From Bacteroidales bacterium (GTDB lineage: Bacteria > Bacteroidota > Bacteroidia > Bacteroidales > P3), in contig JAKSMS010000002.1 of the NCBI GenBank assembly GCA_024400415.1, positions 5,679 through 69,678 of the forward strand: a DNA stretch of 64,000 bases, read 5' to 3'. This document shows, piece by piece, positions 1 through 64,000 of this stretch. Under the pieces are notes generated by a model. The model did not search any database. It had not been told where the DNA came from and saw only the letters and a list, made by a program, of their open reading frames with translations. Both the position numbers and the translations under genes were made by a program. Position 1 is the stretch's first letter; the number at the start of each line of letters is the position of its first letter.

Positions 1-492
1 TGCTTCGATAAGCAACGTTTTATTCTCGCGGTCAACATTTTTTATCACCTCATCTATTACGGGTATTAGAATCTCCTTTCCGGAATTCATGATTTGGAAT
101 AGGGGCTGTGCCGGATATTCTATCACCGTCTCGAGTCGACCGATAGGACCTTTCTCCACATCTACCACTTCAAATCCTTCAACCTCATGGAAGTAGAATT
201 TGTTGCCTTCGAGTTTAGGGAGCACGTCGAGTGGAAGATAGAGTTCGCGACCTACTAATGAGGCTGACTCATCAGGCGTGAGGTCTTCGAAAGTCACGAT
301 GGCTTTGTTGGAGGACGAGAAGTTCAGCTCCTCGATAAAGTATGGCACCAGGCCATTCTTCGTCTCTACCAATACTGAATCCAGTTCGGCATATTCAGAA
401 GGGTCGTCGACATCTAAAAAAAAGATCACCTGTCCTTTTACTCCGAAAGGCTTAGTGATGCGTCCAATATAGAAACATTCGTCTTTAGTCAT
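1..492 (-). CDS. rimM: 16S rRNA processing protein RimM (C-terminal end runs off the window)
   Basis: Not in the ORF track because no stop lies in the window. My translation from the ATG at 490-492 gives MTKDECFYIGRITKPFGVKGQVIFFLDVDDPSEY...FYFHEVEGFEVVD...ILIPVIDEVI, a RimM-type pattern. Confidence 0.8.
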   Translation of the reverse strand, partial: MTKDECFYIGRITKPFGVKGQVIFFLDVDDPSEYAELDSVLVETKNGLVPYFIEELNFSSSNKAIVTFEDLTPDESASLVGRELYLPLDVLPKLEGNKFYFHEVEGFEVVDVEKGPIGRLETVIEYPAQPLFQIMNSGKEILIPVIDEVIKNVDRENKTLLIEA

Positions 493-547
493 ATATCAAT
501 AAACGCCAAACGTCTCGAAATATTGCGCATCAACGACCTTTCGTCCT

Positions 548-2203
548 TTATATCGTGGGAATGGCATCGAGGAGGTGGCGAGTGTATTCCTGCTGAGGGT
601 TGGCAAAGAGGCCGTCGGCCGTGTTTGTTTCAACGATGCGTCCTTGCTGCATAACCATAATGCGGTCGCTGAGGAACTTGACCACCGAGAGGTCGTGGGT
701 AATAAAAAGGTAGGTGAACCCATAATGGCACTTTAGGCTGTTGAGGAGGTTGAGCACTTGGGCTTGAACAGACACGTCGAGTGCTGATACGGATTCGTCG
801 CACACCACGAGTTCGGGCTGTAGCACGAGGGCTCGGGCGATGCATACGCGCTGGCGCTGTCCGCCGCTGAATTCGTGGGGGTATCGCTGATACCAGTCGG
901 GCTGGAGTCCTACCTGCTCCATGAGCTGCAGCACTTTCTCGCGACGTTCTCGGGTGTTATTGTAAAGCCCATGTATGCGGAGGGGCTCCATGATGGCGTC
1001 GCCAATCGTGATGCGGGGATTGAGTGAGGAGTAGGGGTCTTGGAAGATGATCTGCAGCTTGGTGCGCAGTCGCTTCATCTGGTGATCGTTGAGGCTGTTG
1101 ATGGACTGCCCGTTGTAGCTGATCTGCTGAGACTGAGATTCGATGAGTCGGAGTATGGATCGGCCCAGCGTTGTCTTGCCGCAACCCGATTCGCCTACAA
1201 GGCCGAGCGTCTCGCCCTTATAGATGTCGAAGCTGATGTGGTCTACGGCTTGGAGCGTTTTTCGTGGCTTGCCAAAGAGGCTTTTCTTGAGCGTGTAGCT
1301 GACAGAAAGGTCGCGTACCGATAGCAGGGGAGTGGTGTGCTCTTCTAGCGGACGCTCAGTGCTGTCGGGTTGGCGCCCCTCCATGAAATCTGCTACGGTG
1401 GGCAGATTCATAGGTCGGCTGTTGAGCGGCGGACGGCAGGCTAATAGCCCTTGGGTGTAAGGGTGCTGGGGGTTGTGGAGGATGGTCTCGGCGAGACCTC
1501 TCTCAACGATGGATCCATGGTACATCACGGCCACCTCGTCGGCTATCTGATTGATGACCCCGAGGTCGTGGGTGATGAAAATGATGGCGATATTGCGTTG
1601 CTTCTGCAGCTGGCGCAACAGGGTAAGGATAGTCTTCTGAACGGTGACGTCGAGTGCCGTAGTGGGTTCGTCGGCGATGATGAGGTCGGGGTTGCAGATG
1701 AGGGCCATGGCGATGATGACGCGTTGCTTCTGTCCGCCCGAAATCTCGTGGGGGTAGGAGTTGAAGATTTTCTCAGGGCGCGGCAGCATTACCTCTTCGA
1801 AAAGGGCGATGGCTCTGCGACGTGCCTCTTTTCGGCTCACCGATTCGTGCATGCGGAGCATCTCTACCACTTGGTCGCCGCAGCGCTGTACGGGGTTTAG
1901 TGCGGTCATGGGCTCTTGGAATATCATGGAGATATGGCGGCCGCGTATCTGTCGCATGCGCGACTCTTTGGCGGTGAGTATCTCTTCGCCAAGGAATCGG
2001 ATGCTTCCGCTGGTGCGGCTCTTCTTCTCGGGCAGCAGACGCATGAGGGCAAGCGTGCTTACCGACTTGCCAGACCCCGATTCTCCTACGATTCCGAGGG
2101 TGCGGCCTTTCTCAAGACTGAGGTTGATGCCATGCACCACTTCGTTCTCTTTGCCGTCGTGGAGGAATGAGATGTGGAGGTCGTTGATTTCTAGAAGAGC
2201 CAT
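548..2203 (-). CDS. ABC transporter ATP-binding protein with two fused ATPase domains (Dpp/Opp-type)
   Basis: Two Walker A motifs ([16 protein letters not shown]), two signature motifs ([16 protein letters not shown]) and two Walker B motifs in the 551-aa ORF. Confidence 0.9.
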
Positions 2204-2236
2204 TTTCGTTTATGATTTGTGGATTATTCGCACGTT

Positions 2237-3454
2237 CTATTTATAATATAGGTATCCCATCTTGTTTGGTGAGAAGAGTTCGGCGGCAAGCTGCTGAAGG
2301 TCTTCGGCGGTTACGCTCATGATGTCGGCGTTCATTTCCTCGAGGGTGTCTACGTGGTCGAAGGCCAGGTTGGCTTTGCCGATAGACTGCATCTCGTTGA
2401 GTCCCGACTCGCTGCTGATGGCCATTTGTCCGATATACTGCTGCTGGGCGGCGCGAAGCTGGCGCAGCGTCAGCGGATGTTGTGCCATGCGGTCTAGTTC
2501 GTCGAGTATGAGGCCGGTGGCCCGCTCTTGGGAGTCGCCGTCGATGCCGGCATAGATGTAGAAGAGTCCCGAGTCGGTGAATGGGGTATATTGCGACTCA
2601 ATGGTGTAGCAGAATCCGTAGCGTTCGCGTATGGCCACGTTGAGTCGCGAGGTCATGGCAGGTCCTCCCAGGATGTTGTTGAGCAGCGAGAATGCCGTCT
2701 TCTTCTCATTGAAGAGGCTCGGAGCCTCGCAGCCGATAAGGGCATGCACCTGATGGGTATGCTTGTTGACGGTCTTCTCGAAGGGGGTGAATATCGGCGC
2801 TGTGCTTCGGTCGGCGGCTGAGGTGCGAGCTGGGATGTCTCCAAAGTATTTTTCGCAGCGGCGCACCAGTTTGTCGAAGTCTGCGTTTCCAACCACGGAG
2901 ATCACCATGCGGTCGGGCGTATAGTTCTGTGCGAAGAATTCTGATAGTGTATGGGTGGTGAAGTGGCGCACGTTCTTTTTTGTGCCCAGTATGTTATGGG
3001 CGATAGGGTGGGTGCCGAAGGCTATCTCCTCAAAGTCGTCGAATATAAGGTCGGCAGGACTGTCTTTGTAGGAGTTGATTTCCTCGATGACCACCTCTTT
3101 CTCCTTGTCGATCTCGTGCTTCGGAAAGGTGGAATTGGCTATCAGGTCGGCAAAGAGTTCTAGGCAGCGGTCCAGGTGGATGCTGAGCGAAGAGGCGTAG
3201 ATGCAGGTCTCTTCCTTGGTGGTGTAGGCGTTGAGTTCGCCGCCAACTCCGTCGATGCGGTTTTGGATATGGAAGGCTCTGCGGTGGGTGGTTCCCTTGA
3301 AGATGGAGTGCTCTATGAAGTGTGCTATACCCTCCAGAGGGCCCTGTTCGTCGCGCGAGCCTATGTTGATGTAGACGCCCGAGTGGGTTACTGGCGAGTC
3401 GTTGCGCCTAAAGATGATGCGTATTCCGTTATTTAGAGTATGGTAGTGGTACAT
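2237..3454 (-). CDS. M16 (pitrilysin/insulinase) family zinc peptidase
   Basis: Inverted zinc motif HFIEH near the N-terminus. Length of 405 aa and overall pattern are typical of M16. Confidence 0.85.
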   Translation of the reverse strand: MYHYHTLNNGIRIIFRRNDSPVTHSGVYINIGSRDEQGPLEGIAHFIEHSIFKGTTHRRAFHIQNRIDGVGGELNAYTTKEETCIYASSLSIHLDRCLELFADLIANSTFPKHEIDKEKEVVIEEINSYKDSPADLIFDDFEEIAFGTHPIAHNILGTKKNVRHFTTHTLSEFFAQNYTPDRMVISVVGNADFDKLVRRCEKYFGDIPARTSAADRSTAPIFTPFEKTVNKHTHQVHALIGCEAPSLFNEKKTAFSLLNNILGGPAMTSRLNVAIRERYGFCYTIESQYTPFTDSGLFYIYAGIDGDSQERATGLILDELDRMAQHPLTLRQLRAAQQQYIGQMAISSESGLNEMQSIGKANLAFDHVDTLEEMNADIMSVTAEDLQQLAAELFSPNKMGYLYYK

Positions 3455-4979
3455 GATTGCGTTGATTGTTGAGTATCGACCCCCACACCACTACCAGCAT
3501 GATGCCGGCAAGGGTTTCGAGGGTGTCTTCGTTGATGAACGATACCAATACCAGCGCCGCCAGTGCTATGCTGAGCAGCGGCATTCTTTGGCCTTGGCGT
3601 AGCCCTCTTGCCACGAAGAAGACTATCAGCAGGAAGCCGACGAATCCGAAGGTGAGTATGAAGGTGAGGTATTGGTTGTGGATATGTTTAGTAGTGTCGG
3701 CTATAGGGGAGTCGGTCTCCTGTAGGCGCTGATGGGCAATGTCCACCACGTCGCCAGTCCCTACTCCCAGCCAGGGATTCTCTTTGATGCACATCCATCC
3801 GTTGTGCCACAGTTCGAGGCGTTCTAGCATGGTGAATCCGCGTATGGATGACTGTCTGCGGCCTGACTCGTACTCGTAAAGTATCTGGTCGAAGAACTTC
3901 CTAGGGCTCCCTTGCCGCAGATAGCTGGGGTTGGCGATTCCCTTCTCGATGGCGGCGATATCCTGCTGCGACAGCTGGCAGATGCCGGCGCTGTCTTTGG
4001 CGAGATTCATACAGTTGAGGTATCTGACGAGGGCGCCGTAGAGCGGATATCCTACCTCGGTTATCGAGTCTAGCCCTACCTGGCTATGCTTGGGCCATTC
4101 GCTATAGAGCTCTTGGTCGCAGATGTAGTTGTTCACATAGCCGCCGCGTTCCACGAATCCGTCTTGCCGGTGCGTGTAGGGGGTGCCATTTTCTGTGTGG
4201 GTTGCCAGAGGTTCGGTCGAGAGGCTCCTCAGCCGATAATAGTCGTTGACGTAGCAGGCCGTCAGTCCGCCCAAGCCTAGCAGCAGTACCGTTGTTGCAA
4301 CGGCGGCGGCCTTGTTGCCACTGCGCAAGGCGGCAACAACTATCATCACGGCTAGGGTGATGATTCCGGTGTAGGACTGCTGCAGCAGTAGGAATGCCAG
4401 CAGCCAGATGCCTAGCAGAGCCATGAGGGCTCTGATCAGTGCTTTGGACATGTGGGGCACTTCTACCTTGCGTATGTCGGCGGCAATAATGGCCAGCGCT
4501 AGGCATATCTCCAACGAGAATCGTATGTGGGAGATATATGGGTTGAGTTCGCGGTAGGGGAGGTCTGGTATAGTGAGGAATCGCACCACGCCTATGAGGG
4601 TCACCACGCCCATCGTTGTAAGAAATATCGCCTTGAGGTGGGTCAGTATGGACTCTTCCAGCGGCCGCGAAGTCATCACTACCAGCGGTATGGCCAGCAG
4701 CGGCAGCTTCTTGCGTATGTCGTCCAAGCCGTAGCTGATATTGCTGCTCCACAGCAGTCCGATCAGGTGCAGGGCGAAGATCAACACCACGGCCTGCAGC
4801 AGCCTGTTGTGTCTCAGCTGAGCCCACTTGTATCGCCAGTCGCCTTCCACAATCCAGTTGGCCAGCAGGAATACCCACATCATGTTCATGAAGAAGTTGC
4901 TGGTGGGCATAGCTATCATCAGCACACTCAGTAGGAGTATGTAGATGTTGCGGGTGATGGTGTGTAGGGTCAGGTGCAC
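3429..4979 (-). CDS. O-antigen ligase-like (Wzy_C) polytopic membrane protein
   Basis: Many predicted TM segments and a periplasmic loop followed by HNQYLTFILTFGFVGFLL, a Wzy_C-type motif. The 3' end overlaps the M16 start by 26 nt. Confidence 0.7.
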   Translation of the reverse strand: MHLTLHTITRNIYILLLSVLMIAMPTSNFFMNMMWVFLLANWIVEGDWRYKWAQLRHNRLLQAVVLIFALHLIGLLWSSNISYGLDDIRKKLPLLAIPLVVMTSRPLEESILTHLKAIFLTTMGVVTLIGVVRFLTIPDLPYRELNPYISHIRFSLEICLALAIIAADIRKVEVPHMSKALIRALMALLGIWLLAFLLLQQSYTGIITLAVMIVVAALRSGNKAAAVATTVLLLGLGGLTACYVNDYYRLRSLSTEPLATHTENGTPYTHRQDGFVERGGYVNNYICDQELYSEWPKHSQVGLDSITEVGYPLYGALVRYLNCMNLAKDSAGICQLSQQDIAAIEKGIANPSYLRQGSPRKFFDQILYEYESGRRQSSIRGFTMLERLELWHNGWMCIKENPWLGVGTGDVVDIAHQRLQETDSPIADTTKHIHNQYLTFILTFGFVGFLLIVFFVARGLRQGQRMPLLSIALAALVLVSFINEDTLETLAGIMLVVVWGSILNNQRNHVPLPYSK

Positions 4980-4993
4980 TTGCGGTTATTTTT

Positions 4994-6634
4994 TTATTTG
5001 CCAAGCAGTTTGCGGTACTGTTCCTTGTCGTTCAGGATTTCGGCGGCCTTCTTCACTACTGGGTCGTTCTTTATGGCGCCTTCAATGCGGCCTTTCTGGT
5101 AGTAGTAGCGCACCAGGATTTCGTTCCGCAGCATTTCGCTGATTTCATCGCGATGCTTCTTGATGTCGGCAGCCTTGTCGTCTTTCAGTTTCTGCTCCAG
5201 CTGCTTTATTTCCTCGTCCAGTGCGTCGATATACTGTTCCTCTTTGGCCACTTTGCGCAGCTCGCCGAGCATGCGCTCTGTGAAGGTGGAATAGTCGTAA
5301 GACTTGTCGCTGAGGAATTTCACGAAGTCGTCGTAGATCTCGTCGGTAATCTCAAATTCTCCGGCAGGTGCAATGGATGGGTGCTCTTTGCTGAACTTGG
5401 TGGCGTAGTCGAACACCAGCTGCTTCTGCACTAGGGCGATAGCAAGTCCCGACATATATTCTGGTTCAATCTCCACATCGGGTTCGATGCCGAATCCGTC
5501 GTATACGGTGCGGCCGTTGCGGGTCTTGAAGGCGGTCTTCAGCGAGTCGGGCACCTTGAGGGCCTTTCCATTCTCGTCACGGTGGGTGTAGTCGATGGCC
5601 TGAATGCATCGTCCGCTGGGAATGTAGTATTTCGACACCGTCACCTTCATCTGTGAGTTGTAGGCCATGGGGAGTATGTTCTGCACGAGCCCTTTGCCGT
5701 AGCTGCGGCTGCCTATGATCACGGCGCGGTCGAAGTCTTGCAGGCTGCCGCTCACAATCTCGCTGGCCGAGGCGCTGCTGCCGTCGATGAGCACGGCTAC
5801 CGGCATCTCGGTGTCTTCGGGCATCTGGGTTGTCACGCTCTTGATGTTTTTTGAGGCCACCTTGCCTTTGGTCTCTACCACCACTTCGCCTCGCTTCATC
5901 CACACGTTGACGATGTCTACTGCCTCGTTCATCAGTCCGCCGCCGTTGCCCCTCAGGTCGAGTATCACGCCCTTCATCTCGGGGTGCTCCTTCTTCAGCT
6001 TGGCGAAGGCGGTACGCACGTTCTTGCCTGCGTCTTGGGTGAATTCGTCGAGTTTGATATAGCCGCAGTTGCCCTGCACCATTCCGTAGTAGGGCATGTT
6101 GGGCATCTTGATTTCCTCGCGGGTGAGCTTCTTCTCCATCTCTTTGCCGTCGCGCTCTATGCGGATGGTCAGGCTGGTGCCTGCCTGTCCGCGCAGTATT
6201 CCGCTCACGTCGGCCGTGGTCTTGCCCTTGCATGAGGTGCCGTTGATGCTCACGATGCGGTCGCCTGCTTTCAGCCCGGCTTTGTCGGCGGGCATGCCCT
6301 CATAGGGCTCGGCAATGTATACGTTGCTGTCACGCTGCTGTATGATAGAGCCTATGCCGCCATATTGTCCCAGCATCTGCATCTTCACGTCCTCGATGTC
6401 TGATTCTGGGTAGTAGTTGGTATAGGGGTCTAGGCTGGCCAGCATGGCGTCGATGGCAGTCTTCATGGTCTTGCCGGGGTCTATGTCGTCTACGTAGTTC
6501 AGGTGGATGTTGCGATATACGTTGGCAAAGATTTCGAGGTTTTTGGCTATCTCGAAGCCTTTGTCGGGCTGGTTTTGTGCGGTCAGGCTGAGTGCGGCCG
6601 ACAATAGTGCTATAGTTAAAACGATACGTTTCAT
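4994..6634 (-). CDS. S41 family C-terminal processing (tail-specific) peptidase
   Basis: Signal peptide, PDZ-like segment (GLKAGDRIVSING), serine context GSSASASEI and lysine context SYGKG. Confidence 0.88.
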   Translation of the reverse strand: MKRIVLTIALLSAALSLTAQNQPDKGFEIAKNLEIFANVYRNIHLNYVDDIDPGKTMKTAIDAMLASLDPYTNYYPESDIEDVKMQMLGQYGGIGSIIQQRDSNVYIAEPYEGMPADKAGLKAGDRIVSINGTSCKGKTTADVSGILRGQAGTSLTIRIERDGKEMEKKLTREEIKMPNMPYYGMVQGNCGYIKLDEFTQDAGKNVRTAFAKLKKEHPEMKGVILDLRGNGGGLMNEAVDIVNVWMKRGEVVVETKGKVASKNIKSVTTQMPEDTEMPVAVLIDGSSASASEIVSGSLQDFDRAVIIGSRSYGKGLVQNILPMAYNSQMKVTVSKYYIPSGRCIQAIDYTHRDENGKALKVPDSLKTAFKTRNGRTVYDGFGIEPDVEIEPEYMSGLAIALVQKQLVFDYATKFSKEHPSIAPAGEFEITDEIYDDFVKFLSDKSYDYSTFTERMLGELRKVAKEEQYIDALDEEIKQLEQKLKDDKAADIKKHRDEISEMLRNEILVRYYYQKGRIEGAIKNDPVVKKAAEILNDKEQYRKLLGK

Positions 6635-6714
6635 GGTCTTTTCTTGTTCTTTGGTTCTAATGATGCTCTTATAACGCCCTCGCGCGCGCCTTTATTATAT
6701 GCATGGCCGCTTTT

Positions 6715-7257
6715 TTATTCTATTATTGTTAGCGCGCCTGTCTCGCTGTCCATGATATAGCCGCGCACCACCACGTCTTTGGCCATCAGGGGGTGGTTCT
6801 TCACCAGGTCCACGGTTTCCTGTATGGCGGCCTCGGTGTCGTCGAATCCGTGCAGCCACGAGTCTAGGTCTATCCCGCAGTGCTTCATCAGTGTGAGGTG
6901 CTCCTCGTCCACGCCGCGTTCACGCATCAGCTTCTGCATGTGGGCACTGTCCATTCCCAGCACTCCGCAGCCCGTGTGGCCGATGATCATTACCTCCTCT
7001 ACGCCGAGTTCGTATACTGCCACCAGTATCGAGCGCATTGTTGAGTCAAAGGGGTTGGTGATGGTTCCGCCAGCGTTCTTGATGATCTTCACGTCGCCAT
7101 TCTTGATGCCGAGTGCGGCGGGCAGCAGCTCCACGAGGCGTGTGTCCATGCAGGTCACTATGGCTATCTTTTTGTCGGGATATTTGCTGGTTTTGTAGCG
7201 CTCATATCCCTTCTCGGCTACAAACTGCCGATTGAATTCTAACATTTGCTCTATCAT
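6715..7257 (-). CDS. beta-class carbonic anhydrase
   Basis: CMDTR and HTGCG zinc-ligand motifs. I place the start at MIEQMLEFNRQF (7257). The upstream 165 codons of track ORF 6715..7752 are Arg/His-rich and overlap the C10 gene. Confidence 0.85.
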   Translation of the reverse strand: MIEQMLEFNRQFVAEKGYERYKTSKYPDKKIAIVTCMDTRLVELLPAALGIKNGDVKIIKNAGGTITNPFDSTMRSILVAVYELGVEEVMIIGHTGCGVLGMDSAHMQKLMRERGVDEEHLTLMKHCGIDLDSWLHGFDDTEAAIQETVDLVKNHPLMAKDVVVRGYIMDSETGALTIIE

Positions 7258-7271
7258 GATGTTTCCTTTTT

Positions 7272-10200
7272 TTATCGAACGATTATCTTTGTGGGAGACT
7301 GTCCGTTTGCCGTCACTATGTATGCACCTCTGTGGGGCAGTGCCGTCTGCCATTCTCTTGGCGCTTTCGTGGTGGCTGCTATGCTGCGCCCTAGCAGGTC
7401 TGTCACGCTGATGCTGCATCCTTCGGCGTTGCTTACTGTCAGGGTTCTGCCCGTCAGTCGGATGAGGGTCTCGACTTCCGGACGCTCTATCCCTGCTTGG
7501 CCGTTGATCACGATGTGCACCCTTACTATCGAGTCGCATCCGGCTTCGGTGGACAGCTCTTCTTCGATGGTGGTCGATTCGGTGTATCTGATTCCTCCGT
7601 ATTCTATCGGTCCGTCGGACTCTATGGTGGTGTCGGTCTCTGCTGAGTAATGGATGGTGAGCATCAGCGTTGCCACCGAGTCGCACCCTTCGGCGGTAGT
7701 AGTGGTGTATGTGGCCGACGAGGTGCTTTCGAAGTACCATCTTCCGTGCCATTCGGCGCTGTCGCAGGCGGTCATTGCCTCGTTGCCATACGCGGTCTTG
7801 GGTCCGAATACGGCCGTGAAGGCCATGTCGTCGTTCACTATCACCTCCCTTGGGTTCTGCACCACGCCGTCCTGCCAGTGAAGGAATTCGTAGCAGGGGT
7901 TAGGCGTGGCTTCCAGTGTGGCGGTTTCGCCCTCCTCGTAGGTGCCGCCGCCCGTCACGCTGCCCATCTGGCTGTATTCTGCCGTTGCGGTCACGGTGTG
8001 GGTTGGCAGCGGCTGCCCCGTAAGTGTGATGTCGTCTATGTATAGGTAGTATCCGTGCTGGGTGGTGTAGTGGATGGCTATATACTTGGCCTCGGTAGGT
8101 ATGGTGGCGGTGAAGGTGTTCCAGGTGCTCTGGTTCGTCGATCCCGTTGCTGCTAGGTGCGTGAAGCTTGCCGGCGCATTGTCGGTGGTGGAATAGCGTA
8201 TCTCGAATGTCTCGGTCACGCCGCTGTAGCAGCTGTGGCTCAGCGAGAGGTCTATCGCGTTGCGCACGTTCAGTCGTGGCGATATCAGGTATTGGTCGTA
8301 TTCCCAGTCTGTCAGTCGGCTGCTGAATCTGAAGTATTCTGCCGAGCCCCACATGCCGGAATAGGTATATACTATCATCTCGTCGGCGTTGGCCTGCGAA
8401 GCGCTGTAGGCTGTCCAGCAGTCCAGTCCTTCTGCGAAGTTCTGCAGGTGGGGCAGGGTGCTGATGGCGCAGCCCGAGAAGAATGCCGTGTGGGTCGTTG
8501 CGCCGCTTACGGCAAAGGTCCTTGGATTGTCCGTATTGCCGTCTTCCCAGTGGTCGAAGGCGTTGTCGCCTGTAGGTAGGGCTGTGAGCGTGCATAGCTC
8601 GCCGGGCACATAGCGGCCTCCTCCCGTTACGCGGCCTTGTGCGGTATCGTTGGCCGTGGCAGCGACTATCACGTCGTTATCCGTAGCGAATAGCGCTTTC
8701 AGCATCACCGTCATGTCGTAGAGCTGGCTCCACACCACTCCGTTCACCGAGGTGTAGCCGCCATTGATGTTGCCGCAGTAGGTGGTCACTGGCGAGGGGT
8801 AGCCGTTGTCGCGGCAGTAGCCCACGATCCATAGCGGCTGTGAAGCGTTGACGGGCACCAGCTGCGAGAAGCGCAGCGTCTCCCACCTGTTAGTGCCGGT
8901 CAGGTGGAAGGTCTCTTCGTAGGCCACCTGTCCGGGCGAGTAGTTGTCGCCCGAGTATATCTTTATGGTGTAGTCGCCCTCGTAGGCGTTATATACCATC
9001 ACGCTCTTGAGTGAGCGTCCTGCTGGCAGGTTGGCGCTCTCTACCTTGATGCCGAAGTATCGGTTCGTCAGGTTGCCCTCATGGGCATTGCTGCAGTAGG
9101 CTATCGTGTCGCTCACCACGGGCAGTACTATGGCTGTCAGGTCCACGTCGCCGTTGGCCCAGAATTGGCGCGGCTGCGTGCGCGAGCCGTCGCTCCAGCG
9201 TTCGAATCGGTAGCCGTCAGCGGTGGACACGCTTAGGGTCACCAGGTCGGTATAGTTGTTGTAGGTGCCGGCGCCGCTCACCGTTGAGTGGGCGTTGTCG
9301 GTGCTTGTTGCGGTCACCACGGCGGTCTGCGCGTTGTTGCGCGTGGCGGGGCGTATGCCCATCACGGCCACGTTGTCCCGGTTGAACGACGAGGTGGCAT
9401 TCGTGCCTATGCCGCCCACCGAGGGGTTCAGCGACCCTATGGCGAAGTATCCGTCGCTCGTGCCGCCCCAGCCCCAGTTGAAGTGGAATCGGTCTTGTGA
9501 GTCGTATCCGTCGCACACAAAGCAGTGTCCGCCCGAGAAGTCGTAGCCCGAGTATATCACCGGGCGTGCGTTGTCCATCTCGTTCCTCAGCAGTTCCCGC
9601 CAGGCCTCGTCGCCCAGCCCCGACATCTTGGCCCCGAATATCTCTGGGGCATAGTCGAAGTACTGCCTCAAGGCGTTCTCTACGCAGGGGTAGTTGATGC
9701 CGTTTCTCGAGATGGGGTCGGCCGAGCTGCCTCCCTCCGAAGACATGGCGTAGTTGGTCACTATCGACACGCCCACCTGGTACATCAGCGAGGCCACCGC
9801 CGCTACCTGCTGCTGGGTGCTGCTGGCGTTGAGCGAGTTGGGCATGTTGGCCCAGTCATAGGTCGTGTTGCCGAAGTCGGCGCTCTGCAGCCCGAAGCGC
9901 GGATGGCTGTAGCTGCTGAAGCCGCGTCCCTGCAGGGGGTGGTTCCAATATTTCATCACCTGGGCCATGGCGGTGCCTACGCATCCCGTTGCGGCATGCT
10001 GCTGGCTTGTGGGTTCCACGGGGCACATGCTGTTGTAGTACGTTCCCTGTCCCCAAGTGGTGCTCAGCAGGGGCGCCACGGGGGTGTTCAGCGGCGCTTT
10101 GGGCGTCGTGCCCGCTATCAGCTCGCTCCACGCTTCTGCCACTATGGCCGAGCCCTCAATTCCGTGCTCGCGCATCTGCGCTATCTCGTAGGCGTAGCCC

Positions 10201-10511
10201 TCCAGCCATTCGGCCATGTTGGCGGGCAGCTCGTCGGCCATCATCGAGGCGGGGGAGTATCCCAGTATAGGCAGCGCGCAGTCGTCGCCAGCCACTATCA
10301 CATAGCCGCCCTCTTCCCAGGCAAAGACGTACATCTCCTTCACGCCCAGGCGGCTCCCCACCTCTGCGGCAGGACTCTTTTTCTCGCCTAGGCCGTTCAT
10401 CCTCCAGAAGTTCTCTGCTACCTGTCGGGCTGTTTCTTTCTCTACGGGATTGGCCCATGCCGCCAGCGTCGTGGCGGCCATGAGTGCCATTATTGCGAAT
10501 CTCTTTATCAT
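7272..10511 (-). CDS. Secreted C10 (streptopain-like) cysteine peptidase with T9SS C-terminal sorting domain
   Basis: Signal peptide MIKRFAIMALMAATTLAAWA, propeptide-like NPVEKETARQVAENFW, Cys context ATGCVGTAMAQVMKYW and His context GGHCFVCDGYD. Three ~65-aa Listeria-Bacteroides-type repeats. C-terminal beta-sandwich tail (...RGAYIVTANGQSPTKIIVR). The alternative start at 10550 would overlap the antiporter gene. Confidence 0.85.
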   Translation of the reverse strand: MIKRFAIMALMAATTLAAWANPVEKETARQVAENFWRMNGLGEKKSPAAEVGSRLGVKEMYVFAWEEGGYVIVAGDDCALPILGYSPASMMADELPANMAEWLEGYAYEIAQMREHGIEGSAIVAEAWSELIAGTTPKAPLNTPVAPLLSTTWGQGTYYNSMCPVEPTSQQHAATGCVGTAMAQVMKYWNHPLQGRGFSSYSHPRFGLQSADFGNTTYDWANMPNSLNASSTQQQVAAVASLMYQVGVSIVTNYAMSSEGGSSADPISRNGINYPCVENALRQYFDYAPEIFGAKMSGLGDEAWRELLRNEMDNARPVIYSGYDFSGGHCFVCDGYDSQDRFHFNWGWGGTSDGYFAIGSLNPSVGGIGTNATSSFNRDNVAVMGIRPATRNNAQTAVVTATSTDNAHSTVSGAGTYNNYTDLVTLSVSTADGYRFERWSDGSRTQPRQFWANGDVDLTAIVLPVVSDTIAYCSNAHEGNLTNRYFGIKVESANLPAGRSLKSVMVYNAYEGDYTIKIYSGDNYSPGQVAYEETFHLTGTNRWETLRFSQLVPVNASQPLWIVGYCRDNGYPSPVTTYCGNINGGYTSVNGVVWSQLYDMTVMLKALFATDNDVIVAATANDTAQGRVTGGGRYVPGELCTLTALPTGDNAFDHWEDGNTDNPRTFAVSGATTHTAFFSGCAISTLPHLQNFAEGLDCWTAYSASQANADEMIVYTYSGMWGSAEYFRFSSRLTDWEYDQYLISPRLNVRNAIDLSLSHSCYSGVTETFEIRYSTTDNAPASFTHLAATGSTNQSTWNTFTATIPTEAKYIAIHYTTQHGYYLYIDDITLTGQPLPTHTVTATAEYSQMGSVTGGGTYEEGETATLEATPNPCYEFLHWQDGVVQNPREVIVNDDMAFTAVFGPKTAYGNEAMTACDSAEWHGRWYFESTSSATYTTTTAEGCDSVATLMLTIHYSAETDTTIESDGPIEYGGIRYTESTTIEEELSTEAGCDSIVRVHIVINGQAGIERPEVETLIRLTGRTLTVSNAEGCSISVTDLLGRSIAATTKAPREWQTALPHRGAYIVTANGQSPTKIIVR

Positions 10512-10527
10512 AGTCTTTCTTGAGATA

Positions 10528-12777
10528 TTATTCTTCGTCAAATCGGTCAATAGTCTTCTCTTCGGGCGATACGAACCACACCACGTCGCCGTCGCGGAAT
10601 ACGGTCTGTGCTGGAGGGTTGTGGGTGAACTGACCGTCGTGCTCTATGGCGATGATCATGCCCTGGTGCTGGCGCTGGAAGTCGGAACGTATCAGGTCTT
10701 TGCCGCAGAGCGGTCCGTCGGCCTTCACCTCGTAGCGGTATATGTTCACCTCGTTGTCGGAGTGGTCGTGGATGAGCATGTCGGGCTCCACCTCGATGGC
10801 GCCTCTCAGCTTCGAGATCTTCTCCTCCGAACCTATCACCGTCAGCTTGTCCGTCGGCATCACCAGCTCGTCCCTTCCGGGCAGGTTGATTACCCGTCCG
10901 GCACGCTCTATGGCCACTATGTTTACGTCGAAGCTTTGGCGGAAGGCACAGTCCATCAGTCGCTTGCCGGCATATTCCGAGTAGGGGGTCACCCTCACTA
11001 TCTCCATCACGAAGTTCTCGGCCATAGCCTGAGGTATCTTGAACGAGTGCTGCTGTTGGCGCTGGTTGAAGTTGCTTAGGAATCGGTTCTCAATCTGCTT
11101 GTAAAACCCCCTTACCCTAGAGGAGAACACTACCAGTATCACCACAAACAGCGTGGCCATCAGCGCAAATCCTACCGCCAGGTGGATGTAGAGGGCTATC
11201 ACGGCGCCTACAAAGGTCAGCACCACGCCGTATCTCAGCACTATCATCGGTATCAGGGCCGCCAGCGAGTGGTCGAATTCCTCCAGCAGGTGTTTCACCT
11301 CATCCTTGTGCAGGTTCTTAAATACCATAGCCCATAGAAACGGCGCCATCGCCGATATCGTGATGGCCAGTCCGATGATGTTGCCCCACACCGAGGGACT
11401 CCCGTCGTCGAGGGTGAAGATAGCGTTGAGGAACGGCTTCAGGTATAGCGACGATATCAGCTGCAATGCCGTGAGGATGGCGCCATAGAGCAGCACCGTC
11501 TTCAGCTGTCCGCCCACGAATCGGCGTATCGACACCTCGTCGCTGTCGCCGCTGGCCGAGCGCGCTGCATATTCATCTATGGCCTGGCGCAGCCGGTAGG
11601 GCAGCTTCGGATAAGCCTTCTCGTAGAACGGAACGGCCCCCTTGATCATATACGGCGTGGCAAAGGTGGTCACTATCGATACCGACACGATGATAGGGTA
11701 GAGGTCCGGGTTGATCACCCCATAGCTCAGTCCCAGCCCGGCAATGATAAACGAGAACTCGCCTATCTGGCAGAAGCAGAATCCAGACCGGATGGCAGCG
11801 CGGGCAGGCTTGCCGCTCAGTACGATGCCGAAGGTGGCGCTGGCCGACTTGAACACGATCACCGTAGCAGCAATCACGATGATGGGCACAAAGTATTGCA
11901 CCAGCACCATGGGGTCCACCATCATGCCCACCGACACGAAGAATACCGCCGAGAAGAGGTTCTTCACCGGCGTGATGATGCGGTGTATGGCGTCAGCCTC
12001 AATGGTCTCGGCCAGGATGGCGCCCATCACAAAGGCGCCCAGCGCCGTGCTGAATCCCACATACGAGGCAAAGACCACCATCGCAAAGCACAGTCCAACG
12101 GCCACTATGCACAGCGTCTCCTCAGTCATGAAGCGGCGCATCCAGCGCAGGAACGTCGGTATCAAGAATATGCCGAACAAAAACCAAATGATCAGGAAGA
12201 ACGCCAGCTTCACCAGGCTCAGTCCCAGCTCCAATCCGTCAAACTGGCGGCTCACCGATATCGTGGAGAGCACCACCAGCAGCAATACCGCTATCACGTC
12301 CTCCACCACCAGCACCGCCGTCACAGTGCTCGTGAACTTCTGCTGCTTCAGCTTCAGGTCGTCAAACGACTTGATGATGATCGCCGTTGACGAGATGGAG
12401 AGCATACATCCCAGAAACACGCAGTCCAGCGACGGCCACCCCAGGCACCTGCCCACCACAAAGCCTATCAGAAACATCAGAAACAGCTCCGTCAGCGCCG
12501 TGATGCCGCCTGTGCGGCCCACCTTCTTCAGCTTCTTCAGGCTGAACTCCAGTCCCACGGCAAACATTAGAAACACCACTCCGATGTCGCTCCACACGTG
12601 GATGTCGTGCTCGTCGGTGATCACCGGAAACCACGGAAAGTACGGGCCGATAAAGAAGCCCGCCACGATATAGCCCAGCACCAGTGGCTGCTTGAGCATT
12701 TTGAAGACTACGGTGGTCACTCCAGCCGTGATCAGGATCATGGCAAGGTCGAGGAATAAGGGCGAGAGCTGCTGCAT
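10528..12777 (-). CDS. CPA2-family cation:proton antiporter with C-terminal RCK_C (TrkA-C) domains
   Basis: About 12 TM segments of Na_H_exchanger type, then soluble repeats (VMEIVRVTPYSEYAGKRLMD..., IYRYEVKADGPLCGKDL...). Confidence 0.85.
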   Translation of the reverse strand: MQQLSPLFLDLAMILITAGVTTVVFKMLKQPLVLGYIVAGFFIGPYFPWFPVITDEHDIHVWSDIGVVFLMFAVGLEFSLKKLKKVGRTGGITALTELFLMFLIGFVVGRCLGWPSLDCVFLGCMLSISSTAIIIKSFDDLKLKQQKFTSTVTAVLVVEDVIAVLLLVVLSTISVSRQFDGLELGLSLVKLAFFLIIWFLFGIFLIPTFLRWMRRFMTEETLCIVAVGLCFAMVVFASYVGFSTALGAFVMGAILAETIEADAIHRIITPVKNLFSAVFFVSVGMMVDPMVLVQYFVPIIVIAATVIVFKSASATFGIVLSGKPARAAIRSGFCFCQIGEFSFIIAGLGLSYGVINPDLYPIIVSVSIVTTFATPYMIKGAVPFYEKAYPKLPYRLRQAIDEYAARSASGDSDEVSIRRFVGGQLKTVLLYGAILTALQLISSLYLKPFLNAIFTLDDGSPSVWGNIIGLAITISAMAPFLWAMVFKNLHKDEVKHLLEEFDHSLAALIPMIVLRYGVVLTFVGAVIALYIHLAVGFALMATLFVVILVVFSSRVRGFYKQIENRFLSNFNQRQQQHSFKIPQAMAENFVMEIVRVTPYSEYAGKRLMDCAFRQSFDVNIVAIERAGRVINLPGRDELVMPTDKLTVIGSEEKISKLRGAIEVEPDMLIHDHSDNEVNIYRYEVKADGPLCGKDLIRSDFQRQHQGMIIAIEHDGQFTHNPPAQTVFRDGDVVWFVSPEEKTIDRFDEE

Positions 12778-12997
12778 AACTCAATTATTTTTAATGTATA
12801 TTACATAACGCGCGCGCGCCAGTTTTATTGCCTAAGAGCCCCAAAACAATTTAGAATAAAAAAATACTCATGTTAAATGATTGATAGATATGTGGTTGTA
12901 GTGAGGATTGAAAAAAATGATATTTTTTTTTGCCATTCTGCACAATAAAAACGAAATACCCTCCGTTTCTATAAGCGTTGTTTGTTATTTTGTCGAA

Positions 12998-13101
12998 GAG
13001 AGACTCCAAAGGAAACACTAAAACGGTGATGACCCATCCCTCCTGCGATCCCCAATCGCGCCACCGGTTTCCCTTGGGTCTCTCACTTTTTAAGGGATGG
13101 G
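12998..13101 (+). other. Long imperfect hairpin with downstream complementary 9-mer in the 5' region of the lipoprotein operon
   Basis: 12998-13016 pairs with 13067-13084 (17 bp, one bulge, one mismatch). Inner helices are CGGTG/CACCG and GCGAT/ATCGC. Loop 9-mer CCCATCCCT (13033-13041) is complementary to AGGGATGGG (13093-13101). A T-run follows the outer stem. Confidence 0.5.
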
Positions 13102-13151
13102 GCAAGACGGCAGGCACTATAGAGAAAACCAAAGAATAAAAACGCATCGAT

Positions 13152-13532
13152 ATGAAAAAGATTCTACTTCTTTCCGTAGCACTCCTCGTGCTGTCAGGAT
13201 GCAAGAAAACCCCCGTAGACGATGGCCGCACATCCTACACCTTCGTCAACAAAGTGCTCCCCCTCGAAGCACTCAACATCAACTGCTGGATTTACGAGTA
13301 CAACCGCGCCGACCAGCGCATCGACAGCAACTACATCGCCACCCCCGAGTACAACAAAGACTACACCTTCTATCCCAGCGACTCCTGCCACCACATCAAG
13401 GCCAAGGTATTCTCCACAGAGAAAGACCGCTGGAGCCCCGACGTGTTCCTCATCAAGCCCGGCAAGAACATCCGCATCGAAGTCTCGCTCCAGACCGAAT
13501 ACGCCTTCAAAGAACCCGAATACCACGAATAA
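13152..13532 (+). CDS. small lipoprotein, unknown function
   Basis: Lipobox signal MKKILLLSVALLVLSGC. 126-aa ORF in the expected codon bias. Confidence 0.75.
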   Translation: MKKILLLSVALLVLSGCKKTPVDDGRTSYTFVNKVLPLEALNINCWIYEYNRADQRIDSNYIATPEYNKDYTFYPSDSCHHIKAKVFSTEKDRWSPDVFLIKPGKNIRIEVSLQTEYAFKEPEYHE

Positions 13533-13557
13533 AAAAAACTCCAAATAAAAAAAACAA

Positions 13558-14577
13558 ATGAAGAAGTCTTTTATCAGACTGGCTGCCATCGCAGCAGCCC
13601 TCACCCTCACCTCCTGCCACAACCAGGAAGCCCCAGTAGAAGAGCCTGCTAACGACACCGTAGAGGTCTACATGACCCGTGAAATCACCCCAGAATCCCT
13701 CATCCGCATCTACGAGGCCATCAACCACCAGGCACCCGCCGACGCCAAAGTAGCCGTCAAGATCTCCACCGGCGAGATGGGCGGCCACAACTACCTCAAG
13801 CCCGAACTCATCGGCCAGTTCGTTGGCAAAGTCAACGGCACCATCGTAGAGTGCAACACCGCCTATGCCGGCAAGCGCAACACCACCGCCGACCACTGGG
13901 AGACCATCAAGGCCCACGGATTCCTCGACATCGCCAAGTGCGACATCATGGATGAAGAAGGCGAGTTCGAAATCCCAGTATCCGACACCACCCGCATCAA
14001 GAGCGACATCGTAGGCAGCCACATGGCCAACTACGACTACATGGTCAACCTCGCACACTTCAAAGGCCACCAGATGGGCGGCTTCGGCGGCGTGCTCAAG
14101 AACGCCTCCATCGGCGTAGCCTCCAGTAACGGCAAGGCCTACATCCACACCGCAGGCGCCACCAAGCTGGCCTCCGAACTCTGGGCCAAGCTCCCCGCCG
14201 ACTGGGACAAGACCCCAGAAGGCAACGACCCATTCACCGAGTCCATGGCAGCAGCCGCTCAGGCAGTCCACAACTACTTCGCAGCTAAGAAAGGCATCGT
14301 ATACATCAACGTGATGAACAACATGTCCATCGACTGTGACTGCGACTCCCATCCCGCCGACCCACTCATCAAGGACTACGGCATCCTCGGCTCCACCGAC
14401 CCCGTGGCTCTCGACCAGGCCTGCCTCGACATCATCAACCAGATGACCGTCACCGACGACAACAACACCCAGCCCCTCAAGGAGCGCATCGCCCAGCGCA
14501 ACGGCCAGCATATCGTAGAGTATGCTGAGAAGATCGGCCTCGGAACCCGCGTCTACAAGATCATCTGCATCGACTAG
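13558..14577 (+). CDS. lipoprotein, DUF362-like (tentative)
   Basis: Lipobox AAALTLTSC. HFKGHQMGGFGGVLKNASIG and SIDCDCDSHP segments resemble DUF362 proteins. The family assignment is from memory only. Confidence 0.7.
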   Translation: MKKSFIRLAAIAAALTLTSCHNQEAPVEEPANDTVEVYMTREITPESLIRIYEAINHQAPADAKVAVKISTGEMGGHNYLKPELIGQFVGKVNGTIVECNTAYAGKRNTTADHWETIKAHGFLDIAKCDIMDEEGEFEIPVSDTTRIKSDIVGSHMANYDYMVNLAHFKGHQMGGFGGVLKNASIGVASSNGKAYIHTAGATKLASELWAKLPADWDKTPEGNDPFTESMAAAAQAVHNYFAAKKGIVYINVMNNMSIDCDCDSHPADPLIKDYGILGSTDPVALDQACLDIINQMTVTDDNNTQPLKERIAQRNGQHIVEYAEKIGLGTRVYKIICID

Positions 14578-14599
14578 CCATCCAGCCAGCAATAATAAA

Positions 14600-14627
14600 G
14601 GCGGTCCCAGCGACCGCCTTTTTTTTT
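14600..14627 (+). terminator. rho-independent terminator
   Basis: GGCGGTC / GACCGCC stem with a 5-nt loop, followed by a 9-T run. Confidence 0.85.
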
Positions 14628-14648
14628 GAGCCGCTCGCCCCGGGGTAA

Positions 14649-15038
14649 GCGAACCCATCCGGTGGGGTTTCTCCGTGGCTTTTTGTCGGAGTTGACCGCC
14701 AGATAGGCCGGAGAAAAGCGCCAGATAAGCGGCAGTTAGGAATCGGCGGAAATCCTGGTGTTGGAGGTAGTGGTTGGAGCCTGTCAGGTAGAAGTAATCT
14801 TGGATTACCTAAACCGCCATCTCGTAACAGAAAGGAGGGTAAGATTATTGTGAAAATATGGGTAGACAGAAGCGGAAACGTGACTCAAGCAGACGCACCT
14901 GTTAGAGGATCGACTATTTTGGATTCTGGCATGGTTGAAGAAGCTAAGTCGACCGCCATGAAGGCCAAGTTCAGCGCTTCGGAATCGGCTCCTGAATTGC
15001 AGACAGGCACTATAACTTACGTCTACACGATGCAATAG
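14649..15038 (+). pseudogene. TonB C-terminal domain remnant (N-terminal part missing)
   Basis: Open frame without an ATG reads GGSGWSLSGRSNLGLPKPPSRNRKEGKIIVKIWVDRSGNVTQA...AKFSASESAPELQTGTITYVYTMQ. This matches Bacteroidales TonB C-termini. There is no TM or proline-rich part upstream, and only an internal GTG (track ORF 14850..15038). Confidence 0.6.
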
Positions 15039-15123
15039 CCGTATTATATATAAGGGTGTGCTTTTCGGAGCGGGTGCCCTTGCTTTTTTTTTGTATGGCT
15101 GGGTGGAATCCGATTTTTTTTTG

Positions 15124-15131
15124 TATATTTG
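15124..15131 (+). promoter_or_regulatory. Bacteroidetes -7 promoter box TATATTTG
   Basis: TAnnTTTG match 26 nt upstream of the ATG at 15157. Confidence 0.5.
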
Positions 15132-15156
15132 CATTTTTATTAAAGATAGTATCTTG

Positions 15157-16434
15157 ATGATGAAGAATACTTTTTTGTGCTTGATTTGCATGGCGTTGTG
15201 CTACGCTGTATCGGCTCAGGGCTACCAGCCGCTGAATGGTGATTTCGAGCAGTGGGATGGTTCTTCTGTAACGGCTGAACCTTCGCATTGGAATTCTTTT
15301 GCCACTTCTGACGGCTCTTATGCCGGACTGGCCTCGACACCGCACCACTATCACCGCCGCAATCAGAACGGCCAGAACTCTTATCTCACCATCTACACCA
15401 AGAGCATCATGGGCATCAAGGCCAACGGCAACATGACTACCGGCAGGATCCATGCTGGCGCAATGTCGGCCAGCTCGGCGAGCAACTATAACTATACCCA
15501 GCGCTCGAACAGCGACTTCTCGCAGCCTTTCACCGCTACGCCCGACTCGATGTATGTGAAGGTGTCGTTCTATGCCGCCAGCTCCTCGTCGAGAGCCCAC
15601 GTGCTGGCCTATGTGCATGGCGACAACGACTTCAAGGATCCCGGCGACGACGGCAATACGTCGAAGTATGCCGCCAAGGCTGTGGCTGCCACCACCAGGA
15701 CCACCAGTTCGGCCTCGTCGATGTCGTGGACGGAACTCAAGGTGCCTTTTGTATATTCGGGTACGGCGGATCCGGCTTATCTGCTGATCTCCATCACCAC
15801 CAACGAGACTCCTGGCGGCGGCTCGGCCAACGACTCGCTCTCGGTGGACGACATACGCTTCGTCTACAGCTCGTGGCTGACCGACATCCTTGTGGACGGA
15901 TTGTCTATTGAGGGATTCCAGAAGGGCGTGGCAGACTACGACCTAGGCCTTAAGGACAGCCTGACGGACCTCGACCTGCAAGCTGTCACGGAGGCGGCGG
16001 ACGCCACCGTGGCCATAGACCGTCAGGATATTGTTCTTGACACTGTGGCCGAGGACGGCTCCTACGACATCGAGGTGGTATATACAATCACCGTCACTGC
16101 CGAGGACGGCAGCCAGCGCCCCTACTCCGTGAGATACACCACCCATATAGAAGCTGACCCTGAGGATCCAGAAGACCCCGAGGACCCAGAGGGTCCGGAA
16201 GAGGGCATCGCCGAGGCGGAGGTGGCTTCGCTAAGGGTGGCTCCGACAGTGGTGACGACCACGCTGAGAATCCTTGCCGAGAGGGCAGAAGACCCCTTTG
16301 TGCTCTATGATATGGGCGGCAGGCTGCTGGCTACTTATCCTGCCGAGGTGCGTACGATAGACTTCTCAGGCCGCGACGCCGGCATCTACCTGCTGCGCAG
16401 CGGCAGCAAGGCGGCAAGGGTCATCAAGAAATAG
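15157..16434 (+). CDS. secreted PCMD-like / cadherin-like-beta-sandwich protein with T9SS C-terminal sorting domain
   Basis: Signal peptide MMKNTFLCLICMALCYAVSAQG and YQPLNGDFEQWD start typical of PCMD domains. Acidic PEDPEDPEDPEGPEE linker. T9SS tail (...FVLYDMGGRLL...GIYLLRSGSKAARVIKK). Confidence 0.75.
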   Translation: MMKNTFLCLICMALCYAVSAQGYQPLNGDFEQWDGSSVTAEPSHWNSFATSDGSYAGLASTPHHYHRRNQNGQNSYLTIYTKSIMGIKANGNMTTGRIHAGAMSASSASNYNYTQRSNSDFSQPFTATPDSMYVKVSFYAASSSSRAHVLAYVHGDNDFKDPGDDGNTSKYAAKAVAATTRTTSSASSMSWTELKVPFVYSGTADPAYLLISITTNETPGGGSANDSLSVDDIRFVYSSWLTDILVDGLSIEGFQKGVADYDLGLKDSLTDLDLQAVTEAADATVAIDRQDIVLDTVAEDGSYDIEVVYTITVTAEDGSQRPYSVRYTTHIEADPEDPEDPEDPEGPEEGIAEAEVASLRVAPTVVTTTLRILAERAEDPFVLYDMGGRLLATYPAEVRTIDFSGRDAGIYLLRSGSKAARVIKK

Positions 16435-16452
16435 TACAAGAAAAAACATCTT

Positions 16453-17055
16453 ATGAAAGCTATAGAACTGTATAATATCTTTGCTGTGCAGGTGGCACAG
16501 TATCACGTGAACGACGATATCGACGGCGCTGAGCACAATCCCTATCAGGAGGGCAGCTTTGAGGCGCTGCTGTGGACCAAGAACTGGGTGGACACGGTGC
16601 AGTGGCATCTGGAAGACCTGGTGCGTCCGGAGGACGTGGACCCCGTGGAGGCGCTGAAGCTGAAGCGCAGAATCGACAAGTCGAACCAAGTGCGCACCAA
16701 TCTGGTGGAGCAGATAGACGACTACTATATGTCGCTCTTTGGCCAGGTGGAGACCCGCGAGAACGCTACGCTCAACACCGAGACTCCGGCCTGGGCCATA
16801 GACCGCCTGAGCATACTGGCGCTGAAGATATACCACTTCGGTATCGAGGTGAACCGTGAGGATGCCTCGGAGGAACACAAGGCCAAGTGCCAGCAGAAGT
16901 ACGACACCCTGCTGCAGCAGCGCGCCGACCTCACCGAGGCCATAGACCAGCTGCTGGAAGACCTGGCAGCCGGACGCAAGGTGATGAAGCTCTACCGCCA
17001 GATGAAGATGTACAACGACCCGTCGTTGAACCCCATGCTATATGCCAAGAAATAG
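16453..17055 (+). CDS. DUF4254 domain protein
   Basis: LWTKNWVDTVQWHLEDL...RIDKSNQVRTNLVEQID...AIDRLSILALKIYH pattern. It is in its usual position next to a GT9 gene. Confidence 0.7.
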   Translation: MKAIELYNIFAVQVAQYHVNDDIDGAEHNPYQEGSFEALLWTKNWVDTVQWHLEDLVRPEDVDPVEALKLKRRIDKSNQVRTNLVEQIDDYYMSLFGQVETRENATLNTETPAWAIDRLSILALKIYHFGIEVNREDASEEHKAKCQQKYDTLLQQRADLTEAIDQLLEDLAAGRKVMKLYRQMKMYNDPSLNPMLYAKK

Positions 17056-18010
17056 GCGCATACTGATGCTGCGCCTTTCGGCGCTGGGAGACGTGGCCAT
17101 ACTCGAACCTGTGGTGCGGCAGCGTGCCGCCCAGTGTCCGGACGCGGAGTTTCTGTTGGCGGCTCCGCCTATGCTGCAGCCGCTGTTTGAGGGGATTCCC
17201 AACCTGACCTACATACCGACGAAAAAAAACTCTTCGTGGCAGCTCTTCAAGCAACTGCGGAAGTATCGGCCCTCCGCTGTGGCCGACATGCACGGGGTGT
17301 GGCGCTCGTGGGGTGTGCGTGCCCTGTTCCTGCTTTCGGGTGTGGGCGGATGCGGCATCCGCAAGGAACGCTCGAAAAGAAAAAAACTCTTGCGCGAGAC
17401 GGACAAGGACCTGACGCCGCTGACGCCGTCGTGGAGACGCTACGACCGAGTGCTGCAGAGGGTGATACCCGAATTGCGCCGTCAGCCGGAACTCAGTCCG
17501 TCAAGCAGGCCGGCAGTGAGTCCGTCCATGATTGGCGTGGCCCCTTTTGCCCAGCATAAGGGCAAGATATACCCTCAGGATAAGATGGAGCGGGTGGTGG
17601 AACTGCTGTCGCAGCGAGGTGCGCAGGTGCTGCTTTTCGGCGGGAAAGGGGAGAGGTCGATCCTGGAGGCGTGGTCGCAGAAATATCCTAACGTGGAGTC
17701 GGTGGCAGGCCGCTACTCCTTTGAAGAGGAGCTGGAACGAATCTCCCAGCTCGACGTGATGCTCTCGATGGATTCGGCCAACATGCACTTTGCCTCATGC
17801 AAGGGTGTGAGGGTGGTGAGCGTATGGGGTGCCACGCATCCCGCAGCGGGATTCTACGGCTATGGCCAGAATCTGGACGACGCCGTGCAGCAGGACCTCC
17901 CGTGCCGTCCCTGCTCGATGTTCGGCAAGAAGCCCTGCCGCTATGGCGACTACCGCTGTCTAAACGGAATCAGTCCGGAGCGGATCGTGGAACGGGTGCT
18001 GGAACCTTAA
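17042..18010 (+). CDS. glycosyltransferase family 9 (heptosyltransferase-like)
   Basis: N-terminal RILMLRLSALGDVAILEPV motif and C-terminal MLSMDSANMHFA. Overlaps the DUF4254 gene by 14 nt. Confidence 0.8.
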   Translation: MPRNRRILMLRLSALGDVAILEPVVRQRAAQCPDAEFLLAAPPMLQPLFEGIPNLTYIPTKKNSSWQLFKQLRKYRPSAVADMHGVWRSWGVRALFLLSGVGGCGIRKERSKRKKLLRETDKDLTPLTPSWRRYDRVLQRVIPELRRQPELSPSSRPAVSPSMIGVAPFAQHKGKIYPQDKMERVVELLSQRGAQVLLFGGKGERSILEAWSQKYPNVESVAGRYSFEEELERISQLDVMLSMDSANMHFASCKGVRVVSVWGATHPAAGFYGYGQNLDDAVQQDLPCRPCSMFGKKPCRYGDYRCLNGISPERIVERVLEP

Positions 18011-18011
18011 A

Positions 18012-19223
18012 TTATATGGGGAGTCTGACGGTGAAGGAGGTGCCTTCGCCCAACTCGGATTCCACCTCGATGGTGCCGTGGTGGAGCTGTACCACCTGTG
18101 CCACGTAGTTGAGGCCTATGCCGAAACCTTTAACGTTGTGGACGTTGCCGGTGGACACGCGGTAGAACTTCTCGAAGATATGCTTTTGGTCTTCGCGCGA
18201 GATGCCGATGCCGTGGTCGCGAATCTTGAGCACGAGCATGTTGTCGGCTGTGGTGGTGGACACCTCGATCAGGGGCTGGCCCGTGGAGTATTTGATGGCG
18301 TTGTCGATGAGGTTGTGGATGAGGTTGGAGATATGTAGCGGGTCGGCGTAGATGACGGATGGGTCGGCCTTGAGGTCGATAGTGAGACTGCCGTTGCGGT
18401 TGCTGAGGGTGAGCTTGAAGGACTGAGCCACATGGGTGATCATGTCGTGGATGTCTACTTCGTCGAGGTTGATGGAGTATTTCTTGTTGGACATCTTGGC
18501 CGACTGAAGGATGGTGTCGACGAGCACGCGCAGGCGCGAGGTTTCGTCTTGGATGATATTGAGGAAGGACTTCTGCTGTTCGGGGTCGGTGGAGACGGAG
18601 GTGTCTTGGAGCATCTGGCTGGCAAGGGAGATGGTGGCGAGGGGGGTCTTGATCTCGTGGGTCATATTGTTGATGAAGTCGTTCTTCATCTCGTCGACCT
18701 TGCGCTGCTTGGATATGGTGTAGGTGGTGATGATGAGCAGTGCGGTGACCACAGCGATGAGCAGAATATAGATGATGGAGAATGCGTTGGTGTTGAATCC
18801 GAAATCCCAAGGGGAATGGGGGAAGTAGAGCACGAGGAACATATCGGTGTCTGCCTCGGCGAAATCGGGCTTGTAGGTGAATTTGTAGGGCGACTCGCGG
18901 AACTGGGGTTCGCTGCCGGGATGGCTGCAGTAGAGGTACTCGTTCATGTGGGTGTAGGCGATGGCTACTTCGGGTTCGCGGGTGATGCCGTTGGTGAGCA
19001 GTTCATCGGTGATGAGTGAGTCGATGTGGGAATAGCTGTAGTCTTCGGGCGAGAGCTGTTCGAGCTTGGGCACGACGGCGTCCATGGTGTTGTTGACGGA
19101 GATGGAGAAAAGGCTCTCGGAGGCGGTCATGCTCTGCTTGGTCTGGTAGACCTGGATGGAGATGAGTCCCAGCGCCGCAAAGGTGAAGACGACGAAAATG
19201 AGTACGATGAATCTACGTTTCAT
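18012..19223 (-). CDS. sensor histidine kinase (HisKA + HATPase_c), two TM segments
   Basis: H-box FINNMTHEIKTPLATI, N-box LIHNLIDNAIKYS, G-boxes DHGIGI and GFGIGL. Confidence 0.9.
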   Translation of the reverse strand: MKRRFIVLIFVVFTFAALGLISIQVYQTKQSMTASESLFSISVNNTMDAVVPKLEQLSPEDYSYSHIDSLITDELLTNGITREPEVAIAYTHMNEYLYCSHPGSEPQFRESPYKFTYKPDFAEADTDMFLVLYFPHSPWDFGFNTNAFSIIYILLIAVVTALLIITTYTISKQRKVDEMKNDFINNMTHEIKTPLATISLASQMLQDTSVSTDPEQQKSFLNIIQDETSRLRVLVDTILQSAKMSNKKYSINLDEVDIHDMITHVAQSFKLTLSNRNGSLTIDLKADPSVIYADPLHISNLIHNLIDNAIKYSTGQPLIEVSTTTADNMLVLKIRDHGIGISREDQKHIFEKFYRVSTGNVHNVKGFGIGLNYVAQVVQLHHGTIEVESELGEGTSFTVRLPI

Positions 19224-19287
19224 GCACCCAATAACGCTTTGAGGTTTGATTTTAGTATGCCTCAGCGGCGATATTTGGAGGAGTAAA

Positions 19288-19312
19288 GAAAAAAGGGCAG
19301 CTGGTGCTGCCC
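19288..19312 (-). terminator. rho-independent terminator of the 19339..19842 gene
   Basis: On the minus strand, GGGCAGC acca GCTGCCC followed by TTTTTT. Confidence 0.8.
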
Positions 19313-19338
19313 TTTGTGGTCTGTATAGGCTAGGCGGA

Positions 19339-19842
19339 TTATTTGCGTTTGGTGCAGTCGTAGTGGGTTAGGTATGAGTAGTCGGCACCGAGGTTGATGG
19401 TGTAGATGCTCTTGAAGTAGAGCTGAGGCATGTTGTTGGCAAAGGCGTGGAAGGTGAAGCGGATCATCTCTTCGGTATTGTCGTAGTAGTAGTCGGATGT
19501 ACAGTTGTCGAGGGTGAGGATGCCTTCGTTCTCGGTGGCGGTGGTGGAGAAGAACACTTTCTCGGCGCCGTCCTTAACGATGGTGGCGGTCACGCTGAGC
19601 TTGCCGTTCTGGCCTTCGGCGATAGTGAGGTAGCCTTGCTGAGGAGGATTGGTCTTGCCGGTCATAGTCTCGAAGAACTCTTCGTCGAACCAAGTGCCGT
19701 CGGAGGTGGTGATGCTGTCGTAAATCATCTCGAAGTCGTAGACGCCTACGAGGTCGCTAGCATTGTTTTCTTTATTGCAGGAGGCGAAGGTGGAGCAGAG
19801 TGCCACGATGGCTGCTGCGAGGAGGAGGATCTGTTTTTTCAT
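19339..19842 (-). CDS. lipoprotein, unknown function
   Basis: Lipobox signal MKKQILLLAAAIVALCSTFASC. 167 aa. Confidence 0.75.
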   Translation of the reverse strand: MKKQILLLAAAIVALCSTFASCNKENNASDLVGVYDFEMIYDSITTSDGTWFDEEFFETMTGKTNPPQQGYLTIAEGQNGKLSVTATIVKDGAEKVFFSTTATENEGILTLDNCTSDYYYDNTEEMIRFTFHAFANNMPQLYFKSIYTINLGADYSYLTHYDCTKRK

Positions 19843-19876
19843 GGACGGTTGCTTTGATTAATATTTGTTGATGAAT

Positions 19877-20881
19877 TTATTGCTTGATGAGTCGTTCGGT
19901 GGCGCCTGGGCGGCGAACGATGTAGACGCCCTGAGGAAGGCTGGAGAGGTCGGCGCGGTCGGTTCCTGAGATGAGGATGCGGCCCATGGCGTCGAGGATT
20001 TCGAAGTGGCCTTCGATAGCGGCCTGGCTGGTGGCCGGGTTGGGGTAGATGCGGCTGAGGGCAGCATCGGCGTCGCTGATGGAGAGAGGATCGTCTCCGC
20101 CTTCATTAGGGTCGTAGTTGGCGGGGTCGTACCAGAGGTCGTAGTGGTCGTAGACGATGTCGTTGACCACGTTGCGGATGATCTGTGCGGTGGCGCTGTC
20201 GAGGCCGGCATCATAAGTGATCAGGTCGGTGGGCTGGTGGAAGATCATCACAAAGAAGGCGCATGCTGCGGCATAGCTGCCGGCCATGGAGGGGTGGCTG
20301 CCGTCGGCCTGATAGAGCTCGATGGAGTGGTGGTTTTCGCGGATATAGCGCCAAACTCTTCCTACTGGGCAGACGGAGGCCTCGTTGGTGGTGGCCATAT
20401 ACATGTAGCGCTCGTAGAGGAGGCTGTCCATGCCCTCATAGGTGGCGATGGGTGGAAATATCTGTCCGTTCTGCTGGTCGCCGTCCTTGCGGCCCCAGGT
20501 CATATAGAACATTGGGCGTGCGCCAACATTCTTGACGGCCTTGGCGAGTTCCCAGGCGTAGGGGAAAACCTCGTTGTCGACTTGGCTCTGCGGGAAGGCG
20601 GGATACTGGCTCTGCTCTTGGAGCACAACAAAGTCCCAGCCGCCTTGGCGGATGAGGTCCATAGACTGGTTAGTGCAATGCTGGCGGAAGGTGCAGCCGC
20701 CAGGGGTGTTGGCCATCACGCTGACGTCGAATCGGGCGCTTTCGGCAACGTTCTTGACTAGCTGAGGCAGGTTGTTGACTTCGGTGTAGCTGTTGCCTAT
20801 GAACAGTACCTTTGTGGCATCTTGAGCCATGGCGTAGAATCCTAGGCACAGCAGGGCAAGAGAGAGTAGGATTTTCTTCAT
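19877..20881 (-). CDS. SGNH/GDSL-like hydrolase (DUF4886-like) with T9SS C-terminal sorting domain
   Basis: Signal peptide and VLFIGNSYT block. C-terminal YPNPATSQAAIEG...LPQGVYIVRR tail. Confidence 0.75.
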   Translation of the reverse strand: MKKILLSLALLCLGFYAMAQDATKVLFIGNSYTEVNNLPQLVKNVAESARFDVSVMANTPGGCTFRQHCTNQSMDLIRQGGWDFVVLQEQSQYPAFPQSQVDNEVFPYAWELAKAVKNVGARPMFYMTWGRKDGDQQNGQIFPPIATYEGMDSLLYERYMYMATTNEASVCPVGRVWRYIRENHHSIELYQADGSHPSMAGSYAAACAFFVMIFHQPTDLITYDAGLDSATAQIIRNVVNDIVYDHYDLWYDPANYDPNEGGDDPLSISDADAALSRIYPNPATSQAAIEGHFEILDAMGRILISGTDRADLSSLPQGVYIVRRPGATERLIKQ

Positions 20882-20907
20882 AATATATGTTTTTTTTTAT
20901 TATTGGC

Positions 20908-23352
20908 TTATAATTCGGCGGTGAGTTTGATATTGATTTGTCGACCGGTGAGGTAGTTGGGCACGGCGTGGTATTGGTTCTCGATGTCGGCCACCCAAAG
21001 GTAGGACACGGCGTTGTGGTAGTCGAAGAGGTTAAACACCTCCACGCCCAACATGAGGTCGGAGATATGGCGGAATATCTTCCAATGCTGGCAGCGTTGG
21101 AGTTTGGAGAGGTGGATGGTGTTGCCCCAGTCGATGCGGTAGTAGGCGGGCAGGCGTGTGAGGTTGCGTGCGCCGGTGGAGGAATGGCGCAGCGTGGGTA
21201 GTCCGTCGGAGGCGATGAGGGTGAGGTTCATGCGCCAGTAGGGCACGTCGGGGATGTAGTCTTGCAGGAAGAGCTTGAAGCTGAAGCGCTGGTCGGTAGG
21301 GCGGTCTATCCATCCGCGGTTGTCGTTGAGGTAGTCCTCTTGGGCCTTCATCAGGCTGAGCGACGCCCAGGATTCGAGTCCGTCGACAATCTCGCCGTTG
21401 AGGCGGAGGCTGACGCCGGCGGCATAGCCCACAGCGTCGTTGTCGGCGTCGTAGCGTATGCGCATGTTGTCTACCGTGTACGTGATCAGGTTGGTGATGT
21501 ATTTGCCGTAGATGTCGGCGGTGAGCTTGAAAGGCTTGTCGAGGATGAGGAAGTTGTAGTCCATGGTGCCGGTTGCCTGATAGGAGTGCTGCGGCAGGAT
21601 GTGGGTATTGAGCGCGCCGTCAGGATATTGGAACTCGCGGTAGAAAGGGGCCTGATGATAGATGCCGGCGGCGAGGCGGAAAAGGATGTCGCGCTGCCAG
21701 TTGGGCTTGGCGCTGGCGCTGATGCGTGGCGAGAGCAGGAGTCCGTTGTTGTTGGCAGAGTCCAGCTCGGGGAATGCTATCGAGTAGTATTGGCCGCGGA
21801 GTCCGACGAGGAAGGAGAGGTCGGTATTGGAGCGGGTGTTGTAGTTGATTTCGCGCTGGAGGTAGGCGGAGAGGCGCTGTATGGCCACGAGGTTGGAGGC
21901 GTGGCAGAACGACTGCAGGATAGGGGGCATGGGCATGTTGGCGGGGTCGCCCCAAGAGGGCAGCTGGGTGGGCACGCTGTAGCCGGCGGAGTCGATGAGG
22001 GTCCACTCGCGGATGGCTGCGCTGATGCGGTCGTATTGGTACTTGAGTCCGAGGTTCCAAGCGCCGAGTGCGGCGAAGCGTGTGGCCTTGAGTTCGGAAC
22101 TGGCAATGGCGGTGTGGACGGCATTGCGGGCATGCTCCAAGAAGGTGCCGACGCCGCGGTCGAAGGTGGTGTCGGTGAGCGAGCCTACGTTGACTTGCCG
22201 CAGCCAGTATTGGCACTGAATGTCGTAGTTCTCCTGTTCGCCGGAGCTTTGGAGGGAGTTGATCCAGCGTATCTGCCAGTCGTCGGAAGGGCGGTAGTCG
22301 AAGGTGAGGGCGTGGAGGAGCGTGCTATAGCTGTCGATTTCCTGTCCGTCGAAGTAGCAGTCGAGCCGCAGCTGCTCCATCATATTGCCGAAATCGGTGG
22401 AGCGGTCAGTGGGCACCAGGCCGTAGTCGTTGTGGGTATACACTCCGAGGTAGGAGGCGGAGAGCTGGTCGGAGAAGCGATAGGAGAGTATGGCCTGAAG
22501 GTCGGAATAGTCGGAGGTGTAGTCGCCCTTGGTGTCCAACGAACGGAATACGTACTGGTTGGTGTGCTTCCTGAAGGCAGCGGAGTAGGTGAACCGGTCG
22601 CCCAAGAGTCCCTGTACGGAAGCGGTGGCACCGAGCAGCGAGAGGGAGCCTTTGGCATGGAACTCGGTTGGGCGGCTATAGGTGATGTCGAGCACCGAGG
22701 ACATGCGGTCGCCATACGAGCAGTCGAAGCCGCCGGGGGAGAAGAGTATGTGGTCCACCAAGTCGGGACTGATAATGGAGAGTCCCTCCTGCTGGCTGCT
22801 GCGAATGAGCATGGGACGGTATATTTCCACGTCGTTGATATAGACGAGGTTTTCGTCGAAGGAGCCGCCGCGAACGTTGTACTGCGATGACAGCTCGTTG
22901 TTGGAGGCCACGTCGGGAAGCGTCTTGAGCAGGCTTTCCACGCCGCCAGTGGGGCCTACGGCGCTTTCAAGCTTCTCGACAGAGATTTGGGTGAACGTGG
23001 TCTTGCGGCTCTTCTCGCTAGAGACTTCAACCTCGCTGAGCATCGTGCCTTTGCGCATCACCACGTCGAGGGTAAGGGTGGCGCCAGCGGGGATGCGGAG
23101 TCGGAATTCCTGAGGCTGATATCCGGTGATGGAGAATCGCACAGTGATAGAGTCGGCAGTAGGCACGGAGAGCGCATAGTTGCCGAGTCGGTCGGTGATG
23201 TCGCCAGTAGGGTGGTCCAGGCTGGTGATGCCGACATTCACATATTCGAGCGGATGCTCTGAGTCGGACACGCGGCCCACCAGGCGGCCTTGGGCGGCCG
23301 ACGAAAAGGGTAGTAGGAGCAGTAAAAGGATAGCGAGTATGTGGAATCTCAT
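20908..23352 (-). CDS. TonB-dependent receptor-like outer-membrane protein with carboxypeptidase-regulatory-like N-domain
   Basis: Signal peptide MRFHILAILLLLLLPFSSAAQG, a CarbopepD_reg-like segment, a plug-like region, a long beta-barrel and a C-terminal aromatic-rich end. The track start at 23361 is a TTG; I use the ATG at 23352. Confidence 0.8.
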   Translation of the reverse strand: MRFHILAILLLLLLPFSSAAQGRLVGRVSDSEHPLEYVNVGITSLDHPTGDITDRLGNYALSVPTADSITVRFSITGYQPQEFRLRIPAGATLTLDVVMRKGTMLSEVEVSSEKSRKTTFTQISVEKLESAVGPTGGVESLLKTLPDVASNNELSSQYNVRGGSFDENLVYINDVEIYRPMLIRSSQQEGLSIISPDLVDHILFSPGGFDCSYGDRMSSVLDITYSRPTEFHAKGSLSLLGATASVQGLLGDRFTYSAAFRKHTNQYVFRSLDTKGDYTSDYSDLQAILSYRFSDQLSASYLGVYTHNDYGLVPTDRSTDFGNMMEQLRLDCYFDGQEIDSYSTLLHALTFDYRPSDDWQIRWINSLQSSGEQENYDIQCQYWLRQVNVGSLTDTTFDRGVGTFLEHARNAVHTAIASSELKATRFAALGAWNLGLKYQYDRISAAIREWTLIDSAGYSVPTQLPSWGDPANMPMPPILQSFCHASNLVAIQRLSAYLQREINYNTRSNTDLSFLVGLRGQYYSIAFPELDSANNNGLLLSPRISASAKPNWQRDILFRLAAGIYHQAPFYREFQYPDGALNTHILPQHSYQATGTMDYNFLILDKPFKLTADIYGKYITNLITYTVDNMRIRYDADNDAVGYAAGVSLRLNGEIVDGLESWASLSLMKAQEDYLNDNRGWIDRPTDQRFSFKLFLQDYIPDVPYWRMNLTLIASDGLPTLRHSSTGARNLTRLPAYYRIDWGNTIHLSKLQRCQHWKIFRHISDLMLGVEVFNLFDYHNAVSYLWVADIENQYHAVPNYLTGRQINIKLTAEL

Positions 23353-23589
23353 ATTTTGCAATAACGCGCGTGAAGGCGATATATTGTTTCATAAAGAGAA
23401 TTATGTCAGAAACGATTGCCGCAAACTCGCTAAAAAAAGGCCGCTCTGTAACACATGCGCGTAAAATAAATAGGTGATTTTTTTTGTCAATATCGGATAG
23501 TTTCGTAAATTTGCAGATTACTTTTTGCTTGCTGCTAGAGTGTAAAGGATTGTAGTAGTGGCGCATAGTAGAATGTATAGTGAAAACCA

Positions 23590-23600
23590 AAATGTTAAAT
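23590..23600 (+). promoter_or_regulatory. AAATGTTAAAT motif copy (11/13 of the shared 13-mer)
   Basis: Read directly. Lies 20 nt upstream of the DASS transporter ATG. Confidence 0.35.
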
Positions 23601-23620
23601 AATCAATAAATAATCAAAAA

Positions 23621-25066
23621 ATGGACACAAAAAAACTCATTGGTCTCTTGGTATCCATACTCGCATTCTTTGTGATATGGTTCATGCCAAGCACCGCGTT
23701 CGGCATCGATGGCCTGACTGTACTCCAGCAGCGCACCATCGCACTTTTCGTATTTGCCGCCTTGATGTGGATCTTTGAGGCTATCCCCAGCTGGACCACC
23801 TCAGTCCTCATTATCGTGATTGCGCTCCTCACTCTCTCCAACAAGGGTCTCGGATTCTTGATGGTAGATGCATCAGGCGCAGAACTTGAAGGCGTGATGA
23901 AGTACACCAAGATCATGTCGGCATTTGCTGACCCAGTAGTTATGCTCTTCCTCGGTGGCTTCACCCTGGCAATCATGGCTCAGAAGTATGGTCTTGACGT
24001 TACTCTCGCACGTATCCTCCTCAAGCCCTTCGGCTCCAACCCCAAGATGGTGCTCCTCGGCTTCCTCGTGGCGATTGCCCTCTTCTCCATGGTTATGAGC
24101 AACACCGCCACCGCAGCCATGATGCTGGCCTTCCTGGCTCCTATCCTCGCCACCTTCCCCGACGACGACAAGGGTAAGATCGGCCTCGCCCTCTCTATCC
24201 CTGTAGCCGCCAATATCGGCGGTATCGGCACCACCATCGGCACCCCTCCAAACGGCACCGCCGTTTCCAACCTCGAGACTGCTTTCGGTATCAACATCTC
24301 TTTCGGCGACTGGGCTATCCACATGATCCCCTTCGTGCTCATCATGATCGTCATCTCCTGGATCGTGCTCCAGATTATGTTCCCCTTCAAAGGCAAGAAG
24401 CTTGAAGTCAACATCCCTAAGAACGACAAGCCTACCACCTGGCGTACCTACCTTGTGTGGATCACATTCGGAGTGACTATCCTCCTGTGGGGCTTCGAGA
24501 GCCTACACCACATCAGCTCCAACGTAGTGGCTCTCATCCCTCTGGCAGTATTCGTATGCACCGGCACCTTCACCAAGGAAGACATCAAGCAGCTCGACTG
24601 GAGCGTGCTCTGGCTCGTGGCCGGAGGCTTCGCACTCGGCTATGCAATGCTCGACATCGACAAGGGCGGCACCGGCCTTGGCGCAGCACTTGTAAATGCT
24701 ATCCCCTTCGGCAGCATGAGCATCATCCTCGTGTTCGTCGTAGCCGGCCTCGTATGCTACCTGCTCTCCAACTTCATCAGCAACTCCGCCACCGCAGCAC
24801 TGCTCATCCCAATCCTTTGCGCAGTTTCCAACGGCCTCTCCAGCAACCCAGCCTTCGAGTCCTTCGGCGGCACCAAGGCAATGGTTATCTTCGTAGCCAC
24901 CTGCGCTTCGCTGGCCATGCTGATGCCTATCTCCACTCCACCAAACGCCATCGCATTCTCTACCGGCCTCATCAAGACCAAGGATATGCTCAAGGTGGGC
25001 GGTGTGATCGGAGTAATCGGTCTTGTGTTCGCCTTCTTCTGGCTCACCAAGATCTTCCCATTCTAA
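23621..25066 (+). CDS. SLC13/DASS family anion:sodium symporter
   Basis: SNTATAAMM and STPPNAIAF hairpin motifs. About 12 TM segments. Confidence 0.85.
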   Translation: MDTKKLIGLLVSILAFFVIWFMPSTAFGIDGLTVLQQRTIALFVFAALMWIFEAIPSWTTSVLIIVIALLTLSNKGLGFLMVDASGAELEGVMKYTKIMSAFADPVVMLFLGGFTLAIMAQKYGLDVTLARILLKPFGSNPKMVLLGFLVAIALFSMVMSNTATAAMMLAFLAPILATFPDDDKGKIGLALSIPVAANIGGIGTTIGTPPNGTAVSNLETAFGINISFGDWAIHMIPFVLIMIVISWIVLQIMFPFKGKKLEVNIPKNDKPTTWRTYLVWITFGVTILLWGFESLHHISSNVVALIPLAVFVCTGTFTKEDIKQLDWSVLWLVAGGFALGYAMLDIDKGGTGLGAALVNAIPFGSMSIILVFVVAGLVCYLLSNFISNSATAALLIPILCAVSNGLSSNPAFESFGGTKAMVIFVATCASLAMLMPISTPPNAIAFSTGLIKTKDMLKVGGVIGVIGLVFAFFWLTKIFPF

Positions 25067-25097
25067 GATTCTATTTCACCCGAAATAATCACCCAAA

Positions 25098-25129
25098 GGG
25101 GATGCGCGAGACGCGTCCCCTTTTTTTTT
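25098..25129 (+). terminator. rho-independent terminator
   Basis: GGGGATGCG / CGCGTCCCC stem followed by a 9-T run. Confidence 0.85.
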
Positions 25130-25229
25130 GTCAACGGACGAATGCCGAGCGTCCCGACCACCAGTTCCCTCCCTAGGATGAGAGTGGGAAAAACAACCTA
25201 TCTAAATAGTGTATAGATCAATATTATAT

Positions 25230-25336
25230 GGTGCATATGTGCTATATATGTACTATATATGTGCTATATTTCTGCTATCTCTATAGAATAGGACATATAT
25301 AGCACAAATATAGCAGATATATAGCATATATGCACC
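25230..25336. repeat. 107-bp imperfect palindrome built from 11-bp GCTATATATGT-type iterons (copy A)
   Basis: GGTGCATATGTGCTATATATGTACTATATATGTGCTATATTTCTGCTATCTCTATAG | AATAGGACATATATAGCACAAATATAGCAGATATATAGCATATATGCACC. The arms are near reverse complements of each other. Confidence 0.9.
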
Positions 25337-25545
25337 AGTTATAAAGCAGATAGGGCGGCAGTAGGACATTGGATTGTGGGAATCGGTGGATGTGCAGTAT
25401 TCGGCTGATTATAGCTGCCGGCAGCTATGGGTGTGCTGCTTGGCGGGCAGGGGAGCGGTTCTCGCGGCAACAGTCTGAGAGCGGCCGCAATGGGAGGTTG
25501 GCTGCTTGTGCCTATTGGGCATGAATTATACAAGATTAGCGATTG

Positions 25546-25558
25546 CGAAATGTTAAAT
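25546..25558 (+). promoter_or_regulatory. CGAAATGTTAAAT motif, copy 1
   Basis: Exact 13-mer, read directly. Confidence 0.4.
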
Positions 25559-25600
25559 TTTAAGATTTGGTATTGAGATACAGCGGGTTGTGATAAGAAA

Positions 25601-25613
25601 CGAAATGTTAAAT
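25601..25613 (+). promoter_or_regulatory. CGAAATGTTAAAT motif, copy 2
   Basis: Exact 13-mer, 36 nt upstream of the -7 box at 25650. Confidence 0.4.
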
Positions 25614-25649
25614 CTTTGTGTGAAATTTTGTCACATGGTCACTTTGTAG

Positions 25650-25657
25650 TACTTTTG
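25650..25657 (+). promoter_or_regulatory. Bacteroidetes -7 promoter box TACTTTTG
   Basis: TAnnTTTG match 32 nt upstream of the ATG at 25690. Confidence 0.5.
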
Positions 25658-25689
25658 CAAAATATTTTTGAACTAAATCATACTTTACA

Positions 25690-27075
25690 ATGGAAGAAAA
25701 AACAAATAAGAATGAAACTTCTGAGGTGGTAGTTGCAGGACGCACCCACATCTCGGATCTTTGGAAAAAAGAAGACTGGCTGGCTTGCTGGATCGGCGCT
25801 ATTGTGATAATAGTTGCCTGCGTAGCAGTGCTTACTGGTGCTTTCGACTTCTCGGCCACTAAGTTTGCCAAATGGCAGATTTGGGAGGGCAAAGAGGATA
25901 TTGCCTCGCTCGGCAGCCAGTTTGCCGACTGTGCCTTCTGGGGCAAGCTGCTCCTCACGTTCCTCGTTACCGGCGTGCTCTTCACCATCGGTGCTAAGCT
26001 GCAAGGCGAGAAGATTAAGAAGTACGTGCCCGCCTACGTGATGCTCTTTGTGCTGGCCGTAGTGGTGCGCCTGATTAGCGCCGAGTTCACCCTCAACCGC
26101 TATCTCGAATGGGCTTTCTGGGCATTGATCGTGGGTCTGCTGATTTCTAATACCGTAGGTGTGCCAAACTGGCTCAAACCTGCCATCAAGACCGAGTTCT
26201 ACATCAAGTCGGGCCTCGTTATCATGGGTTTCTCAGTGCTGTTCAGCAATATCGCCAAGTTCGGCCTCTATGGCCTCGGTATCGCTTGGATTGTTACCCC
26301 TATTGTGATCATCTTTATGTGGTACTTCGGCACCCGCGTGCTCAAGCTTCAGAACAAGCCTCTCGTGATGACTCTCGCTGCCGCTACCAGCGTGTGCGGT
26401 ACCTCGGCCGCCATCGCTACCGGCGCTGCCGCCAAGGCTAAGAAGACCGACCTCTCGCTGGCCGTTTCTATTTCGATTATCTTCACCATCCTCATGATGG
26501 TGTTTGAGCCTATCATCCTCAAGGCTACCAACTGGACTCCGATCATGGGCGGCTCGCTCATCGGCGGCACGGTAGACAGCACCGGCGCAGTAGTTGTGGC
26601 TGGCACCGCTCTCGGCGAGGAGGCTCAGACCGCTGCCGTGCTCGTGAAGAGCATCCAGAACATCCTTATCGGCTTCATCGCCTTTGCAGTGGCCCTCTTC
26701 TTTGCCACCAAGGTGGACAAGACCAACGGCCAGAAGGTTGGCGCAGCCGAGATCTGGTACCGCTTCCCTAAGTTCATCATCGGATTCTTTGTAGCCAGCC
26801 TCGTGGCCAGCTTCATCATTCAGCCAGCCTTTGGCGCTGATAACGTGAAGGCCATCAACGGCGTGCTCGACCAGTATAAGAACTGGGCTTTCGTGCTCGC
26901 TTTCACCTCTATTGGTCTTGACACCAACTTCAAGGAACTGGCCAAGCAGATGCAGGGCGGCAAGGTATTGTGGCTCTATGTTGTGGGACAGGTATTCAAC
27001 ATCGTGCTTACTGCCCTCGTGGTATGGCTGCTCCTCAGCGGCATCATCTTCGAAGTTCCTGTGCTGGAAGTATAA
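25690..27075 (+). CDS. YeiH/UPF0324-like polytopic membrane protein (putative anion exporter family)
   Basis: AATSVCGTSAAIATGAA segment typical of the YeiH family. Many TM segments. At 461 aa it is longer than the typical family member. Confidence 0.7.
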   Translation: MEEKTNKNETSEVVVAGRTHISDLWKKEDWLACWIGAIVIIVACVAVLTGAFDFSATKFAKWQIWEGKEDIASLGSQFADCAFWGKLLLTFLVTGVLFTIGAKLQGEKIKKYVPAYVMLFVLAVVVRLISAEFTLNRYLEWAFWALIVGLLISNTVGVPNWLKPAIKTEFYIKSGLVIMGFSVLFSNIAKFGLYGLGIAWIVTPIVIIFMWYFGTRVLKLQNKPLVMTLAAATSVCGTSAAIATGAAAKAKKTDLSLAVSISIIFTILMMVFEPIILKATNWTPIMGGSLIGGTVDSTGAVVVAGTALGEEAQTAAVLVKSIQNILIGFIAFAVALFFATKVDKTNGQKVGAAEIWYRFPKFIIGFFVASLVASFIIQPAFGADNVKAINGVLDQYKNWAFVLAFTSIGLDTNFKELAKQMQGGKVLWLYVVGQVFNIVLTALVVWLLLSGIIFEVPVLEV

Positions 27076-27383
27076 TGAACGCTAAGCATAAACACAGAAT
27101 AATGCTAACCATCACGATCACGATGATCGTGGTGGTTTTGCTTTGTGCCCTATATATCATGGCTGGCCAGCTGGGCTTGCAGGACGAGCTTGATTTCGGC
27201 GCTGGTGCCTACTTTTATGCCGACATACCCAACTATCAGAAATACCTTCACGACGGCGCCTATCGTACCGAAATACCCTATTGGGTATATGTGGCGCTGT
27301 TTCTGGCGTGGGGATGGCTGATGTATAGGCTGCTCTCGTGGATAGAGGGCCGTGGAAATAAAAAGGACCATGACGCACAATAA
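27075..27383 (+). CDS. small two-TM membrane protein, unknown function
   Basis: The ATG overlaps the upstream TAA (TAATG). The 102-aa product has two hydrophobic helices (MLTITITMIVVVLLCALYIMA, YWVYVALFLAWGWLMYRLL). Confidence 0.6.
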   Translation: MNAKHKHRIMLTITITMIVVVLLCALYIMAGQLGLQDELDFGAGAYFYADIPNYQKYLHDGAYRTEIPYWVYVALFLAWGWLMYRLLSWIEGRGNKKDHDAQ

Positions 27384-27438
27384 AGCGCTGGCGCGTGCGT
27401 TATGAGCAAGTATTTTTTTAGCAAATAATAATTATAAC

Positions 27439-28830
27439 ATGAAGAAAATAGTACTTTGTATGGCTACTTTGATGGCACTTGTGTCAGCTTCAGCCCAAGA
27501 TCAGAAAAACGAGCAGAAGCCTCAGAAGGTCAAGGTGACCCCTTACGGCTTTGTGCGCAACTATTTCAACTATGACAGCCGCAACACCTATACCGTATGC
27601 GGCGGAGAGTACAACATGCAGCCTCTCGACGAGGATTGGAACCTCACCGAAGAGCAGGCAGCCCTGAGCGGACTTGAGCGTACGGACCTCAACGCCGTGC
27701 CTCAGGCACACCTCCTAGCACTCACCACCCGTATAGGCCTCAACCTTGAGGGCCTTCAGGTGTGGGGCGCACAGGCAAGCGGCAAGATCGAAGGCGACTT
27801 TGCCGGATTCTCTACCACCAACAACGTGTTCCGTATCCGTCAGGCTTATGCCAAACTGAACTGGAGGAGCGATGCCGACAGTAAGGAACTCCTCGTCGGC
27901 CAGACCTGGCACCCACTCTCAGGCGACATCATGCCCGAGGTGCTCGGCATGGCAGCAGGCGCACCTTTTCGTCCACACAGCCGTACCCCACAGGCCCGAT
28001 TCATCCAGACCTTCGGCAGCTTCGGCTACACCGCTGTAGCCCTCTATCAGCTCCAGTACATGAACCAGGGTCCAAGTTTCTCTAATGGCACTTGGGGCAG
28101 AACCAACTCTACCTCCTTTGCCAACACCGCCGTGGTTCCCGAACTCTTCCTCGGCCTGAACTATAAGGCTAACGGCCTCTACTGCCAGCTTGGCGCCGAC
28201 ATGCAGATGATTCGTCCTCGCACCTTCGGGACTGTTGATGCCGACCTCGATGGCAATCCTCTTACTCCAGCCGTACAGACCAAGGTGGACGTTGACGAGA
28301 CCGTGGTAAGCTTTACCCCAACCCTCTACGCACAGTACACCACCGGCCGCTTTGCCGTAAAGGCTCGCACCATGCTGGCCGAGAATACCAGCCACCTCAA
28401 CATGCTGATGAGCGGCTATGCCGTTACCGCCATGAATCCTGATGGCTCATGGGAGTACACTCCGCTCCGCAACAGCACCAGCTATATCAACTTTGCATAC
28501 ACCCTCGGCAAAGAGAAGAACTATCGCGCCGACCTCTTCTTCGGCTATATGAAGAACCTCGGACTGGCTGACGATAATGCCTCCATCATTGCTAAGGCCG
28601 ACGGCACTGCCAACACCAACTACGTGTACTGCAAGGGCAACTATACGAATATCAACAGCTTCTTCCGCGTGGCTCCATCAATCAGCTACAACCTGAAGCA
28701 CTTCAACTTCGGTCTCGAGTATGAGTACAATCTCGTTACCTACGGTACCCTTCAGACCGACGGTACTGTTAGCGCCGACCGTGGCGTGGCAGGCCACCGC
28801 GTATGCGCCCTCTTCAAGTACAACTTCTAA
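27439..28830 (+). CDS. outer-membrane beta-barrel porin-like protein
   Basis: Signal peptide MKKIVLCMATLMALVSASAQ, alternating beta-strand pattern, C-terminal ...ALFKYNF. Confidence 0.7.
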   Translation: MKKIVLCMATLMALVSASAQDQKNEQKPQKVKVTPYGFVRNYFNYDSRNTYTVCGGEYNMQPLDEDWNLTEEQAALSGLERTDLNAVPQAHLLALTTRIGLNLEGLQVWGAQASGKIEGDFAGFSTTNNVFRIRQAYAKLNWRSDADSKELLVGQTWHPLSGDIMPEVLGMAAGAPFRPHSRTPQARFIQTFGSFGYTAVALYQLQYMNQGPSFSNGTWGRTNSTSFANTAVVPELFLGLNYKANGLYCQLGADMQMIRPRTFGTVDADLDGNPLTPAVQTKVDVDETVVSFTPTLYAQYTTGRFAVKARTMLAENTSHLNMLMSGYAVTAMNPDGSWEYTPLRNSTSYINFAYTLGKEKNYRADLFFGYMKNLGLADDNASIIAKADGTANTNYVYCKGNYTNINSFFRVAPSISYNLKHFNFGLEYEYNLVTYGTLQTDGTVSADRGVAGHRVCALFKYNF

Positions 28831-28864
28831 GGTATTTACACCCTCATCAGACAATAAAAGCGCC

Positions 28865-28895
28865 GCTTGAGTAAGTGGCGCTTTTCTGTTGTAGG
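28865..28895. terminator. bidirectional rho-independent terminator between convergent operons
   Basis: AAAA AGCGCCGCTT gagt AAGTGGCGCT TTTT: a 10-bp stem flanked by A and T runs. Confidence 0.8.
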
Positions 28896-28913
28896 TAATC
28901 ACTAGATGGGAGG

Positions 28914-29267
28914 CTAGTTGTAGCTGCCTCCGCCCATTCCGCCGTGGCCGCGCTCGTGTCCGGGACAGACGCCCTGGCCGTTGTAGAAGCAATGCATGTG
29001 GTCTTCGCCTTCGAATTCACAGCTGTCGATGGGGCATAGGTCTTTGTGGGAGTTGTAGTGATGATGATAATGATCGGGAAGAATTTTGCCTCCGCAGTAG
29101 GGGCAGGTGATGCTCTCGCCGTTGCCATCGATGACCACTTTGACTTCTTGGGATGTGAGAAGGCTGTAGTCGGGGTCGGCCTTGTTGCATGATGGCAGGA
29201 AGGCGCATAGGGCTGCCGCGAAGGCCGCTGATAGAAGTGTTGTGGTGTAATATTTTCGACGATTCAT
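28914..29267 (-). CDS. Cys/His-rich small lipoprotein (possible metal binding)
   Basis: Lipobox ALCAFLPSC. Mature part contains CPYCGG, HYHHHY, CPIDSCEFEGEDHMHC and CPGHERGHGG. The start is 2 nt after the upstream stop. Confidence 0.7.
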   Translation of the reverse strand: MNRRKYYTTTLLSAAFAAALCAFLPSCNKADPDYSLLTSQEVKVVIDGNGESITCPYCGGKILPDHYHHHYNSHKDLCPIDSCEFEGEDHMHCFYNGQGVCPGHERGHGGMGGGSYN

Positions 29268-29269
29268 GA

Positions 29270-30031
29270 TTAGTAGCTGTAATATTTTCCGAATAGATTG
29301 GTGTGGTAGCTGATGCCGAAGCTGGGATACTGGAAGTCCTTGATGCTGGCTTGGAGGAAGAGATGTCGCCATAGGAGGATGTCCATACCCACAAGCAGGT
29401 CGTTGCCAGTATATTCCACGATAGCGCGTGCTTTGGGCCAAAAGGCAGGTCGATAGGTGACTCCTCCAACAAGGCCGTTCCACTTGCTGTTGTAGTGACG
29501 AGAGAAGTGGCGGTAGGACATAGTAAGTTCGAACTGGTGGCCAGAAAAGAAGAAGTGCTTTGAGGCAGCCACATAGTAGTTGCGGAAATAGAGCTGCACG
29601 TCGGAGCGTGTGGCCGACTCGTCGATAGTGGTGCCAACATCGTTCCATCCGAGAGCGATAGCGGGCATGTATTCGCCTTCGCGGAAGGGTCGAATCTTGA
29701 GGGACAGGTATCGGTCTTTTCGCCCATAACCTCCGAAGTCGCCGGAACCTTTGGTCTTGCGTTCGGTACAGGTAAATGCCATCTCGATCCACGAGAAAGG
29801 GGTGATGTCGACATAATAGTCGATGGAGTGGTATTTTGCGCCTTCGTAAAGGAATCCAGTGTCGGGCATCATGTTCTTGTTGATGAAGTGGGCTCCGATG
29901 CGGGCGTCGCCTTCATCATGCATCTCTGCAGAAGGGATGTGCAGCATGCCGGACATGCCGGTATATTGTTGTGCACGAGATGCAAATGCACAAAGGGCGC
30001 ACAGGGCAAAGAGGAAGAATATTCGTTTCAT
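29270..30031 (-). CDS. YjbH-domain-like outer-membrane protein
   Basis: Signal peptide, then TGMSGMLHIPSAEM, the N-terminal signature I associate with YjbH/GfcD-type proteins. 253 aa. Confidence 0.6.
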   Translation of the reverse strand: MKRIFFLFALCALCAFASRAQQYTGMSGMLHIPSAEMHDEGDARIGAHFINKNMMPDTGFLYEGAKYHSIDYYVDITPFSWIEMAFTCTERKTKGSGDFGGYGRKDRYLSLKIRPFREGEYMPAIALGWNDVGTTIDESATRSDVQLYFRNYYVAASKHFFFSGHQFELTMSYRHFSRHYNSKWNGLVGGVTYRPAFWPKARAIVEYTGNDLLVGMDILLWRHLFLQASIKDFQYPSFGISYHTNLFGKYYSY

Positions 30032-30963
30032 TCCGAGACCTCCTTTCTTAGGGTGGTGAAGTCGGCCTCCATATTGTGGCTGCCCCAGCGTAGGATTGGT
30101 CGTGTGAACCAGCCTTCGCGCTCGTTTTCCTCGGGATCGGTGGGGTACATCCTAACAGAGTGCTGATGGTACTTGATGATGCTTGTGAATCGGAAATTAG
30201 ATGCTGGTCGGATTCTGACCATGCGAGTGCTGCGATGGTAGGGCGGCACCATGATGGCGGCCTTAAATCCGGCATCGAGTCCGTCGGCGGAACTAAGCTT
30301 TCCGAAAAGAGATACTGTGGTATGCTTGAAGTGGCGCATGCCTTCGCAAAGGATACCGAAATCACCATAGACGAATCGGCCAATGATGCCACGCAGTTGA
30401 ACGTTGTATTCAGGGAAATAGAGGTCGCCTCCGAAGGTCCAAGTGAAACGGTCCATGGGACTCATCTCCCATCCGGTAGCCATAGAAACATATCCGGTAT
30501 AGCCCAGCTGGGACTCTACTGCAACCCATTCGGAGAGTGGTGCAAAGAGTTTTGCATCAACTCCGTAGCGGCTCATGCCGAACCATCCAGCGCTGGCTTT
30601 TGCGCAGATAATGTCGGCCAGCCAGAACTCCTTGCTAAGCACTGCCATATTAAGTCGGGGGCGTTCGTAGTAGTTGCCGTATTGGTTGATGATGGGCACT
30701 ATGGCTTGTCCGGAGAGCATCCAGTTGTGTCCAAAATCGTATTTGAATCCAGGAGTGAGGTTGAGCAGCACGTCCCATTGTCGGACGTAGTTGATATCAC
30801 GATAATTAAAGTCTACGCCAACAAAGAAATCGAGGTGGCGGTTTGTGTCTTGAGCCTGTAGGCATGAAGATGATGGGGACTTAAGCAGGAACAGTATCGC
30901 CAGTATCAGTGTGGTAAGATGCATGCCTGTATGGCGGAAGTATGTGTGAGAGTATTGTCTCAT
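30028..30963 (-). CDS. YjbH-like outer-membrane beta-barrel protein (second paralogue)
   Basis: Hydrophobic signal region (alternative start MHLTTLILAILFLL at 30924) and a beta-rich sequence. 4-nt overlap with the downstream gene. Confidence 0.55.
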   Translation of the reverse strand: MRQYSHTYFRHTGMHLTTLILAILFLLKSPSSSCLQAQDTNRHLDFFVGVDFNYRDINYVRQWDVLLNLTPGFKYDFGHNWMLSGQAIVPIINQYGNYYERPRLNMAVLSKEFWLADIICAKASAGWFGMSRYGVDAKLFAPLSEWVAVESQLGYTGYVSMATGWEMSPMDRFTWTFGGDLYFPEYNVQLRGIIGRFVYGDFGILCEGMRHFKHTTVSLFGKLSSADGLDAGFKAAIMVPPYHRSTRMVRIRPASNFRFTSIIKYHQHSVRMYPTDPEENEREGWFTRPILRWGSHNMEADFTTLRKEVSE

Positions 30964-31006
30964 TTTTGTAGTGGTTGATGTTGTGGAGGCTCACTGAATT
31001 GTGCTG

Positions 31007-31014
31007 CAAAGGTA
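31007..31014 (-). promoter_or_regulatory. Bacteroidetes -7 promoter box TACCTTTG (minus strand)
   Basis: TAnnTTTG match 44 nt upstream of the ATG at 30963. Confidence 0.45.
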
Positions 31015-31039
31015 CGAAAAAAAATGATACAAAAAAGTT

Positions 31040-31052
31040 ATTTAACATTTCG
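31040..31052 (-). promoter_or_regulatory. CGAAATGTTAAAT motif, copy 3 (minus strand)
   Basis: The exact 13-mer read on the minus strand, 26 nt upstream of the -7 box of the YjbH-like operon. Confidence 0.4.
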
Positions 31053-31065
31053 ACTTCAAAATGCT

Positions 31066-31073
31066 TACGTTTG
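31066..31073 (+). promoter_or_regulatory. Bacteroidetes -7 promoter box TACGTTTG
   Basis: TAnnTTTG match 34 nt upstream of the ATG at 31107. Confidence 0.45.
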
Positions 31074-31106
31074 TGAGATATACTATTTCGAATCGTTTTG
31101 CGTTAT

Positions 31107-31544
31107 ATGGATATGTTAGAGTTATTAGGTGCCTGGGGTTATTGGGGTCTGTTTGTGGGCTCTTTTGCGGCTGCAACGGTGTTGCCGTTCTCGTCGGACG
31201 TGCTGTTGATTGGCTTGTTGGCTGCGGGTGGCGATCCGTTATTATGCTTCCTTTATGCCACGGCGGGAAACTGGCTTGGAGGCCTGACTTGTTATGGCCT
31301 TGGTTGGCTAGGCAAGACTGAATGGCTAGAACGTTGGTTTCGTGTTAAGCCAGAAACAGTGACCAAGCAGAAACGCCATGTGGATAAATGGGGGCCCTTG
31401 TTGGCTTTGATGGCGTGGGTGCCTTTTGTTGGAGACGTTTTTGCTATAGGGCTGGGATTCTATAAGGCTTCGCTATGGAAGAGTGCTTTCTGGATGCTGA
31501 TAGGCAAGGCCCTTAGATATTTATTGTGGATATTGCTATTCTGA
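31107..31544 (+). CDS. YqaA-family (DedA/SNARE-associated) membrane protein
   Basis: SFAAATVLPFSSDVLL, ATAGNWLGGLTCYGLG, WVPFVGDVFAIGLG and GKALRYLLW line up with E. coli YqaA. The track start at 31098 is a TTG. Confidence 0.8.
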   Translation: MDMLELLGAWGYWGLFVGSFAAATVLPFSSDVLLIGLLAAGGDPLLCFLYATAGNWLGGLTCYGLGWLGKTEWLERWFRVKPETVTKQKRHVDKWGPLLALMAWVPFVGDVFAIGLGFYKASLWKSAFWMLIGKALRYLLWILLF

Positions 31545-31549
31545 AGCGA

Positions 31550-32047
31550 TTATTCTGTGACGAGATCTGCCACAGTGGCTTGTATTACACGGATTACTTC
31601 GGAGGGATTCACTTTGAGTTGTAGGCCTCTTTGTCCGGCACTGATGTAGATGAAAGGGAATTCATTGCTGGTCTCATGGATAAAGACGGGATAAGGCTTT
31701 TTCATGCCGATAGGGGTGCATCCTCCGCGAATATAGCCTGTTAGAGGGAGAAGTTCCTTCATGTGGATCATTTCGCAACTCTTGTTGCCGCTGATGCGTG
31801 CGGCTTTTTTAAGGTCGACTTCGTCGCACCCAGGTATGACGCACACGAAGATACCTGTTTTGTTTCCACGTAGAACGAGGGTTTTGAAGACTTGGCGGAT
31901 GTCTTCGTTAAGTTGTTCAGCAATATGTGCCGCACCCAGGTCGTTCTCGTCTACTTGGTAAGGAATAAGTTGGTAATCCACCTTGTTGCGGTCAAGGATG
32001 CGAGCGGCATTGGTTTTGGTGATCTTATCCATTGATGATTTCGTCAA
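31550..32047 (-). CDS. ybaK: Cys-tRNA(Pro)/Cys-tRNA(Cys) deacylase YbaK
   Basis: TNAARILD...FKTLV...GYIRGGCTPIG pattern. 165 aa. Confidence 0.85.
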   Translation of the reverse strand: MTKSSMDKITKTNAARILDRNKVDYQLIPYQVDENDLGAAHIAEQLNEDIRQVFKTLVLRGNKTGIFVCVIPGCDEVDLKKAARISGNKSCEMIHMKELLPLTGYIRGGCTPIGMKKPYPVFIHETSNEFPFIYISAGQRGLQLKVNPSEVIRVIQATVADLVTE

Positions 32048-33914
32048 GTTCTAGCCAGCGCAGCTCTTTCTCGTCGAGGTCTGCTATTATCTCTCCAATT
32101 CGGTTTGAGGCTTGGGTGAGTTTGTCGAGGTCGCTTTCGCCACCATTGAGTATGGCTTCCAGTTTGGCTTTTTCTTGCGAGAGTTGGTCTATCTCGCTGG
32201 ATAGCTGTTCGTACTCTTGTTTCTGCTTAAAGGTGGCTTTGGGTTTGTCACTCTTGGTCTTTTCGTATTTGGGTTTCTCGTCACGTCGCTGTTTGTTCTC
32301 TACTTTCGTCGCCAGGGTCTTCTGCTGACGGTATTCTGTATAGTTGCTGTGATAGTCGCGAATGCGTCCGTTGCCTTCGAATACGAAAAGGTGGTCAACG
32401 AGGTTGTCCATAAAGGAGCGGTCGTGGCTCACGATAATAAGGCAGCCTTTGTAGTTGGCTAGGAAAGATTCGAGTATTTCGAGAGTGTAGATGTCGAGGT
32501 CGTTGGTGGGCTCGTCGAGTATGAGGAAGTTAGGATTGGCCATCAATACTTTCAGAAGGTATAGCCTGCGTCGTTCGCCGCCGCTCAGATTGCCAAAATA
32601 GTTGTATTGTGTGGTGCCATCGAATCCGAAATAAGTGAGGAACTGATGGGCAGACATCTCTTTGCCGCCTTCGAGCTGGATGACGTCGGCCACCTCCTTG
32701 ATGATCTCGATGACGCGCATATCGTCTTTGGCCTTAAGTCCATTCTGGGTGTAGAATCCAAACTGGATCGTCTGCCCCACGATAATCTTTCCGCTGTCGG
32801 GTCGCAGCTGCTCGGTAATCATATTTAGGAAGGTGGATTTGCCCACGCCGTTAGGACCTACGATTCCGATTTTCTCTCCTTTCTTGAAGGTGTAGCTGAA
32901 GTCGTCAACCATTTTTCGGCCGTCGTAGCTTTTCGTGACGTTGTACATTTCGAGAATCTTGCCTCCTATGCGTTCAGTCTTGACGGATAGTTCAGGTCGG
33001 GCATCGTCAAATCGCGTATGCGCCTTCTCCTCAAGTTCGTAGAATGCGTCTATTCTTGCTCGGGCTTTTGTGCCGCGGGCTTGCGGCATTCGTCGCATCC
33101 AGTCTAGTTCTGTGCGGTAGAGGCTTTTGGCTTTCTCAACTTCCACCCGTTCGTTGTATTCTCGTTCGGCTTTCTTGCGGAGGTAGTAGTCGTAGTTGCC
33201 CTTATAGTGGTACAGCTGGCTGTTGTCTATTTCGATGATGTCTTGGCACACGTGGTCAAGGAAGTATCGGTCGTGGGTGACCATGAGAATGCTGAGCTTC
33301 TGCTTCGAAAGGAATTCCTCGAGCCACTCGATCATCTCAATGTCGAGGTGGTTGGTGGGCTCGTCGAGGATAAGGAAGTTGCAGTCGTCAATCAGGGTTC
33401 GGGCCAAAGCAACCTTCTTCTGCTCTCCGCCGCTCATGACCGAAATGGGTTTGTCGAGATCGGTGATTTTGAGTCGGCTGAGCACCTCTTTTACTTGGTT
33501 GTCGTAGTCCCAAGCGTTAAGGGAGTCCATCTGGTTGATGCATTCTTGCATTTCGTGTTCGGCAGCAGGGGAGGGGTTGAGCTGCATTTGCAGCATGGCC
33601 TCTTCGTAGCGGCGTATCAGGCGTACGAATATATTCTCGCTAGCAAGCACAAAATCTCGCACCGTCTGGTCGGTATGTATTTCAGGGTTCTGGGGCAGGT
33701 ATGCCATTCGAATATCGTTGCGGAAGGTGAACTGTCCTGAATCTTGTAGCACCTTGCCGGTGAGGATGTTGAGAAGCGACGATTTGCCATAACCGTTGCG
33801 CGCAATCAAGGCTGTTTTTTGTCCGGCATTGATTCCGAAGCTGATGTCCTCAAAGAGGATCTTGTCGCCATAGGCTTTGGTGAGGTGTTCGACGGTGAGT
33901 AGTGCGTCCGACAT
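32025..33914 (-). CDS. ABC-F family ATPase (Uup-like) with C-terminal coiled coil
   Basis: Two ABC cassettes (GRNGYGKSS, GPNGVGKST; LSGGEQKK, LSGGERRR), no TM domains, Lys/Glu-rich tail. Confidence 0.9.
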   Translation of the reverse strand: MSDALLTVEHLTKAYGDKILFEDISFGINAGQKTALIARNGYGKSSLLNILTGKVLQDSGQFTFRNDIRMAYLPQNPEIHTDQTVRDFVLASENIFVRLIRRYEEAMLQMQLNPSPAAEHEMQECINQMDSLNAWDYDNQVKEVLSRLKITDLDKPISVMSGGEQKKVALARTLIDDCNFLILDEPTNHLDIEMIEWLEEFLSKQKLSILMVTHDRYFLDHVCQDIIEIDNSQLYHYKGNYDYYLRKKAEREYNERVEVEKAKSLYRTELDWMRRMPQARGTKARARIDAFYELEEKAHTRFDDARPELSVKTERIGGKILEMYNVTKSYDGRKMVDDFSYTFKKGEKIGIVGPNGVGKSTFLNMITEQLRPDSGKIIVGQTIQFGFYTQNGLKAKDDMRVIEIIKEVADVIQLEGGKEMSAHQFLTYFGFDGTTQYNYFGNLSGGERRRLYLLKVLMANPNFLILDEPTNDLDIYTLEILESFLANYKGCLIIVSHDRSFMDNLVDHLFVFEGNGRIRDYHSNYTEYRQQKTLATKVENKQRRDEKPKYEKTKSDKPKATFKQKQEYEQLSSEIDQLSQEKAKLEAILNGGESDLDKLTQASNRIGEIIADLDEKELRWLELDEIING

Positions 33915-33961
33915 GTATTAGATGGATATGTATTATTACTGTTTTCTCAATAGGTTAGTCA

Positions 33962-35218
33962 TCAATAGCCATATTTGCCCTTCCATTTTTCGTGCAGTTG
34001 GCGTTTGGTTTCCTGTTCGCGAGGGTTGTTTCCTGGCTGATAGAGGCAGGTGCCCTTGATGGCGTCTGGCAGGTATTCTTGACCGGAGAAGTTGCCCGGA
34101 TAGTCGTGAGGATATTGATATCCTTCGTGGTATCCCAGTTCTTTCATTAGCTTAGTTGGTGCATTGCGAATGGCCATCGGGACAGGTAAGTCTCCAGTCT
34201 GCTTGATCAGCATTTGTGCGGCGTGTAGCGCATTATAGGTTGTGTTGCTCTTGGGCGATGATGCCAGGTATACAGCCGTCTGCGCAAGGATGATTTTGCA
34301 TTCGGGGTAGCCTATCTTGGTGACAGCGTCGAAGCAGGCGTTGGCCAGCAATAGGGCGTTGGGGTTGGCGTTAGTGATATCCTCGCTGGCAAATATCAGC
34401 ATGCGGCGGGCAATGAATACGGGGTCTTCGCCCCCCTCCATCATGCGCGTCATGTAGTAGATGGCTGCGTTGGGGTCGCTGCCGCGCATGGATTTGATGA
34501 AGGCTGAAATCAGGTCATAGTGCATGTCGCCCTGTTTGTCGTAGATGGCCAGATTGTTCTGTATGACTTCTGTGGCCGTTTTGTTGGTCACGATCACTTC
34601 GGGCGTTGCGGTGCTGTTTACTACCAGTTCTAGGGCATTGAGCAGTTTTCGAGCATCGCCGCCGCTGATGCGCATCAAGGCTTCGGTCTCTTGCAGGGTA
34701 ATCTTTCTGTCGATAGTGGCGTAGTAGTCTACGGCCGACGCGAGCAACTGGTTCATCTCTTCGGCGCCGAACTCTTTGAGCACATATACTTGACAGCGGG
34801 AGAGGAGTGCCGAATTGACCTCAAAAGAGGGATTCTCGGTGGTGGCTCCAATAAGGGTGATGATGCCTTTCTCTACAGCTCCAAGGAGCGAGTCTTGCTG
34901 CGATTTGCTGAATCGGTGAATCTCATCTATGAAGAGAATTGCGCCAAATTGGTTGCGGGCTGTATCGATGACGTCGCGTACTTCCTTGACGCCGCTGTTG
35001 ATGGCACTCAGTGAGTGAAACGGGCGGCGCAGCGTGTGGGAGATGATGGTCGCCAAGGTGGTCTTGCCGATGCCTGGAGGCCCCCATAGGATCATCGAGG
35101 GGATGGTGCCGCTCTCTATCATAGTGCGCAAAACAGCACCTTGTCCCACAAGGTGCTGCTGTCCGATGTATTCGTCTAGCGTCTTTGGCCTGAGTATTTC
35201 TGCCAGAGGGGTATTCAT
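33962..35218 (-). CDS. rarA: replication-associated recombination protein A
   Basis: [19 protein letters not shown], Walker [22 protein letters not shown]. MgsA C-terminal domain. Confidence 0.92.
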
Positions 35219-35230
35219 GTATGAATCTTT

Positions 35231-36286
35231 TTAGATGATGAGCATGGCGTCGCCAAAGGTACCGAAACGATATTTCTCCTTGATAGCGGTTTCGTAAGCT
35301 CGCTGGAGCAGCAGTGGCCCGGCAAAGGCGCTCACCATGATGAACATCGAACTCTGTGATGGGTGGAAATTGGTCACCATCATATCTGCAATCGTGAAAT
35401 CGTAGGGAGGATAGATGAACTTGTTGGTCCATCCATCGTAAGGGCTGATCTTGCCAGGAATGGTAACGCAGCTCTCAATGGCTCGCATGGCGGTCGTTCC
35501 TACGCAGCAGATCTTGTGGCCATTAGCCTTGGCACCGTTGATCATCTCGCAAGTAGCGTCGCTGATATGCATTTCTTCTGCGTCCATGCGATGTTTCGAA
35601 AGGTCTTCTACGTCGATGGATTTGAAGTTGCCTAGGCCGCAATGGAGGGTCAGTTCTGCCCATTTCACATCTTTTATTTCCAATCGCTTGATTAACTCTC
35701 TGCTGAAGTGGAGTCCTGCTGCTGGTGCTGCCACAGCGCCCTCGTTCTTGGCATAGAGGGTCTGGTAGCGTTCTGCATCGGCGTTCTCTACTTCGCGAAG
35801 GCGTAGAATCTCGTCAGGAAGTGGGGTGTGACCCATCTTGCGGATGGTCTGTATGAAGTCGTGGTGGTCGCCGTCGAAGAGGAATCGGATCGTACGTCCG
35901 CGTGAGGTGGTGTTGTCGATAACCTCGGCCACAAGGGCATCGTTTTCGCCAAAGTAGAGCTTGTTGCCGATACGGATCTTGCGGGCTGGGTCTACTACCA
36001 CATCCCATAGGCGGGTCTCTTCGTTGAGTTCGCGAAGAAGGAATACGGTAATCTTGGCGCCGGTCTTTTCCTTCTCGCCATAGAGCATGGCAGGGAACAC
36101 CTTGGTGTTGTTTACCACCATCACGTCGTCGGTGTCTACATATTCGATCAGGTCTTTGAATAGTCTGTGCTCGATCTCTTTGGTGTCGCGGTGCACTACC
36201 ATCAGTCGGCATTCGTCGCGCTGCTTGGTTGGCTTCTCTGCGATAATGTCCTTAGGTGTGCTGTACTTAAACTCTGAAAGCTTCAT
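35231..36286 (-). CDS. queA: S-adenosylmethionine:tRNA ribosyltransferase-isomerase
   Basis: [11 protein letters not shown]...RDECRLMV..., [19 protein letters not shown]. Confidence 0.92.
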
Positions 36287-36311
36287 ATCTATATATGTAT
36301 TCTATTATATA

Positions 36312-37103
36312 TTATTCAAAAAAATTGTGTATCTCGTCAATAGTGTAGGCTTGCGAGATCTGGTAGATTCCCACTTGTTCGCGGCGTAGCGCTGAAAGGA
36401 ATGCTCCGCTGCCGAGGGCCAATCCTAGGTCGCGTGCCAGACTTCTGATGTAGGTTCCTTTTCCGCATCGAATCCTAAAGTCTATCTGGGGAAGTCCTTG
36501 TGGTATTCTTCCTTGCGGATTGTCATACAGGCGCGTGGCCCCATTAGGGGTAGGTGCGGCTGTTTCGGGCAGCGTTACTTTTGCTCCTGGAGTGATTCTT
36601 ATGTCGGTAATCTCGAATTCGTGGATGGTTACCGTTTTGGGCTGGATAGTTACCGTCGGGTCATCTGTTCGGGCATATTCATAAGCCCGTTGTCCGTCTA
36701 TCTTCACGGCGCTAAACATAGGAGGCACTTGCTGTATGTCGCCCAAAAATTGGTCACGGGTCTTCATAATCAATTCAGGCGTGATATGTTCGAAAGGGTA
36801 GAGGTGGTCCACCTCTCGTTCCAGGTCGTAGCAGGGAGTTGTGGCTCCAAGAACCATGGTGCCGGTATAGACCTTCTCTCCATCCTGTAGTTGGGGGATG
36901 GTCTTGGTGGCTTTGCCTATGCATACCAGTAGTAGTCCTGTCGCCAGTGGGTCTAGGGTTCCAGCGTGGCCGATCTTGAATTTCTTCAGATCATAGGTGT
37001 GGCGTATGTAGGCCTTCACCTTGTTCACGGCTTGGAACGAGGTCCACTGGTAGGGCTTGTCTAGGCAGATCACCTGTCCGGCCTGTAGTTCTTCTAACGT
37101 CAT
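36312..37103 (-). CDS. truB: tRNA pseudouridine(55) synthase
   Basis: [25 protein letters not shown] (catalytic Asp), [16 protein letters not shown]. The start MTLEEL overlaps the uppP stop (ATGA). Confidence 0.9.
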
Positions 37104-37915
37104 GCTGCTACAGGAAGGAAGTTGAATACGATAGCTGCGATGCCGATCACGGTGCAGTAGGCAGCGAACCAGATGAGTTTGCCCTTCTTCACGATGTTGA
37201 TCATCCACTTGCAAGCCAGGCAGCCCACGATGAATGCGGAGAGGAATCCGATAATGAGGCTGCTCATAGGGATGCCGGCCATGGCGGTGTCAAATCCCAT
37301 CTCGGCGATGTCCTTCACGTCGAGCAGTGCCATGCCCAGTATTGGAGGAATCACCATTAGGAATGAGAACTGTGCCAGGTTTTCCTTCTTGTTGCCCAGC
37401 AGCAGTCCGGTGGCAATGGTGCTGCCCGAGCGGCTGAGGCCTGGCAGGCAGGCTATTGCCTGGGCTATACCGATGATGAAAGCATGCATTGGGGAGATGT
37501 GGTCGCGCTGACGTGGCTTAGCATAGTATGCAAAGGCCAGCAATGCGGCGGTGCAGAGCAGGCAGATGCCCACCACGAGGAGTCCGTTGAAGGCTGCTTC
37601 GATGGTGTCTTTGATGGTCAGGCCCACGATGCCCACAGGTATCATCGATACCAGGATATTCACCACATATTTGGTGCCCTCGTTCCATTTCCACTGAAAG
37701 AGGTCCTTGAATAGCCAGATGATTTCTCTCCAGAGGATGACTATCGTGCTGAGCACGGTGGCTACATGGAGTACTACCGTGAAGGTGAGCACGCTCTCTT
37801 CGCTTGGCAGGTCAAAGAAGTTGCCCAAGATGGCAAGGTGTCCGCTGCTGCTTACTGGCAGGTATTCTGTAAGGCCCTGTACCAGGCCCATGATCAATGC
37901 TTGTAACCAATCCAT
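37100..37915 (-). CDS. uppP: undecaprenyl-diphosphate phosphatase
   Basis: [14 protein letters not shown] and [10 protein letters not shown] BacA motifs. 8 TM segments. Confidence 0.92.
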
Positions 37916-37927
37916 TGTTGCTGTGTG

Positions 37928-38197
37928 TTATTGTTTTTTAGAAGGTGATTTGAACATGATGGCCAGCACCTCAACGAGGAATCCGGCACAGATCATTACC
38001 GGAGCCACAAACATTCTTCGGCTGTCGAACATGTCGTTATTGAACACGTTGGGGTCGTCGCTACCGCCGCCGGTCAGCATGATGTATCCAATAAAGAGGA
38101 TGATGATGCCTGCCACGAGCAGTATGTAGTTCGTACGTCCGAATACGAAATCGAAACCCTTCTTTTCGGTTTCTTGTCCGTTAAGTTCTTTCTTCAT
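37928..38197 (-). CDS. DUF3098-like small membrane protein
   Basis: 89 aa with two TM segments and an FGRTNYILLVAG motif. It sits in the usual Bacteroidota position between ftsX and uppP. Confidence 0.7.
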   Translation of the reverse strand: MKKELNGQETEKKGFDFVFGRTNYILLVAGIIILFIGYIMLTGGGSDDPNVFNNDMFDSRRMFVAPVMICAGFLVEVLAIMFKSPSKKQ

Positions 38198-38229
38198 TTA
38201 TGGGTAATGTTAAAGTTCTTTCGATTGGG

Positions 38230-39099
38230 TTAATTTTCTTTCATGTGCTTGTTGAGGGCCATGATTGTGGCTATCCAGGTGATGATGATGCCTATCAGAA
38301 CGATGATTCCGGCCATGCCTGCATACCATATCATGTGGTCAACGTTCAGCAGGTCGAGCGACAGCTGGTTGTCGGCAACCAATACTGATACTGCCACTAG
38401 CAAGTCGGCCAGCACACCGCCGATAGCGCCATACAGCACGCCTCTCCAAAGGAACGGACGGCGGATAAAGTTCTTCTTGGCGCCTACCATTCGCATGGTG
38501 AGGATCGTCTCGCGCTGGGAATAGAGCGAGATGCGGATGGTGCTGCTGATAAGCATGATGCTTACCACAAGCAGCAGCACGATGAAGAAGCATAGGAAGT
38601 ATTCTGCCTTGTAGAATATGTCGTAGAGCTCGCTCACCACATTTTCCTGATAGATTACGTCGTTCACGCCGTTGGTGGACAGCATCTCCTCCTTAAACTG
38701 GTTGATGAGGCTGCTCGAGGTATCTGGTATGATCTCCGAGCGGAAGTTCACCATAAACATGTCGGGCAGGGGGTTGTATCCGCTGAATCCTATGAAGTCC
38801 TCTTCGAGGGTTTCTGAGAATATCTTGGCACCCTCTTCTTTTGAGATAAAGTCTACGTGGGTCACATAGTCCTTGGCTTCGATCTTCCGCTGCAGCTGCG
38901 CTATGGCCTCCTGGTCCATCTCTGGCGATACCTCTACGCTGTACGTAATCTTCTCCTGCATGTTGTAGATGGTGCGGTACGACTGGTATTCAAGCATCAT
39001 CAGCAGTCCCAAGAGGAACAGCACCAGCGTGATGCTCAGTGTGGTCGAAGTGTGGGTGGCCCACAGCTTCACTTTGCTGTGTCTTTTTACCTTCTTCAT
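38230..39099 (-). CDS. ftsX: cell division protein FtsX-like permease
   Basis: One TM segment, a periplasmic domain and a three-TM FtsX C-terminal module. 289 aa. Confidence 0.8.
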   Translation of the reverse strand: MKKVKRHSKVKLWATHTSTTLSITLVLFLLGLLMMLEYQSYRTIYNMQEKITYSVEVSPEMDQEAIAQLQRKIEAKDYVTHVDFISKEEGAKIFSETLEEDFIGFSGYNPLPDMFMVNFRSEIIPDTSSSLINQFKEEMLSTNGVNDVIYQENVVSELYDIFYKAEYFLCFFIVLLLVVSIMLISSTIRISLYSQRETILTMRMVGAKKNFIRRPFLWRGVLYGAIGGVLADLLVAVSVLVADNQLSLDLLNVDHMIWYAGMAGIIVLIGIIITWIATIMALNKHMKEN

Positions 39100-39122
39100 G
39101 GTTTGATAATCGATTGCTTAAT

Positions 39123-40265
39123 TTAGTTGGCAAGCAGCATTGGCATTACGAGCATCAGGATGCTTTCTGGGGTCTCTTCCTGATTTTCGGCTACTGGGAA
39201 TATGATGCCGGCGCGGCGTGGGTCGCTCATCTCTATCAGAATCTCGTTGGTGTCGAGGTTGTTCAGCATCTCGATGAGGAATTTTGCACAGAATCCGATC
39301 TCCATTTCCTTGCCTTCATAGCTGCAGGCCAGTTTCTCGCTAGCATCGTTGGCAAACTCGATGTCTTCTGCTGAGATAACCAGTTCCTGGCTGCTGATGG
39401 CGAGGCGTACCTGGTGGGTCGACTGGTTGGCAAAGAGGCCTACGCGCTTCAGGGTGTTCATCAGCGTGAGTCGGTCGATGGTCAGTCTGTTAGGATTTTC
39501 CTTTGGAATGGCGGCCTCATAGTTAGGATATTTGCCGTCTACCAGTCGGCAGATCACGTAGAAGTTCTCCAGGGTGATGAAGAGGTTGGTGTTGTTATAC
39601 TCTATCACGGCCTCGCAGTCTTCCTTGCGGCTGTTGATGATATTGCGCAGCATGGTCATAGGCTTGCCGGGCAGGATGAAGTTGGTGCTTTCCTCAGCGT
39701 GGATGTCGCTTCTGCGGTAGCGTACCAGTTTCTGTGCGTCGGTGGCCACGAAGGTTACTCCGTCAGGGGTGAGTTCGCAGTAGATGCCGCTCATCTGTGG
39801 GCGCAGCTCGTCGGTGCTGGCTGCAAAGGCGGTCTTGCTGATGGCGCTTACCAGTACTGAGGCTGGCATCACCACCTTCTGGGTGTCCTTAGGTGCTGGC
39901 ATTTCGGGATAGTTCTCTGGGTTCATGCCGGCGAGGCGGTACTTGCCCTGGCCCGAAACGATCTCGATGCCGTAGTTCTTGTCGTCTACCGAGAAGGTCA
40001 TTGGCACGTCGTCAAGGCTCTTGAGTATGTCGAGCAGCAGCTTCGATGGAACGGCGATATCGGCCAATCCTGAAGTGTTGGTCTCGATGTCGGTAATGGT
40101 GGTCACCAGCGTGGTGGCCATGTCGGTAGCCTTCACGGTCAGCTTGCCCTCATCCAGGTGGAAGTGGAAGCAGCTGATGATTGGCAGGGCGTTGTTGGTG
40201 GTCAATACTCCGCTGATGGCTTGCAACTGTTTTACGAATAACTGGCTGTTAACGATGAATTTCAT
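39123..40265 (-). CDS. dnaN: DNA polymerase III subunit beta
   Basis: MKFIVNSQLFVKQLQAISGVL...ISCFHF...LTVKATD. Three-domain length of 380 aa. Confidence 0.92.
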   Translation of the reverse strand: MKFIVNSQLFVKQLQAISGVLTTNNALPIISCFHFHLDEGKLTVKATDMATTLVTTITDIETNTSGLADIAVPSKLLLDILKSLDDVPMTFSVDDKNYGIEIVSGQGKYRLAGMNPENYPEMPAPKDTQKVVMPASVLVSAISKTAFAASTDELRPQMSGIYCELTPDGVTFVATDAQKLVRYRRSDIHAEESTNFILPGKPMTMLRNIINSRKEDCEAVIEYNNTNLFITLENFYVICRLVDGKYPNYEAAIPKENPNRLTIDRLTLMNTLKRVGLFANQSTHQVRLAISSQELVISAEDIEFANDASEKLACSYEGKEMEIGFCAKFLIEMLNNLDTNEILIEMSDPRRAGIIFPVAENQEETPESILMLVMPMLLAN

Positions 40266-40374
40266 GGTATTATATATTTATTATTTCTTATTTAGATTTT
40301 TTGCAAAGATAAGACTTTTTTTGCGTTAAAAAGCATTTTTTTGCAAAATAGTTATCAACAGGCTGTGCGTTTCT

Positions 40375-41361
40375 CTATTCGCTCAGCTTGTAGGCGGGCT
40401 CTGATTTGACGTGCGGACTGTTGAAGTCCTGATTCAATCGCTCGTTTTGAACGCGTCCTTGTGCGTTGTCTCTCAGTTCCCAACGGCCGTTGATCCACAC
40501 ATAGGCCATCTCTACTCCTGAGGGCACGTAGTATTGGAACAGTCCTTCCATTCCGGGTATCTGCGGCTCTATCTGGTCGAAGATGATCATGGGTCCTTTC
40601 TCGTCATTGGTCTCCTGCACCGATATGGTGCGGGTCTTCTTGCCGCTGCCAGTCTTCACGCGCTTGCTGGTCACCGTGCGGGTGAATTGCTCTGAGTAGT
40701 TGAGGTTCACCATGGCATTGCTGCTATAGTCTAGCACTATGCGGCGCAGGGTCTTCTCCTTGCGGAATAGGGCCTGTCCGAACTGGGGCTTGCTGCTGGT
40801 GCCTCTGAAGCAGATGGGCTCTATCACCTTGCGCTGTATCAGGTGGTTGCGGCCCGTCCATCCAAGCAGGGTATAGTAGGTCTTGCCCTCGTGGGTGGTT
40901 GTCACCAGCTGCTGGTATACGGCTCCCAGCCATCGGTCGGGACTGAATAGCGACTCCTCTATGTTGATAGCCTCCTCCGATACGTCGGTGAGGGGGTACA
41001 CCACATAGTCGCCCTCTTTCTCATCGTATACCTGCACAAAGCCGAAGCATTCGTATTCCCCTTGGTCCGAAACCACAGGCCAAGTGATGATTCTCAGCTT
41101 CTTGTCCGTCGAGGTGAGCACCGACACGTAGTCGCCCAGGTTCCATTGGAATTTGAACGAGCCTTCGGTCTGCAGCGCCTGGCTGAACAGCTGCACTGCC
41201 AGTTCGTTGGCGTTGTAGCGCTGGTTGTCGGTGGGGGCCGACCTTACCAGTTCGAAATGTTTGATCAGCTGCTGCTGGTAGTTGGCCATCAGCGCCTTGT
41301 CTTGCGCCTGGGCAGCAAAGCCCAAAATCACAAAGAGTAGGAGGGTAATTTTAATCTTCAT
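40375..41361 (-). CDS. secreted protein, unknown function
   Basis: Signal peptide MKIKITLLLFVILGFAAQAQ. 328-aa ORF with host-like codon bias. Confidence 0.7.
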   Translation of the reverse strand: MKIKITLLLFVILGFAAQAQDKALMANYQQQLIKHFELVRSAPTDNQRYNANELAVQLFSQALQTEGSFKFQWNLGDYVSVLTSTDKKLRIITWPVVSDQGEYECFGFVQVYDEKEGDYVVYPLTDVSEEAINIEESLFSPDRWLGAVYQQLVTTTHEGKTYYTLLGWTGRNHLIQRKVIEPICFRGTSSKPQFGQALFRKEKTLRRIVLDYSSNAMVNLNYSEQFTRTVTSKRVKTGSGKKTRTISVQETNDEKGPMIIFDQIEPQIPGMEGLFQYYVPSGVEMAYVWINGRWELRDNAQGRVQNERLNQDFNSPHVKSEPAYKLSE

Positions 41362-41416
41362 GCAATATTTAACGCATGACTTCGTTTTTTATTATATATA
41401 AAGAAAAATTTTAATC

Positions 41417-42223
41417 ATGAAAGAGATAATCGAAAAGGCTTGGGACGACCGCTCCCTTCTGGAACAGGCCGCTACCCAGCAGGCAATTCGCGAGGCTGTC
41501 GAGGAACTCGACAAGGGCCGCCTACGCATTGCTCAGAAAATTGATGGTCAATGGCAAGTGAACGAGTGGTTGAAGAAGGCGGTGCTAATGTACTTCCCAA
41601 TCTGTAAGTTGCAGGTCATGGAGGCCGGTCCCCTTGAGTGGCACGACAAGATGGCGCTCAAGCATGGCTACGACCAGCTCGGCGTTCGCGTAGTGCCTCA
41701 GGCCGTGGCTCGCTATGGCGCTTATCTGGCTCCTGGTGTGGTGATGATGCCCTCTTATGTCAATATTGGCGCCTACGTGGATTCTGGCACTATGGTCGAC
41801 ACTTGGGCCACGGTGGGCAGCTGCGCACAGGTGGGCAAGAATGTGCACCTCAGCGGCGGCGTGGGCCTTGGCGGCGTGCTCGAGCCTGTCCAGGCGGCCC
41901 CTGTGATTATTGAGGACAACTGCTTTATCGGCAGCCGCTGCATTGTCGTAGAGGGCGCCCTTATCGAAGAGGAGGCCGTTCTCGGCGCCAATACCGTCAT
42001 CACCGGCAGCACCAAGATTATCGACGTCACCGGCAGCGAGCCCGTAGAGTATAAGGGCCGTGTCCCCGCCCGCAGTGTGGTTATCCCGGGCAGCTATACC
42101 CGCCATTATCCTGCTGGCGACTATAATGTGCCTTGCGCCCTCATTATCGGCAAGCGCAAAGAGAGCACCGACAAGAAGACCTCCCTCAACGCCGCCCTTC
42201 GCGACTTCGGCGTAGAGGGCTGA
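41417..42223 (+). CDS. dapD: 2,3,4,5-tetrahydropyridine-2,6-dicarboxylate N-succinyltransferase
   Basis: Left-handed beta-helix hexapeptide repeats (GAYVDSGTMVDTWATVGSCAQVGKNVHLSGGVGLGG) and a DapD N-terminal domain. Confidence 0.88.
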   Translation: MKEIIEKAWDDRSLLEQAATQQAIREAVEELDKGRLRIAQKIDGQWQVNEWLKKAVLMYFPICKLQVMEAGPLEWHDKMALKHGYDQLGVRVVPQAVARYGAYLAPGVVMMPSYVNIGAYVDSGTMVDTWATVGSCAQVGKNVHLSGGVGLGGVLEPVQAAPVIIEDNCFIGSRCIVVEGALIEEEAVLGANTVITGSTKIIDVTGSEPVEYKGRVPARSVVIPGSYTRHYPAGDYNVPCALIIGKRKESTDKKTSLNAALRDFGVEG

Positions 42224-42263
42224 TCCTGGCTCAAATAGTTACCAATCTTAATCTAGTATTCTT

Positions 42264-42641
42264 ATGAAGAAATACTTTATACTGATAGCAGTAATGCTCT
42301 GTGGCATAATGACTAGTTGCCGCGATTATGACGATTTCGATTTCGAGGGCACCGTAGTGGGCTACCGCTATTGTTCCTCCATCGGAAGCGTGCAGGATTT
42401 GGGCTATTTCGTCAAGCTCGACAGCCCCGATTCTGTAGGCGGAAGCGTCGAAATCAATGGCGTAAAGATGGATAATGTGCTGGTTGTCTACCAGTCCGAC
42501 CGCATGCTCCGCAATCTCGACCACATCCACGGAAGGCTCTACCTGGAGCCCAAATATTCCAAGGCCAACTGCTCCGTGCATGCTACCGATGTCGACAAGG
42601 ACCTTCCCGAGGCTGTCTTTACCAAGATAGTGAGGGACTAA
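42264..42641 (+). CDS. small lipoprotein, unknown function
   Basis: Lipobox MLCGIMTSC. 125 aa. Confidence 0.7.
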   Translation: MKKYFILIAVMLCGIMTSCRDYDDFDFEGTVVGYRYCSSIGSVQDLGYFVKLDSPDSVGGSVEINGVKMDNVLVVYQSDRMLRNLDHIHGRLYLEPKYSKANCSVHATDVDKDLPEAVFTKIVRD

Positions 42642-42650
42642 TCAGCTCTG

Positions 42651-43643
42651 TTAGATGAAGAACAGGCAGGCTCCGGCTACGCTGATGCAGGCCCCTATCA
42701 CCTCCTTGACGGTCACCTTCTGGTGGAATATCCAGTAGGCGGGAAGTATGATCAGGATAGGGGATAGGGCCATGAGCGTCTGGGCAATGCCTGTGCTAGT
42801 ATACAAGGTGGCCATCAGCGAAAGGCTCACTCCCACAAAAGGACCGAATACCGTGCTTGCCAAGGCACACCACATCGAGGTGCGGTCGTGCCAGGCCTGG
42901 CTGAGCTGTTGGCGGCCGTTCTTCGAGAAGGCCAGCAGCGCTACGCTGAATCCTGCCAGTCCGATAAATGCGCGTATCATCGTGCCGGCAAAGGGAATAG
43001 AGATGCTGAAGGGGATGGGCAGTATCGCCCCGTCGGCCACGTCGTTGGGCAGAAATCCGTTCATCGCCACCGCCTGCTCATAGTGCTGCAGTCCTATCTT
43101 GCTGATAACGAGTCCGACACCCTGTCCTATGCCGGCTCCTGCTCCAAAGAGGATTCCCTTCATGGGGAATTTCAATCGCACGCTTAATCCGTTGCTTTTC
43201 TGATTTTGGCCGTCGTCCTTGGCCAGCACCGACATGCTGATGCCTACCAGCACCACCACCATGCCTAGGATGGCGAGGGGCTTCATGGCTTCGCCCAGCA
43301 GTATCCAGGCCGTGATGGCCGCCGTTGGGGCCGAAAGGGTCTGCAGCAGCTGCCCGAAGCGGGAACCGATGATGATATAGCCCTTGAAGAGGCAGTAGTC
43401 GCCCAGCACATAGCCTATGAATCCCGACAGAATCAGCCACAGCCAGGTGCCAGAGTCGGCAAATCTTGGGTAAGGGGCGCCCATTATCACCCATAGGGTG
43501 GCGCCCAAAAGCAGTATCGACATCACCATGCGGGTGACGTTCAGCGGCAGCGACCCGATGCGTTTTGAGGCCGTCTCGGCGAAAAGCGCTCCGGTGGTAA
43601 AAGAGGCTGCAGTACAGATAGATAGTATTTCTCCTAAGAGCAT
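42651..43643 (-). CDS. DMT-superfamily (EamA-like) transporter
   Basis: About ten TM helices arranged as two EamA-like halves. Confidence 0.75.
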   Translation of the reverse strand: MLLGEILSICTAASFTTGALFAETASKRIGSLPLNVTRMVMSILLLGATLWVIMGAPYPRFADSGTWLWLILSGFIGYVLGDYCLFKGYIIIGSRFGQLLQTLSAPTAAITAWILLGEAMKPLAILGMVVVLVGISMSVLAKDDGQNQKSNGLSVRLKFPMKGILFGAGAGIGQGVGLVISKIGLQHYEQAVAMNGFLPNDVADGAILPIPFSISIPFAGTMIRAFIGLAGFSVALLAFSKNGRQQLSQAWHDRTSMWCALASTVFGPFVGVSLSLMATLYTSTGIAQTLMALSPILIILPAYWIFHQKVTVKEVIGACISVAGACLFFI

Positions 43644-43807
43644 TATTCTAGCATTTTTCGAAGTGCAAAAGTACGGATTCTTGCCTTACCGACCAAAAAA
43701 AATTGACCCATTCTCGAATTTTTTTGTCCGCCGTGTCGAAAATAATGTGTATCTTTGCATTTCAATAGATGAATTGAGTGTTTAATTAACGGATAGCTAT
43801 CATCGAT

Positions 43808-44419
43808 ATGAGAAAAAAACAAATCAGCACCAACCAGCAGATTAAAGAGTCGGCTCGCAAGCTCTTTCTCGAAAAAGGTTTCGACGCCACCTCCATTCGC
43901 GATATTGCCGAGGCAGCCCATTCCAATGTGGCCCTCCTCAACTATTATTTTCGTAGCAAGCAAGGCCTCTTCAATCAGATTGTGGCCGACATCGTTGCTG
44001 AGATTCTCAAGCCCGCCTTGTCTATCTTCCAGCAGGAAGGCCTCTCCGTAAACGACGCTATGGACCAGCTGGTGGGCACCTATACCGATTATTTCAACGC
44101 CCATCCAGAATATCCTGTATTTGTGATGGATGAGATACACAGAGATCCTGCATTCGTGCTCTCGCTTATCCCCGTTTCGGAATTGGAGCAGACTCCCTTT
44201 GTGTCGCAGCTGCCAGAATCCATGAAGGAGTCAGTCGGAGGCGTTCCCTACTATGTGCATCTCATCATCAACGCCCTCTCCATGCTGCTGCTGCCTATGT
44301 TCGTCAAGCCGATGTTTGAGGCCGACAGCCGCCTGGGCAAGCAGGCCTTTGCCGACCTGTCTGCCATCCGCAAGCAGATGATTCCCATCTGGATCAACAC
44401 TATGGTCGAGATGGTGTAG
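43808..44419 (+). CDS. TetR/AcrR family transcriptional regulator
   Basis: N-terminal HTH ARKLFLEKGFDATSIRDIAEAAHSNVALLNYYFRSK. Confidence 0.88.
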   Translation: MRKKQISTNQQIKESARKLFLEKGFDATSIRDIAEAAHSNVALLNYYFRSKQGLFNQIVADIVAEILKPALSIFQQEGLSVNDAMDQLVGTYTDYFNAHPEYPVFVMDEIHRDPAFVLSLIPVSELEQTPFVSQLPESMKESVGGVPYYVHLIINALSMLLLPMFVKPMFEADSRLGKQAFADLSAIRKQMIPIWINTMVEMV

Positions 44420-44469
44420 AACGATACTTTTGCCTCAAGCAGCAACCTGCTGCCCATCAGCCTAATATG

Positions 44470-44504
44470 GCCGCACGTTCTTCCGAATCGTGCGGCTTCT
44501 TTTT
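44470..44504 (+). terminator. rho-independent terminator
   Basis: GCCGCACG / CGTGCGGC stem followed by TTCTTTTT. Confidence 0.75.
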
Positions 44505-44529
44505 GCCCCTTATCTGTATCCAATCTGGC

Positions 44530-44633
44530 TTATATGTGCTATATTTGTGCTATATATGTGCTATATATGTCCTATTCCTATAGGATAGCAGAAATATAGC
44601 ACATATATAGCACAAATATAGCACATATGCGCC
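44530..44633. repeat. ~104-bp iteron palindrome, copy B (best alignment is to the reverse complement of copy A)
   Basis: ATATGTGCTATATTTGTGCTATATATGTGCTATATATGTCCTATTCCTATAGGATAGCAGAAATATAGCACATATATAGCACAAATATAGCACATATGCGCC. By eye about 90 percent identical to the reverse complement of copy A. Confidence 0.9.
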
Positions 44634-44765
44634 CAATAAGTCCCCCATAATGTTCCCATTGTAGGCCCATTCTTCAGAGGCGTCAGGCAGGTGGTTTGGG
44701 TGCCTTGTTGAAAAGGTTGTGGAAAAGTATGGGCGCTGATAGGCATGCATTATATATATTTTGCG

Positions 44766-44773
44766 TATCTTTG
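44766..44773 (+). promoter_or_regulatory. Bacteroidetes -7 promoter box TATCTTTG
   Basis: TAnnTTTG match 26 nt upstream of the GTG start of dxs. Confidence 0.5.
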
Positions 44774-44798
44774 CAATCGATACTAATTTGAAAAATAA

Positions 44799-46697
44799 GT
44801 GCAATACTCTCTTTTAGAACACATTGAATCTCCAGCCGACCTCAAATCGCTTTCGATTGAGGACCTTAAGGCACTCTCTGGCGAACTGCGTCAGTATATC
44901 ATCTCTACCCTTAGCTCCCATCCGGGCCACTTGGCATCGGGCTTGGGCGTGGTGGAACTCACCGTGGCGCTGCATGCTGTGTTCAATACTCCCGACGATA
45001 AGCTTGTTTGGGATGTGGGCCATCAGGCCTATGCCCATAAGATCTTGACGGGCAGAAGGAACCGCTTCTCTACCATACGTACCTATGGCGGTTTGAGCGG
45101 ATTTCCCAAGATGACTGAAAGCGAGTATGATGCATTCGGAACCGGCCATAGCAGCACCTCTATCAGCGCTGCCCTTGGCATGGCCACCGCCTCCAAGCTG
45201 CAGGGCAATGCCTCTCGGCAGCATATCGCCGTGATCGGCGACGGCTCTATGACCGGCGGCGAGGCCTTCGAGGCCCTCAACAACGCCGGCGTCAGCAAGG
45301 CCAACATTCTGGTGATCCTCAACGACAACGGCATCTCTATCGACAAGTCGGTGGGCGGCCTCAGCCGCTACCTTACCAAGGTGACCGCCTCGCGCCGATA
45401 CAACGACCTCAAAAACAAGGTGTGGGACACCCTCGACGGCGACGAGCAGAACCGCTCGAGAGGCAAAGAGAAAGGACTGAACTTCTTTCAGAAGATGGCC
45501 TATTCCACCAAGTCGGCACTCCTGGGACACCAGAACAACCTGTTCGAGTCGTTGGGATTCCGCTACTTCGGCCCCATCGACGGCCACAATATGGAAGACC
45601 TCCTCGAAGTGCTCAACAAGCTGCGTAAGCTCAAGGGCCCCAAGCTGCTCCACATCGTCACCACCAAGGGCAAGGGCCTGCCGGCAGCAGAAGAAAACCC
45701 CACCGTTTTCCATGCGCCAGGCAAGTTCGACGCCGAGACCGGCGAGCGAATTAAAACGACCGCTTCAAACATGCCGCCCAAGTACCAGGATGTGTTTGGC
45801 CGCACCATCATAGAGCTGGCCGAGAAGAATCCTAAGATAGTGGGAATCACCCCCGCCATGCCAACAGGCTGTTCGCTCAACATGATGATGGCCGAAATGC
45901 CCGACCGCGCCTTCGACGTGGGCATCGCCGAGCAGCATGCCGTGACCTTCGCAGCCGGACTGGCGGCACAGGGACAGCTTCCCTTCTGCAATATCTACAG
46001 TTCGTTCATGCAGCGGGCCTACGACCAGGTGATTCACGACGTGGCGCTGCAGAATCTCGACTTCGTGCTCTGCCTCGACCGCGGCGGACTCGTGGGCGAC
46101 GACGGCCCTACACACCACGGCGCCTTCGACATGGCCTGCCTGCGACTGGTGCCCAACCTCACCATCATGGCGCCCATGAACGAGCACGAGCTGCGCAATA
46201 TGATGTACACCGCCCAGCTGCCCGGCAAGGGTCCGGTGGTGATCCGCTATCCGCGCGGAAACGGCGTGCTCACCGACTGGCACAACGAGATGCTGGAGCT
46301 CCCAATCGGCAAGGGCAGAATGCTCAAAGAGGGTAGGGAAGTGGCCATTGTAAGCATCGGACACATAGGCAATTCTGCGATGGAAGCAGCAGCAACGCTC
46401 GAAGCCGATGGCATCTCGGTGGGAGTGTACGACATGCGCTTTGTAAAGCCGTTAGACACGGCCCTTCTTGACCAGATAGCCGAACGCTACGACCGGGTGA
46501 TTACCCTCGAAGACGGCTGCCTGGAAGGCGGCTTCGGCAGCGCCGTGCTGGAATACTACTCCGCCAAAGGCGGCAAGACCCCAGCAGTGAAGCGCTTAGG
46601 CATCCCCGACCGCTTCATCACCCACGGCACCATCCCCCAGCTCCAGCAGGAATGCGGCATAGACACGACCTCCATCATCGCCGCCGTGAAAGCGTGA
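44799..46697 (+). CDS. dxs: 1-deoxy-D-xylulose-5-phosphate synthase
   Basis: LASGLGVVELTVALH, VWDVGHQAYAHKILTGR, GDGSMTGGEAFEALNNAG, transketolase-like C-terminal half. GTG start. Confidence 0.93.
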   Translation: MQYSLLEHIESPADLKSLSIEDLKALSGELRQYIISTLSSHPGHLASGLGVVELTVALHAVFNTPDDKLVWDVGHQAYAHKILTGRRNRFSTIRTYGGLSGFPKMTESEYDAFGTGHSSTSISAALGMATASKLQGNASRQHIAVIGDGSMTGGEAFEALNNAGVSKANILVILNDNGISIDKSVGGLSRYLTKVTASRRYNDLKNKVWDTLDGDEQNRSRGKEKGLNFFQKMAYSTKSALLGHQNNLFESLGFRYFGPIDGHNMEDLLEVLNKLRKLKGPKLLHIVTTKGKGLPAAEENPTVFHAPGKFDAETGERIKTTASNMPPKYQDVFGRTIIELAEKNPKIVGITPAMPTGCSLNMMMAEMPDRAFDVGIAEQHAVTFAAGLAAQGQLPFCNIYSSFMQRAYDQVIHDVALQNLDFVLCLDRGGLVGDDGPTHHGAFDMACLRLVPNLTIMAPMNEHELRNMMYTAQLPGKGPVVIRYPRGNGVLTDWHNEMLELPIGKGRMLKEGREVAIVSIGHIGNSAMEAAATLEADGISVGVYDMRFVKPLDTALLDQIAERYDRVITLEDGCLEGGFGSAVLEYYSAKGGKTPAVKRLGIPDRFITHGTIPQLQQECGIDTTSIIAAVKA

Positions 46698-46799
46698 CAG
46701 GCTTTATTAGTCACAGATCTACGCCAGCGCGCCCTCAGAGCCTACAACGCCCTAAAAGAAGAAAACCAGAATCTGCGCCAAGAGATTAATCGCTCAAGC

Positions 46800-46878
46800 A
46801 TAGGACTCCATAGGGGAAATAGGACAAAGTAGGAACCAATGACACATATCCTATCAAAGGTCCTATTGTCAATCCTAC
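46800..46878. repeat. phased TAGGA iteron array forming an imperfect palindrome
   Basis: TAGGACTCCA TAGGGGAAA TAGGACAAAG TAGGAACCAA (starts 46801, 46811, 46820, 46830), then inverted CCTA copies at 46850, 46862 and 46873. AATAGGAC (46818-25) faces GTCCTATT (46860-67). Confidence 0.7.
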
Positions 46879-46938
46879 ACTTCCTGCCCTCGTGAAATAT
46901 TGCCATCATGAAAATTTGCCCGTTCGGGAAATTATTCG

Positions 46939-46946
46939 TAATTTTG
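46939..46946 (+). promoter_or_regulatory. -7 box TAATTTTG with -33 TTTG at 46915-46918
   Basis: Canonical Bacteroidetes promoter geometry with a 20-nt spacer, upstream of ORF 47031. Confidence 0.55.
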
Positions 46947-47030
46947 CAGATGGTTTTAAAATGAAGTTTTTGTAAACAAAGCTGCATTTGTAACTTGAAT
47001 TCAACTTCGATGCACAAATAATTATATGCT

Positions 47031-47483
47031 ATGACCGATAGAGAAATCCAGCAGCAGATGGACGCAATGCGGGCCTTGGCTGAACCCATGCCTCAGGTCG
47101 GCATCTTTTGGTTCGACCTCAGCGATCACACTTTCTTTGGTGTCCGTAAGCAGGAGATTACTCCCAAGCAAGTGGAGGAAGCTGCCGAAAAAGGCCTTCC
47201 GTTCATCAACTACCCACACCTTCATCGTCAGGTATGGGCAAAGGAATATTTCCGTGCGCAGGCCACAGGAGAGCAGACCAAATTCGTAGGCGACTACACC
47301 CAGATACCAAGGGGGCGAGTTGCATGGAACATCAACAAGTTCATCGTCTTCGTAGGCCAATGGGCCAAACCCATCGAAGCAGAACTTTCCGAGATGATAG
47401 AAAATGAATTTGCCCTTCCATACTTCGAATTCGTTTACGACATCCATTGGGACCTCGGCCACGGCTGGAGTGGCGACCTATAA
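47031..47483 (+). CDS. hypothetical protein (150 aa), family not recognised
   Basis: Clean ORF behind a canonical promoter. Conserved-looking blocks are GIFWFD, PRGRVAWN and FVYDIHWDLGHGW. No signal peptide or TM segment. Confidence 0.6.
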   Translation: MTDREIQQQMDAMRALAEPMPQVGIFWFDLSDHTFFGVRKQEITPKQVEEAAEKGLPFINYPHLHRQVWAKEYFRAQATGEQTKFVGDYTQIPRGRVAWNINKFIVFVGQWAKPIEAELSEMIENEFALPYFEFVYDIHWDLGHGWSGDL

Positions 47484-47665
47484 GACTCGAATTGGCGAGA
47501 AAGGTGAAGGTTACGCTGGTTCGCCAACCGCTGGAAGAGCCGCCTCTTCTACCAAGAAAACCTCCCCGCCACCTTCCTCATCCAACTCTTGAGCCACATA
47601 GTGAAACCCTTAGGCCGCGCGGAGTGATGTGCTCGAAAAAGATTGCCCATTCAAGAAATTTTTCG

Positions 47666-47673
47666 TAATTTTG
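47666..47673 (+). promoter_or_regulatory. -7 box TAATTTTG of the R-M operon
   Basis: TAnnTTTG match 70 nt upstream of the ATG at 47743. It is embedded in a duplicate of the 46911-46950 promoter module. Confidence 0.55.
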
Positions 47674-47742
47674 CAGTTTGAATTTGTATTAGTATAGAAA
47701 TGAAAATTGCAGTTATAGCTTGAAATCAACACCTTATTAATC

Positions 47743-48459
47743 ATGACAGATCAGCAAAAACAGGCCATCATAGTAAGTGGAAAGGAATATTTCCGCACAA
47801 CCATTATTCCAAATCATTTAAAGAACCTCCAGAAGTTGAAGCTTTCGGAGTTCAATATCAATCCGTTCCTCATCAATTACCTTGCAGCATTCCTTTGTGG
47901 CGATACTGAGCCACATTCACTTGCAAAGGCTCTTGTTTATCCACGTATTCTTGGCACCAGTTTGAACACAAGTTTCGGTCAGAATATCCAGGTATTCATT
48001 TCAAGTCTTGAAGAGATCACAGGTGGGGCATCTGGGGTTGAGGGTATTGATATAGAATTCGTTGATGCTATCGATGGCAGACGTAAATATTGCCAATGCA
48101 AGGCTGGCCCACAGACTATCAATAAGGAGGACATTGCAACAATCCTTGGTCATTTCAAGTATTTGATGAACAAGTCAAGACTTGATAGAATGGGTTTGCA
48201 GTTTGATGATTTGATTGTAGGCGTTCTATATGGCGAACGTGATAACCTATCAGCAAATTACAAAGCAATTGATGCTCATTACCCAGTGTTGTGCGGTGCT
48301 GATTTTTGGGAAAGACTGACCGGTGACAAAGAGTTCTATAATCGCTTAGCCAAGGCTTTCGGAGAAGTTGTAGAGGAAGATGGCATAGATGGCAGTACCC
48401 TCATTCTTAAGAAGGTTGACGAGATTGCTCAAGAAATAATCGATAAAGGTGGTTTGTAA
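47743..48459 (+). CDS. type II restriction endonuclease (TdeIII/Eco47II-like suspected)
   Basis: GIDIEFVDAIDGRRKYCQCKAGPQTINKED resembles the ID-x-E...K-x-G-P-x-T-x-N core of that REase group. It lies 2 nt upstream of a C5 MTase. The family call is from memory. Confidence 0.6.
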   Translation: MTDQQKQAIIVSGKEYFRTTIIPNHLKNLQKLKLSEFNINPFLINYLAAFLCGDTEPHSLAKALVYPRILGTSLNTSFGQNIQVFISSLEEITGGASGVEGIDIEFVDAIDGRRKYCQCKAGPQTINKEDIATILGHFKYLMNKSRLDRMGLQFDDLIVGVLYGERDNLSANYKAIDAHYPVLCGADFWERLTGDKEFYNRLAKAFGEVVEEDGIDGSTLILKKVDEIAQEIIDKGGL

Positions 48460-48461
48460 CA

Positions 48462-50279
48462 ATGAGATTTATTTCCGAAAATAACTTTGCGGCTTTGATG
48501 GGTACTTCAAACTCAACGGCTCAGAAATGGGCTGAGAGTGGAGTGTACCCCTCCCATGTTGTCAATGGCATAAGAGGCTTTGACATGGAGGAACTGACAG
48601 GAATTTCCGAAGTCAGTGAGATGATTAATGGTAAATGGGACGAAGAATCTCATGTCGAACCGCTTCGCCAATATACCTCTGTTGAACTCTTTGCGGGTGG
48701 TGGCGGCTTGGCACTTGGCATGTCACTTGCAGGTTTTCATCATGTTCTCCTCAACGAGTTTGATACTTCTGCCTGTAAGACGCTTCGCTCCAATCGCCCT
48801 GATTGGAATGTTATTGAGGGCGATGTTCGACATATTGACTTTACTCCTCTTCGTGACAAGGTAGACTTCCTCTCGGGAGGTTTCCCCTGCCAGGCGTTTT
48901 CTTACGCTGGTAAGCAGGGTGGCTTCAATGATACTCGTGGAACATTGTTCTTCGAGTTGGCACGTGCAGTAACAGAGATTCGACCAAAGGTCTTCATGGG
49001 CGAAAACGTTAAGGGGTTGACTTCTCACGAAGATGGTAAAACCTTCGGTACCATATGCAACGTCATTAGAGAACTCGGTTATACTCTGGTTGAACCTCGT
49101 GTGCTGAAAGCAATCATGTATCAGGTACCTCAGAAGCGTGAACGACTTATCTTGATAGCCATTCGCAACGATATTGCCGAACGTGTGCAGTTTCATTGGC
49201 CTTCGCCTTACGAACGTGTACTCACCCTTCGCGATGCGTTCTACAAGAGTATTATATTTGACAAGAATGTTCCCAAGTCAGAAGGCGTTAAATACCCGGA
49301 AAAGAAACAACGCGTATTGGAATTGGTTCCTCAAGGTGGTGACTGGCGCGACCTTCCCGAAGATGTGGCGCGTGAATACATGGGTGGCAGTTGGTTGCTT
49401 GGCGGTGGTAAGACGGGTATGGCTCGTCGTTTGTCGCTTGACGAACCCTCACTTACCCTCACTTGCGCTCCTGCACAAAAGCAGACAGAAAGATGCCATC
49501 CTCTTGAAACTCGGCCGCTTACTGTCCGTGAGTATGCACGCATCCAAACCTTCCCCGATTATTGGAAGTTCCAGGGAACCATGAGTGCAAAGTACAAACA
49601 AATTGGTAATGCTGTTCCTGTGAACCTTGCCTGGGCAATAGGGCGCTCGCTGATTCGTTTGTTTAATGATATTCAAACTGAGGTTCCCACCGAAACGCAG
49701 GATTGTGCATCTGCCGTTCGTGAGATTATGAGCAAGCAGTCTCAGTTGGTAGTGGTAAAAGACAAGAAGACACAGACGTCTGAGATAGAGACTGTCAGCA
49801 CACAACTCAACTTCTTTGACCTTTTTGAACAGTATGGAGAGAACTCGATTGTAGAAAATACGATGGTTCGGGAAGGTTTTGCAGAGTATAGGGTTAACAC
49901 AAATAATAATCAGTTGCCTCTCGACCTCACCAAGAAACTCCTTATCTGCAATGTTAAGAAGGACAATTGGGAACAGTACCTTGATGGTACAGCCAAGATT
50001 TACTATACAGGCAAGAAGTTCCCTACCACTGTTGCACTCAACAAGCTCTACTACTTCATGCCGTACCTCTCAGGCAAAGGCATCCGCGACCTATATTACA
50101 TCAAGATTGCACGTCTTGGCTACCGCAAAGAAGGTCAAAAGAACGAGGATCCAAACGACCTCCGCCTGGTTTTTGAAATAGAACGTGTTGGTCAACTCTT
50201 TGATGACTATAAGAAAGTGAAACTCGAAATCTGGCGCACGTTTACTGACACTACGATGGGGGAAATGATCAATCTTTAG
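48462..50279 (+). CDS. DNA (cytosine-5)-methyltransferase with N-terminal HTH-like module and ~190-aa C-terminal extension
   Basis: Motif I ELFAGGGGLALG, motif IV GGFPCQAFS, motif VI ENVKGL, motif VIII QKRERL, motif X QIGNAVPVNLA. The N-terminal 60 aa look like a MerR/excisionase-type HTH. Residues ~410-605 are unassigned. Confidence 0.9.
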   Translation: MRFISENNFAALMGTSNSTAQKWAESGVYPSHVVNGIRGFDMEELTGISEVSEMINGKWDEESHVEPLRQYTSVELFAGGGGLALGMSLAGFHHVLLNEFDTSACKTLRSNRPDWNVIEGDVRHIDFTPLRDKVDFLSGGFPCQAFSYAGKQGGFNDTRGTLFFELARAVTEIRPKVFMGENVKGLTSHEDGKTFGTICNVIRELGYTLVEPRVLKAIMYQVPQKRERLILIAIRNDIAERVQFHWPSPYERVLTLRDAFYKSIIFDKNVPKSEGVKYPEKKQRVLELVPQGGDWRDLPEDVAREYMGGSWLLGGGKTGMARRLSLDEPSLTLTCAPAQKQTERCHPLETRPLTVREYARIQTFPDYWKFQGTMSAKYKQIGNAVPVNLAWAIGRSLIRLFNDIQTEVPTETQDCASAVREIMSKQSQLVVVKDKKTQTSEIETVSTQLNFFDLFEQYGENSIVENTMVREGFAEYRVNTNNNQLPLDLTKKLLICNVKKDNWEQYLDGTAKIYYTGKKFPTTVALNKLYYFMPYLSGKGIRDLYYIKIARLGYRKEGQKNEDPNDLRLVFEIERVGQLFDDYKKVKLEIWRTFTDTTMGEMINL

Positions 50280-50401
50280 CCTGACCCATAAATGCGATAC
50301 TCTGATAAGGTAATTGATGGCCTGAAAAATATCCAGAAGGAGGACGTGTGTTTCTTGCTGGACGTGATTTGATTAGATATGGAATGTAATTCATTGTATA
50401 A

Positions 50402-51331
50402 ATGGGACAAAATATAGGTATTTATCCACCTAAAGTGTTTATTTCGTATACTTATGACTCTCCAGAGCATGAGAGGTGGGTAGAGAAACTTGCACGTAAT
50501 TTGTGCAATCCTGGTGGTGTTGATGTCATCTTTGACAAATGGGATGCTCGACTTGGAGACAATCTCCCTTTTTTCATGGAGCAAGGATTGTCAAATGCTC
50601 ACGTAGTATTATGTATTTGTTCGGACAAATACGTGCAAAAAGCAAATGAAGGTCTCGGAGGAGCTGGTTATGAAAAGAAAATCATGACTCAATACCTTAT
50701 GGAAAATGCTAATAAGGAGTTTGTAATTCCTATCATGGTAAACAATGTAAATAAGAAGCTCCCAACTTTTCTATTCGGTGATAAATATATTGAATTTCAC
50801 CCAAATGACTATTATGGCAGTTTTAGGGATTTACTTTATAGAATTCATGGTAAGGACAAGGAACTCAAACCTGCTATTTCTGCCAATCCATTTTCAGACA
50901 AGAGTTTCCTAAATGAGTTAGAAGAAAAGATTAACTTGTCTCGAGTGGAGTTCCAATCACAAGAAACGTCAGGCTTTGTAACATTTGATTATAAGCGTAA
51001 TAGTGGCAATTATAGTATAGGCACAAATGATTACCATTTTGATCTTTCCTTTTCTGAATGTGGATATAAGTCTATCTATGTCTATCGTGATCGTGTAAAA
51101 TATGTAGGTATTGCTAATAATAAAGCTTTTCCAACAACTGATGAAATCAAAAATGATATTGATTTCACTTCTAGATGTCGCCAAGTTTCAGTCGGTGATG
51201 TTTTTGTAGTTGTTAATAAACATGGGAAGGTTGCTGCTGTAAAGATAGTTGATATTACCAAAAAGAATGATAATTCTCAAACAGTAATATTTGAGTACCA
51301 TATATATGACGATATGACCTTGAATAATTAG
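50402..51331 (+). CDS. SEFIR/TIR-domain protein with uncharacterised C-terminal domain
   Basis: KVFISYTYDSPEHERWVEKLARNLCNPGGVDVIFDKWDARLGDNLPFFMEQGL...VVLCICSDKYVQKANEGLGGAGYEKKIM is the bacterial SEFIR/TIR pattern. The last ~150 aa are beta-rich and unassigned. Confidence 0.8.
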   Translation: MGQNIGIYPPKVFISYTYDSPEHERWVEKLARNLCNPGGVDVIFDKWDARLGDNLPFFMEQGLSNAHVVLCICSDKYVQKANEGLGGAGYEKKIMTQYLMENANKEFVIPIMVNNVNKKLPTFLFGDKYIEFHPNDYYGSFRDLLYRIHGKDKELKPAISANPFSDKSFLNELEEKINLSRVEFQSQETSGFVTFDYKRNSGNYSIGTNDYHFDLSFSECGYKSIYVYRDRVKYVGIANNKAFPTTDEIKNDIDFTSRCRQVSVGDVFVVVNKHGKVAAVKIVDITKKNDNSQTVIFEYHIYDDMTLNN

Positions 51332-51491
51332 AGAGTTCTTTCTGACAAGATTGTTGGCTGAATAGATGAACCTACTGATTTTTAGAGGAAATTCCGATTG
51401 TTAATGTGTTTGTTGTCCCCCAAATTAATCCCATAAGCTCTATTGGGAACATCAGATTACTTTGGTGGTGCCTGTTGATTTTTAGACAAAA

Positions 51492-51813
51492 TTATCCATC
51501 GTCAATTGTCAATCGCCAATCATCCCAGCCCGTTGATGTACGCCATGATGGAGTCGGCGTTTTCTTCGGTGAGTCGGATGTTTTCTTCTTTAGGTCGTTG
51601 ACCTCGTGGCTCGGGGCGTCGATCATCATGCGCTGCACGAGGCTCTAGTGGATGCCTTCGGTGAGGTAGTCGTAGGTCAAGCCGAAATGCTCGCAGCAGA
51701 TCCCATAGCCCCTAGGAAACCTGCTCCTCCACCTCCGCTTCAACGGAGAAGTCGAACCCCTCGTTGATGATGCGAGAAAGCTCGCTTCGCTCCGCGTTTA
51801 ATTCAAAATTCAT
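51492..51813 (-). pseudogene. decayed small ORF (in-frame stop plus frame changes)
   Basis: From the ATG at 51813: MNFELNAERSELSRIINEGFDFSVEAEVEEQVS-stop. Coding-like sequence then continues in other frames (GYGICCEHFGLTYDYLTEGIH-stop-SLVQRMMIDAPSHEV..., ...IRLTEENADSIMAYINGLG-stop). Confidence 0.4.
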
Positions 51814-51836
51814 AATTCAAAGTTGGTTTTGTTCGC

Positions 51837-52262
51837 TCAAGCAATTTTGAACTTCTCATTTTGAATTTGACAAAATTGTGCATTATTTGGCTTTGCCTCA
51901 TGAGGGGTCTTCACTCCGGCCTCAAAAGTGAGCTTTTGGACACTCTGTTTCACTCCGTTGTCAATCTCAATCACTTTGGGTGTTTTTAAATGGGTGTCAA
52001 ATACCTTCCTCATCCAGCTCTGGAGCCACATAGTAAGGCCACTCGGCCACGCGGAGTAGAAAAAACTCAGTTTGACGATGTTGGGCCTTTCGAAGAAGGC
52101 ATGGCGCGTGTTGATATTGGCGGCAGATGGGTTCACACCTGACGAAACCGATTGATGTCTTTTGTCGTGGTAGGATGCGAGATTGGATGTACTAAAGCGA
52201 TAGATTATGGTGTTGATGCTGTCCGCTACATGCTTAACTACGCTTGACTGAGGTAAGAGCAT
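51837..52262 (-). CDS. hypothetical protein (141 aa), possibly a gene fragment
   Basis: Only an ORF with no recognisable motif. It is the last gene of the islet and no canonical promoter is visible. Confidence 0.35.
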   Translation of the reverse strand: MLLPQSSVVKHVADSINTIIYRFSTSNLASYHDKRHQSVSSGVNPSAANINTRHAFFERPNIVKLSFFYSAWPSGLTMWLQSWMRKVFDTHLKTPKVIEIDNGVKQSVQKLTFEAGVKTPHEAKPNNAQFCQIQNEKFKIA

Positions 52263-52488
52263 CGGTTGGTTGGCTCGAAAATAACGGTTTTCGATGAATT
52301 CTGGCGGATGTGTATCTTGTTGCAGAATTGTGTCGAAAGTTGAGTTTTTGTGTGTTTTTTTCTGGTTTATTTATAAAAAGTTTGTATATTTGTATGTTGA
52401 TAATGACATAGGGTCGGCGTGTAAGAGCGTGGCCTTTATGCCGTTAGATAAATTTTGAATAATAATAACTAATATAAAAAACACAAAA

Positions 52489-52896
52489 ATGACTCCTTCA
52501 CACATCGAACACATCGGTATCGCAGTCACCAACCTTGACGAGGCTATCCGCTATTGGGAAGACGTTATGGGTTTGAAATGCTATGCCATTGAGGAAGTAA
52601 CCGACCAGAAAGTTAAGACCGCATTCCTGAAGTGCGGCGAAGTGAAAATCGAACTGCTCGAGCCTACCTGCCCTGAGAGCACCATCGCTGCCTTCATCGA
52701 GAAGAACGGCGGCAAGGGCGGCATGCACCACATGGCCTTCGCAGTTGAGAACACCGACCAGGCATTGAAAGATGCTGAGGAGAAGGGCGTGAAGCTGATC
52801 GACAAGCAGAGCCGCGGCGGCGCCGAGGGCCTGAAGATCGGTTTCCTCCATCCTAAGTCTACCATGGGTGTTTTAACCGAACTCTGCTGCAAGTGA
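52489..52896 (+). CDS. mce: methylmalonyl-CoA epimerase (VOC family)
   Basis: HIEHIGIAVTNLDEAIRYW, GGMHHMAF, typical 135-aa size, located upstream of mmd genes. Confidence 0.88.
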   Translation: MTPSHIEHIGIAVTNLDEAIRYWEDVMGLKCYAIEEVTDQKVKTAFLKCGEVKIELLEPTCPESTIAAFIEKNGGKGGMHHMAFAVENTDQALKDAEEKGVKLIDKQSRGGAEGLKIGFLHPKSTMGVLTELCCK

Positions 52897-53065
52897 GAGC
52901 AGAGCCGAAGCTCGCTTCAGGCTATGCCGAGCGCAAGCAGAGTCACGAAAGAAGTGAGTAGTTGTGCTGCAAATAAGCAATTGATTAAGCAAATGATTTA
53001 TTCGGATCGGGCGGCAGCGCGCTAAGGGCTGCAAGAAGGTCCCAAACCAACAAAAATACAATAAA

Positions 53066-54625
53066 ATGGCTTTTGAAGAAAAAATAAAAGAACTTCTTGA
53101 CAAGAGAAATCAGGCCAAGATGGGCGGCGGTCAGAAACGTATTGACAAACAGCACGAGCAGGGCAAGCTCACCGCTCGCGAGCGTATCGCCCTCCTGCTT
53201 GACGAAGGCTCATTCGAAGAGACCGACATGTTCCTGACTCATCGTTGCACCAACTTCAACATGCAGAAGGAATCATTCCTCGGCGACGGCGTGGTGACCG
53301 GTCACGGTACCATCGAAGGCCGCCTGGTGTATGTGTTCTCTTTCGACTTCACCGTTTTCGCCGGCTCACTTTCTGAGACCGTCAGCCTCAAGATCTGCAA
53401 GATCATGGATCAGGCTATGAAGGTGGGTGCCCCAGTGATCGGACTCAACGACTCTGGCGGAGCACGTATCCAGGAGGGTTGCAACTCTCTGGCCGGCTAT
53501 GCCGAGATCTTTGAGCGCAACATTATGGCCAGCGGCGTGGTGCCTCAGATCAGCGCCATCTTCGGACCTTGCGCAGGCGGTTCCGTGTACAGCCCTGCAC
53601 TGACCGACTTCATCTTCATGTCGAAGGAAAACAGCTATATGTTCCTCACCGGTCCTAAGGTTGTGAAGACCGTTACCGGCGAAGACGTTACCGTTGACAA
53701 GCTCGGCGGCGCTATGGTTCACGCTACCAAGAGCGGTGTTGCCCACTTCGTAGGCGAGACCGAGGAGGCTACCATTGAGCAGATTCGCGAGCTGATCAGC
53801 TACATCCCAAGCAACAACATGGAGGACGCTCCTGTATGCCCAACTGACGACCCAGTAGAGCGCATGGAGGACAGCCTCAACCAGATTATCCCTGACAATC
53901 CTAACATGGCTTACGACGTGAAGGACATCATCCGCGCTATCGTTGATGACGGCCGCTTCATGGAGGTTCACGAGAAGTTTGCTCCAAACATCGTTGTAGG
54001 CTTTGCCCACATGGGCGGCACCAGCGTAGGCGTGGTGGCCAACCAGCCTAAGGCCATGGCCGGCGTGCTCGACTGCAACGCTAGCCGCAAGGGCGCCCGC
54101 TTCGTGCGCTTCTGCGACGCTTTCAATATTCCTATCGTGACCCTCGTTGACGTTCCAGGCTTCCTCCCAGGCACTGGCCAGGAGTATGCAGGCGTTATCG
54201 ACCACGGTGCAAAACTGCTCTTCGCTTACGGCGAGGCTACTGTGCCTAAGGTTACCGTTACCCTCCGCAAGAGCTACGGCGGAAGCCACATCGTGATGGG
54301 CTGCAAGCAGCTGCGCAACGACGTGAACTATGCTTGGCCAACCGCTCAGATCGCAGTTATGGGCGCCAGCGGCGCTACCGAGGTGCTTCACGGCCGTGCA
54401 CTGAAAGAGATCACCGATCCAGAGGAGAAGGCTAAGTTCATCGCCGAGAAGGAGAAGGAGTACAACGACCAGTTCTGCAATCCTTACAACGCTGCCAAGT
54501 ATGGCTATATCGACGACGTGATCGAGCCACGCAACACCCGTTTCCGCGTGATCCGTGCCCTCCGCACCCTCGCCACCAAGAAGGATTCTATGCCTATGAA
54601 GAAGCATAGCAACATCCCACTGTAA
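53066..54625 (+). CDS. mmdA: methylmalonyl-CoA decarboxylase alpha subunit / acyl-CoA carboxyltransferase
   Basis: Carboxyl_trans family blocks ([41 protein letters not shown]). 519 aa. Confidence 0.9.
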
Positions 54626-54697
54626 AATAAAGAAATTATTAATAAACCAATTCAATAACCAGGCCGACATGATTTCGGCCACAAAAAAACATCAATT

Positions 54698-54952
54698 ATG
54701 AAGAAAGTATTTTTGACCGCTATGATTGCAGCTGCATTCGCATTTGGTATGACCGCTTGCGGTGGCAACGCTACCGAGGAGACTACCGACACCACCGCTA
54801 CCGAGTGCTGCGAAGAGGCACACGAGTGCTGCGCACACGAAGGTGACAGCTGCTGCCATCACGAGGGCGAAGAGTGCTGCGGTAACCACGAGGGTTGCGA
54901 GCACCAGTGCGACGGCAACCACGAAGGCTGCCAGCACGAGTGCCAGAAATAA
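54698..54952 (+). CDS. Cys/His/Glu-rich small lipoprotein (possible metal binding)
   Basis: Lipobox AFAFGMTAC. Mature part is ...ECCEEAHECCAHEGDSCCHHEGEECCGNHEGCEHQCDGNHEGCQHECQK. Confidence 0.7.
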   Translation: MKKVFLTAMIAAAFAFGMTACGGNATEETTDTTATECCEEAHECCAHEGDSCCHHEGEECCGNHEGCEHQCDGNHEGCQHECQK

Positions 54953-54969
54953 GCACACGCTCCGGTAAC

Positions 54970-55008
54970 GATATTGTTTTGCGGGATTCGTTCCCGCAAG
55001 ACAATATC
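54970..55008 (+). other. 17-bp intra-operon stem-loop
   Basis: GATATTGTTTTGCGGGA ttcgt TCCCGCAAGACAATATC (one mismatch). No T-run follows. Confidence 0.6.
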
Positions 55009-55050
55009 TTAATAGCTCAAATATTCTAAGAATTGATCCTTATTAATAAT

Positions 55051-55998
55051 ATGAATAAATTACAAAAAGTTATAATAGCTTGCTTTGTGGCTCTGTTTCT
55101 CAACATGGCACCTGTTATGGCTCAGTGTGACACCAACGCCCAGTGCGGATCATGCAAGCCAGTACCTGCTATGGAGTTTCAGGCTAACAAGGCCTGCTTT
55201 GTGGCCGCCCAGGGCGCATACGTGGTGATCGACAGCGTCGACAACACCATCGATATCCTCCGCGTGGGCGACAGCTCGCTGGTTCGCGAGAGCGCTTATC
55301 TCGTGGACGTCATCGAGCACCGCTATGATGTGAAAGACATCATCCGCCCTGTAGACGTGAAGGTGGTTGACGACCACATCCTCTTCCTGGGCACCAGCAA
55401 GAATGATTCTTCCTATTTGGGAATCCTCGATTTCTCGGGCAAGCTCGTGGCCGCCTATCCTATGTCGTGCCACAGCGACGCTTTCGCCCTCACCCAGACC
55501 CCTTGCGGCCACGCCATCGTGATGGTGGCCGGCTTCAACAAGCAGGGCTACAGCCTCCATACCTTCGTGAAGGGCGAGGCTTGGGACAATATGGCCGTTC
55601 AGCCAAGACTTACCACCGACTACCACCGCCCTCTCCAGAGCGAGCGCATCAAGGAGTCTGACCCTGTAGGCGTAGGCCTCACCGTGATCGCCATCCTCGT
55701 AGTGTTCCTGGCACTGGTATTTGTGGCCTGCATGATCGCAATGCTGAGCAAGGTGATCCGCGCTTCAGAGGAGCGCAAGGCTGCCAAGACTGCAGCTCCA
55801 AAGGCTGAGGCCGCTGCCGCCGCTCCAGCTGCTGCTGGCAACAAGGACGCCGAGGTATATGCCGCTATCGCCGCCGCCATCCACATGTATATGGACGAGC
55901 TCCACGACGAGGAGAGCAACATCATCACCATCGAAGAAAAATGTACTCCTTGGAACTCCAAGGCCTACAACATGAACCAAACCAATCTCAAAAAGTAA
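55051..55998 (+). CDS. OadG-family (decarboxylase gamma/delta-like) membrane protein with ~190-aa N-terminal extracytoplasmic domain
   Basis: Signal peptide, long N-domain, TM segment VGLTVIAILVVFLALVFVACMIAML, Ala/Pro linker, C-terminal EVYAAIAAAIHMYMDE motif. The track start at 55033 is a TTG. Confidence 0.75.
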   Translation: MNKLQKVIIACFVALFLNMAPVMAQCDTNAQCGSCKPVPAMEFQANKACFVAAQGAYVVIDSVDNTIDILRVGDSSLVRESAYLVDVIEHRYDVKDIIRPVDVKVVDDHILFLGTSKNDSSYLGILDFSGKLVAAYPMSCHSDAFALTQTPCGHAIVMVAGFNKQGYSLHTFVKGEAWDNMAVQPRLTTDYHRPLQSERIKESDPVGVGLTVIAILVVFLALVFVACMIAMLSKVIRASEERKAAKTAAPKAEAAAAAPAAAGNKDAEVYAAIAAAIHMYMDELHDEESNIITIEEKCTPWNSKAYNMNQTNLKK

Positions 55999-56007
55999 GT
56001 AATCATC

Positions 56008-56427
56008 ATGAAAAACTATAAGTTCAAGATTAACGGAACTGAATATAATGTAGACATCAATTCCGTAGAAGGTCAGGAAATCGACCTCGCCGTAAACGGA
56101 ACCGCTTACAAGGTGACTATGGACCAGGAAGTAAAGCCTGCTCCAGCTCCTAAGCCACGTCCACGTGCTGCCGCTGCTGCTCCAGCCGCTGCTGCTGCTC
56201 CTAAGGCTGCTGCCGGCACCAAGGTTACCTCTCCACTGCCAGGCGTAATCCTCGACGTATTCGTCAACGTTGGCGACACCGTAAAGGAAGGCCAGAAGGT
56301 ATGCATCCTCGAGGCTATGAAGATGGAAAACGAGATTACTGCTGATGCTGCTGGTACCATCACCGAGGTGAAGGTTCGCAAGGGCGACAGCGTTCTCGAG
56401 AGCGACGTGCTCGTAGTAATCGGTTAA
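56008..56427 (+). CDS. mmdC: biotin carboxyl carrier subunit of the decarboxylase
   Basis: Ala/Pro linker and biotinylation motif CILEAMKMENEI. Confidence 0.88.
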   Translation: MKNYKFKINGTEYNVDINSVEGQEIDLAVNGTAYKVTMDQEVKPAPAPKPRPRAAAAAPAAAAAPKAAAGTKVTSPLPGVILDVFVNVGDTVKEGQKVCILEAMKMENEITADAAGTITEVKVRKGDSVLESDVLVVIG

Positions 56428-56460
56428 TAACTATTCGTAAAACAGAAACAAGACTGAAAA

Positions 56461-57630
56461 ATGATAACATTAGCTACTGGTGGCTTTATGGATTTCATGT
56501 CAACGCAGCTGGTACAGTTTCTCGGCTATACCGGTTTTGCTAACGTGACATGGGGCCATATTGCCATGATTTGCGTCGGCCTGATATTTGTCTTCCTGGG
56601 TATCAAATTCGAATTCGAGCCTCTGCTGCTCGTGCCTATCGGATTCGGTATGGTGGTTGGCAACATCCCATTCTATCCAGGCCTTAAGATTGGTGTTTAC
56701 GAAGACGGCTCTGTGCTCCACATCCTCTACCACGGCGTGCAGAACGGCTGGTATCCGCCTTTGATTTTCTTGGGCATCGGTGCCATGACGGACTTCTCGG
56801 CCCTGCTGTCCAACCCTAAACTGATGCTCGTCGGCGCTTCCGCTCAGGTGGGTATCTTCGCAGCCTATATGGGCGCTATGGCCCTGGGCTTCAATCCTGC
56901 TGAGGCAGGCGCTATCGGCATCATCGGCGGCGCTGATGGTCCTACCGCCATCTTCCTCTCCAGCCAGCTGGCTCCTCACCTGATGGGCGCTATTGCCGTG
57001 GCTGCTTATTCCTACATGGCTCTCGTGCCTGTAATCCAGCCTCCTATCATGCGACTGCTCACCACCGACAAGGAGCGCCGCATCCGCATGAAGGCTCCTC
57101 GCAAGGTGTCTCAGCTCGAGAAGATCCTTTTCCCTATCGTGGGCTTCATCTTCTGCTGCTTCATCGTGCCTTCTGGCCTTCCTTTGCTCGGCATGCTCTT
57201 CTTCGGCAACCTGCTTAAGGAGTCTGGCGTTACCAAGCGTCTGTCCGACACCGCTAGCAACGCTATCGTGAACATCTGCACCCTCCTTATCGGTATCACC
57301 GTGGGCGCTTCTACCGAGGCCACCACTTTCCTCTCCGGCAAGTCGCTGCTCATCTTCGCCCTTGGTGCATGCTCCTTCATCGTGGCCACCTTCTTCGGCG
57401 TATGCTTCGTGAAGTTCATGAACCTCTTCCTCAAGGAGGGCAACAAGATCAACCCGCTTATTGGCAACTCCGGCGTGTCTGCAGTTCCTGATGCTGCCCG
57501 CGTTTCCAATACTGTAGGTCTGGAATACGACAAGACCAACTACCTGCTCCAGCACGCTATGGGTCCTAACGTGGCCGGCGTTGTGGGTTCTGCAGTTGCT
57601 GCTGGTATCCTCCTCGGATTCCTCCACTAA
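56461..57630 (+). CDS. mmdB: sodium ion-translocating decarboxylase beta subunit
   Basis: OadB/MmdB-type polytopic protein (GADGPTAIF, NLLKESGV, NPLIGNSGVSAVP). Confidence 0.9.
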   Translation: MITLATGGFMDFMSTQLVQFLGYTGFANVTWGHIAMICVGLIFVFLGIKFEFEPLLLVPIGFGMVVGNIPFYPGLKIGVYEDGSVLHILYHGVQNGWYPPLIFLGIGAMTDFSALLSNPKLMLVGASAQVGIFAAYMGAMALGFNPAEAGAIGIIGGADGPTAIFLSSQLAPHLMGAIAVAAYSYMALVPVIQPPIMRLLTTDKERRIRMKAPRKVSQLEKILFPIVGFIFCCFIVPSGLPLLGMLFFGNLLKESGVTKRLSDTASNAIVNICTLLIGITVGASTEATTFLSGKSLLIFALGACSFIVATFFGVCFVKFMNLFLKEGNKINPLIGNSGVSAVPDAARVSNTVGLEYDKTNYLLQHAMGPNVAGVVGSAVAAGILLGFLH

Positions 57631-57654
57631 GAAATCGACCATACTCGATAGCTC

Positions 57655-57686
57655 AAATGGCGGCTCAAATGAGTCGCCATTTTTTG
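57655..57686 (+). terminator. rho-independent terminator of the mmd operon
   Basis: ATGGCGGCTC aaat GAGTCGCCAT stem followed by TTTTT. Confidence 0.85.
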
Positions 57687-57730
57687 CTAGCTGCTATATA
57701 CTATTTGTTTCAATTATCCGTTTAATAGCC

Positions 57731-58015
57731 ATGACTATCTTCTTATACTACCTTATCGCTATCAACCTTATTGCGGCCATGGTTTTCTTGTTCGACAAGT
57801 ATTGCGCCGAGCATCATCGCTGGCGTGTGCCCGAGCGTGTGCTGCACCTCTTTGAACTACTCGGCGGCTGGATGGTGATACTCGTGCTGATGCGCGGCAT
57901 TCACCATAAATGTTCCAAGCGCTCCTACTATCTGTGGACCTACCTTATCGTGTTTCTTTGGGTGGCGGCCATGTCGCTTTGGATCTACCTTAATTATGCT
58001 GTCAGCGTCGATTGA
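57731..58015 (+). CDS. DUF1294 membrane protein
   Basis: FLFDKYCAEHHRWRVPERVLHLFELLGGW...HHKCSKRSY matches DUF1294. The start is placed after the terminator. Confidence 0.75.
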   Translation: MTIFLYYLIAINLIAAMVFLFDKYCAEHHRWRVPERVLHLFELLGGWMVILVLMRGIHHKCSKRSYYLWTYLIVFLWVAAMSLWIYLNYAVSVD

Positions 58016-58122
58016 TCCGTTACAAATGAACTAATTCTTAATTTTAAATCCTCAATTTTAAATTTTTTTAGTATCTTTGTATCTTCAAAGAATAAATAAT
58101 ACATTTTTAATAACCTGATTGT

Positions 58123-58136
58123 CAGTTTCGAAACTG
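58123..58136. promoter_or_regulatory. perfect 14-bp palindrome CAGTTTCGAAACTG upstream of yebC
   Basis: Read directly. It lies between the -7 box TATCTTTG (58071-58078) and the ATG at 58162. Confidence 0.4.
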
Positions 58137-58161
58137 CAATCGCAATCATAGAAATTATAAT

Positions 58162-58872
58162 ATGGGAAGAGCGTTTGAATATCGTAAGGCTCGTAAGATG
58201 AAGCGTTGGGGCCACATGGCTCGTACTTTTACCAAGATTGGTAAGGAAATTGAACTTGCTGTTATTGCCAGCGGTCCTGATCCTTCCAGCAACCTCCGCC
58301 TGCGCCTGCTCATGGCCACCGCCAAGAGCGAGTCTATGCCAAAGGAGAATGTGGAGCGTGCTATCAAGCGTGCCACCGAGAAGGACAAGTCGGCCTACAA
58401 AGAGGTTGTTTACGACGGTAAGGGCCCTCACGGCACCGCATTCGTTGTTGAGACCGCTACCGACAATCCTACCCGCACTGTGGCCAATATCCGTGCCGCC
58501 TTCGTTCGCGGCAAGGGCGAGCTGGGCACTATGGGCATGAACGACTTCCTCTTTGAGCGCAAATGCTCCTTCGAGGTGGCCTACAAGGAAGGCGTTGATA
58601 TGGACGAACTCGAGCTCGAACTTATCGACTGCGACATCGACGAGGTGTTCCTCGACGAAGGCATCATCAATATCTATGCCGACTTCAAGAACTATGGCCC
58701 AATCTCAAAGTATCTTGAGGACAACGGTTTTGAGATCAATAGCTTCAAGTTCGAACGCATCCCTCTTACTATGCGCGAGCTCACCCCAGAGCAGCAAGAG
58801 GATGTGCAGGCTCTCGTAGAGCGTCTCGAGGCCGACGACGATGTTGTGAACGTTTTCCACAACATGGCCTAA
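58162..58872 (+). CDS. yebC: YebC/PmpR family DNA-binding regulator
   Basis: MGRAFEYRKARKMKRWGHMARTFTKIGKEI...NMPKENVERAIKRA. Confidence 0.9.
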   Translation: MGRAFEYRKARKMKRWGHMARTFTKIGKEIELAVIASGPDPSSNLRLRLLMATAKSESMPKENVERAIKRATEKDKSAYKEVVYDGKGPHGTAFVVETATDNPTRTVANIRAAFVRGKGELGTMGMNDFLFERKCSFEVAYKEGVDMDELELELIDCDIDEVFLDEGIINIYADFKNYGPISKYLEDNGFEINSFKFERIPLTMRELTPEQQEDVQALVERLEADDDVVNVFHNMA

Positions 58873-58900
58873 TGTTTGACTAATTGTAACGCTGTCATAG

Positions 58901-58928
58901 GGCGCGACTTCGGCCGCGCCTTTCTATT
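58901..58928 (+). terminator. rho-independent terminator with UUCG loop
   Basis: GGCGCG-a-C ttcg G-c-CGCGCC followed by TTTCTATT. Confidence 0.7.
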
Positions 58929-58935
58929 ATCTGTC

Positions 58936-59652
58936 ATGTTGCTATCCAACGTCATCTCCACGCTCAATGAGGCACGCGGCTTCGGTGCTGTCGCTAGTGC
59001 CCTCAATAGCGCCAGCGCATTCCTTACCCGCCGCTGCATGCTCGAGTTTGAGTTCGGCGATGCCCTTTTCCGCATCTTCCCAACCGAGGTGGAGGCTTAC
59101 TGCCACAATCCCTATTTCCCCGACCCCTATACCCATTGCCACGATGCCCAGCGCCACAACTATGGCCGACTCTATTTCCATGGCGCCGGCATGGACCTCT
59201 GCCTCTCCGACAATGACGCTTACCTTAGTTTCCTGATTCGTTCCGCTTATGTCTATCGCAACGGGTCTAACGTCCTTGCTGACGACCTTCCTGTCGTGGG
59301 GCCTATCCGACTTCGCGAGGCTGTTTTTGGCCGCCTCAGCGTGGCCCAACTGCGCCAGCATCCTATCGCGGCTTCTATGGTGCTGCGCGAGGCCGACGAC
59401 GCTATCTCTCCCGATAGGTTCTACACCATGATAGCAACACGTGTAGGGCTGGTTCAGCATACCGATCCCCGTTTTGCCCAACTACGCCTGCGCACCATCA
59501 GCGACTCCACGATGCGCAAGCGCGACTATCGGCCCAAGGAAGAGCTCCTCGACAGCTATCTCGAAATCGTCCGCCTCACTCCCGAGCAGCGCTACCAGGT
59601 GGCTCGCAGGCTGATGGATCGCTGCCCTAGCAAATATATGCTCAAAAAGTGA
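58936..59652 (+). CDS. hypothetical protein with weak AAG/Mpg (3-methyladenine glycosylase)-like pattern
   Basis: TEVEAY...D..TH, GRLYFHGAGMDLCLS, SFLIRSAY, GPIRLREA and TRVGL are arranged as in Pur_DNA_glyco proteins but are very divergent. The start is placed after the yebC terminator. Confidence 0.5.
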   Translation: MLLSNVISTLNEARGFGAVASALNSASAFLTRRCMLEFEFGDALFRIFPTEVEAYCHNPYFPDPYTHCHDAQRHNYGRLYFHGAGMDLCLSDNDAYLSFLIRSAYVYRNGSNVLADDLPVVGPIRLREAVFGRLSVAQLRQHPIAASMVLREADDAISPDRFYTMIATRVGLVQHTDPRFAQLRLRTISDSTMRKRDYRPKEELLDSYLEIVRLTPEQRYQVARRLMDRCPSKYMLKK

Positions 59653-60782
59653 ACACAACAAAGTCATCTACCCTAGAAGTTTTCGACTGGCTCCGCTTTC
59701 CGCTAGCGGTTGGCGTGGTCTTTGTACATAATTTCGGCGCTAGAGTGGTCGATCAGGTCCGCCTCGTCAACGACCCCCTTTCGTGGGGCGCCATCTACGA
59801 TTTTCTGCGTGTCTTCGGCTCTAAGGCGCTTCCTTTGATAGCTGTGCCCATCTTCTACATTATGTCGGGCTATCTCTTCTTTAGCCGCATGCCCGATTGG
59901 GATTGGAACCTCTATGGTCAGAAGCTCCGTCGCCGAGTCCGCACCTTGCTGCTGCCCTATCTGGGGTGGAACATCTTCCATATCGTGCACCTCAGCTGGC
60001 CAACCTTGATGAAGGTCTTTTCTGGTCAGCGCTCTGTCGACGCCTTATGGGCCCTGCTTCACAAGTTGGGCGGGTTCCGTATGTTCTTCGACAGCCATCT
60101 CAACCGTCCGGTGCCCACCAATATTTTCGGCATCCCGATGGAGTCCACGGGTCCGGTGCTTATGCCGCTGTGGTTCATGCGCGACCTTATGATTGTCCTC
60201 CTTTTTGCGCCAGTCCTTTATTGGCTGCTGCGTCGGTTCGGCCGCTGGGTGGTTGCCGTTCTTGCGGCCTGTTTTGTGCTCAATCTATGGGTGCCCGTTC
60301 ATGGCACCTCCATCTACTGCACCTTCTGGTTCACGCTCGGTTCCTATTTCGCTGTTTCCGGCCGCGATCCGGTGCAGTCCCTTTTCCGGTATCGCCGTGC
60401 CGCTTATCCCATTGCTGCCGTCAGCGTCTTTTTGCTGGCGTGGCTGAGGGCCTGGCATGGCGCTCCCGACTCGTTCCCTATCCGTCTCGTCTATATCGTC
60501 TACGTGTTCTCGGCCGTCATCTCGGCTTTCGGCATCGCCTCTTATGTGTGCCGCAACACCTCGTTCCGATTCCCCTCGTGGCTGGTGCATGCCACCTTCT
60601 TCATCTACTGCACCCATATCTTTATGCGCAAGCAGGTGCTCACTCTGATTCTTTCGCTGTTCCCTTCGCCGGGGTATCCTATCCTGATCGTTATCTACTA
60701 CCTGGTACCCATCCTTACCGTAGCGGCATGCGTTGTGACTCGCCAGTTCTTCGTCAAGATGCTGCACCTGCAGCGCGGCTGA
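59649..60782 (+). CDS. membrane acyltransferase (Acyl_transf_3 family)
   Basis: FDWLRFPLAVGVVFVHN N-terminal motif and about 10 TM segments. 4-nt overlap with the upstream gene. Confidence 0.8.
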   Translation: MNTTKSSTLEVFDWLRFPLAVGVVFVHNFGARVVDQVRLVNDPLSWGAIYDFLRVFGSKALPLIAVPIFYIMSGYLFFSRMPDWDWNLYGQKLRRRVRTLLLPYLGWNIFHIVHLSWPTLMKVFSGQRSVDALWALLHKLGGFRMFFDSHLNRPVPTNIFGIPMESTGPVLMPLWFMRDLMIVLLFAPVLYWLLRRFGRWVVAVLAACFVLNLWVPVHGTSIYCTFWFTLGSYFAVSGRDPVQSLFRYRRAAYPIAAVSVFLLAWLRAWHGAPDSFPIRLVYIVYVFSAVISAFGIASYVCRNTSFRFPSWLVHATFFIYCTHIFMRKQVLTLILSLFPSPGYPILIVIYYLVPILTVAACVVTRQFFVKMLHLQRG

Positions 60783-60784
60783 GG

Positions 60785-61843
60785 CTATATCGTCGATTCC
60801 CTATCTATGCGGGCCATGGCATCCTTATAGTATTTCTGGTTTGTGAACACCTCCTCTTTGTAGGGGTTGATGTGCCGTTTGCCTGATTGGCATAGTATGT
60901 AGGCCAAGGCGGCAGCGTTGGCGGCAAGCGATACCGCTCCCAGTATCAGCATCGGCCAAGGGTTCACGTTGGCGTTTCCGCCTTCCGTTATGCCGTTTAG
61001 CGTTCCGTCGGCGTATGTGGCGGGCAGTACGGCCCAAGGGTAGGACTGAGTGCCGTTAGCGAGGGTCGCCACGAAGAGGGGGTACACTTGCGCGAACATG
61101 CACCAGATGGCCAACGTGAATGCCCTGTTCTGTATCCATCCGCCGCGGTTCCACCACAGGGCGGCTATTGTGGGTGCCAGCAGCAGCGCCACTCCGCAAT
61201 ACCACGAGTGGGTAGGCAGGCAGTTGTAGGTGTAGGTAAAGTTCCAGATGTCGTAGGTCAGGATATACACCCATGTCATGTCGGCCCATATCATGTCCTT
61301 CCTGTCCCGCGAGGGGTATATCTTCCACCAGGCCGTCATGCAGAATATGTTCAGCACTCCTGCCGCGGCGTTCATCACGTTGTGCCATCCGCCGTATTGC
61401 CACACTCCCTCCGAGGTCAGCCACCAACAGTTCCATCCTTTGATGGCCGACTCCAGGTCTGACGCCACCGCTATCAGTATGTTCGCGGCTACGATCACGA
61501 ATGGGAAGGCCTTGAACCAATGCTTCCTGCCCACGCCCCATTCATACTTGATCATCATGAATCCTATGCAGCCTGCCAAGGCGGCATAAAGCTTCGCGTA
61601 GTGGAACCACCCGTTCATATACATCGTCGTCTGGTTCGTTGCCGCCCATTCCGCGCCGGCAGCGGCGGCAATCCTCAGCACCACGAAGTAGAGGGTCAGC
61701 GCTCCAGGAATCGCCACAAAGGTCACGATGCCGCCGAATTTCGATCCGCGTCCGAATTCATTCATCAGTATGAGGCCCAGCAGCACTACCACCATCATGC
61801 CCCATTGCGCCAGCGCTTGTGCGCCATAAACGTTGAATAACAT
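60785..61843 (-). CDS. polytopic membrane protein, unknown function (DUF5692-like, tentative)
   Basis: About 9-10 TM helices, Trp-rich (WWLTSEGVWQYGGWHNV, WWNRGGWIQNR). A -7 box lies at 61876-61883. Confidence 0.7.
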   Translation of the reverse strand: MLFNVYGAQALAQWGMMVVVLLGLILMNEFGRGSKFGGIVTFVAIPGALTLYFVVLRIAAAAGAEWAATNQTTMYMNGWFHYAKLYAALAGCIGFMMIKYEWGVGRKHWFKAFPFVIVAANILIAVASDLESAIKGWNCWWLTSEGVWQYGGWHNVMNAAAGVLNIFCMTAWWKIYPSRDRKDMIWADMTWVYILTYDIWNFTYTYNCLPTHSWYCGVALLLAPTIAALWWNRGGWIQNRAFTLAIWCMFAQVYPLFVATLANGTQSYPWAVLPATYADGTLNGITEGGNANVNPWPMLILGAVSLAANAAALAYILCQSGKRHINPYKEEVFTNQKYYKDAMARIDRESTI

Positions 61844-61875
61844 AATGCTCCTTTCTTTTAGCGTGTTTGCGGCTG

Positions 61876-61883
61876 CAAAATTA
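61876..61883 (-). promoter_or_regulatory. -7 box TAATTTTG (minus strand)
   Basis: TAnnTTTG match 33 nt upstream of the ATG at 61843. Confidence 0.5.
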
Positions 61884-62122
61884 CCACTTTCTATCCAACT
61901 GCATCCATCTAATTTGTCTATGCCGCCATTTCTACGGAGCTAATGCCGGTTTTTGTTCACCGCCAGCGGCACGCGAGCGCAGCGACAGCGTTTTCGCGCA
62001 CTTCGCCCAACTTCAAACTGAGATAGTCTTATAACCTTTCCCCCCTTCGCGGGAGATTTACATTGACCATTAGCAGTTAGCAATTGGCCCAATAGCCAAC
62101 TGCCAATAGCCGTTCCATTAAC

Positions 62123-62149
62123 ACCGAATCGACCGAATAAACCGAATCT
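62123..62149. repeat. 3 x 9-bp tandem repeat ACCGAAT(CG/AA/CT)
   Basis: ACCGAATCG ACCGAATAA ACCGAATCT, read directly. The nearby CCAATAGCC is duplicated at 62089-62097 and 62103-62111. Confidence 0.8.
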
Positions 62150-62340
62150 TTACTTAAGGCTGCGAGCACCATTGGATTGAATCAAATGGCAGCGAGCAAA
62201 CAAATTATCACTAGTTACCCATTAATCATTCTTCATGAAAACAATTAGTGGTCAATTTGTGGCAATTTGTTTCAGTCTGCCTTCTGCGAAGCAGGGCAGT
62301 TAAGGCTACTTAGGTGCCAACATGTATATAGTTTTCCACC

Positions 62341-62368
62341 AAAAAAAAGGCTTCCGAGTGGAAGCCTT
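62341..62368 (-). terminator. rho-independent terminator of the SulP gene
   Basis: On the minus strand, AAGGCTTCC actc GGAAGCCTT followed by TTTTTTTT. Confidence 0.85.
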
Positions 62369-62427
62369 AACTATTAAGTCAGAGAATGTTTTTCTGTAAT
62401 TATGTGTAGGCGAGTGTCGCCTTGCGC

Positions 62428-64000
62428 CTACAGCTTGATAGTCTTCAGGTAGTCGGTGCACTCCTCGAAGGTCTTGAAGGTGTGCTCCTCAGGCAGGATG
62501 GCAGGGATCAGCTTCATCGAGGTCAGCATATACATAGGCTGAGGCTGGATGATGGTCATCAGCACCATGATGCCGCGGTCCTGGAGGTCCTTGATGGCGG
62601 TTTCCATAGCGTAGAGGCCGCTCTGGTCCATAAAGCTTACCAGCTTCATACGGATGATGACCACCTTTACGTCCTCAGGCACATCGTGCATCACCTCCTG
62701 GAATCGGGTGATAGAGCCGAAGAAGATAGGTCCGTTCAGACGCTGCACATACACGTGCTTCAGCATGTCCTCGGTCAGTCCGCCTTCGTCGCTCCAGGCC
62801 TGGGTCTTGTCGAAGTTGGCCAGGGCAGGGGCGGGGAGTCCCTTGTGGTGGCTCTGGTCCTGCTCGAGGGTCTCTGACGAGTATCCGCCCTCTACCAGGT
62901 CGGAGGCGCGCTTCATGAACAGCACGCAGGCTATCACCATGCCGATGCCCACAGCGGTCAGCAGGTCGATGAATACGGTTACTAGGAACACCACGATCAG
63001 CACCACGGCGTCGGCTCTAGGTATGCGCAGCAGGTCCTTGAAGCCCTTGAAGTCGATGATGCCCCAGCCCACGGTGATCAGGATGCCGGCCAGCACAGCC
63101 AGAGGTACATATTTCACCACGAATCCCAATCCCAGCAGGATAGCCAGCAGGAATATGGCAGCAATCATGCCGCTTATCTGGGTGCGGCCGCCGCTCTTCA
63201 CGTTCACCACCGTACGCATCGTGGCGCCGGCGCCAGGCAGACCGCAGAACAGTCCGGCAATAGCGTTGCCGATACCCTGACCCATGAGTTCCTGGTTGGA
63301 GTTATGTTTGGTCTTGGTGATGTTGTCGGCCACCACAGAGGTGAGCAGCGTGTCTATAGATCCCAGTCCGGCGAGGGTCAGGCCGGGGATGATGGCAGCC
63401 TGTAGCATCGTTGCCCAGTCGAGGCCTGCCAGGCTCACGTTGTCCTTCAGGAAGAAGGGGAGAGGCAGTCCGCTAGGAATCTCGCCGATAGTGAGTTCTG
63501 CTTTCAGGTCGCAGAAGAGCGACACCACGGTCATCACGATCAGGGCCACGAGGGTGGCTGGCACCTTGGTGGTAATCTTAGGGAAGAGCTCGATAATCAG
63601 GATAGTGCCAAGTCCGAGCAGCAGCGCCGTCAGGTTGAAGCTGTCGGCCACGGCGGCAGGATAGTTCACCAGCAGGTCCACCATCGAGCCGCTGCCCTTG
63701 CTGCCTATCAGTGGATAGATCTGCTGCAGGATGATGATCACGCCAATGCCGCTCATAAATCCAGAGAGCACAGGGTAGGGAATGTAGCGCACATACTTGC
63801 CGATCTTGATCAGTCCGAAGAGGATCTGGAACAGACCGCAGAACAGTCCGGCCAGCGCCATGGTGATCAGCACCGATGAGATGTTGCCGCTGCTGGCAGT
63901 CCATGCGCCAGCCACTAAGGTGGCAGTCACTACCGTCATAGGGCCGGTAGGGCCGCTGATCTGGCTGTGGCAGCCTCCGAATAGTGCAGCAAAGAATCCC
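62428..64000 (-). CDS. SulP family anion transporter with C-terminal STAS domain (N-terminus beyond window)
   Basis: The frame stays open upstream of the track Met to the window edge (..GFFAALFGGCHSQISGPTGPMTVV, the SulP signature). STAS-like tail (VVIIRMKLVSFMDQSGLYAMETAIKDLQDRG). Confidence 0.88.
   Translation of the reverse strand, partial: GFFAALFGGCHSQISGPTGPMTVVTATLVAGAWTASSGNISSVLITMALAGLFCGLFQILFGLIKIGKYVRYIPYPVLSGFMSGIGVIIILQQIYPLIGSKGSGSMVDLLVNYPAAVADSFNLTALLLGLGTILIIELFPKITTKVPATLVALIVMTVVSLFCDLKAELTIGEIPSGLPLPFFLKDNVSLAGLDWATMLQAAIIPGLTLAGLGSIDTLLTSVVADNITKTKHNSNQELMGQGIGNAIAGLFCGLPGAGATMRTVVNVKSGGRTQISGMIAAIFLLAILLGLGFVVKYVPLAVLAGILITVGWGIIDFKGFKDLLRIPRADAVVLIVVFLVTVFIDLLTAVGIGMVIACVLFMKRASDLVEGGYSSETLEQDQSHHKGLPAPALANFDKTQAWSDEGGLTEDMLKHVYVQRLNGPIFFGSITRFQEVMHDVPEDVKVVIIRMKLVSFMDQSGLYAMETAIKDLQDRGIMVLMTIIQPQPMYMLTSMKLIPAILPEEHTFKTFEECTDYLKTIKL

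Follow-up and report, generated by a model that had tools for sequence, protein, structure and literature searches.

The palindrome first flagged in the window, by which we mean the whole 64,000-nucleotide stretch analysed here, belongs to an interspersed repeat that we call F1 and forms the core of a single copy; F1 is species-specific, AT-rich, and non-coding. The genome was searched in its own assembly, a metagenome-assembled genome (MAG) of 1.84 Mb in 79 contigs that is 81% complete. The search yielded ∼80 matches on both strands, which BLAST merged into at least 48 loci, and the copies are 80–95% identical. The first-pass annotation had allowed for the case that only two copies exist; this is not what we found. 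As nine of the 48 copies lie less than 1 kb from a contig end, the true number is probably higher. The 48 copies have 48 different unique flanks. In an autocorrelation scan of the genome, 57 of the 59 regions with period-11 arrays belonged to the palindrome family, and periods of 9, 10, 12, and 13 gave zero to two regions. With about even confidence, we read F1 as a class of non-autonomous repeats of the foldback type that spread, or are kept uniform, at the DNA level and have around them an exclusion zone resembling target immunity.

The flagged copy, copy A, had been described as a 107-bp palindrome built from 11-bp units. A repeat search confirmed this architecture, recovering inverted arms at 25229–25278 and 25288–25337 (50 nt, 86% complementary, with a 9-nt gap), each with direct repeats at exact 11-bp spacing (families D1 and D2), but the element proved to be longer than described: the core comprises 109 bp, and degenerate units continue in register to approximately 25197–25369 (Table 1). 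The units that had been named, about four per arm, are indeed present in the sequence. The arms had been considered near-perfect reverse complements; they are inverted and largely complementary, but the centre is consistently asymmetric and the copies are oriented. The two-unit pattern has nine matches in the window, compared with zero expected by chance (100 window shuffles). Four of the nine constitute a second copy near 44.5 kb, copy B, which is 19.3 kb from copy A and lies 3′ of a terminator and 5′ of a dxs-side gene. Judged by the asymmetry of the centre, copy A is inverted relative to copy B. Folded as single-stranded DNA, copy A has a predicted energy of −31.9 kcal/mol (z = −6.2 vs. shuffles). 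No ORF of at least 40 aa overlaps the palindrome, in agreement with the earlier statement that it encodes no plausible protein.

Copy A is located in an intergenic gap of 623 bp (25067–25689), and its placement after a terminator in a gap of ∼620 bp had been recognised correctly: an intrinsic terminator at 25095–25123, followed by a T-run, lies 110 bp ahead of the palindrome. At ∼25652, we found TACTTTTG, which, by the Bacteroidetes promoter consensus, we take to be the TAnnTTTG-type box of the downstream PF03601 gene.

Table 1. Features of the two F1 copies in the window and of the locus around copy A (positions are those of the window).
Feature	Position	Strand	Description
F1 copy A, core	25229..25337	.	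109-bp imperfect palindrome; four 11-bp units per arm around the centre; the stretch first flagged
F1 copy A, approximate full extent	25197..25369	.	Includes degenerate outer units; from flank information content and unit identity
F1 copy A, outer units			Left: CCTATCTAAAT AGTGTATAGAT CAATATTATAT; right: AGTTATAAAGC AGATAGGGCGG CAGTAGGACAT
F1 copy A, asymmetric centre	25274..25292	-	GCTATCTCTATAGAATAGG on the + strand; family consensus CCTATTCTATAGAGATAGC on the other strand
Left flanking gene	23621..25066	+	Na+/sulfate-citrate symporter family; Pfam PF00939 (1.4e-41), PF03600 (2.6e-38); 3′ end toward copy A
Right flanking gene	25690..27075	+	Membrane protein, Pfam PF03601 (3.6e-47); start ∼350 bp from copy A
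Intrinsic terminator of the upstream transporter gene	25095..25132	+	25095–25123 plus T-run; 12-bp stem with 7 GC pairs; outside the repeat
F1 copy B, core	44527..44633	+	C12:50210-50317 in the own-genome BLAST; pattern matches

An F1 copy is ∼175 bp long: two arrays of 11-bp units face each other head to head across an asymmetric 19-bp centre. Units 1–3 of each arm are near-invariant (GCTATATATGT, GCTATAT(A/T/G)TGT), unit 4 has the form GG(CGC/TTC/CTT)ATATGT, and in units 5–7, of which there are two or three per arm, only a G..T..TA.cT skeleton is left. Exactly three core units on each side were found in 38 of 46 copies. The innermost units differ by arm, with TGT on one and TCT on the other, and this difference, together with the asymmetry of the centre, amounts to two fixed mismatches and a 1-nt bulge in the stem. 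As the centre is consistently asymmetric in all 48 copies, every copy has an orientation. The longest unbroken complementary run per arm has a median length of 32 nt, and the median length of the imperfect centre is 27 nt. The GC content of the core is 32%, compared with 51% in the genome. Conservation peaks centrally and fades gradually outward, over ∼40 nt on each side, to the background level; the mean identity between the arms of different copies is 0.91, 0.98, 0.91, 0.76, 0.48, 0.44, and 0.33 for units 1 to 7, respectively.

The outer units are conserved in their skeleton and consensus, not in copy-specific pairing, as arm-to-arm similarity is no higher within a copy than between copies (identity 0.45 vs. 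0.48 and 0.44 vs. 0.44). At position 8 of unit 3 (A, G, or T), both arms carry the same letter in 31 of 44 copies vs. 16.1 expected (permutation P<5e-5), and at position 8 of unit 1 the arms differ in 40 of 46 copies. In unit 4, CGC on one arm is usually combined with TTC on the opposite arm (13 heterotypic vs. two homotypic copies, P=0.007), and both arrangements with respect to the centre are found (6 vs. 7). The states of units 1, 3, and 4 form a mosaic, with every combination seen. From the mosaic and the “flip-flop” pattern, we infer exchange between F1 copies: with palindromic arms, a copy can act as template for another in either orientation.

By a crude gene call (longest non-overlapping ORFs of at least 80 aa, covering 90% of the genome), all 48 F1 copies are intergenic. 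They prefer the promoter side of genes. Divergent, tandem, and convergent regions contain 19, 20, and 3 copies, respectively, while 8.1, 26.4, and 7.4 are expected from the intergenic length in bp (chi-square P=8.5e-5), and the flanks face 61 gene starts vs. 29 gene ends (P=0.001), the latter count being made per side and hence robust to chimeric joins. At the median, a copy lies 245 bp from the start codon, on the upstream side of the TAnnTTTG-type boxes that belong to the genes themselves. Neighbouring genes include transporters, rpsO-pnp, dxs, and similar housekeeping genes; no rep, par, or recombinase gene is found next to F1 copies. The orientation of F1 does not correlate with the direction of the neighbouring genes. 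We also considered a role of the repeat as a source of promoter boxes, as the unit variant GCTATATTTGT contains TAnnTTTG and the box is present in 36 of 48 copies, but rejected it, since the direction of the box does not track gene starts (30/43 vs. 31/53).

The copies are kept apart. All 13 within-contig gaps between neighbouring F1 copies are at least 10.6 kb long. With contig ends treated as censoring, the 638 kb of sequence within 10 kb of F1 copies contain no further copies, compared with 16.7 expected at the genome density (Poisson P=6e-8). At distances above 10 kb, the hazard stays level, near the genome density. When the same number of copies per contig was placed at random in intergenic regions of at least 100 bp, the observed minimum gap was reached in none of 5000 trials. 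The assembly runs straight through most copies, and none of the short contigs has a copy at each end; we saw no assembly mechanism that would delete pairs of copies 3–10 kb apart.

A scan for “empty” scaffolds with a position weight matrix (PWM) revealed a sister family, F2, in the same genome. Its seven copies are palindromic, consist of 11-bp units, and are mostly found in divergent intergenic regions; the inner units are ATCTCCTTTTT-like, and the outermost ones are F1-like (GYGCTATAT). The minimum distance between an F2 and an F1 copy is 9.4 kb, and when the two families are pooled, there is one event within 10 kb vs. 20.8 expected (P=2e-8). Self-BLAST showed, in addition, a conventional MITE-like family of ∼215 bp in ∼14 loci, whose copies are 98% identical and have sharp ends. 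Its copies cluster with the palindromes (six of 14 at most 1.5 kb from F1 or F2, P=8e-4) and can be 1.5 kb apart. Since the conventional family shows no mutual avoidance, the exclusion zone is specific to the 11-bp class.

In relatives, the F1 sequence itself was not found: 24 congeners and 16 other families of the order gave no BLAST matches. Searches with two- to three-unit patterns in public genome, metagenome, and viral collections, excluding the records nearest to the genome itself, returned only unrelated short direct arrays, and an exact-protein look-up of the flanking transporter for near-identical strains gave no record. Judging from these searches, the F1 sequence appears to be confined to its own species. 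The architecture is shared more widely. The pattern CTATA-N6-CTATA-N6-CTATA occurs in 44 of 120 congeners, several of which have 15–40 matches, and is missing from the other 76. The same three motifs at the 10-bp (N5) and 12-bp (N7) spacing were found in one of the 120 congeners each, and the 11-bp pattern in seven of 200 genomes from the rest of the order. Here, the CTATA core is an ascertainment choice; the period is not. Palindromic dispersed families with other unit sequences are present in congeners G064 (CCTATATCGTT), G123 and G087 (ACTATATTTAT), and G045. Other congeners have long direct 11-bp arrays; one of these, in G073, runs through three successive unit types, including GAGTAAGGGTT, which resembles the outer F1 unit CAGTAAGGG. 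Many members of the genus have arrays with 11-bp phasing, in several cases palindromic and dispersed, and few have arrays with 10- or 12-bp phasing.

The divergent intergenic region holding the F1 copy at C11:22672 is 565 bp long, and in three congeners the orthologous region is 75–205 bp long and element-free. For copy A, no orthologous empty site was obtained, as the flanking genes are not syntenic in the closest congener. On the other hand, of ten independent congener loci with 11-bp arrays, four (rpsO-pnp, C9, C28, and C46) have a flanking gene whose orthologue lies less than 1 kb from an F1 copy in our genome. Among the four, the array and the F1 copy are on the same side of the gene only at pnp and perhaps at C46. 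With a chance of ∼0.08 per locus, the coincidence has P ∼0.01 and is suggestive only, with a hint of prolonged residence or of hot spots, as opposed to free transposition. The gene for a DUF6266 protein, found beside conserved arrays in four congeners, was considered as a candidate partner and dismissed, as it has no homologue in our genome.

If F1 is a foldback-type repeat class, its copies would be selfish or semi-selfish foldback DNA. A putative trans-acting protein would recognise the units, which recur once per helical turn at their 11-bp phasing, from one face of the DNA; cooperative protein binding on one helical face had been suggested in the first-pass annotation and is still plausible, the unit consensus rather than copy-specific pairing being conserved. 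New copies would arise on the promoter side of genes, in DNA that is accessible and negatively supercoiled. The cores would be kept alike by copying to new intergenic sites, by ectopic gene conversion limited to the homologous core, or by both. Conversion confined to the core would lead to the conservation gradient, the mosaics, the flip-flop relative to the centre, and species-specific cores on older shared outer unit types. The multi-site arms would create an exclusion zone in cis, much as target immunity arises from the transposase-binding ends of Mu or Tn7. By this analogy, the exclusion zone would be explained most simply by a target-immunity-like effect of the arms; recombinational loss of close pairs is a less likely cause. 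The copy number and identity, the intergenic promoter-side context, the spacing, the conservation of units rather than pairing, the mosaic variants, the species-specific sequence, the 11-bp period of the genus, the absence of the element from the region orthologous to C11:22672, and the existence of the sister family F2 count for the foldback-class reading. Against it, searches of the 81%-complete genome found no mobilising enzyme, no target-site duplication at a fixed offset, and no empty-site-like sequence; four of ten congener array loci coincide in neighbourhood with F1; and the graded conservation is unlike that of a recently transposed unit or of the conventional MITE, so that gene conversion or selection is needed as an extra assumption.

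Rather than mobile DNA, the copies could be resident structural elements, that is, old intergenic palindromes useful to the host, present at roughly one per domain of at least 10 kb and having cores that evolve in concert within each species. We regard this as the main rival, with a fairly low probability. Such elements might form cruciforms and thereby absorb the negative supercoils that accumulate behind divergent promoters, or a nucleoid protein or a topoisomerase might bind their phased arrays. The strict ∼10-kb exclusion zone, which operates also between F1 and F2, would be expected of such elements, and so would the divergent enrichment and convergent depletion, a mirror image of the REP/BIME placement that fits the twin-domain supercoiling model. 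A palindrome of this length would be tolerated thanks to its AT-rich TATATA arms and to the imperfection retained at its centre (median 27 nt). The unit skeleton persists where the sequence has decayed, the 11-bp period is genus-wide and independent of the sequence, and four of ten congener array loci coincide in neighbourhood with F1, all of which agree with a resident function. However, the arrays are patchy in the genus (76 of 120 congeners lack the pattern) and the sequence is wholly species-specific, as is more typical of selfish DNA; one orthologous intergenic region is element-free in three congeners; among the coinciding loci, pnp alone involves truly the same region between genes; and no binding protein is known. 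If the copies are structural, the spacing and the preference for divergent promoters would be the function itself. A still broader and slightly less probable possibility is a genus-wide chromosomal architecture system locked to the helical phase (11 bp), with promoter-side foldback arrays, kept evenly apart, serving as cruciform or protein-array sites that delimit domains of at least ∼10 kb; in such a system, the cores would be rewritten in concert in each species and older unit types pushed outwards.

The resemblance to a MITE noted in the first-pass annotation holds insofar as F1 is high-copy, dispersed, strictly intergenic, and species-specific, but it has no target-site duplications and no sharp ends, and no matching IS was found in the incomplete assembly. 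A classical MITE would be an internally deleted DDE-type IS, moved in a cut-and-paste manner by the transposase of an IS that is missing from the incomplete bin. F1 is small, non-coding, multi-copy, and intergenic and has inverted-repeat arms (48 copies of ∼175 bp, 50-nt arms, no ORF), and MAG bins usually lose IS copies. Self-BLAST for multi-copy IS returned only paralogous surface-protein genes and the conventional MITE, in a MAG that, at 81% completeness, may lack IS copies. MITE termini are normally the best-conserved part of the element, whereas the outermost parts of F1 are the least conserved and have no abrupt ends. No 3–8-nt direct repeat at fixed offset pairs within 75 nt of the core exceeded partner-shuffled controls, the only signal being the internal palindromic CATATG, and no empty-site-like sequences were found in the genome with unit-4 junctions or an outer-unit PWM. 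The IS5/BrickBuilt terminal inverted repeat (TIR) motif GAGACCTTTGCA occurs three times in the genome, never within 400 bp of an F1 copy. The genuine MITE in the same genome looks quite different. Hence, even though Porphyromonas gingivalis has minisatellite-bearing MITEs with IS5-type ends (BrickBuilt and PgRS; PMC4596501), we find a classical MITE improbable.

That F1 acts as RNA is much less probable still. As a transcribed long hairpin, it might be a small RNA precursor, an RNase III site, a transcript stabiliser, or a terminator; the hairpin predicted for copy A is very stable (−56.5 kcal/mol, z = −6.9 vs. shuffles), copy A could be reached by read-through, being 110 bp past the terminator, and Correia and ERIC elements act on the RNA level. 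The long RNA hairpin proposed earlier is nevertheless not borne out, as the copies show no orientation bias relative to neighbouring genes, most of them are upstream of promoters at a median of 245 bp from start codons, and no U-tract follows the stem in the sequence of copy A. In an alignment of ten copies, RNAalifold found no compensatory changes in 44 predicted pairs and left the only polymorphic arm column unpaired in the consensus, and the outer arms have no copy-specific complementarity. The suggested comparison with Rfam yielded no family at the threshold: in a permissive search the best match was MIR2593 (42 bits vs. the threshold of 96), and all matches were to generic long-hairpin miRNA models at the level of sub-threshold noise. 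The sole CRISPR-DR match in this search was sub-threshold and located elsewhere than the palindrome; the units of copy A abut without spacers, and F1 is not a CRISPR array, as had been stated from the outset.

Least credible are locus-specific iterons serving the neighbouring genes (an origin, a partition site, or a recombinase or invertase site), along with chance or an assembly artefact. Iterons of 11 bp in two blocks recall parC of plasmid R1, and congeners have direct 11-bp arrays beside an AT-rich palindrome, an arrangement resembling an iteron origin. But at least 48 loci with unrelated housekeeping neighbours and no adjacent rep, par, or recombinase gene are incompatible with an origin or a centromere, so that neither the replication- or partition-like iterons nor the locus-specific recombinase site suggested earlier could be retained. 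Chance and artefact are contradicted by the zero matches in shuffled windows, the 48 unique flanks, and similar families in independently assembled genomes. By copy number and context, these explanations are effectively refuted. F1 is not a locus-specific operator, origin, centromere, CRISPR array, or RNA gene.

REP, BIME, ERIC, and Correia elements are interspersed palindromic repeats that have been studied for 40 years, chiefly in Proteobacteria, and what they do and how they spread is still debated. In the literature, we found no description of elements such as F1 in Bacteroidales or other prokaryotes, BrickBuilt being the closest published system. Three well-supported features were not found described: the strict, genus-shared 11-bp unit, the decay of conservation from the centre outward, and the ∼10-kb exclusion zone acting across families. 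Should the exclusion represent target immunity, it would indicate that abundant gut or rumen bacteria harbour a transposition system so far overlooked; should it reflect chromosome structure, supercoil or nucleoid domains of Bacteroidales could be approached through a defined sequence. In practical terms, F1 repeats break or confuse MAG assemblies, as seen in the nine of 48 copies less than 1 kb from a contig end, and they could serve as species-specific markers.

Among known systems, the REP/BIME/REPIN elements of Proteobacteria, whose partner is the RAYT Y1 transposase, share with F1 a high copy number, intergenic location, hairpin formation, and a species-specific sequence combined with an architecture kept in related species; like F1, they are possibly long-maintained rather than free transposons. 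They favour the 3′ ends of genes, opposite to the placement of F1. REPs are 20–40 bp long, GC-rich, tagged with GTAG or CGTC, and situated on the 3′ or convergent side, while F1 is ∼175 bp long with 32% GC, consists of 11-bp units, is untagged, and lies on the promoter side. A six-frame search of the 81%-complete genome, in which the controls matched, found no RAYT/Y1 transposase (PF01797), and units 1–4 contain a GTAG or CGTC tag in none of 46 copies. Given also the AT-richness and the opposite placement, we rejected assignment to the REP/RAYT system. We know of no 10-kb exclusion zone reported for REPs. The Correia elements of Neisseria (CREE) and the ERIC/IRU elements of enterobacteria resemble F1 in being intergenic 100–160-bp palindromes that are restricted to a genus or species, have no identified cognate transposase, and are often near promoters. 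Unlike F1, they have no phased units and act on co-transcribed mRNAs, and mutual avoidance has not been reported for them; Correia elements also have defined 26-bp terminal repeats and TA duplications, which F1 lacks.

In Bacteroidales, BrickBuilt elements of P. gingivalis consist of direct 23-nt repeats between a unique leader and tail, with IS5-type inverted-repeat ends GAGACCTTTGCA (Klein et al., 2015, PMC4596501), and have bidirectional promoter activity (PMC4596501). PgRS/MITE464 of the same species are likewise minisatellite-MITEs with a leader and tail and IS5-type ends, their direct repeats being 41 nt long vs. 23 nt in BrickBuilt (PMC4596501). Both are similar to F1 in being species-specific, always intergenic, built from short tandem units, and present in a few dozen copies. 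F1 differs in its head-to-head 11-bp arrays with neither leader nor tail, and we rejected its assignment to BrickBuilt/PgRS because its arrays are inverted rather than direct, leader and tail are missing, and no IS5-type ends are nearby. In architecture, F1 recalls the Foldback (FB) and Galileo transposons, which have long inverted arms of short tandem repeats, little or no middle part, and a dynamic structure (PMC3688188, PMC3573991); in Galileo, the repeats are multiple transposase-binding sites (PMC3688188, PMC3573991). These transposons are eukaryotic, kilobase-sized, and have known transposases, so the likeness is an architectural analogy only, and no homology is suggested.

Finally, the spacing of F1 recalls the immunity of Mu, Tn7, and the Tn3 family, in which ends with several transposase-binding sites block nearby insertion. 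The arms of F1 are also multi-site, and its copies avoid the vicinity of existing ones, a resemblance in behaviour only. Apart from the multi-site arms and the spacing statistics, nothing ties F1 to Mu or Tn7, and no transposase or ATPase partner is identified. The reach of Mu cis-immunity is roughly 5–25 kb, which is on the same scale as the F1 exclusion zone.

The genome that contains the window carries, besides F1 (the intergenic palindromic family of 11-bp units), a sister family, F2, with a total of seven copies, located outside the window. In F2 palindromes, the inner 11-bp units are ATCTCCTTTTT-like, while the outermost units resemble those of F1 (GYGCTATAT...ATATAGCRC). Most F2 copies reside in divergent intergenic regions, and all seven are at least 9.4 kb away from F1.

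The same genome also has a more conventional, MITE-like repeat of ∼215 bp with sharp ends and 98% identity among copies, found at ∼14 loci. Its inverted ends are ...GTGTTGTCCAAA and TGGACAAC..., and one copy is directly preceded by a tRNA gene and its terminator. For six of the ∼14 loci, the nearest palindrome, F1 or F2, is at most 1.5 kb away (P = 8e-4). The palindromes may be a target of the MITE-like repeat, or both may share permissive intergenic regions.

Copies of F2 and of the MITE-like repeat in the genome containing the window (MITE-like coordinates are given for 9 of ∼14 loci)
Family	Contig	Coordinates
F2	C28	561-730
F2	C19	20052-20163
F2	C65	4199-4315
F2	C26	8741-8854
F2	C57	9040-9156
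F2	C12	3243-3359
F2	C78	39153-39252
MITE-like	C56	15182-15461
MITE-like	C56	13670-13892
MITE-like	C63	444-653
MITE-like	C33	11788-11994
MITE-like	C18	12949-13172
MITE-like	C12	3463-3669
MITE-like	C2	41684-41972
MITE-like	C30	13679-13840
MITE-like	C34	16393-16530

Other repeats were seen both within the window and elsewhere in the genome. At window positions 46800-46878, TAGG(A/G) motifs, similar to ATAGG of the F1 outer units, form a degenerate head-to-head array with a spacing of 9-12 bp. This array, possibly a relative of the 11-bp class that has decayed, is only 2.2 kb from copy B, the second F1 copy of the window, and thus falls within the exclusion zone of ∼10 kb around each F1 or F2 copy that is free of further copies. 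Upstream of the PF03601 membrane-protein gene that flanks copy A, the first F1 copy, and starts at 25690, a 16-nt direct repeat, CGAAATGTTAAAT(T/C)TT, occurs twice (25546-25561 and 25601-25616) in the stretch that separates the palindrome from the promoter box; the pair may serve as an operator. An autocorrelation scan of the genome yielded 14 period-7 and 10 period-14 regions, none overlapping the palindromes, which may be heptad-coding repeats of large surface-protein genes. In addition, there is a lone direct 11-bp array, (CGGCATAACTC)x3-4, at C6:31959-32037, whose sequence is unrelated to F1 and F2.

Arrays with the 11-bp period were also found in congeners. One locus is common to four of them (L023, G114:C8; L024, G085:C38; L027, G129:C36; L019, G130:C33): around locus position 1370-1640, a long series of degenerate 11-bp direct units (GGTAnnnnnnn or GGTATAGnnnn) is followed by an AT-rich perfect palindrome, which in L019 reads as N. 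Downstream of the array and the palindrome is a DUF6266 gene in all four, and also pnp in two of these genomes. No DUF6266 homologue was found in the genome containing the window, which is 81% complete. There, the rpsO-pnp pair (C1:33806-36452) has an F1 copy ∼500 bp upstream of rpsO; in G085 and G130, pnp has its own upstream 11-bp array, with no rpsO in between. Finally, in the congener locus L028 (G073:C138), ∼20 direct units with the 11-bp period, at about locus position 1380-1650, change type twice, from seven of GTCGTTGGGAA to three of GAGTATAGTTA and then to nine of GAGTAGGGGTT, which shows that the sequence has been replaced while the period was kept.

What the first reader, a model, noticed from the sequence alone, without database searches (positions are those of the whole stretch)
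46698..52480. AT-rich ~5.6-kb accessory islet wedged between dxs and the methylmalonyl-CoA decarboxylase operon
dxs (ends 46697) and mce (starts 52489) are GC-rich core genes with strong third-position GC bias. The DNA between them is visibly AT-richer. It carries only accessory-type content: an unknown 150-aa ORF, a restriction endonuclease, a C5 methyltransferase, a SEFIR/TIR protein, a frameshifted small ORF and a fragment-like ORF. No integrase, transposase or tRNA is present, so the insertion mechanism is not obvious. The left junction carries an unusual iteron palindrome, reported separately.
Basis: partly seen in the sequence, partly recalled or inferred. Interest (0 to 1): 0.7.

Follow-up and report, generated by a model that had tools for sequence, protein, structure and literature searches.

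The report
Swappable phage-defence islet between core genes
The AT-rich stretch between dxs and the methylmalonyl-CoA decarboxylase operon is a real, horizontally acquired islet carrying a restriction-modification system and a bSEFIR anti-phage gene; it sits in a chromosomal slot where near-identical strains carry quite different cargo, which is a known kind of defence hotspot and not a new kind of element.

Summary
Window 46698-52488 has 43.1% GC against 54.2% elsewhere. It is the lowest-GC 5.8-kb stretch and the strongest tetranucleotide outlier in the 64 kb.

- a conserved orphan ORF150;
- an EcoO109I-family restriction enzyme;
- a C5 methyltransferase with all catalytic motifs and an extra C-terminal module;
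- a single-gene bSEFIR defence protein;
- about 1 kb of decayed DNA.

No integrase, transposase or tRNA was found.

Comparison with contigs encoding an identical Mce protein shows a strain-variable slot. At least six different cargo sets occupy it, including McrBC-WYL-HIRAN, GmrSD, LRR/RHS and unknowns. One strain is about 98% identical in both flanks yet has wholly different cargo. In related species, dxs and mce are usually only 100-600 bp apart.

The truly variable part is about 46958-52315. The left 260 bp and the right 173 bp are conserved frame. The left frame includes a Bacteroidetes-type promoter block, and every cargo array starts immediately after it. The same block bounds a second hotspot, where the same arrays appear in other strains.

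The most likely turnover mechanism is recombination in the mosaic flanks and at the promoter block. That part is inferred, not shown.

Verdict: a new member of a known kind (core-flanked defence hotspot), of moderate interest.

The parts
44799..46697 (+). dxs, the left core flank. It is itself a recombination mosaic between strains.
   Evidence: Pfam DXP_synthase_N E 6.9e-115. Identity to other strains per 150-bp window ranges from 62% to 100%.
46698..46957 (.). Conserved left frame of the hotspot. It contains the 3' remnant (46718-46830) of a 248-aa four-helix-bundle/coiled-coil gene that is intact in L001/L003, the ATAGGAC iteron palindrome (~46800-46880), and the promoter block.
   Evidence: Contiguous 89-93% homology with L002 and L004 up to 46948/46957. 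L001 and L003 match 46722-47003 after their extra 248-aa gene. The iteron region does not fold better than shuffles (z -0.24).
46915..46949 (+). Promoter block copy a: TTTG-N20-TAATTTTG, a Bacteroidetes -33/-7 type promoter. Cargo-specific sequence begins right after GCAG(ATGGTTTT).
   Evidence: It is one of only 6 full consensus matches in 64 kb (0.66 expected). The 22-nt core occurs twice in the window and 0 times in shuffles. It aligns with copies at h1 and h2 of other strains.
47031..47483 (+). ORF150: a conserved orphan protein with near-native codon usage. It is the first cargo gene.
   Evidence: 727 homologues; the 120 listed are >=67% identical; no Pfam domain. AF2 pLDDT 81, no PDB fold match. 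The promoter plus gene is 90% identical to L002 2904-2317 at the second hotspot. GC3 0.61.
47571..47625 (.). D2 repeat, copy 1. This 55-nt direct repeat lies just upstream of promoter copy b.
   Evidence: 84% identical to 52003-52057.
47642..47676 (+). Promoter block copy b, upstream of the R-M operon. The -7 box is intact; the -33 reads ATTG.
47743..48459 (+). Type II restriction endonuclease of the EcoO109I family.
   Evidence: PF14511 E 1.7e-42, covering 3-196 of 198 profile positions. GC3 0.40.
48462..50279 (+). C5 cytosine DNA methyltransferase, 605 aa. The catalytic domain spans aa 72-398. A C-terminal ~140-aa accessory module lies at ~49860-50279.
   Evidence: PF00145 E 2.9e-81 and PADLOC MTase_II E 2.7e-110. 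Motifs FAGGGG, PCQ, ENV, QKRER and GNAVP are visible in the translation. The C-terminal module has 615 homologues, either free-standing or fused to three MTase classes. It gives weak YTH/ASCH-like fold matches.
50402..51331 (+). bSEFIR single-gene anti-phage protein: an N-terminal SEFIR/TIR domain (aa 10-160) and a ~140-aa C-terminal domain.
   Evidence: PADLOC bSEFIR E 4.8e-61; Pfam TIR_2 7.2e-19 and SEFIR 8.7e-15. Best PDB match is the 'Sefir domain protein' entry 5Y8E, 7.6e-21. Roughly three dozen of the 150 listed 50%-identity clusters align end to end. GC3 0.28.
51500..51800 (-). Frameshifted small ORF relic of about 98 codons when reconstructed. Its identity is unknown.
   Evidence: Three-frame reading. 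No significant Pfam hit (best E 0.042, below the cutoff) and no NCBIfam hit for the reconstruction.
51837..52315 (.). Decayed right-end DNA. It holds the spurious 141-aa minus-strand ORF, D2 copy 2 (52003-52057) and a WG_beta_rep gene relic on the plus strand (~52068-52142).
   Evidence: ORF141 has no homologues apart from its own exact copy. PF14903 scores 27.1 bits (cutoff 25.6) for the ORF 51990-52142. L010 shares 52225 onward.
52316..52488 (.). Conserved right frame: the mce upstream region.
   Evidence: Homology with all other-cargo loci starts at 52315-52326.
52489..52896 (+). mce (methylmalonyl-CoA epimerase-like glyoxalase-fold protein), the right core flank and first gene of the decarboxylase operon.
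   Evidence: Pfam Glyoxalase_4 E 1.9e-24. An identical protein occurs on 23 contigs that carry varied upstream cargo.

Best explanation
The interval is the occupied state of a strain-variable chromosomal hotspot, a replacement-type flexible island, between dxs and the mce-mmdA operon of a Bacteroidales bacterium (source assembly GCA_024500545.1).

Frame and cargo. A conserved frame brackets a slot whose cargo differs from strain to strain. On the left the frame is dxs plus ~260 bp of spacer ending in a strong Bacteroidetes-type promoter. On the right it is the 173-bp mce upstream region. All called cargo genes point the same way as the promoter.

Cargo in this strain. It is a mosaic of at least three compositional layers:
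- a near-native orphan gene, ORF150;
- a type II restriction-modification pair with its own copy of the promoter block: an EcoO109I-family endonuclease and a C5 methyltransferase carrying a PUA-like accessory module;
- a very AT-rich single-gene bSEFIR system;
- about 1 kb of decayed remnants of earlier cargo.

Function (inferred from the families). The R-M pair cuts unmethylated incoming DNA. bSEFIR depletes NAD+ once infection is sensed.

Turnover (inferred). Cargo is exchanged by recombination between strains in the mosaic core flanks, with the ~50-bp promoter block serving as the recurrent left crossover point. The same block lets arrays move between this slot and a second slot (h2). No dedicated recombinase is encoded in the islet.
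For: Foreign composition is shown. Defence identities are shown. bSEFIR has experimental precedent as a single-gene, NAD+-depleting defence system (10.1101/2022.05.11.491447 and 10.1101/2024.02.11.579819).

Variable slot. Contigs with identical Mce carry ORF150-RM-bSEFIR (window, L011, L105), 248aa+454aa (L001/L003), LRR_5+RHS+53aa (L002), McrBC-WYL-HIRAN-249-93 (L004), GmrSD-206-WYL-HIRAN-247-93 (L005, L007-L009), and an unknown 546-aa protein followed by WYL-HIRAN (L006). L001 is 98.4% identical on the left and 97-99% on the right, yet shares none of the cargo.

Related species. In 23 related-species loci the interval is 103-615 bp in 14, about 1 kb in 1, 1.5-1.8 kb in 7 (five of these with a detected LRR_5-type gene; L021 from the genome scan is a further such case) and 5.3 kb in 1.

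Boundaries. They are sharp and common to all strains, at 46948-46957 and 52315-52326.

Recombination in the flanks. dxs identity is patchy (62-100% per 150 bp). The ranking of strains also reverses between dxs and the spacer: L001 goes from 98% to 83%, and L002 from 88% to 95%.

Shared promoter block and shared arrays at h1 and h2. ORF150 is 90% identical, the McrBC array 94-96% and GmrSD 99.6%. The block variants follow location, not cargo.

Orientation. All called cargo genes are co-oriented with the promoter at both slots.

Mobility genes. No integrase, transposase or tRNA was found. There is no plasmid, phage or viral-contig match beyond generic MTase similarity.
Against: The exchange mechanism is not observed directly.

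The identical 3' part of the promoter block is only about 23 nt, which is short for RecA-dependent recombination. No shared sequence was found at the right ends of arrays that sit at different slots.

Not all cargo is defensive: LRR_5/RHS, a 454-aa unknown and the ORF150 family (which also occurs in capsule-type loci). 'Defence hotspot' therefore describes an enrichment, not an exclusive content.

Defence activity of this R-M pair and this bSEFIR is untested. Depletion of candidate R-M sites in the window is uninformative (RGGNCCY ratio 1.12).

The sample of strains is small: about 12 contigs, several of them truncated.
Confidence: 0.72

Rival explanations
1. Promoter-anchored cassette platform. 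The ~50-bp promoter block would be a site-specific recombination site, integron-like. A recombinase encoded elsewhere in the genome would insert and exchange transcription-unit cassettes there, at two or more chromosomal slots (h1, h2).
For: Every array at both slots begins within a few bases of the same point after TTCGTAATTTTGCAG(ATGGTTTT). Three different arrays are found at h1 in some strains and at h2 in others. A second block copy sits between ORF150 and the R-M operon in the window. All called cargo genes are co-oriented with the block. The block occurs only at these slots in the 64-kb window.
Against: No integrase lies in or next to the islet. No attC-like conserved element was found at cassette 3' ends. 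The right junctions look illegitimate: a duplicated HIRAN 5' end in L004 and the decayed D2/WG relics here. A sharp common boundary is also expected for any replacement island whose flank ends in a promoter, as in capsule or O-antigen loci. Spacer conservation could reflect a shared operator. In more distant species only the extended -7 box recurs.
Confidence: 0.12
2. Decayed integrative element. The segment from promoter copy b through R-M, bSEFIR and the relics would be the remnant of a small integrative or transposable element. It would have inserted into a resident WG-repeat gene and later lost its integrase. The 55-nt D2 direct repeats would be its att or target-duplication scars.
For: D2 copies (84% identical) bracket exactly this segment. 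Copy 2 continues into a WG_beta_rep coding relic. The segment is compositionally distinct from ORF150. Pseudogene-like DNA lies at its right end.
Against: No integrase or transposase fragment is detectable, even at relaxed thresholds. There are no terminal inverted repeats. The repeats are only 84% identical and could simply be two units of a repetitive WG gene. R-M and bSEFIR differ strongly from each other in GC3 (0.40-0.52 against 0.28), which argues for separate arrivals. No similar element exists in the plasmid, phage or viral collections.
Confidence: 0.12
3. Not an acquired islet. The interval would be ancestral, merely AT-rich, fast-evolving native DNA.
For: ORF150 has near-native GC3 (0.61), and the frame DNA is conserved.
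Against: There is different cargo in a ~98%-identical strain. The interval is empty in related species. GC3 falls as low as 0.28 against 0.67-0.76 in core genes.
Confidence: 0.02

Closest known systems
Core defence hotspots (cDHS1/cDHS2 of Pseudomonas aeruginosa; Johnson et al. 2023, PMC10250203) and replacement-type flexible genomic islands
   Same: The chromosomal slot is fixed between conserved core genes. Occupancy by R-M and newer defence systems varies strongly among closely related strains. GC is lower than in the host. Many instances have no mobility gene. Horizontal exchange through conserved flanks is the proposed mechanism.
   Different: This slot is far smaller: 2.7-7 kb here against a median of 6-26 kb and a maximum of 224 kb. 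No tRNA or tmRNA lies at the flank. A promoter block forms the left boundary, and all called cargo genes are co-oriented with it. The same block and the same arrays occur at a second slot. The host is a Bacteroidales gut or rumen bacterium. The cargo also includes LRR/RHS-type genes.
bSEFIR single-gene anti-phage system (Millman et al. 2022 preprint, 10.1101/2022.05.11.491447)
   Same: It has an N-terminal SEFIR domain, a one-gene architecture and a defence-island context. The PADLOC bSEFIR profile matches at E 4.8e-61. The closest solved structure is the PDB entry deposited as 'Sefir domain protein' (5Y8E).
   Different: It is shorter (309 aa, covering positions 38-252 of a 412-position profile) and has its own ~140-aa C-terminal domain. 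In Pfam the TIR_2 model scores slightly above SEFIR (68.9 against 55.7 bits). Its activity is untested.
EcoO109I-type type II restriction-modification systems
   Same: The endonuclease matches PF14511 over the full profile. The adjacent C5 methyltransferase has all canonical motifs and starts 3 bp after the endonuclease stop.
   Different: phmmer finds no similarity to any solved structure. The recognition site is unknown. The methyltransferase carries an extra conserved C-terminal module that also occurs with N6/N4 and Eco57I-type methyltransferases.
Integrons, and promoter-led replacement loci such as capsule or O-antigen gene clusters
   Same: A resident promoter lies at one edge. Downstream cargo is co-oriented and interchangeable, and the conserved boundaries are sharp.
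   Different: There is no intI-like integrase and there are no attC sites. Unlike capsule loci, the cargo is a set of unrelated stand-alone systems, not a single pathway.

Membership tests
Core-flanked defence hotspot / replacement flexible island | The same conserved core genes flank the site in all strains. | tested here: met
   dxs lies on the left and mce-mmdA on the right in the window and in L001-L004. Mce is identical on 23 contigs.
Core-flanked defence hotspot / replacement flexible island | Cargo differs among closely related strains and shares no homology between variants. | tested here: met
   There are at least six cargo sets. L001 is ~98% identical in both flanks and shares no cargo.
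Core-flanked defence hotspot / replacement flexible island | Cargo is enriched in anti-phage systems. | tested here: met
   The cargo includes R-M, bSEFIR, McrBC-like genes (PD-T4-1 N-terminus), WYL, HIRAN (PDC-M03B) and GmrSD/HEC-06. Non-defence cargo also occurs: LRR_5/RHS and unknowns.
Core-flanked defence hotspot / replacement flexible island | Composition deviates from the host genome. | tested here: met
   43.1% against 54.2% GC; top tetranucleotide outlier; GC3 0.28-0.61 against 0.67-0.76.
bSEFIR defence system | An N-terminal SEFIR domain that scores above TIR (the selection rule of Millman et al.). | tested here: inconclusive
   The PADLOC bSEFIR HMM scores 205.8 bits. The best PDB hit is a SEFIR domain (7.6e-21) against a TIR protein at 0.0032. 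However, Pfam hmmscan ranks TIR_2 (68.9 bits) above SEFIR (55.7 bits). The original rule used HHsearch, which was not run.
bSEFIR defence system | A single-gene system located among other defence genes. | tested here: met
   It is a stand-alone gene 122 bp after the R-M operon. Roughly three dozen of the 150 listed 50%-identity clusters align over the full length.
bSEFIR defence system | NAD+ depletion and protection against phage. | not testable with these tools
   This needs infection assays. It is known for the Bacillus homologue.
Type II R-M, EcoO109I family | An endonuclease with the RE_EcoO109I fold/profile. | tested here: met
   PF14511 E 1.7e-42, profile positions 3-196 of 198.
Type II R-M, EcoO109I family | An adjacent cognate methyltransferase with intact catalytic motifs. 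| tested here: met
   PF00145 E 2.9e-81. Motifs I, IV, VI, VIII and X were read in the translation.
Type II R-M, EcoO109I family | Recognition of RGGNCCY. | tested here: inconclusive
   The RGGNCCY observed/expected ratio is 1.12. GGNCC is 0.68, but GATC and CCGG are just as depleted. A methylome is needed.
Integron | An IntI tyrosine recombinase next to the platform promoter. | tested here: not met
   No recombinase domain occurs in any islet ORF or in the called neighbours from dnaN to the decarboxylase operon. The rest of the window was not scanned.
Integron | attC-type imperfect palindromes at cassette 3' ends. | tested here: not met
   No recurrent inverted repeat was found at cargo ends.
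Integrative element (IME/ICE/transposon) | An integrase or transposase, with a tRNA or defined att target and terminal repeats. | tested here: not met
   There is no such gene and no tRNA. The only candidate is the 55-nt, 84%-identical direct repeat D2, which also fits two units of a WG-repeat gene.

The most novel reading that the evidence does not exclude
The ~50-bp promoter block (TTTGCCCRTTCRRGAAAWWWTTCGTAATTTTGCAG-ATGGTTTT) would be more than a promoter. It would be the attachment point of an integrase-less, or trans-served, cassette platform in Bacteroidales. Whole transcription units (5'UTR plus defence genes) would be inserted, stacked and moved between at least two chromosomal slots at this site. 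That would make it a functional analogue of an integron built on a different recombination site.
Probability: 0.12. Interest if true: 0.8.

Novelty: new member of a known kind. Interest (0 to 1): 0.4.

Why it matters
The finding gives a precisely bounded, small defence hotspot in a gut or rumen Bacteroidales lineage. Defence-island organisation is much less charted in this group than in Proteobacteria.

Because the frame is short and conserved, the dxs/mce pair can be used as bait to harvest unknown cargo as candidate defence genes. Examples are the 454-aa, 249-aa, 206-aa and 93-aa proteins and the ORF150 family.

The promoter block shared by two slots offers a testable handle on how integrase-free hotspots are refilled.

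The conserved methyltransferase-associated PUA-like module is a candidate new accessory component of R-M systems.

Tried and rejected
- An exact-protein look-up of dxs found nothing on record. The TetR, bSEFIR and REase look-ups found only the source assembly GCA_024500545.1 (TetR, bSEFIR) and contigs colinear with the window, including REase contig L105 from another sample.
It returned only distant relatives (<=69% identity), so the organism could not be named.
- The strict promoter-block pattern has no exact match in JGI metagenomes.
- I tested whether the right boundary (…CTTGTTGCAGAATT…) is a degenerate copy of the promoter block. The local alignment score is within the shuffle range, so the idea was rejected.
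- I tested whether the h1/h2 cargo swap is a simple inversion between the inverted promoter copies. It is not consistent with the data: mce stays on the dxs side in both L003 and L004. A different, larger (~21 kb) inversion does distinguish the genome types.
- The iteron palindrome as a single-strand hairpin is not better than shuffles.
- ORF150 gave a confident model but no fold match.
- ORF141 and the reconstructed frameshifted ORF gave no homologues and no significant family match (best Pfam E 0.042, below cutoff).
- Plasmid, phage and viral-contig searches for the islet, bSEFIR and the REase returned only generic C5-MTase similarity.
- R-M site avoidance is uninformative.
- The L006 546-aa and L001 454-aa cargo proteins have no relative with a solved structure.

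Full report
OBSERVATION

The interval 46698-52488 is 43.1% GC against 54.2% for the rest of the window. It is the lowest-GC 5.8-kb stretch of the 64 kb (mean 53.0%, sd 3.2%). It also holds the eight most deviant 3-kb tetranucleotide windows.

Third-position GC separates core from cargo. dxs, mce, mmdA, eamA and dapD have GC3 of 0.67-0.76. ORF150 has 0.61, the endonuclease 0.40, the methyltransferase 0.45-0.52 and bSEFIR 0.28. The islet is therefore real, and it is itself a mosaic of at least three compositional layers.

GENES

All real cargo genes are on the plus strand.
- ORF150 (47031-47483) has no Pfam, NCBIfam, PHROG or PADLOC hit. It belongs to a family of 727 proteins. The 120 listed homologues are >=67% identical to it, and 59 alignment columns are invariant. 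The AlphaFold model is confident (pLDDT 81) but has no PDB fold match.
- 47743-48459 is an EcoO109I-family type II endonuclease (PF14511, E 1.7e-42).
- 48462-50279 starts 3 bp after the endonuclease stop. It is a C5 methyltransferase (PF00145, E 2.9e-81). Its translation shows motifs I (FAGGGG), IV (PCQ), VI (ENV), VIII (QKRER) and X (GNAVP).
- 50402-51331 matches the PADLOC bSEFIR model (E 4.8e-61). Its closest solved relative is the PDB entry deposited as 'Sefir domain protein' (5Y8E, 7.6e-21). Roughly three dozen of the 150 listed 50%-identity clusters share its full two-domain architecture.

bSEFIR is an experimentally shown single-gene defence system that depletes NAD+ through its N-terminal domain.

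Downstream lies about 1 kb of decayed DNA:
- a frameshifted minus-strand ORF without identifiable relatives;
- a 141-aa minus-strand ORF with no homologue among 5.8 billion proteins apart from its own exact copy;
- on the plus strand, a relic of a WG-repeat gene (PF14903, 27.1 bits against a cutoff of 25.6).

There is no tRNA in the whole window. No integrase or transposase domain occurs in any islet ORF on either strand.

IT IS A STRAIN-VARIABLE SLOT

Looking up the exact Mce protein returned contigs that share the flanks but not the cargo:
- L001/L003: a 248-aa four-helix-bundle/coiled-coil protein and a 454-aa unknown;
- L002: LRR_5, an RHS fragment and a 53-aa ORF;
- L004: a McrB-like ATPase with a PD-T4-1-type N-terminus, McrC, WYL, HIRAN, and 249-aa and 93-aa proteins;
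- L005 and L007-L009: GmrSD, a 206-aa protein, then WYL-HIRAN-247-93;
- L006: another, unknown head followed by WYL-HIRAN.

L001 is 98.4% identical to the window over 6.7 kb on the left and 97-99% identical on the right, yet has entirely different cargo.

Outside this lineage, 23 metagenome loci from related species (dxs ~68-71% and Mce 84-93% identical) have dxs directly upstream of mce. The interval is 103-615 bp in 14 of them, 1041 bp in one, and 1.5-1.8 kb in seven. Five of those seven have a detected LRR_5-type gene; L021, found separately in the genome scan, is a further such case. One locus has a 5.3-kb interval.

BOUNDARIES AND FRAME

Homology with strains carrying other cargo runs from dxs to 46948-46957 and resumes at 52315-52326. 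The variable islet is thus about 46958-52315.

The left 260 bp belong to the frame. They contain:
- the 3' remnant of the 248-aa gene that is intact in L001/L003;
- the ATAGGAC iteron palindrome, which starts at that gene's stop codon and does not fold better than shuffles as a single strand;
- a promoter block.

The promoter block (46915-46949) is TTTG-N20-TAATTTTG. This matches the Bacteroidetes -33/-7 promoter consensus as I know it; that consensus is recalled, not tested here. It is one of only six such matches in 64 kb, where 0.66 are expected. Its 22-nt core occurs twice in the window, both times in the islet, and never in shuffles. The second copy (47642-47676) precedes the R-M operon.

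A SECOND SLOT AND SHARED ARRAYS

In L002 and L003 the same block lies downstream of eamA, in inverted orientation. There it heads another cargo region, h2. Three arrays occur at h1 in some strains and at h2 in others:
- promoter plus ORF150: window 46903-47488 matches L002 2904-2317 at 90%;
- the McrBC-WYL-HIRAN array: L004 h1 matches L003 h2 at 94-96%, with an internal deletion;
- GmrSD: L005 h1 matches L002 h2 at 99.6%.

In each case homology starts at the block. Sequence variants inside the block follow location (h1 GAAATTWTTCG, h2 GAAAAATTTCG) and not cargo. The crossover must therefore lie in the identical last ~23 nt.

All called cargo genes at both slots are co-oriented with the block. 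The window's own genome has nothing at the eamA-side position. A ~21-kb block (eamA to SulP) is inverted between the two genome types, with one breakpoint at that position.

HOW CARGO IS MOST LIKELY EXCHANGED

The flanks are recombination mosaics. dxs identity between strains varies from 62% to 100% per 150-bp window. The strain closest in dxs (L001, 98%) is the most divergent in the spacer (83%), and the reverse holds for L002.

This pattern, the absence of mobility genes and the sharp common boundaries fit the known picture of replacement islands and core defence hotspots. In that picture, DNA taken up from other strains recombines through conserved flanks. The promoter block provides an additional short homology, which would explain stacking (two blocks in the window) and transfer between h1 and h2.

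Right-hand junctions look illegitimate rather than site-specific. L004 carries a 29-nt duplicate of the HIRAN gene start just before the right frame. The window carries the 55-nt D2 repeat (47571-47625 and 52003-52057, 84% identical), which brackets the R-M/bSEFIR segment and runs into the WG-repeat relic.

What is shown:
- the variability;
- the boundaries;
- the shared block and shared arrays;
- the mosaic flanks.

What is inferred:
- the recombination route;
- the order of events;
- the defence activity.

RIVALS

A site-specific, integron-like platform acting at the block is not excluded (probability about 0.12). However, no recombinase and no attC-like element were found, and in more distant species only the extended -7 box recurs.

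A decayed integrative element bounded by D2 is also possible for the R-M/bSEFIR segment (probability about 0.12). It lacks any integrase trace or terminal inverted repeats, and R-M and bSEFIR differ strongly in composition.

A native-DNA reading is refuted.

COMPARISON AND NOVELTY

The closest known concept is the core defence hotspot / replacement flexible island. The systems inside are members of known families: type II R-M of the EcoO109I family, and bSEFIR. Membership of bSEFIR is well supported by PADLOC and PDB. By Pfam hmmscan, however, TIR_2 scores slightly above SEFIR, so the original selection rule is marked inconclusive.

The distinctive traits are:
- the very small size;
- the promoter-led, strictly co-oriented organisation;
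- the sharing of the block and of the arrays between two slots;
- the host clade.

I rate it a new member of a known kind, interest 0.4.

LIMITS

The organism could not be named. The source assembly is GCA_024500545.1.

About a dozen contigs, several truncated, support the comparative picture. The far side of h2 was not seen.

Noticed in passing
window 44527-44633 and 25225-25352: There are two copies of a ~110-nt iteron palindrome built from 11-nt units (TATGTGCTATA xN, a centre GTCCTAT…ATAGGA, then the inverse). The copy in the TetR-dxs spacer forms a near-perfect hairpin (-66.7 kcal/mol, z = -13). It hits microRNA-hairpin Rfam models on both strands, below their gathering scores. The spacer that holds it is not homologous in L002/L003. 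The unit ATAGCAC resembles the ATAGGAC unit of the palindrome at 46800-46880, so all three may belong to one repeat family.
   Followed up: partly
window ~49860-50279 (methyltransferase C-terminus); L107 6001-6447: A conserved ~140-aa module has 615 homologues; those listed are 54-91% identical to it. It occurs free-standing or fused to C5 (PF00145), N6/N4 (PF01555) and Eco57I-type (PF22837) methyltransferases. In L107 it is a separate gene overlapping the stop of the methyltransferase of an AccI-type R-M system. The AlphaFold model (pLDDT 72) gives weak YTH/ASCH/VcaM4I-reader-like (PUA-like) matches (Foldseek probability up to 0.98, TM ~0.4, E ~0.05). It is a possible modified-base reader accessory to R-M systems.
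   Followed up: partly
window 47031-47483; loci L012-L020, L102-L104: The ORF150 family is very conserved but unannotated. It recurs at the edge of variable loci in other Bacteroidales. It is found in or next to capsule-type sugar gene clusters (L102-L104), directly upstream of a WYL protein (L018-L020), and often at contig ends.
   Followed up: partly
window 42641/42651 and beyond 64000; L108 18950-21560: The ~21-kb block from eamA to the SulP transporter is inverted relative to dapD and the 125-aa ORF between the window-type and L002-type genomes. In L108 a 32-nt direct repeat carrying CTCCGR iterons with an 11-nt period lies at both ends of the block (2547-2578 and 20885-20916).
   Followed up: partly
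window 46718-46830; L001 7372-8118: The DNA just after dxs is the 3' remnant of a 248-aa gene (a 23S_rRNA_IVP/bAvd-like four-helix bundle plus a C-terminal coiled coil). The gene is intact in L001/L003 and carries the same deletion in the window, L002 and L004.
   Followed up: yes
window 44799-46697: dxs, an essential core gene, is a patchwork between strains. The 5' 450 bp are only 63-79% identical to L002/L003, while the middle is 91-97% identical. This indicates frequent homologous recombination in the neighbourhood.
   Followed up: partly
L115 2225, L142 4736, L148 6076, L153 134: The 14-mer TTCGTAATTTTGCA (an extended -7 box) recurs upstream of mce in four related-species metagenome loci without the rest of the block, where about 0.01 matches are expected. 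In L142, L148 and L153 it points towards mce and precedes cargo: LRR_5/TPR in L148, and CMD/cupin plus flavodoxin in L142.
   Followed up: partly
whole window: GATC (observed/expected 0.58), CCGG (0.62) and GGNCC (0.68) are all under-represented relative to a Markov expectation. This hints at past or present restriction pressure from several systems.
   Followed up: no

Follow-up and report, generated by a model that had tools for sequence, protein, structure and literature searches.

What does a small, exported protein crowded with cysteine and histidine do inside the operon of a sodium pump? The question is raised by a short open reading frame (ORF) in a stretch of 64,000 nucleotides of DNA from a Bacteroidales bacterium, which is the window analysed here. 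The ORF, hereafter the mini gene, lies between mmdA and the gene of the OadG-like (delta) subunit of a Na+-pumping methylmalonyl-CoA decarboxylase. A sequence-only reading of the window had taken its product for a metallothionein-like, metal-binding lipoprotein foreign to the canonical enzyme, and had regarded a metal donor or buffer, or a redox-active partner, as conceivable. Whether the ORF is a gene, what its composition is good for, and whether its place in the operon ties it to the pump are considered below, with the rival explanations weighed where the evidence bears on them.

The ORF and Its Product

The coordinates of the locus are collected in Table 1, and the Pfam and NCBIfam matches given there confirm the position of the 84-aa ORF between mmdA and the OadG-like gene. 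Its single possible start, ATG 54698, stands downstream of an in-frame stop at 54656, and the translation reads MKKVFLTAMIAAAFAFGMTAC followed by GGNATEETTDTTATECCEEAHECCAHEGDSCCHHEGEECCGNHEGCEHQCDGNHEGCQHECQK, the latter being the mature chain of 63 residues.

Table 1. Features of the methylmalonyl-CoA decarboxylase locus, in coordinates of the window
Feature	Coordinates	Strand	Evidence or remark
Candidate operon promoter TATATTTG	52385..52392	+	Fits the Bacteroidetes -7 consensus TAnnTTTG
Methylmalonyl-CoA epimerase (mce), first gene of the unit	52489..52896	+	TIGR03081, E 8.3e-45, above cut-off
mmdA, carboxyltransferase (alpha) subunit	53066..54625	+	PF01039, E 9e-193; TIGR01117, E 1.7e-236
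Mini-lipoprotein ORF	ATG 54698 to TAA 54950-54952	+	84 aa
Signal peptide and lipobox of the mini-lipoprotein (MKKVFLTAMIAAAFAFGMTA-C)	54698..54760	+	Lipobox assigned by pattern
Thr-rich acidic linker (GGNATEETTDTTAT)	54761..54802	+	Sequence, family alignment
Cys/His/Glu-rich, metal-binding-like tail and stop codon	54803..54952	+	12 Cys, 8 His in 49 aa
Perfect 17-bp hairpin	54970..55008	+	MFE -31.3 kcal/mol, z -4.6
Extended delta (OadG-like) subunit	55051..55998	+	PF04277 matches only aa 207-280
Biotin carboxyl carrier (gamma) subunit, BCCP	56008..56427	+	PF00364, E 2e-21
Na+-translocating decarboxylase beta subunit	56461..57630	+	PF03977, E 2.7e-151; TIGR01109 above cut-off

The N-terminus has the pattern of a lipoprotein signal peptide, with an n-region MKK, an h-region VFLTAMIAAAFAFG, and a lipobox M-T-A-C21, the putative lipidated Cys being codon 21 (54758-54760). 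Across 29 aligned family members this Cys is invariant and the signal segment nearly so; at the level of pattern, the earlier assignment as a lipoprotein is supported. As for the 13 Cys that had been counted in the mature part, this is the number for the entire protein, and 12 of them lie beyond the lipobox Cys. The 8 His, the four CC pairs, and the repeated HEG..C(C) units are present as described. Lys occurs only once in the mature chain, at the C-terminus.

The side of the membrane that the protein faces can be approached through the residues that follow the lipidated Cys. In Bacteroidetes, lipoproteins destined for the surface carry acidic residues (C-X-K-(D/E)2 or SDDDD) in positions +3 to +6 counted from the Cys, a signal that the mini-lipoprotein lacks: its mature part begins C-G-G-N-A-T-E-E, that of the family C-N-N-N-A-x-E-E, and the first acidic residues stand at +7/+8. 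In C. canimorsus, export was lost when the motif was moved by 2-4 residues (PMC5080379). The acidic residues of the mini-lipoprotein are, therefore, outside the working position of the signal, and the protein may, tentatively, be placed facing the periplasm.

The Cys/His part of the window's protein is made of in-frame repeats, which Tandem Repeats Finder resolves into an array of period 24 nt (54816-54881) and one of period 33 nt (54873-54943); the units of the mature chain are H-E-G-x(0-2)-C(C) and G-N-H-E-G-C-x-H-x-C. With 15% Cys and 10% His, the mini ORF is the highest-Cys protein-like ORF of the genome, where the 4888 ATG-ORFs of at least 60 aa have a median Cys fraction of 1.7% and a 99th percentile of 10%, and its composition is well outside what chance would produce. 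No paralogue of the mini gene exists elsewhere in the genome, which comprises 1.84 Mb in 79 contigs.

A Real Gene in a Narrow Family

A protein search returned 30 relatives of the mini-lipoprotein, all of them metagenomic and none with a name. At the level of genomes, each clear match was located between mmdA and the delta gene; matches were weak or absent in five genomes of the genus. A scan for the peptide pattern, run on one genome per species and blind to gene context, found 19 loci, and mmdA was immediately upstream in all 19. These loci lie in metagenome-assembled genomes of uncultured Bacteroidales, the sources being rumen, horse, deer, sheep, and human gut, and one genome carries the name Candidatus Colimorpha pelethequi.

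To avoid circularity, genomes were also sampled by anchoring on mmdA instead of the mini gene. In this sample, the gene is found in six of six genomes of the window's genus and in five of five of a sister genus, g69. It is found neither in genus g62 nor in six further genera of the window's family, the latter six having delta directly behind mmdA. None of the 29 other Bacteroidales families sampled has it in this position; there the delta gene itself follows mmdA by about 5-90 nt and encodes an OadG that is either short (110-140 aa) or about 300 aa long with an N-terminal domain of the LRINEV...FN type. Conservation in orthologous operons, proposed earlier as the check to run, was thus seen in the window's genus and one sister genus, and does not extend across the Bacteroidales.

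Selection can be read from the first 21 codons, where the alignment of 24 unique genes is unambiguous. Here pS is 0.55 and pN 0.11, and the resulting pN/pS of 0.19 indicates purifying selection on the signal peptide at the protein level. Codon usage is uninformative as to frame, since the sense frame (0.33 bits per codon) and the mirror antisense frame (0.25-0.38) are not separated. Opposite the mini gene runs an antisense ORF of 88 aa (54692-54958), whose frame has no conserved features and which is best explained as a by-product of composition: it stays open because the mature part is nearly devoid of the Leu and Ser codons that give rise to antisense stops. The mini ORF, in short, is a real gene.

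In g69 the protein is larger (132-151 aa), has CCKEGxK repeats and as many as 32 Cys, and is usually devoid of His; one g69 species (L076) carries two mini copies in tandem. A central block, C-x-D-[ST]-x-C-A-A-x-N-C-x-x-C, is common to the g69 proteins and to most of those from the window's genus; the window's 84-aa protein has lost it. In a tree of MmdA, the mini-bearing genera (g1, the window's own, and g69) fall on one side of a branch with support 90/73, and together with g62, which has a delta tail described below, they form one clade with support 100/99. This topology fits a single origin of the mini gene.

The family is clade-restricted and narrow. A profile search among 1.84 billion representative proteins collected 33 clusters at E<=1e-3, nearly all of the same architecture, and the profile also draws three small lipoproteins with the same N-terminus and no Cys-rich part. 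Pfam has no family at E<=0.1 for the window protein, and none of its metallothionein families matches any of 29 members at E<=0.01; nor did any other Pfam family match a member. NCBIfam has no family for the mini-lipoprotein, and none of its mmd-subunit models is matched. A profile search of the PDB found no relative of the family, its one match being of the signal peptide to a DctP entry (E 0.63), and a literature search found no report of a Cys-rich lipoprotein in mmd operons.

So narrow a family, built of repeats and hypervariable, with a profile that also attracts Cys-poor lipoproteins, would fit a fast-evolving, low-complexity, lineage-specific ORF that has no specific function, i.e., filler or a generic abundant lipoprotein, or that serves as a sacrificial thiol or redox buffer instead of binding metal. 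We consider this explanation rather improbable. Against it, Cys richness has survived in two genera although the repeats have turned over completely, purifying selection acts on the signal peptide, the gene was duplicated in tandem in one species, and a parallel ligand-rich stretch is found on the delta subunit.

Composition, Predicted Disorder, and Possible Metal Binding

The composition of the mature part was surveyed in 54 unique family members. Six residues dominate, namely Cys (18.1%), Glu (16.9%), Ala (11%), Asn (8.9%), His (8.7%), and Lys (7.5%), while Leu, Ile, Phe, Trp, Met, and Arg each account for at most 0.4% and no chain has more than one aromatic residue. Together, the 54 chains contain 174 CC, 146 CxxxC, and 91 HEGC motifs. 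The proteins differ freely in length (76-126 aa) and in their numbers of Cys (9-24) and His (0-12), and the Cys count is even in 26 members and odd in 28. Because both the number and the parity of Cys vary, a conserved disulfide framework is ruled out, and metal-thiolate chemistry fits. AlphaFold2, supplied with the family alignment, gave the mini protein a mean pLDDT of 43 and no secondary structure; the mature chain is thus predicted to be intrinsically disordered, as expected of an apo-metallothionein-like chain.

Low mass, Cys-rich clusters, and a near absence of aromatics, the traits by which metallothioneins are recognised as a functional class, are all found in the mini-lipoprotein, and its profile is metallothionein-like. 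The resemblance seen by the sequence-only reading is therefore sustained by composition, by the variable Cys count and parity, by the scarcity of hydrophobic residues, and by the predicted disorder. Since Pfam, NCBIfam, and the PDB gave no sequence kinship with any known metallothionein or metal chaperone family, its function is read from composition.

As for the metal, Cu(I) or Zn/Ni is the most plausible candidate. The Cys-only variants of the family, together with the H-x-G-C-[PM]-M-H and Met-rich tails considered below, would point toward Cu(I), and the CC-plus-His motifs would fit Zn(II), Ni(II), or Co(II) equally well. Peptides that combine CC with His, such as EEGCCHGHHE from Hpn, form high-affinity Zn(II)/Ni(II) sites, tighter than those with a single Cys-His (PMC10221980).

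Comparison with Known Cys- and His-Rich Proteins

The closest likeness is to the metallothioneins themselves (SmtA/BmtA, MymT, and the eukaryotic MTs), which are small, with 15-20% Cys arranged in CC, CxC, and CxxxC motifs, nearly free of aromatic and hydrophobic residues, disordered in the apo form, and variable in Cys number from species to species. The few bacterial metallothioneins known to us are cytoplasmic. The mini-lipoprotein, in contrast, is predicted to be exported and lipid-anchored, is rich in His and Glu, shows no sequence kinship with them in these databases, and is encoded in a catabolic Na+-pump operon and not in a metal-regulated locus.

Other proteins resemble it in single respects. 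Hpn of Helicobacter pylori, a Ni-storage protein, carries EEGCC where the mini-lipoprotein carries HEGEECC and HEGDSCC, i.e., a CC pair flanked by Glu and Gly and placed near His, a likeness of motif only; unlike the mini-lipoprotein, Hpn is cytoplasmic, consists of 47% His, and has only two CC motifs. The tail also recalls the His/Cys tail of SlyD. SilE and PcoE are disordered periplasmic proteins that take up several soft metal ions. They do so with His/Met motifs, are soluble, and belong to the sil and pco resistance operons, whereas the mini protein is a lipoprotein with Cys and His as ligands; His/Met motifs do occur in relatives, on the neighbouring delta subunit and not on the mini-lipoprotein.

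A further comparison is with the PG1828 family (NF050142), small Bacteroidales lipoproteins with a similar signal peptide and an Asn-rich start of the mature part; in the mature part of the mini-lipoprotein itself, there is no likeness to them. Membership was considered and rejected: the match reaches 28.1 bits over aa 1-41 only, below the 50-bit cut-off of this 59-position model, and amounts to signal-peptide noise, as this genome has 33 sub-threshold matches of the same kind and 12 of 14 control genomes were matched.

Candidate Promoter, Hairpin, and the Possibility of Regulation

About 97 nt upstream of mce stands the -7 box TATATTTG, which, from its sequence, may act as the operon promoter; the intergenic regions on either side of the mini gene contain no such box. 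A scan for sigma-70 promoters and terminators returned nothing relevant on the + strand, the sigma-70 consensus not being applicable to Bacteroidetes.

A strong hairpin separates the mini gene from delta, starting 18 nt past the mini stop and ending 42 nt ahead of the delta ATG at 55051, with no U-run behind it. A GC-rich hairpin occupies the equivalent place in 16 of 17 relatives, and the sequences of the stems are unrelated. It is a candidate for a partial terminator or a 3' stabiliser, and in either role would allow the products of mce-mmdA-mini and of delta-gamma-beta to be made in different stoichiometry.

The order of elements here, a short Cys-motif ORF for an exported product, then, after 18 nt, a strong hairpin whose position is conserved, and then the next gene, also recalls CutF (DUF2946), an exported Cu-sensing leader of R. 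capsulatus with the same succession of Cys-motif ORF, stem-loop, and downstream gene (PMC9973294). By analogy, the nascent mini peptide would bind periplasmic metal during export, the ribosome would stall, the hairpin would open, and expression of delta, gamma, and beta would come under control in cis. This is very unlikely to be the case here. A Pro-rich or other conserved arrest motif is absent from the C-termini, which read HECQK, HNK, HAE, or CCKK and are free of Pro; DUF2946 is not matched; the signal peptide is of the lipoprotein type; and the hairpin, stopping short of the delta ATG, leaves the start region uncovered and sequesters no start. Moreover, the 12-30 ligand residues and the lipidation would be superfluous for sensing.

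A small, Cys-rich, exported product might equally bring to mind a RiPP precursor, from which a modified Cys-derived metallophore of the bufferin or ranthipeptide kind would be made. There is, however, no maturase (MNIO/DUF692 or radical SAM) in or beside the operon, where the only neighbours are mce, mmdA, delta, BCCP, and mmdB, and the gene context is identical in all relatives; we give this idea almost no credence.

The Delta Subunit and the Proposed Link to the Pump

The delta subunit of this bacterial family is more than a short OadG. It starts with a signal peptide that can be cleaved off, continues with a tail that varies and a domain made wholly of beta structure, and ends, past a transmembrane (TM) helix, in the conserved cytoplasmic tail of OadG. 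The beta domain (aa 45-195), placed ahead of the TM helix, is modelled by AlphaFold2 with a pLDDT of about 90, and the nearest structures found by Foldseek are 3-4 blades of seven-bladed propellers (3scy, YncE 3vgz, BtuG 8bmz); with E-values no better than about 1e-3, the domain can be called a partial beta-propeller only tentatively. Used as the query in a word-based search, the periplasmic domain of delta retrieved only 4 close relatives.

In oxaloacetate decarboxylase (OAD), the C-terminal tail of the gamma subunit is cytoplasmic, its N-terminus is periplasmic, and the complex has the form beta3-gamma3 (PMC7274780). With the C-terminal tail on the cytoplasmic side, the extra domain and tail of delta must lie in the periplasm, where the lipoprotein is placed as well. 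The same topology undoes the argument by which the earlier reading had connected the lipoprotein with a Zn site on the gamma subunit, that tail being cytoplasmic. Nor can the protein be a metal donor to an OAD-type Zn site, since the one defined by structure belongs to the alpha subunit, in its TIM-barrel carboxyltransferase (PMC2881705), and MmdA is a carboxyltransferase of another type (PF01039). For a lipoprotein that is extracytoplasmic, donation of metal to those sites is impossible.

What connects the two proteins is found in the tails of delta. In g62, which has no mini gene, mature delta opens with the His/Cys stretch AQDHQHHDGCTGNHDHAANAQHVCGGE, and in many mini-bearing species the tail carries His tracts and Met/His/Cys motifs, for example AQGPHHHHPHPHGG...DGHCMPMPMGGH, PHEGCPMH, and PDMEMMDHCPMHHMGM. 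Seven minis are free of His, and six of them are paired with delta tails of 4-10 His, in which His tracts (HHHH) and H-x-G-C-[PM]-M-H motifs (DGHCMPMPMGGH) are usual; the exception is L076, with its two tandem minis and a plain delta tail. Over 35 distinct pairs, the His content of the mini and that of the tail are related by a Spearman coefficient of -0.42, which ignores kinship and is nominal only, as relatives are not independent. In the window itself, a His-rich lipoprotein (8 His) stands beside the His-free delta tail QCDTNAQCGSCKP, whose ligands are confined to a C-x5-C-x2-C cluster, so that the argument from complementarity is weakest in this genome. Taken across relatives, the periplasmic tails of delta lend support to a tie between lipoprotein and pump, and the mini-lipoprotein is proposed as a partner of the extended delta.

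How intimate would that partnership be? The mini-lipoprotein is not a canonical decarboxylase subunit (MmdA/B/C/D), as the earlier reading had recognised: it matches no subunit model or other family and is absent from mmd operons generally, including those of the 29 other families. The methylmalonyl-CoA decarboxylase of Veillonella parvula does have a small extra stabilising subunit, MmdE (epsilon), encoded in the mmd operon. MmdE is not known to be a Cys-rich exported lipoprotein, and its gene follows mmdD rather than preceding it. The lipoprotein might likewise be a structural accessory subunit, docking on the beta domain of delta through metal bridges or disulfides and serving in assembly, in stabilisation, or in tethering the inner-membrane pump to the outer membrane rather than in metal buffering as such. 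Besides MmdE, several observations speak for such a role, i.e., the mmdA-mini-delta order strictly kept in two genera, the His/Cys stretch on delta in the mini-less g62, the complementary His content of the two proteins, and the beta3-gamma3 architecture of OAD (PMC7274780), by which three delta domains would cluster in the periplasm. We nevertheless regard a docking subunit as unlikely. The protein evolves by gain and loss of repeats, and a range of 76-151 aa, 9-32 Cys, and 0-12 His across both genera is an unusual variability for a protein that must dock; the sole conserved central block is missing from the window's protein, and in most genera of the same bacterial family the delta domain occurs with no lipoprotein of this kind beside it.

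Proposed Role and Its Meaning

The reading that we favour, with somewhat more confidence than doubt, is that of a lipid-anchored, periplasmic, metallothionein-like metal sponge that would do its work close to the tail and beta domain of delta, and probably in concert with them. The mini gene would be co-transcribed with mce and mmdA, and its product, a small lipoprotein, would be exported by the Sec/SPII route, lipidated at Cys21, as the sequence pattern suggests, and most likely held facing the periplasm. There the mature 63 residues, a disordered, metallothionein-like chain of in-frame repeats, would use Cys thiolates and His imidazoles to bind several metal ions of the thiophilic or borderline kind, and would in this way serve as a periplasmic metal sponge or buffer. 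Its probable partner within the Na+-pumping methylmalonyl-CoA decarboxylase would be the adjacent periplasmic part of delta, namely the tail and the beta-propeller-like domain, and in relatives the delta tails supply complementary stretches of His, Met, and Cys ligands. Against this reading, no known feature of Na+-decarboxylases requires a periplasmic metal, and the position in the operon might serve only to provide strong constitutive expression.

A stronger version of this role can be formulated, in which the lipoprotein and the His/Met/Cys-tailed, beta-propeller-like domain of delta together make up a metal-binding periplasmic module that is a true part of the Na+-translocating decarboxylase, and in which the lipoprotein is a new accessory subunit through which the state of metal in the periplasm (probably Cu(I) or Zn) would influence how a primary sodium pump is assembled or protected, or how active it is. 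To this version we assign a low probability.

By its mode of action, the mini-lipoprotein would belong with the metallothioneins and the periplasmic metal sponges. New with respect to both are its form as a lipoprotein, the repeats rich in His and Glu, the constant position inside the operon of a Na+-decarboxylase, and the ligand tails of a complementary kind that a subunit of the pump carries. As the family has neither a database model nor a name, its members currently pass as "hypothetical protein". Their carriers are strictly anaerobic Bacteroidales of gut and rumen, whose hosts are often on Cu- and Zn-supplemented feed. If the favoured reading is true, an exported, lipid-anchored Cys/His metallothionein would be a new solution to the handling of metals in the envelope, and its fixed place in the sodium-pump operon of the succinate-to-propionate pathway, together with the matching tails of delta, suggests an unnoticed periplasmic accessory to Na+-translocating decarboxylases.

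Reading frames at the mini-lipoprotein gene

The database cluster representative of the mini-lipoprotein, P0001, is annotated with 10 additional residues at its start (MMSATKKTSIMKK...), whereas the same upstream stretch in the window has no start codon and reads otherwise (PGRHDFGHKKTSI). It follows that a nearly identical strain has, relative to the window, an indel in the A-run 5' of the start, and the extension is a wrong lengthening by gene callers. On the opposite strand, an 88-aa ORF mirrors the gene and scores as coding-like in its codon usage, most likely as a by-product of sense codons that are GC-rich and free of Leu and Ser.

Features around the mini-lipoprotein gene and in locus L076 of a related genome
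Feature	Position	Strand	Description
Antisense ORF	window 54692-54958	minus	88 aa, mirrors the mini-lipoprotein gene
Hairpin	window 54970-55008		long, GC-rich, no U-run; directly 3' of the mini-lipoprotein gene
Delta (OadG-like) subunit	window 55051-55998	plus	signal peptide and periplasmic all-beta domain of ~150 aa
L076 lipoprotein copies	+70..514 and +543..984		downstream of mmdA

The intergenic hairpin

When the related loci L013-L031 were compared at the hairpin position, 16 of 17 relatives carried a GC-rich hairpin without a U-run, again directly 3' of the mini-lipoprotein gene. The stems are completely different in sequence, and therefore it is the structure that has been kept, not the sequence. 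A conserved TTGATyGTTAT motif lies ~15-30 nt upstream of the delta start codon.

Delta subunit and its N-terminal tail

The all-beta domain of delta, modelled by AF2 with a pLDDT of ~90, has partial beta-propellers as its closest folds (E ~1e-3), and it is present across the genera sampled in the window's bacterial family, with the exception of genus g75. There, 3' of mmdA at L083, delta has only 164 aa and lacks the domain, keeping the signal peptide and a mature N-terminus with a small Cys cluster, STCQQTSSCCGY. In other Bacteroidales families, delta is either a short OadG or has a different N-terminal extension, of the LRINEV type.

In one species, that of L076, a Cys-only lipoprotein gene (147 aa) is doubled in tandem as near-identical copies; the delta tail of this species has no His/Met stretch, whereas that of its sister species has one.

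Among relatives (L075, L077, L078, L069, L010-L012, L065-L067 and L031), the mature N-tails of delta, i.e., the variable stretch between signal peptide and all-beta domain, contain tracts of His (HHHHPHPH). Also recurring in these tails is a motif, either H-x-G-C-[PM]-M-H or Met-rich, that is reminiscent of Cu(I) sites in the periplasm. The His counts of the tail and of the lipoprotein encoded upstream are inversely related (rho -0.42 for n=35, with no correction for phylogeny).
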